From Candidatus Eiseniibacteriota bacterium (lineage in GTDB: Bacteria; ARS69): 14,932 bases of DNA. How positions within the stretch are numbered: the first letter of the stretch is position 1; every line of letters begins with the position of its first letter. The DNA is taken from contig JBQTGV010000128.1 in the NCBI GenBank assembly GCA_052390515.1, positions 1-14,932 of the forward strand, written 5' to 3'. The position numbers were made by a program, and so were the translations under genes. Below, piece after piece: positions 1-14,932 of this stretch. The notes under the pieces are model-generated. The model saw only the letters and a program-made list of their open reading frames with translations, did not search any database and had not been told where the DNA came from.

Positions 1-171
1 GTCGTGACCTGCCCGGTGACCCTTGCCCTCCGCCACCTGAACGACCGCATCCACGACTTCCTGCGCGAGGTCACCCTCGCGGACATGATCCGGACGGGCG
101 AGCGCCGTGGGACGCCGGCCCCCCGCCGGGAGTTCCGGCTCGAGTTCCGACCACTACCCGAGGAGATCTGA
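1..171 (+). CDS. Rrf2-family transcriptional regulator of the SUF operon, C-terminal fragment (5'-truncated by the window)
   Basis: Not in the ORF track. Frame 1 reads [56 protein letters not shown]. The CP...LN..I..FL..VTLAD pattern is typical of Rrf2/IscR C-termini. Its stop TGA (169-171) overlaps the sufB ATG (TGATG), the usual position for this regulator. Confidence 0.8.
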
Positions 172-1610
172 TGGCGACGACGGAACGGACGCTCCACGAG
201 TTCGCGACCCGGGAGTACAAGGAAGGCTGGGTCACGGAGATCGAGCAGGAGACGCTTCCGCCTGGGCTGAACGAAGACGTCATACGCCGGATCTCGGCCA
301 TCAAGGGCGAACCGGACTGGATGACCGAGGGCCGGCTCAAGGCCTATCGCCACTGGCTCGGAATGAAGGAGCCGAAGTGGCCGAACGTCGACGTGAGCCC
401 GATCGACTACCAGGCCGTCTCCTACTACTCCGCACCGAAGAAGGCGCTCGCCAGCCTCGACGAGGTGGACCCGCTGCTGCTCGAGACCTACGCGAAGCTC
501 GGCATCCCCATCGACGAGCAGAAGGCGCTCGCCGGCGTGGCCGTCGACGCGGTGTTCGACAGCGTGTCCGTGGCCACCACCTTCCGGGCGAAGCTCGCCG
601 AGCTGGGCATCATCTTCTGCTCGTTCTCGGAGGCCGTCCGCGAGCACCCCGAGCTCATCCGCAAGTACATGGGCTCGGTCGTCCCGTACTCCGACAACTT
701 CTACGCGACGCTGAACGCGGCGGTGTTCACCGACGGCTCCTTCGTCTACGTGCCGGAGGGCGTGCGCTGTCCGATGGAGCTGTCCACGTACTTCCGAATC
801 AACGCGGCGTCCACCGGCCAGTTCGAGCGCACGCTGATCGTCGCCGACAAGGGCGCTTACGTCAGCTACCTGGAAGGCTGCACAGCACCGAAGCGCGATG
901 AGACCCAGCTGCACGCCGCGGTCGTGGAACTCGTGGCGCTCGAGGACGCGCAGATCAAATACTCGACGATCCAGAACTGGTATCCCGGCGACGAGAACGG
1001 CAAGGGCGGGATCTACAACTTCGTCACCAAGCGTGGCATCTGCAAGGGCGCGCGCAGTCGCATCTCCTGGACGCAGGTCGAGACGGGCTCGGCCATCACC
1101 TGGAAGTACCCGAGCTGCATCCTGAAGGGCGACGACTCCGTCGGCGAGTTCTACTCCGTGGCCCTGACCGCCGGTCACCAGCAGGCCGACACCGGCACGA
1201 AGATGATCCACATCGGGCGGAACACGAAGAGCACGGTGGTGTCCAAGGGCATCTCCGCAATGCACGGGCAGAACACGTATCGCGGCCTGATCAAGGTGCT
1301 CAAGGGCGCCGCGAACGCACGCAACTACACGCAGTGCGACTCCATGCTCATCGGCGACCAGTGCGGCGCGCACACCTTCCCGTACATCGAGGTGCACAAC
1401 ACGACGACGCAGATGGAGCACGAGGCGTCCACGGCGAAGATCGGCGAGGACCAGCTTTTCTACTGCGCGCAGCGCGGAATCGAGACCGAGGACGCCGTCT
1501 CGATGATCGTGAACGGTTTCTGCAAGGAGGTCTTCCGGGAGCTGCCCATGGAGTTCGCTGTCGAGGCGAGGAAGCTCCTGTCAGTGAGCCTGGAAGGAAG
1601 CGTCGGCTAG
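171..1610 (+). CDS. sufB: Fe-S cluster assembly scaffold protein SufB
   Basis: 479 aa with SufB motifs [74 protein letters not shown]-terminal SLEGSVG. RBS GAGGAG just upstream. Confidence 0.99.
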
Positions 1611-1684
1611 GCGCCGGCACACGTCGTCATCACGAAGCGCCGGCCGTGCGGCCGACTCACGTCGAACCAAGGAAGCCCTAGGAA

Positions 1685-2440
1685 ATGCTGCGAATCAAGA
1701 ACCTGCACGCCAGCGTCAACGGCAAGGAGATCCTGCGGGGTTTCGACCTCGCCATCCAGGCAGGCGAAGTGCACTCGATCATGGGTCCGAACGGATCCGG
1801 CAAGAGCACGCTCGCGCAGGTCCTGGCCGGCAAGGAGTCCTACGAAGTGACCGCCGGCGAGATCACGTACGACGGCGAGAACCTGCTGGAGCTGGATGCC
1901 GACGAGCGGGCGCGGAAGGGCGTCTTCATGGCCTTCCAGTACCCGGTGGAGATCCCCGGCGTCAGCACGCTCGAGTTCCTCAAGGCGGCCTACAACGCGC
2001 TGCGCGAGGAACGGGGCGAACCCGAGGTCGACGCGCTGGACTTCCTGAGCCTGGTGAAGAAGCGGCTGAGCGTCGTCAAGATGGACGACTCGTTCCTTCG
2101 TCGGGGCGTCAACGAGGGGTTCTCCGGCGGCGAGAAGAAGAGGCACGAGATCTTCCAGATGGCGGTGCTCGAGCCCAAGCTCGCCGTCCTGGACGAGACC
2201 GACTCGGGGCTGGACATCGACGCGCTGCGAGTCGTCGCCGACGGGATCAACGCACTCCGCTCGCCGGGCCGCGCCTTCCTGGTGATCACGCACTACCAGC
2301 GCCTGCTGGAGTACGTGAAGCCCGACTTCGTGCACGTGCTGGTCGACGGGCGCATCGTCAAGTCGGGCGGCAAGGAGCTGGCGCTCACTCTCGAGGAGAA
2401 GGGCTACTCGTGGCTCGAGGCCGGGGCGGGCGCGCGATGA
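1685..2440 (+). CDS. sufC: Fe-S cluster assembly ABC-type ATPase SufC
   Basis: 251 aa; Walker A GPNGSGKST, FQYPVEIPGV, signature NEGFSGGEKKR, Walker B LDETDSGLDIDAL, ITHYQRLL; lies between sufB and sufD. Confidence 0.99.
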   Translation: MLRIKNLHASVNGKEILRGFDLAIQAGEVHSIMGPNGSGKSTLAQVLAGKESYEVTAGEITYDGENLLELDADERARKGVFMAFQYPVEIPGVSTLEFLKAAYNALREERGEPEVDALDFLSLVKKRLSVVKMDDSFLRRGVNEGFSGGEKKRHEIFQMAVLEPKLAVLDETDSGLDIDALRVVADGINALRSPGRAFLVITHYQRLLEYVKPDFVHVLVDGRIVKSGGKELALTLEEKGYSWLEAGAGAR

Positions 2441-3774
2441 CGGCAAGCACCCTCACCCCGACCCTGCGGGATCTCGCCGCGTCGCTCGGGAACGGGCGCG
2501 GAGAAGCGGCTCCCGCGTGGGTGGGCAGCCTCCGCCGCCGCGGTCTGGCGCGCTTCGACGAGCTCGGCCTGCCGACGCTCCGCGACGAGGACTGGCGCTT
2601 CACCGATCTCCAGCCCATCACTTCGGGGAGCTTCGCGCTGGGCCGTGGTGACGCCTCCGCCGTCGACGCCCAGCGGATCGAGCGCTTCGCCTTCCCGGAT
2701 CTCGCCGGACCGCGTCTCGTGTTCGTCGACGGCCGCTTCGCGCCGGCCCTCTCCCGGATCGGACGGCTGCCGAAGGGCGTGGAAGTCGGCAGCCTCGCCG
2801 CGGCGGTCCGCGAACGGCAGGCGATCGTCGAGCCGCACCTCGACCGGCTCACCGGGACGCGCTCGGAAGCGCTCACCGCGCTCTCCTCCGCGTTCCTGGA
2901 GGACGGGCTCTTCGTCCACGTTCCCGAGGACGCGGTCCTGGACGGCGCGGTCCACGCGCTCTACGTCACCACGCCGGGCTGTCCCTCCCTCGTCCACCCG
3001 CGCAACCTGGTGATCGTCGGTCGCCGCGCGCGGGCCGCGGTCGTCGAGGACTACGTGTCTCTCGACGACACTGCGACGTTCACCAACGCGGTCACCGAAG
3101 TGGTGGTCGACGACGGAGCCGCGTGCGAGCACTACGTCATCGAGCGCGAGAACGACGACGCCGTCTCGGTCACGACGCTGCATTCCGAGCAGGGCCGGGA
3201 GACCCGCTTCCACTCGCACTCCGCGCTGCTGGGCGGAGCGTTCGTCCGCAACAACGTGTACCCGGTGCTTCGCGGCGAGGGCGGCTGGTGCCTGCTCAAC
3301 GGTTTCTACGTCCCGCGCGGCCGCCAGCACCACGACACGTTCATGGTGGTGCGCCACGCCGCTCCGCGCTGCGACAGTCGGCAGTTCTACCGCGGCCTGC
3401 TGGACGATCACTCGCGCGGCGTCTTCAGCGGGAGGATCGTGGTGCACGAGGGAGCGCAGAAGACCGACGCGAAGCAGACCAACCGCAACATCCTGCTGTC
3501 GGACGATGCGCTGATCGACACCAAGCCGCAGCTCGAGATCTACGCCGACGACGTCAAGTGCACGCACGGTGCGACGGTCGGACAGCTGGACGCCGACGCG
3601 GTGTTCTACCTGCGTGCGCGGGGGATCCCCGAGCAGACCGCCCGCGGGCTGCTCATCTTCGCCTTCGTGAACGAGGTCGCCGACCGCATGGAGGTGGAAC
3701 CGGTGCGCCGGGAGCTTCGCCGCATCCTGAAGGCGCGGCTGCCGGGAGCGCGCCCCACGGAGGGAGCGGAGTGA
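2437..3774 (+). CDS. sufD: Fe-S cluster assembly protein SufD
   Basis: 445 aa from the ATG at 2437 (ATGA overlap with sufC stop, preferred over the track's 2410 start). Motifs LPTLRDEDWRFT, AQKTDAKQTNRNILLS, DTKPQLEIYADDVKCTHGATVGQLD, FYLRARGI. Confidence 0.97.
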   Translation: MTASTLTPTLRDLAASLGNGRGEAAPAWVGSLRRRGLARFDELGLPTLRDEDWRFTDLQPITSGSFALGRGDASAVDAQRIERFAFPDLAGPRLVFVDGRFAPALSRIGRLPKGVEVGSLAAAVRERQAIVEPHLDRLTGTRSEALTALSSAFLEDGLFVHVPEDAVLDGAVHALYVTTPGCPSLVHPRNLVIVGRRARAAVVEDYVSLDDTATFTNAVTEVVVDDGAACEHYVIERENDDAVSVTTLHSEQGRETRFHSHSALLGGAFVRNNVYPVLRGEGGWCLLNGFYVPRGRQHHDTFMVVRHAAPRCDSRQFYRGLLDDHSRGVFSGRIVVHEGAQKTDAKQTNRNILLSDDALIDTKPQLEIYADDVKCTHGATVGQLDADAVFYLRARGIPEQTARGLLIFAFVNEVADRMEVEPVRRELRRILKARLPGARPTEGAE

Positions 3775-5033
3775 CGCGAGTGGCACGGAGCACGATGAGC
3801 CCACCCAGGGAGACGCCGCTGGACGTGGAGCAGATCCGGGAGCGTTTCCCGGTGCTTCGCCGGCTCGTCAACGGCCGCCCGCTCGTGTACCTCGACTCCG
3901 CGGCGACGACGCAGAAGCCCGTCGACGTGCTCGACGCCGTGACCGACTTCTACTCCCGCATCAATTCGAACGTGCACCGCGGGGTGCACACGCTCAGTCA
4001 AGAGGCCACCGCGGCGTTCGAGGGATCGCGGGAAGCGGTGCGGCGGTTCTTCGGCGCACGTGAGGCCGCGGAGATCGTCTTCGTCCGGGGTACGACCGAG
4101 GCCATCAACCTGGTCGCACAGTCCTGGGGACGGCCACGGCTCCGCCCCGGCGACGAGATTCTGATCACGGAGATGGAGCACCACTCGAACATCGTGCCCT
4201 GGCAGATGCTCGCTGAACAGACCGAGGCGCGTCTCGTGGTCGCGCCGATCGACGACCGCGGTGCCCTTCGGGTGGACGAGATGGAGGCGATGATCGGCGA
4301 GCGCACGCGCATCGTCTCGATGGTGCACGTCTCCAACGCGCTCGGCACGGTGAACCCGGTCCGACGCGTCGCAGAGCGCGCCAGGGCGGCCGGCGCCGTG
4401 ACCGTGATCGACGGAGCGCAGGCTGCGGCTCACCTCGCCGTCGACGTGCGGGAGCTCGGCTGCGACTTCTACGCCATTTCCGGACACAAGATGTTCGCAC
4501 CGACCGGGATCGGCGCGCTGTACGGGCGCCGGGAGCTCCTCGAGGCGATGCCGCCCTGGCAGGGCGGCGGCGACATGATCAAGTCGGTCACGTTCGAGCG
4601 CACACTGTACAACGACGTCCCCCACCGGTTCGAGGCGGGCACCCCCGACATCGGCGGCGCCGTGGGCCTCGCCGCGGCCGTCGCGTTCCTCGGCAGGCTC
4701 GGGACGGACCGGATCCGCGCGCACGAGCTCGAGCTGCTGGAGTACGGGACCGCGGCGCTGGAGTCGGTGCCGGGGCTCCGTCTCATCGGCACGGCGGGCG
4801 AGAAGTCCGGCGTGCTCTCGTTCGTGCTGGACGGTATCCACGCCCACGACATCGGTACGGTCCTGGATCACGGCGGCGTGGCCGTTCGCACCGGCCATCA
4901 CTGCGCGCAGCCGGTCATGGACCGCTTCCGCGTACCGGCCACGGCCCGCGCCTCGCTCTCGGTCTTCAACGACAAGGACGACCTGGACGCGCTGCTCGCC
5001 GGTCTGGAGCGCGTCCGCACGCTGTTCCGATGA
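3771..5033 (+). CDS. sufS: Group II cysteine desulfurase SufS
   Basis: Motifs YLDSAATTQKP, NVHRG, RGTTEAIN, EHHSNIVPW, DGAQ, PLP-lysine SGHKM, FEAGTP, group II catalytic RTGHHCA. Start is GTG 3771 (GTGA overlap with sufD stop) or ATG 3795. The track's 3123 start is a spurious extension through sufD. Confidence 0.97.
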   Translation: MTRVARSTMSPPRETPLDVEQIRERFPVLRRLVNGRPLVYLDSAATTQKPVDVLDAVTDFYSRINSNVHRGVHTLSQEATAAFEGSREAVRRFFGAREAAEIVFVRGTTEAINLVAQSWGRPRLRPGDEILITEMEHHSNIVPWQMLAEQTEARLVVAPIDDRGALRVDEMEAMIGERTRIVSMVHVSNALGTVNPVRRVAERARAAGAVTVIDGAQAAAHLAVDVRELGCDFYAISGHKMFAPTGIGALYGRRELLEAMPPWQGGGDMIKSVTFERTLYNDVPHRFEAGTPDIGGAVGLAAAVAFLGRLGTDRIRAHELELLEYGTAALESVPGLRLIGTAGEKSGVLSFVLDGIHAHDIGTVLDHGGVAVRTGHHCAQPVMDRFRVPATARASLSVFNDKDDLDALLAGLERVRTLFR

Positions 5034-5043
5034 GGAGGAACCG

Positions 5044-5502
5044 TTGTCGCACGATCTGAGCGAGCTCTACCAGCAGGTGATCCTGGATCACCACAGGAAG
5101 CCCCGCAACTACGGGAAGCTCGCGGCGGCGGACCATGCGGCGGAGGGCTACAATCCGCTGTGCGGCGACCGGATCCGGGTGGAGCTGCGCCTCTCCAGCG
5201 ATGGCCGCCTGGCGGACGTCGGGTTCACCGGAGCCGGCTGCGCGATCTGCACGGCCTCGGCCTCCCTCATGACCGAGCACCTCCGGGACAAGACCCCCGA
5301 GCAGATCCTGCGGACCTTCGAGGGATTCACCGGGCTCGTCACCGGACAGCGCGACGTCGCAGACGAAGAGGACGTCGTCGGCAAGCTCGTGGTCTTCGCC
5401 GGCGTGCGGGAATTCCCGGTGCGGGTGAAGTGCGCCACCCTCCCCTGGCACACGCTGCGCGCAGCGCTCGAGCGGCGCCCGGAACCGGTCACCACGGAGT
5501 GA
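5044..5502 (+). CDS. sufU: SUF system sulfur-transfer protein SufU (NifU/IscU N-terminal family)
   Basis: 152 aa, TTG start with RBS GAGGAGG at 5032-5038. Motifs LYQQVILDH..KPRN, NPLCGD, GCAIC.ASASLM, RVKCATLPW; lacks the IscU LPPVK motif; directly follows sufS. Confidence 0.95.
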   Translation: MSHDLSELYQQVILDHHRKPRNYGKLAAADHAAEGYNPLCGDRIRVELRLSSDGRLADVGFTGAGCAICTASASLMTEHLRDKTPEQILRTFEGFTGLVTGQRDVADEEDVVGKLVVFAGVREFPVRVKCATLPWHTLRAALERRPEPVTTE

Positions 5503-5516
5503 GGAGAACAGACGCC

Positions 5517-5867
5517 ATGGAGCAAGGCGCGGCGAACGCCAGAGCACTCGACTACACCGGCAAGCCGGAGCTCAGGGACCCGATCGTCGCGGCCTTGCGT
5601 ACGGTGTACGATCCGGAGATCCCGGTCGATATCTTCGAGCTCGGTCTCGTCTACCGGGTGAGCGTCGACGAGGGCGGCGCCGCGAGCGTCGAGATGACCC
5701 TGACGTCACCGGCCTGCCCTTCGGCCGAGCAGATCCCGGTGGACGTCCGCAATCGGATCGCCGAGATCCCCGGTGTCGCCTCGGTCCGGGTGGACATCGT
5801 GTGGGATCCGCCGTGGAACCCGGACTTCATGTCCGACGCGGCGAAGCTCCAGCTGGGGATGTACTGA
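5517..5867 (+). CDS. sufT: DUF59 / SufT-like Fe-S cluster maturation protein
   Basis: 116 aa from ATG 5517 with GAGGAG upstream. DUF59 motifs VYDPEIPVDIFELGLVY, MTLTSPACP, VWDPPW...MSDAAKLQLG. Confidence 0.9.
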   Translation: MEQGAANARALDYTGKPELRDPIVAALRTVYDPEIPVDIFELGLVYRVSVDEGGAASVEMTLTSPACPSAEQIPVDVRNRIAEIPGVASVRVDIVWDPPWNPDFMSDAAKLQLGMY

Positions 5868-5925
5868 TGTCGGACCTTCGGGCACGATGCGCAGGACGGC
5901 GTCGCGCGCGGCGGGACGAGCCGCT

Positions 5926-6168
5926 TCACGGAACGATGCGGTTCCCGGAGGAGTCGGTCACCTCGAGTGCTTCCACCGGGCAGACCTGGCAGGCCTCGAC
6001 GATCCGTTCCGGCCCGACCGCGTCCGCCCCGGCAGCGAACGACGCGACCGACTCCGCGTCGAACTCGAACAAGGATGGAGCGACCTTGATGCAGTTCCCC
6101 GAGCTGATGCAGCCGTCTCGGTCGATGCACACCGTGAGATCGCCGATTCGCCGTTCCACCGTGGCCAT
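5926..6168 (-). CDS. Small monocluster ferredoxin, probably [3Fe-4S]
   Basis: 80 aa with IDRDGCISSGNCIKVAP.LF and EACQVCPVEAL: C-x2-S-x2-C...CP, the second cluster Cys replaced by Ser. Purine-rich RBS and a promoter candidate upstream. Confidence 0.88.
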   Translation of the reverse strand: MATVERRIGDLTVCIDRDGCISSGNCIKVAPSLFEFDAESVASFAAGADAVGPERIVEACQVCPVEALEVTDSSGNRIVP

Positions 6169-6189
6169 GGCCCCCCCCTTCGGCGCGGG

Positions 6190-6218
6190 AGCCTACCGGG
6201 AAGGGACCGTCCCGGCAA
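6190..6218 (-). promoter_or_regulatory. Candidate sigma70-type promoter of the ferredoxin gene
   Basis: Minus strand TTGCCG (6218-6213), 17-nt spacer, TAGGCT (6195-6190), ending 21 nt before the ferredoxin ATG. Confidence 0.55.
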
Positions 6219-6240
6219 GGCGGTCCGGAAGGGCGGGGCG

Positions 6241-6594
6241 ATGAGCGCGCACGCGCATCCGGAGACTCCGATCACGCTGACGGAAGCCGCCGCACGCGCC
6301 ATCGTGGCGCGAGCCGCCCGCGACGGCCGGCCGGGCGCGCCGCTGCGCGTGAGGATCCAGGGAGGCGGATGCTCCGGGGTCACCTACAAGATGGACTGGG
6401 AGTCGGAGGCGCCGCGCCCCGATGACTTCGTCGTGGCCCGGGGCGACGCCACGCTGATCATCGATCCGCGGTCGCTCGTGTTCCTCAAGGGCTCGACGCT
6501 GGACTATCAGGCGGAGCTGATGCAGCAACGCTTCGTCTGGATCAACCCGAACGCGAAGAGCTCCTGCGGCTGCGGGGAGTCGTTCGCCATCTGA
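6241..6594 (+). CDS. A-type Fe-S carrier protein (HesB/IscA/SufA/ErpA family)
   Basis: 117 aa from ATG 6241 (the track's 5773 start is spurious). Motifs ITLTEAA, LRVRIQGGGCSG, IDPRSLVFLKGSTLDY, NPNAKSSCGCGESF. The subfamily cannot be fixed by eye. Confidence 0.95.
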   Translation: MSAHAHPETPITLTEAAARAIVARAARDGRPGAPLRVRIQGGGCSGVTYKMDWESEAPRPDDFVVARGDATLIIDPRSLVFLKGSTLDYQAELMQQRFVWINPNAKSSCGCGESFAI

Positions 6595-6612
6595 GCGGAG
6601 GCTTGGCGCTCG

Positions 6613-7644
6613 TCAGGAACGGTCGCCGACCTCCTCCTCCTCCTCGCCGAGCTCCTCGTCGTCGAACTCGTCCTCGAACTCCTCCTCGTCGTCCACCTCT
6701 TCCAGGTCTTCCTCCTCGTCACTGCCGTTGACCGGCGGCTGTCCTGCGCGCCGATCCTCGCGAGCTTCGCCCGAGCGCGGCTCTTCCCGGCCTTCGCCCG
6801 AAGGCCGAACGCGCTCCGGCCCGGAGACGAGCTTCAGGTTCACGGCCTGCAGATCGTCCTCGAAGCGCTCGGACTCCCGCAGGTCGAACTCGAAGATGTG
6901 GTCCCGGCTGGGTAGCTGGTGGAAGGCGACGTTCTTGGGTAGCTGGGAGTCGTGGAAGAATACGGTCGCGTAGGGGGAGTCCGGGTGGCGCGAGTCCGTG
7001 ATCCAGATGCCCGGACCCGACTCCCTCAAGTAGCGAAGGAAGCCGTACCCCTTGCCGCTGTGGTTGTAGCACACCCCTCGGGCCTTGCCGCCGTTCTTTC
7101 CCCAGGCCTCCCGCTCCTGCTGCGGTATGGGTAGTAGATTCGGAATCAGGAACCCGGAAACGAAGAGATCCGCCTCCTCGCGCAACACCTTCGCCGCCCC
7201 GTCGAACGCGACGACCTCGACGCGACAGCCGCGGCCCTGCACGGCGCGGACCAGGTCGGCCAGGTCGCCGTCGCCGGTGAGCAGAAGTACCCGCTCGAGG
7301 TGCTCGGTCTGGTCGAGCGCGTCCACGGTCAGCGCCACGCTCGTTCCGGCCCGCACGATCCGCCCGCCAGCCTCGTCCGACACGGTGTGGAGACTCCGGC
7401 GGATCACCTTGTAGCCGAAGTCGCGGAGCGTCGCGGCGAAGTTCTCCTGGCCGCGGCGGTAGCCCGCGTCCGCTGCGCGCTCATCGTCCCACGGCAGGTA
7501 GACGTTCATGCGGACGGCTTCGGCGCCGTCCCGGGTGGCGAACTCGCGGAGCACGTCGTAGCGCATCCCGTGTCCGCCGGACAGCGAGACGGTCTGTCCG
7601 TCGACGTAGATGCCCACACGGGCGTTGGAGAGCGGCACAGCCAT
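6613..7644 (-). CDS. NYN (LabA/DUF88, PIN-like) domain protein with C-terminal cold-shock-like OB domain and acidic tail
   Basis: 343 aa from ATG 7644 (RBS GAGGAG at 7656-7651). NYN-type motifs VGIYVDG, LRDFGYKV, VLLLTGDGD, GCRVEVVAF, LREEADLF; CSD-like KGYGFL and VFFHDS; D/E-rich C-terminus. Confidence 0.85.
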   Translation of the reverse strand: MAVPLSNARVGIYVDGQTVSLSGGHGMRYDVLREFATRDGAEAVRMNVYLPWDDERAADAGYRRGQENFAATLRDFGYKVIRRSLHTVSDEAGGRIVRAGTSVALTVDALDQTEHLERVLLLTGDGDLADLVRAVQGRGCRVEVVAFDGAAKVLREEADLFVSGFLIPNLLPIPQQEREAWGKNGGKARGVCYNHSGKGYGFLRYLRESGPGIWITDSRHPDSPYATVFFHDSQLPKNVAFHQLPSRDHIFEFDLRESERFEDDLQAVNLKLVSGPERVRPSGEGREEPRSGEAREDRRAGQPPVNGSDEEEDLEEVDDEEEFEDEFDDEELGEEEEEVGDRS

Positions 7645-7734
7645 GGGGGACTCCTCGGAGGAGATCGGTTCCAAAGCCTTCGATTCCCGTGCGCGACCGC
7701 GGGGGAACGCGGGCGCGGCGAATGACCTGAACCG

Positions 7735-7763
7735 ATGATCGGTGCGGGTTTCCCGGTCGTCAA
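7735..7763 (-). promoter_or_regulatory. Candidate sigma70-type promoter of the NYN gene
   Basis: Minus strand TTGACG (7763-7758), 17-nt spacer, GATCAT (7740-7735) in the 150-bp folA-NYN gap; strong -35, mediocre -10. Confidence 0.4.
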
Positions 7764-7794
7764 GGCCGATGCCATGGGGGAAACCCCGAAATCC

Positions 7795-8289
7795 TCAGAC
7801 GTCGGTTCGCTCGTAGACGCGGAACGTGTGGGCATGCTCGTTTCGGTCGTCGGCCGCGTGCCGTTCCTCGCCGACGAGCTGCCACTCACCCGGCGTGGCC
7901 TCCGGGAAGACCGTGTCTCCCTCGAGGTTCGCGTGCACGACGGTCATGTACACGCGGTCGCAACGCGGGAGGGCCATCTCGAACACCTCTCCGCCGCCGA
8001 TGACGAACGCTTCGTCTTCGCCCTCGGCGTGTTCCAGCGCTTCCGTCAGGGAGTGCACGACCTGAACGCCGGGCGGCGCCTTGTAACCGGGCTGCCGCGT
8101 GATCACCACGTTCGTCCGTCCCGGTAACGGCCGGCCGACCGATTCCCAGGTCTTGCGTCCCATGATGACGGTGTGGCCGAGCGTGGTGGTCTTGAAGTGC
8201 CGCAGATCGTTCGGGAGGTGCCAGGGCAGCCGCCCGCCGGCCCCGATCACGCGGTTCTCCGCCATGGCCACGATGCACGAGACGGTCAC
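7795..8289 (-). CDS. folA: Dihydrofolate reductase
   Basis: 164 aa from GTG 8289 (GTGA overlap with thyA stop). Motifs [60 protein letters not shown]. Confidence 0.97.
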
Positions 8290-9080
8290 ACCGAGACCTC
8301 GGCGCGGATCGCGGGATGGGGATCGTAGCCGTGGAAGCGGATGTGCTCGGCGTGGAACGCGAAGAGGTCGCGCACGTCGGGATCCAGCTCCAGCCGGGGC
8401 AGCGGCCGCGGCTCGCGGGTGAGCTGCAGGGCGGCCTGCTCCAGATGGTTGCGGTACAGGTGCGCATCGCCCAGCGTGTGGACGAACTCGCCGGGAAGCA
8501 GCTCCGAAGCCCGGGCGATCAGGTGCGTCAGGAGCGCATACGAAGCGATGTTGAAGGGCAGCCCCAGGAAGACGTCGGCGCTCCGCTGGTAGAGCTGGCA
8601 GGAGAGCCTTCCGTCCGCGACCCAGAACTGGAACAGCACGTGGCACGGTGGCAGGGCCATCCGCGGAAGCTCGCCCACGTTCCAGGCGCTGACGATCAGC
8701 CGCCGCGAGAACGGGTTCGAGCGGATCTCGCGCAGCAGATCCGAGATCTGGTCCACCACGCCTCCGTCTTGCGTCGCCCAGGAGCGCCACTGCCGTCCGT
8801 AGATCGGCCCGAGGTCGCCCTCCTCGTCCGCCCACTCGTCCCAGATGGTGACGCCGCTCTCCCGGAGCGTGCGCACGTTCGTCTCCCCCCGCAGGAACCA
8901 GAGCAGCTCGTGCACGATGGAGCGAAGGTGCAGGCGCTTGGTGGTGACGAGCGGAAAACCTTCGGCCAGGTCGAAGCGCATCTGGTGGCCGAAGATGCCG
9001 CGCGTGCCGGTTCCGGTCCGATCGGCGCGCTCCACCCCCTCCTCCAACACGCGGCGCATGAGCTCGAGGTAGTTCCGCAC
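8286..9080 (-). CDS. thyA: Thymidylate synthase
   Basis: 264 aa from GTG 9080 with RBS GGAGG at 9090-9086. Motifs [37 protein letters not shown], catalytic [26 protein letters not shown]. It is the real C-terminal part of the 2032-aa track ORF. Confidence 0.98.
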
Positions 9081-9108
9081 CGGCGCCTCCGTCCCCGGGT
9101 TCCGCGGC

Positions 9109-9137
9109 AGTGTGCCGCAGCCGGTGCGGCCTGGCAA
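9109..9137 (-). promoter_or_regulatory. Candidate sigma70-type promoter of thyA-folA
   Basis: Minus strand TTGCCA (9137-9132), 17-nt spacer, CACACT (9114-9109), ending 28 nt before the thyA start. Confidence 0.45.
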
Positions 9138-9155
9138 CCCGCGGCCGGCCCGGCG

Positions 9156-9185
9156 TTGCTGCGCCTTGGCGGCCGATGCTAGAGT
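9156..9185 (+). promoter_or_regulatory. Candidate sigma70-type (extended -10) promoter of the kinase/activator gene
   Basis: TTGCTG (9156-9161), 18-nt spacer, TAGAGT (9180-9185) with an extended -10 TG at 9177-9178; back-to-back with the thyA promoter candidate. Confidence 0.45.
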
Positions 9186-9227
9186 CCGCTGCGCGCGTCG
9201 GGTTTCCCGGCGGCGCCCGGGAACAAC

Positions 9228-12200
9228 ATGAAAGCGCACGAGACGCCGGCCGTGCCCGGCTACGACGTCGAGGCTTGCATCGGAGGAGGCTCCTCCGGGG
9301 ACGTGTACCGCGTCCGCCACCTCGACTCCGGCGACGTGCAGGCGCTCAAGATCGCCCACCCCTCGCCCCGCGGGAGCGCCGAGGAGATCGCGTTCCGCCA
9401 AGAGTACGACTTCCAGTCCCGGCTGCGCCATCCCCACATCGTGCAGACGCATCGGTTCGGCGAGACCGACGACCTTCGCCCCTTCTACACGATGGAGCAC
9501 GTGGACGCGGTGCCCCTCCGCGAGCTCTACGTTCGGGGCGGCGTGGAGGCCCTGGGGGAGGCCGCGCTGGCGGTGTGCTGCGCGCTGGAGTACGCCCACG
9601 GCCAGAACTTGCTGCACGGGGACATCAAGCCCGCCAACCTGCTCGTCTCGGCGAGACCCGACGGAAGCTTGGACCGCGCGTTGCTCGGCGACTTCGGCCA
9701 CGCGCGGCCGCTGGGGCAGGGAGCGGCCTCCGTTCAGGGAACGCTCGCCTACCTCGCACCGGAGGAGATCGACGGCTGGCTGACCGACGTCCGCTCCGAT
9801 CTGTACTCGCTGGGCGTGACGCTCTTCGAGGCGATCACCGGGCGGCTGCCGTATCCCGCGTCCACTGCGGCCGAGCTCTTCCGCATCATCAACGAGGTGC
9901 AGGGTCCGCCGAGGCTCGCGGAGGCGGCGCCGGACCTCGATCCGCGCTGGGCGAAGCTCGTCGATTCCATGATCGCCCGCAACCCGGCGCTGCGTCCGCG
10001 TTCGGCCACCGAGGCCGCGTCGGCGGTCGCGGCGCTCCTCGGCCGGAGCCTGCGCCGCGACGGACCTCACGGCGACGGGGAGGCGGTCTTCGGCACGACC
10101 CTGGTGTTCGTGGGCCGGGGCGCGGAGCGCCAGCGGCTGCTGCAATTGCTCCGCGATCCCGGCTCGGCGCGCACCGTGCTCGTCACCGGCGTCGAGGGCG
10201 TCGGCAAGTCCCGCTTCGTGGAAGAGTTCGCGCGGTCCGTCGAGCTGGACGGCGCCCGCGTCTTTCGGACCGACGCGCGCGGGGAGTCGGGCCCCGCGTT
10301 CCGCGTCCTGCGCCGGGTGCGCGGCGAGGGCCGCTGCGAGGACCTCACCGCCGCCCGGAGCGAGAGGCGCGCCGACCCTTTCGCGCCGGCGGGCTCGCGC
10401 GCGGAGCTCGAGGCGCTCGTCGACAGGCTGGTCGGCGGGCAGGAGTCCATGGACGTCGAGCGCGTGTACGTCTTCGACTCGCTGGAGTCCGCCGACCTGG
10501 ACAGCACCGACTTCCTGCGCGCGCTCGCGGCGAGGCTCGCCGGGACGCGGCATCTGCTGCTGCTGGCGGCCGAGACGGCTGCCGGATGCGCCGCCGTCGA
10601 AAGACTCCGCGGCCCGGACGTGGTGGAGATCGCGCTCGGGCCGCTCTCCTCCTCCGAGGTTCGGGAACTGCTGGTGGCGCACCTGGGCGACGCCGCGGGC
10701 GCTCCCGGATCCTCGGTCCCGCTCGACGACCTGGAGCTCGGCCGGCTCGTCACCTGGACGGAGCGTCACGCCGGCGGCAATCCACGACTCCTGGAGGCCG
10801 CCCTGCGGTCGCTGTCGCGACACGGGTACCTGCGACGCGCCGAGTCCGGCTGGCGCCTCGACGAGGCCGCGCTCGAGAGACGGCCTCTCCTGCTCGCCCC
10901 CCGCGAGCGGGTCGCGGAACGCGTGCGCCTGCTCTCTCCCGCCGGGCGCGCCTACCTCGAGCTCGCCGCCGTGTGCGGATCCGAGTTCGACGCCTCGGCG
11001 CTGGGCGCCGCGCGAGGTTTCGACGCGGAGAGCGCATCCGCTTTCCTCACCGATGCGCTGCTGGCCGGCGTCCTGGTGCTCGCGCCGGGGCGGGCCTCCG
11101 CCTACCGGTTCGCCGATCCCGCGGCCCGGCGCGTTCTGCTCGAAGGCCTCGACGAGGAGACGCGCGGCGACCTCCACCGGCGTATCGCCGGGCACCTGCG
11201 GGCGGCCGGCGCGGCGGCCGACCCCGCGCTCGCCGAGCACCTCCGGCTGGCCGGCGAGGCGGCGCTGGCCCGGGAGACGTACGCGCTCGCCGGCGAGGCA
11301 GCACGCGCCGCGGGCGCATTCCAGGAGGCGGCGCGTTGCTTCGAGAACGCGTGGCGCCTCCCGGCACCCGCGGGGGAGGCGGCGCTTCCCGCGTTCGCGC
11401 TCTCCTGGCTCGACGCGCTGCACGTCAACGGCCAGTTCGGCGACGCCGTGCTCCTCTCCGCGGAGCTGCTCGCGCGCGCCGCGGAGCTGCCGCGCTCCCG
11501 GCCCGACGTCGGGCACGTGCTCGTCGCTCGCGCGGCGTGCCTCGGCCAGCTCGGCCGCCGGGACGAGGCGCAGCAGTCGCTGCGCTCGCTTCTGGACTCC
11601 GAGCCGCCGCCCGAGGACCGCCGCCTCGAAGCACGCGCGCTCATCCAGTACGGCCAGCTCGAGGCGCACGCGAACCGCAAGGAGAGCGCGCGAGAGTACC
11701 TGCTCGAGGCCCGGGACCTCGCCGCGCGAGAGGGCCTCGCCTACGAGAGCGGCAAGGCGGAGCTGTTCCTGGGCGTGGTCTGCTGGCGGGAGAACGATCC
11801 GGAAGGCGCTCTGGAGTGGCTCGCCCGCGCGCAGGACCACCTGGTCGCGGCGCGCGGCGACGACCTGCTCCCCGCGGTCTGGGGCAACCAGGCGATTTGC
11901 CACTGGTATCTCCTGGACGCGCGCAAGGCCGCCGTGGCGCATCGGCGGGCGGCGGACGGCTACCTCCGGCAGCACCGCCGCTCCGAGGCCGCGCGTTCCT
12001 ACCAGAACCTCGCGCACGTGCTCACCGAGACCGGACGCTGGCAGGAGGCGGAGCGGGCCCTCGAGGCCGCGGAGCGCCTGAACCGAACGCTCAGCGGTCC
12101 GCGGCACGCGAGCTACTTCCACTACGGGAAGGCGCGGCTGGCGCTCTATCGCGGCCGGCTGGACGAGGCCGCGTCCCACGCCGAGCGCGCCGTGACGCTG

Positions 12201-14393
12201 GGGCGAAGTGTGGACGACGCCCTCGTCACTTGCGGGCACCTGTGCCTCCGCGGCCTCGTCGAGATCGCGTCGGGAAGGCACGAGGCCGCGCGCCGCACGG
12301 GAGAGGAGGCGCTCGCCGCCGCCCGCGCCGCCGACTACGGGTTCGGTCTCGCCAAGAGCCTCTGGATCCTCGGCGAGGCGGCGCGCCAGCGGGGCGAGAC
12401 CGACGAGGCGCTCCGCCTGCTGGAGGACGCGCGGGCCGCGGCCACCGACGCCGCGCATCCGGTGCCCGTGGCGCTGCTGCGCATCCAGCTCTCGCGCGCG
12501 GAGCTGATCGCCGAGCGCGGCGACGAATCCGAGGCGGAGGTGCTGCTGGGCGAGTGCCGCGCTCTGGCGGACCGCTGCGACTCGACCCTGTGGCGCGGGC
12601 TGCTCGCTCTCGGCGAGGGGCGGGTTCGCACCCACCTCGGCAGCTTCGAGCGCGCCCGTCAGTCGCTGGCGCCGGCCTACGAGACGTTCGCCGGACTCGG
12701 CGCGGAACTGCTGCGCGCGGAGACGCTGATCGCGCAGGCGTCGGCGCAGGCGGGGCTCGGCGGCCGCAGCGCGGCGCACTCCGCACTGCGCGCCGGCCGT
12801 TCGATCTACCAGAGCCTCGGCATGCCCGCGCCCCGCTCCCCCTTCCCCGACGACGAGGCGCCCGAGGAGGGTTCTCTCTCCACCGTCCGCAGGGTCCTGG
12901 AAGCGGCCGCCGCCGTCTCCCGCGACATCACCACGCTGCAGAGCGTCGACGACGTGCTGCGCCGGATCCTCGACGTGGCCATCACCCACCTGGGCACGGA
13001 GCGCGGGGTCGTCGCGCTGGCGAATCCGCAGACCGGGGAGCTGGAGGTGAAGTTCGCCCGCAACATCGATCGGGAGTCGATCTCCGGCACCCTGGAGATC
13101 AGCCGTTCGGCGCTCGCCATGGTCAGACGCGAGGGCGACGTGATCCACAGCAGGGACGCGCTGGACGACCCGGAGCTTCGCCTGCACGAGAGCGTGCGCC
13201 GCGGCCGCATCCGCTCGCTGATCTCCCTGCCGATCCGCTGGGGCGAGACGACGCTCGGCGCGCTGTACATGGACCACCGCACCCTGACCGATCTCTTCGG
13301 GAGGGAGGAGCAGCTCTTCCTCCGCTTCATCGCCGACCTGGCCGCGATCGGCATCCGCAACGCGCAGCAGTTCGAGATCAAGGAGGAGGCCGTACGAAAT
13401 CTGCGCGGTGAGATCGAGGATGACGAGCTCGTGTTTCCCGCCACGGTGGTGGGGCGGAGCGGGCGCTTCCGAGACATGCTCCGGCGCGCCCTGCGCGCCA
13501 TGCGCTCGGGAAGGATCGTCCTGATGACCGGGCCGAGCGGGTGCGGCAAGGACCACCTCGCGAACGTCCTCCACGACGCCGTCGGCCGGCGCGGTCCCTT
13601 CGTGGACTGTCCGCTCCCCACCCTCTCCGAGACGCTCCTCGAAGCCGAGCTCTTCGGGGTGGCGCACGGCGCGGCGACGCAGACGACCGCGCGCGAGGGC
13701 CTCGTCGACGCCGCCGGGAGCGGGACGCTCTTCCTGAACGAGGTCGCCGACCTGCCGCTCTTCCTGCAGCCGAAGCTGCTCCACTTCCTGGAGCGCCGCG
13801 AGTACCGCCGGGTGGGCAGCACCAAGACGCTCCACTCGGAGGCCGCGATCCTGTGCGCCACGAACGCGAACCTCGAGCGCAAGGTCGCGGAGGGCAGCTT
13901 CCGCGAGGACCTCTTCTACCGCATGTCGGAGTGCGTGCTGGAGATCCCCCCCCTCCGCGAGCGACGCGAGGACATCCCCCTCCTGGCCGAGCTGTTCCTG
14001 GGCGAGGAGGGCCGCCTCCTGGGGCGGCCCCGACCGGTCCTCGATCCCGCTGCGATGGACCTGCTCATGCGCTGCTCCTGGGATGGCAACATCCGCGAGT
14101 TCCGGAGCTGCTTGAAGGGCGCCGTCGCCGAGAGCAAGGACGGCTACATCGAGCCGCGGCACCTGAACGCCGCCAGCCTGCACAGGCTCGAGCGGGACGG
14201 GGCAGGCGGGGGCTTCCGCGACGAGGTCGAGCTCGTGGAGCGGCGAAGCATCAGCGAGGCGCTGGAGCGCTGCGGGGGAATCATCAAGCGCACCGCGACG
14301 TCCCTGCGGATTCCGGAGAGCACGCTTCGGCGCAAGATCATCCGCCACCGACTCCGGCACCTCGTCACTCAGAAGCGACGGCAAGCGGACTGA
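9228..14393 (+). CDS. Multidomain regulator: Ser/Thr kinase + STAND-like P-loop ATPase + TPR-like repeats + GAF + sigma54-activator AAA+ + Fis-type HTH
   Basis: 1721 aa. Kinase (about 9258-10040): [45 protein letters not shown]. ATPase: FVGR at 10107, Walker A GVEGVGKS at 10188-10211, GGNP at 10773. Ala/Leu-rich helical repeats about 11250-12820. GAF about 12920-13370 ([26 protein letters not shown]). Activator about 13440-14130 ([55 protein letters not shown]). HTH ALERCGG...[16 protein letters not shown]. Confidence 0.93.
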
Positions 14394-14394
14394 C

Positions 14395-14533
14395 GCGCCG
14401 GATCCGGCGCCCAGAACGCCGAAAGTGGCGCCTGACGCGAAAGCCCGTGTAACCGCCGGTTGTCAGTCACTTTGCCGCCCGGCGCTCCTCGTGGCGCGCC
14501 GGTTCCGCCGCCGCTGCATCGCCGAAAACGGCG
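14395..14533. promoter_or_regulatory. Repeated CGCC-N6-GGCG palindromes, candidate upstream activator sequences
   Basis: CGCCGGATCCGGCG (14396-14409, inside the perfect 16-bp palindrome 14395-14410), CGCCGAAAGTGGCG (14417-14430), CGCCGAAAACGGCG (14520-14533); one-mismatch copies at 14483-14496 and 14497-14510. All lie upstream of the -24/-12 promoter. Confidence 0.55.
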
Positions 14534-14574
14534 CGCGGAGCCCCCCGCGCCTCGATGCCCGCACCTCGATCGAT

Positions 14575-14625
14575 ACTTTAGATGATTCGATTCAAGCTAT
14601 TGAAATACACCATGTTGAATCTACA
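14575..14625. promoter_or_regulatory. AT-rich patch with IHF-like binding site
   Basis: The most conspicuously AT-rich stretch in the window. ATTCAAGCTATTG (14590-14602) matches WATCAANNNNTTR with one mismatch; lies between the palindromes and the sigma54 promoter, where IHF sites usually are. Confidence 0.55.
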
Positions 14626-14656
14626 TGCTGGGGGGAGCCCGACGGCTGTACTGCCG

Positions 14657-14673
14657 CGGGCACGGCGGTTGCC
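14657..14673 (+). promoter_or_regulatory. Sigma54 (-24/-12) promoter
   Basis: CGGGCACGGCGGTTGCC versus consensus YTGGCACGNNNNTTGCW. GG at 14659-14660 and GC at 14671-14672 are exactly 10 nt apart; intergenic, downstream of an activator gene and 55 nt upstream of an ATG with an RBS. Confidence 0.8.
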
Positions 14674-14727
14674 TTTGCACGCCGCCCGAACCCCCAAGCC
14701 GGCCCCCCGGCCGGAAGGAGTCCCCCG

Positions 14728-14932
14728 ATGCGTTCGACCTTCCGACGCGGCGCGCTCGCGCTCGCCGCGGCTTCGCTTCTCTCGCAGTGGCCGGCCTCCA
14801 CGGCCCTGGCCGATGGCCCCCAAGGGGGCCAGGATCCTCCCGAAGGGTGCGCTCCCTCGTCGCTGTGCGACCCGGGCTGCCTCGAGTGGGATCCGCTTCT
14901 CCAGGCCTTCGTGCTGATCACCCAGGTCACCC
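14728..14932 (+). CDS. Secreted protein/peptide precursor of unknown function (3'-truncated by the window)
   Basis: Not in the ORF track. RBS GGAAGGAG at 14713-14720, ATG 14728, open to the window end: MRSTFRRGALALAAASLLSQWPASTALA-DGPQGGQDPPEGCAPSSLCDPGCLEWDPLLQAFVLITQVT. Basic n-region, hydrophobic h-region, A-L-A signal peptidase I site. Confidence 0.75.
   Translation, partial: MRSTFRRGALALAAASLLSQWPASTALADGPQGGQDPPEGCAPSSLCDPGCLEWDPLLQAFVLITQVT

Follow-up and report, generated by a model that had tools for sequence, protein, structure and literature searches.

A giant kinase-STAND-TPR-GAF-sigma-54 regulator and a small gene for a putative exported peptide form a conserved but unstudied pair

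At the end of the window (the whole 14,932-nt stretch of DNA that was analysed), a gene for a giant regulator is followed on the same strand by a small open reading frame (ORF) with a signal peptide, which raises the question of whether the first gene controls the second. A sequence-only reading had proposed such control, possibly as a secreted-peptide circuit. We find that the regulator and the small gene for a putative exported peptide are a conserved but unstudied pair, and we consider that the regulator, the sigma-54 promoter and the peptide gene probably make up a dedicated activator-target pair.

Architecture of the regulator

The sequence-only reading had described a 1721-aa kinase-STAND-TPR-GAF-sigma54 activator with a terminal HTH, and the ORF and Pfam matches bear this out (Table 1; codon-position GC 0.77/0.51/0.92 over the gene). 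The kinase has HGD as its catalytic loop (non-RD), and K41, D132, K134, N137, the DFG at 155-157 and the PE at 178-179 are invariant across seven orthologues. The Walker A (GVEGVGKS) and Walker B (VFDSLES) motifs of the STAND NTPase are also kept in seven orthologues. Within the helical-repeat region, TPR_12 and related Pfam matches span approximately residues 920-1150, and the TPR_MalT match reaches 27 bits, below its Pfam cut-off of 45. Sequence varies most in the TPR region, taken together with the NTPase and the arm (mean pairwise identity 36-42%). NifA chain 9qq6_C aligns to residues 1223-1649 (E 6e-58), and the protein scores 257 bits against NCBIfam nifA and reaches no NCBIfam equivalog cut-off. 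The sigma-54 AAA+ domain carries Walker A GPSGCGKD and Walker B LFLNE, and an AAA_lid_14 domain is also present. As had been noted before, the regulator lacks a clear membrane segment; its maximum 19-residue hydropathy is 1.67, in an Asp-containing helix. The giant protein is probably a cytoplasmic sensor of several inputs: its Ser/Thr kinase, which looks active, its STAND switch, equipped with a TPR sensor, and its GAF domain are fused to a sigma-54 activator module resembling that of NifA.

Table 1 Features of the regulator-peptide locus in window coordinates.
Feature	Position	Strand	Basis
Gene, 1721-aa kinase-STAND-TPR-GAF-sigma54 AAA+-HTH_8 regulator	9228..14393	+	ORF, Pfam
Pkinase, Hanks-type Ser/Thr, residues 12-261	9261..10010	+	PF00069 6e-37
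AAA_16 STAND-type P-loop NTPase, residues 294-445	10107..10562	+	PF13191 4e-18
TPR/MalT-like helical-repeat sensor region, ~residues 691-1200	11298..12827	+	TPR_12 1.5e-17, TPR_2
GAF domain, residues 1240-1376	12945..13355	+	PF01590 1.3e-10
Sigma-54 interaction AAA+ (Sigma54_activat), residues 1408-1570	13449..13937	+	PF00158 1.5e-44
L1 loop, reads GAATQT, aromatic residue absent	13668..13685	+	motif position
HTH_8, Fis-type DNA-binding domain, residues 1667-1704	14226..14339	+	PF02954 1.4e-8
Distal candidate enhancer: CGCCGGATCCGGCG (14396-14409), CGCCGAAAGTGGCG (14417-14430)	14396..14430	.	palindrome scan
Proximal candidate enhancer: CGCCGGTTCCGCCG (14497-14510), CGCCGAAAACGGCG (14520-14533)	14497..14533	.	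palindrome scan
AT-rich patch	14577..14628	.	30-nt GC minimum 0.27
Sigma-54-type -24/-12 promoter GGCACGGCGGTTGC	14659..14672	+	GG-N10-GC spacing; GGCACG-N4-TTGC
Ribosome-binding site GGAAGGAG, 7 nt 5' of ATG	14713..14720	+	sequence
Small ORF, signal-peptide type, contig end after codon 68	14728..14932	+	ORF, family profile

The C-terminal third of the regulator (GAF, sigma-54 AAA+, lid and HTH_8), the upstream palindromic sites and the -24/-12 promoter near its gene resemble GAF-containing enhancer-binding proteins (EBPs) of the NifA/NorR/FhlA type. The regulator differs from these in having ~1,200 extra N-terminal residues (kinase, STAND NTPase, TPR), in its L1 loop (GAATQT versus GAFTGA) and Walker B (NE versus DE), and in its putative target, one tiny secreted-peptide gene. 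The P-loop AAA_16 NTPase followed by a MalT-like TPR sensor recalls MalT/PknK-type STAND regulators, a likeness drawn from sequence; PknK, too, has an N-terminal Ser/Thr kinase. The output of MalT is a LuxR-type HTH and that of PknK is phosphorylation alone, whereas here the output would be the fused sigma-54 activator module.

The control region and the small gene

The repeated palindromes of the earlier reading take the form of four CGnCG-N4-CGnCG sites 3' of the regulator stop, one of them (14417) with one mismatch. They are arranged as two pairs, with a spacing of 21-23 bp inside each pair and ~100 bp between pairs, and lie at about -263 and -242 (distal) and -162 and -139 (proximal) relative to the promoter GG. 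The genome is rich in CpG, and single sites turn up often (0.59 expected per 420 bp); pairs occur 448 times genome-wide (0.035 per 335 bp), and the double pair is found at only three places in 4.27 Mb. A related strain (run X2) has 23 substitutions in 14394-14583, with none at the 40 palindrome-arm positions and five in the N4 centres (hypergeometric P 0.003); all four substitutions in the proximal two sites fall within N4 centres. Equivalent paired palindromes are present at similar distances in the orthologous loci. We infer that the Fis-type HTH would bind the four palindromes as dimers, 140-265 bp upstream of the promoter. The 5-bp arms can also be read as small RNA hairpins.

Correct GG-N10-GC spacing of the -24/-12 element, as first claimed, was confirmed, and its core is kept in 8/8 orthologous loci, 69-97 nt 5' of the ATG. 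The sequence GGCAYG-N4-TTGC occurs 10 times in the genome on both strands, with 0.0004 occurrences expected in the spacer. Among the 12 genomic sites examined that have a looser core (GGYAYG-N4-TTGC), only this promoter has three palindromes upstream; one has two and the others have none. No substitutions separate the related strain from the window in 14656-14768, a span that covers the promoter, and rpoN is present in the genome. The IHF-like AT patch is real in the window, where an IHF consensus match with one mismatch lies at 14590-14602 and only 0.2% of random 140-nt genome segments reach a GC of 0.37 or less, but it is not conserved: 4/8 orthologous loci are AT-rich and 2/8 carry the IHF consensus with at most one mismatch. 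The genome has three HU/IHF-family genes.

The ribosome-binding site and signal-peptide ORF are both present as proposed, with the ATG (14728) one base before its earlier placement. Contig C195 overlaps the last 17 nt of the window and continues with Leu-Leu-TGA. The ORF is therefore 70 codons long and not an enzyme; a long ordinary enzyme would, by the sequence-only reading, have spoken against a peptide signal. Codons 1-28 (14728-14811) form a signal peptide, judged by eye from an RR in the n-region, a hydrophobic core and ALA|D. Mature peptides of the family are ~40-55 residues long and anionic, with conserved ends and a variable middle; the window copy starts with DG..GGQDPP (GGQDPP at 14824-14841) and has a hydrophobic helix at its C-terminal end. 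Among 1.84 billion proteins, only 10 belong to the family at E<=1e-3. Four of the five differences within the ORF in the related strain are synonymous, and the small ORF is under purifying selection.

Taken as an activator-target pair, the locus would work as follows. The STAND/TPR and GAF parts would sense a signal in the cytoplasm and so bring about assembly of the AAA+ ring, which would in turn drive sigma-54-dependent transcription of one small monocistronic gene behind the regulator's own gene. The 70-residue precursor would probably be Sec-exported and cut after ALA, and cleavage would release an anionic peptide of ~42 residues with the conserved GGQDPP, a proline-rich N-terminus and a hydrophobic C-terminal helix.

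Conservation and co-occurrence of the pair

Full-length regulator orthologues (41-52% identity) are present in seven other genomes of the 12-genome phylum, and the gene has been conserved vertically, as a single copy, across five genera. A sigma-54 promoter and a secreted ORF downstream of homologues, which the earlier reading had expected, are kept in all eight orthologous loci, the ORF being 66-84 aa long (the window copy is cut at 68). Because these loci are mutually related, they do not amount to eight independent observations. Flanking genes vary among them, and in three an HDOD or GyrI-like gene is inserted between the two members of the pair; the promoter and ORF are kept regardless. 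The peptide profile gave one match each (E<1e-17), adjoining the regulator, in exactly the eight regulator-bearing genomes, and no match better than E 0.1 in the four genomes that lack the regulator.

Housekeeping genes flank the pair, with thyA/folA on the upstream side and a RapA-like helicase on the downstream side, on C195; no mobile or defence genes were seen. This setting and the single-copy, vertical inheritance argue against an NLR-like defence or stress sensor, in which the STAND/TPR part would recognise a protein that is foreign or associated with damage and set off a burst of membrane-active exported peptide. In PADLOC, likewise, matches were confined to the generic kinase and AAA+ domains, and the peptide had none. 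We regard such a sensor as highly improbable, even though the STAND NTPase and TPR architecture and the hydrophobic C-terminal helix of the peptide would suit it.

Beyond the phylum, homologues with identical domain order over residues 12-1710 occur in Latescibacterota, Myxococcota and others (29-35% identity, 39% at one locus) and form an uncharacterised Pkinase-AAA_16-TPR-GAF-Sigma54_activat-HTH_8 family. A sigma-54-type match (at least 10 of 12) lies within 1.5 kb downstream of 19 of the 35 full-length distant homologues, in 15 of those 19 at 190-270 bp past the stop; in the present genome, chance matches were measured at about 0.04 per 1.5 kb. Eight of the 19 promoter-bearing loci have a ~60-75-aa ORF 3' of the promoter. 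Unlike those of the clade, these small ORFs lack a signal peptide, and no similarity to the GGQDPP peptides was seen by eye. Each is followed by an ORF of ~480-500 aa, radical SAM/SPASM by Pfam (run on locus L081 only). A parallel to these peptide and radical-SAM loci is found in an account of Myxococcus natural-product genes, which describes EBPs and sigma-54 promoters directly upstream of secondary-metabolite genes (PMC7910581); the systems described there are polyketide and non-ribosomal peptide genes with ordinary EBPs, and include neither the fusion family nor a peptide exported by Sec.

The exported peptide or a fragment of it could also re-enter the cell as the TPR ligand, in an RRNPP-like cell-cell circuit with sigma-54 output. 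In RRNPP systems (PlcR/PapR, NprR/NprX, AimR/AimP), as here, a cytoplasmic TPR-bearing transcription regulator lies directly upstream of a small signal-peptide gene, a likeness of layout taken from the genes alone. Strict linkage of the two genes, the long TPR array in a protein without a clear membrane segment and the conserved ends and variable middle of the mature peptide are consistent with such feedback. The peptide-TPR covariation raised in the sequence-only reading did appear, although weakly: the identity of the mature peptides correlates with that of the TPR regions (r 0.56, Mantel P 0.033, six taxa, uncorrected) and not with that of the kinase, NTPase, GAF, AAA+ or HTH (r -0.41 to 0.19), but this result comes from a set of nine tests on six related taxa and would fail correction, and the fastest-evolving long domain would also be expected to track phylogeny best. 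RRNPP signals are 5-10 residues long, in contrast to the longer, anionic clade peptide, and the regulator is about four times larger than RRNPP receptors, with NTPase, kinase, GAF, AAA+ and sigma-54 output. No importer or processing gene is linked to the regulator loci, and the small gene of distant homologues, without a signal peptide, adjoins a radical SAM/SPASM gene. Peptide feedback is therefore unlikely in our estimation.

The L1 loop and activation of the promoter

One point overlooked by the sequence-only reading is the loss of the L1 aromatic residue. All clade members examined lack it (GAATQT, GTATQV, GVATGV, GAATDV and GAITGV, that is, GxAT or GAIT), whereas it is kept in the other 11 EBPs found in the genome (GAFTGA, GAFTDA, GSYTGA and similar). 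Distant homologues with a pattern-matched motif all have a Phe or Tyr in it, in the form of GAFTGA, GAFSGA or something similar. The L1 Phe (or Tyr) is described as essential for activation, with Phe only rarely replaced by Tyr (PMC7057263), and EBPs without GAFTGA are described as regulating sigma-70 promoters (bioRxiv 10.1101/2023.06.06.543975). Activation of sigma-54 by the regulator is thus less certain than the layout suggests. The proposed control of the downstream gene is favoured by the pair being kept in 8/8 loci and jointly absent from four genomes, and is weakened at this loop.

These data could mean that the regulator is unable to remodel sigma-54 and acts instead as a repressor, an anti-activator, a mixed-ring partner or a regulator of a sigma-70 promoter. 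In the first three cases, the palindromes would be bound by the regulator and a canonical EBP would fire the promoter. However, the clade loop is substituted rather than deleted and retains its Thr, the Walker A, arginine-finger region and sensor II of the module appear intact, and the adjacent -24/-12 element is kept in every locus. A consensus scan of 14300-14932 found no sigma-70-type promoter, and no second EBP gene is linked to the regulator loci. We give a regulator without remodelling activity only a small chance and favour the dedicated activator-target pair. The promoter could also be served by any of the about 20 other EBP genes of the genome.

Conservation of the regulator and the gene behind it

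The window, whose genes we called by third-position GC, is the complete contig C128 of a 4.27 Mb, 70% GC assembly in 223 contigs (genome G000). The sequence-only reading had described a regulator gene, palindromes, a promoter, an RBS and an ORF with a signal-peptide pattern, and all of these are present (see table). The contig ends after codon 68 of the ORF. Contig C195 of the same genome, read on its reverse strand, opens with the last 17 bases of the window, followed by two Leu codons and TGA. A contig of a related strain (sequencing run X2; 97% identity over 14619-14930) has the same Leu-Leu-stop past the window end, which independently supports this completion. A long ordinary enzyme is excluded by the resulting length of 70 codons, and the earlier proposal of a downstream peptide gene withstands this check. 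After the peptide stop, C195 carries a RapA-like SNF2 helicase gene, 66% identical to the helicase behind the peptide gene of genome G004.

Features of the window, of the regulator protein and of related loci
Feature	Position	Strand	Remarks
suf Fe-S cluster operon	171-6594	+	SufB, SufC, SufD, cysteine desulfurase, NifU-like, FeS_assembly_P, SufA-like
NYN-domain gene	6613-7674	-	
Dihydrofolate reductase (folA)	7795-8265	-	identity read from translation only
Thymidylate synthase (thyA)	8286 to about 9080	-	identity read from translation only
Regulator gene	9228-14393	+	1721 codons
CGnCG-N4-CGnCG palindromes	14396, 14417 (one mismatch), 14497, 14520		candidate upstream activating sites, -139 to -263
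AT-rich patch	14577-14628		IHF-consensus match, one mismatch, at 14590-14602
Sigma-54 promoter GGCACGGCGGTTGC	14659-14672		GGCACG-N4-TTGC; core in 8/8 orthologous loci
RBS GGAAGGAG	14713-14720		peptide gene ATG at 14728
Pkinase	residues 12-261		Pfam, 6e-37
AAA_16 (PF13191)	residues 294-445		Pfam, 4e-18
TPR families (TPR_12, TPR_2 and others)	residues ~920-1150		Pfam
GAF	residues 1240-1376		Pfam
Sigma54_activat (PF00158)	residues 1408-1570		Pfam, 1.5e-44; then AAA+ lid
HTH_8	residues 1667-1704		Pfam
HDOD-domain gene beside the module (3/8 loci)	L019 12851-13753; L023 5464-6852; L024 5751-6644		

We compared 12 species genomes of the phylum, representing one family and 8 genera; public records of the relatives are labelled "bacterium" or Gemmatimonadota. 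Full-length regulator orthologues (41-52% identity) were found in eight of them, G000 included. Behind the regulator, on the same strand, all eight loci have a GGCAYG-N4-TTGC core and, 69-97 nt after it, an RBS; then comes an ORF of 66-84 codons whose product starts with a basic n-region followed by a hydrophobic core, with an A-x-A-like site in most copies. A profile built from the eight orthologous peptides matched once in each of the 8 genomes with a regulator, always beside it (E 1e-17 to 1e-23). In the four regulator-less genomes (100, 92, 82 and 73% complete), no profile match was better than E 0.1. A scan of metagenome contigs for more clade members gave 31% identity as the best among the matches listed, none of them close.

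The flanking genes differ between loci. Only G000, G001 and G004 have thyA/folA upstream, and these three genomes also share a RapA-like helicase on the downstream side. In G002 the gene behind the peptide gene is of the HDOD type; in G007 and G010 (HDOD) and in G011 (GyrI-like), an opposite-strand gene separates the regulator from the peptide gene. The pair and its promoter region thus form the conserved unit, and from the sequence the peptide gene looks monocistronic. The flank at 171-9080 of the window is of housekeeping type (suf operon, NYN-domain gene, folA and thyA).

That the regulator controls the downstream gene, as had been proposed, agrees with the recurrence of promoter and small ORF at every orthologous locus and with the matching genome distribution of the peptide. 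By genomics this link is well supported, and a dedicated regulator–target pair is probably the right explanation and the best that we have; our confidence is limited mainly by the aromatic-free L1 loop (the GAFTGA loop, which contacts region I of sigma-54), since it makes the activation step less certain. A bacterial enhancer-binding protein (EBP) with an adjacent sigma-54 target is known in kind. What appears new in these sequences is an unstudied STAND-kinase sensor, a putative secreted-peptide family and an L1 loop at odds with current rules; our literature search found no paper on the regulator architecture or its target. The target can be read straight from the genome as a single promoter and a single tiny gene, and this unstudied family is unusually easy to test because one construct holds regulator, enhancer, promoter and output.

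Palindromes, AT patch and promoter

The palindromes form two pairs, spaced 21-23 bp inside a pair and about 100 bp from pair to pair. Single palindromes are common in the CpG-rich genome G000 (0.59 per 420 bp). The whole genome has 448 pairs, a lower rate of 0.035 per 335 bp, and 3 places with a double pair. Counting both strands, there are 10 occurrences of the GGCAYG-N4-TTGC core in G000. Among 12 GGYAYG-N4-TTGC sites checked, only the window site is preceded by 3 palindromes in the 320 bp upstream; a single one of the other 11 has 2, and the remainder have none. Such palindromes might instead be terminator hairpins of the regulator gene. This is less likely, since a consensus scan of 14300-14932 for sigma-70 promoters and terminators gave no match, showing no T-tract terminator, and since the same palindromic sites repeat 100 bp onward.

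Taking the palindromes as candidate activating sites, we examined their conservation in the related strain from run X2. Between 14394 and 14583 this strain has 23 substitutions, with none in the 40 palindrome-arm positions and five in the N4 centres (hypergeometric P 0.003). There are zero substitutions at 14656-14768, which covers promoter, leader and ORF start, and 4/5 of the differences in the ORF are synonymous.

The IHF-like patch of the sequence-only reading is present in the window, with a GC content of 0.27 (30 nt) that is equalled by 0.2% of random 140-nt segments. It is conserved in about half of the loci only, and we rejected IHF looping as a general feature. G000 encodes three HU/IHF-family genes and rpoN (Sigma54_DBD, 218 bits, contig C161).

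Elsewhere in G000, strict sigma-54 promoter cores precede a flagellar rod-like gene on contig C3 and secreted proteins on C104 (496 aa) and C132 (with a run of Asp); these cores and others begin to outline the sigma-54 regulon of this genome. An extended -10-like element, TGCTAGAGT, lies at 9177-9185, 51 nt upstream of the regulator ATG. Akin 9-mers (TGCTAGGCT, TGCTACCGT, TGCTAGACT, TGATAGTCT) were observed 42-65 nt upstream of the chosen regulator starts at 6/8 loci. At the remaining two, the 9-mer overlaps the chosen ATG, so the true start may lie further down. At the G010 locus only (L024), four tandem ~15-nt CACGAAAAGCCCCCG-like units lie past the regulator stop, at about 12040-12120 in the orientation of the gene.

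Regulator architecture and the L1 loop

Sigma-54 activators are usually switched by a receiver, GAF, PAS or V4R domain. The switch of this regulator would instead be a complete STAND NTPase with a TPR sensor, plus a kinase. The Hanks-type kinase motifs (K41, HGDIKPAN 130-137, DFG 155-157 and PE 178-179) are invariant across seven orthologues, with a catalytic loop of the non-RD form HGD, not HRD. The STAND Walker A (GVEGVGKS) and Walker B (VFDSLES) are conserved in 7 orthologues as well. A TPR_MalT match (27 bits) is below the cut-off of that model, and the regulator reaches none of the NCBIfam equivalog cut-offs. Among solved structures, the GAF and AAA+ domains are closest to NifA (9qq6_C, E 6e-58), followed by ZraR, NtrC1, FleQ and PspF, and the kinase is closest to PknB. 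Mean pairwise identity is lowest in the STAND arm and TPR (36-42%), compared to 52-57% for kinase, GAF and AAA+. We also considered a membrane-anchored regulator and rejected it: the sole hydrophobic peak (1.67 over 19 residues, 603-621) holds an Asp and sits in the helical arm.

The sequence-only reading overlooked an anomaly in the AAA+ domain. Sequence comparison showed that the regulator has GAATQT, not GAFTGA, at residues 1481-1486, with the Thr kept and the aromatic residue absent. The orthologues have GTATQV, GVATGV, GAATDV, GAITGV or GAATGV (GxAT or GAIT), with an aromatic in none. The 11 other EBPs found in G000 have GAFTGA, GAFTDA, GSFTGA, GSYTGA, GAYTGA, GAFTGS or GTFTDA. Among distant homologues, some rows were unmatched by the L1 pattern, and all those matched have GAFTGA, GAFSGA or a similar loop with Phe/Tyr. 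In the same domain, Walker A is GPSGCGKD (residues 1435-1442) and Walker B is LFLNE, an Asp to Asn change that gives NE instead of DE throughout the clade. Some unrelated EBPs in the compared loci share this NE, and the change may therefore be one that is tolerated.

A review describes the GAFTGA Phe as essential for activation, with Tyr a rare replacement (PMC7057263). By current rules the L1 loop of this regulator should not work. EBP homologues without the motif act at sigma-70 promoters, according to a preprint (bioRxiv 10.1101/2023.06.06.543975). In those proteins the loop is deleted, whereas here it is substituted and retains its Thr. The clade amounts to a natural experiment on GAFTGA, in which a conserved sigma-54 promoter adjoins an activator with an aromatic-free contact loop. 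Either the aromatic rule is not universal, or the regulator controls a sigma-54 promoter by an undescribed route.

A second very long frame was observed in G000 (C214:3-605, minus strand), truncated at 1429 aa where the contig stops. Its terminal sigma-54 AAA+ domain has the canonical GAFTGA, and the frame may encode another giant activator without a kinase.

The peptide family, possible feedback and distant homologues

In all 15 members of the peptide family a basic n-region precedes a hydrophobic core, mostly with an A-x-A-like site before D/G. In the orthologous peptides, the predicted mature part begins D/G..GGQDPP, with DPP invariant, and a hydrophobic C-terminal helix closes in Leu; net charges of mature peptides range from -2 to -8. 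An AlphaFold model (pLDDT 66) has one helix in the putative signal peptide (6-23) and another at the C-terminus, with a proline-rich, disordered stretch between them. Among 1.84 billion representative proteins, only 10 matched the profile at E<=1e-3, all of 64-86 aa and of like design. Pfam, NCBIfam and PADLOC gave no family for the peptide, and weak DUF4730 and PsbQ matches were below cut-offs. In a protein atlas, feature matches (<=0.88) were to unnamed ~70-aa proteins and structural matches fell below the bar for naming, so that both serve as leads. By these comparisons the family is new. Within genera, differing codons are 7 synonymous versus 10 non-synonymous for G001/G008, and 10 versus 11 for G007/G010. 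The non-synonymous changes in G001/G008 are mostly in the signal peptide, in an alignment judged by eye.

Next, we assessed whether the peptide might feed back onto the TPR, using the covariation check proposed in the sequence-only reading. Mature-peptide identity tracked TPR identity among six related taxa (r 0.56, exact Mantel P 0.033, uncorrected and one of nine tests), and was uncorrelated with kinase, NTPase, GAF, AAA+ and HTH identity (r -0.41 to 0.19). This set left out G008, a near-duplicate of G001, and G010, whose regulator gene contains a stretch of N and was never aligned. The correlation itself was thus found, and as a sign of feedback it is a weak hint, given the number of tests, the relatedness of the taxa and the expectation that the longest fast-evolving domain tracks phylogeny best. 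When the mature peptide (30-82, 15-row alignment) was co-folded with the G002 TPR region (640-1225, 7 rows), the score was 0.01, which speaks neither for nor against binding. No linked oligopeptide permease was seen in the examined loci. An RRNPP-like peptide loop, after the TPR-receptor/peptide systems of that name, would be possible but unsupported. We consider it unlikely that the pair is a full peptide-based signalling unit of a new kind, in which the NLR-like cytoplasmic kinase/STAND/sigma-54 receptor would induce its own GGQDPP peptide and sense it, or a fragment of it, by its co-varying TPR, with the aromatic-free L1 driving sigma-54. If true, such an L1 loop would break the rule of the indispensable Phe/Tyr in GAFTGA.

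Full-length homologues (residues 12-1710; 29-35% identity, 39% at one locus) were found in species-representative genomes of Latescibacterota, Myxococcota (Labilithrix, Nannocystis, Polyangiaceae and Kofleriaceae) and others. A sigma-54-type match (>=10 of 12) lies within 1.5 kb past the stop at 19 of 35 homologue loci (four of the 35 have <1.2 kb of downstream sequence), and 15 of the 19 matches are 190-270 bp past the regulator stop. Together with the recurrent small ORFs, this makes a target placed just downstream a habit of the family, and small peptide genes seem to recur as targets in it.

At eight loci (L045, L048, L051, L054, L056, L064, L073 and L081), a promoter about 200-270 bp past the stop precedes a 60-75-aa ORF that lacks a signal peptide. 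The next ORF, of ~480-500 aa, is radical SAM/SPASM by Pfam at L081, the one locus run. These loci look like a RiPP cluster controlled by the giant regulator. The peptide and radical-SAM genes beside distant homologues hint at a possible role for the whole family in controlling how small peptides are made in several uncultured phyla. The 60-75-aa ORFs of this Latescibacterota type have conserved Cys and PPLPFP/LPPP motifs, with an acidic tail in one subgroup, and a methyltransferase-like ORF is also present at some of the eight loci.

Seven Latescibacterota loci (L035, L040, L042, L043, L044, L050 and L068) have the promoter TGGTACGAAGATTGCA and a conserved-looking ~200-nt stretch, followed by a ~780-850-aa ORF. 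No convincing ORF was found in the ~200-nt stretch of this subgroup; it may be a small RNA, or else an extended leader. At two Kofleriaceae-type loci, the promoter precedes a lipoprotein-like ORF.
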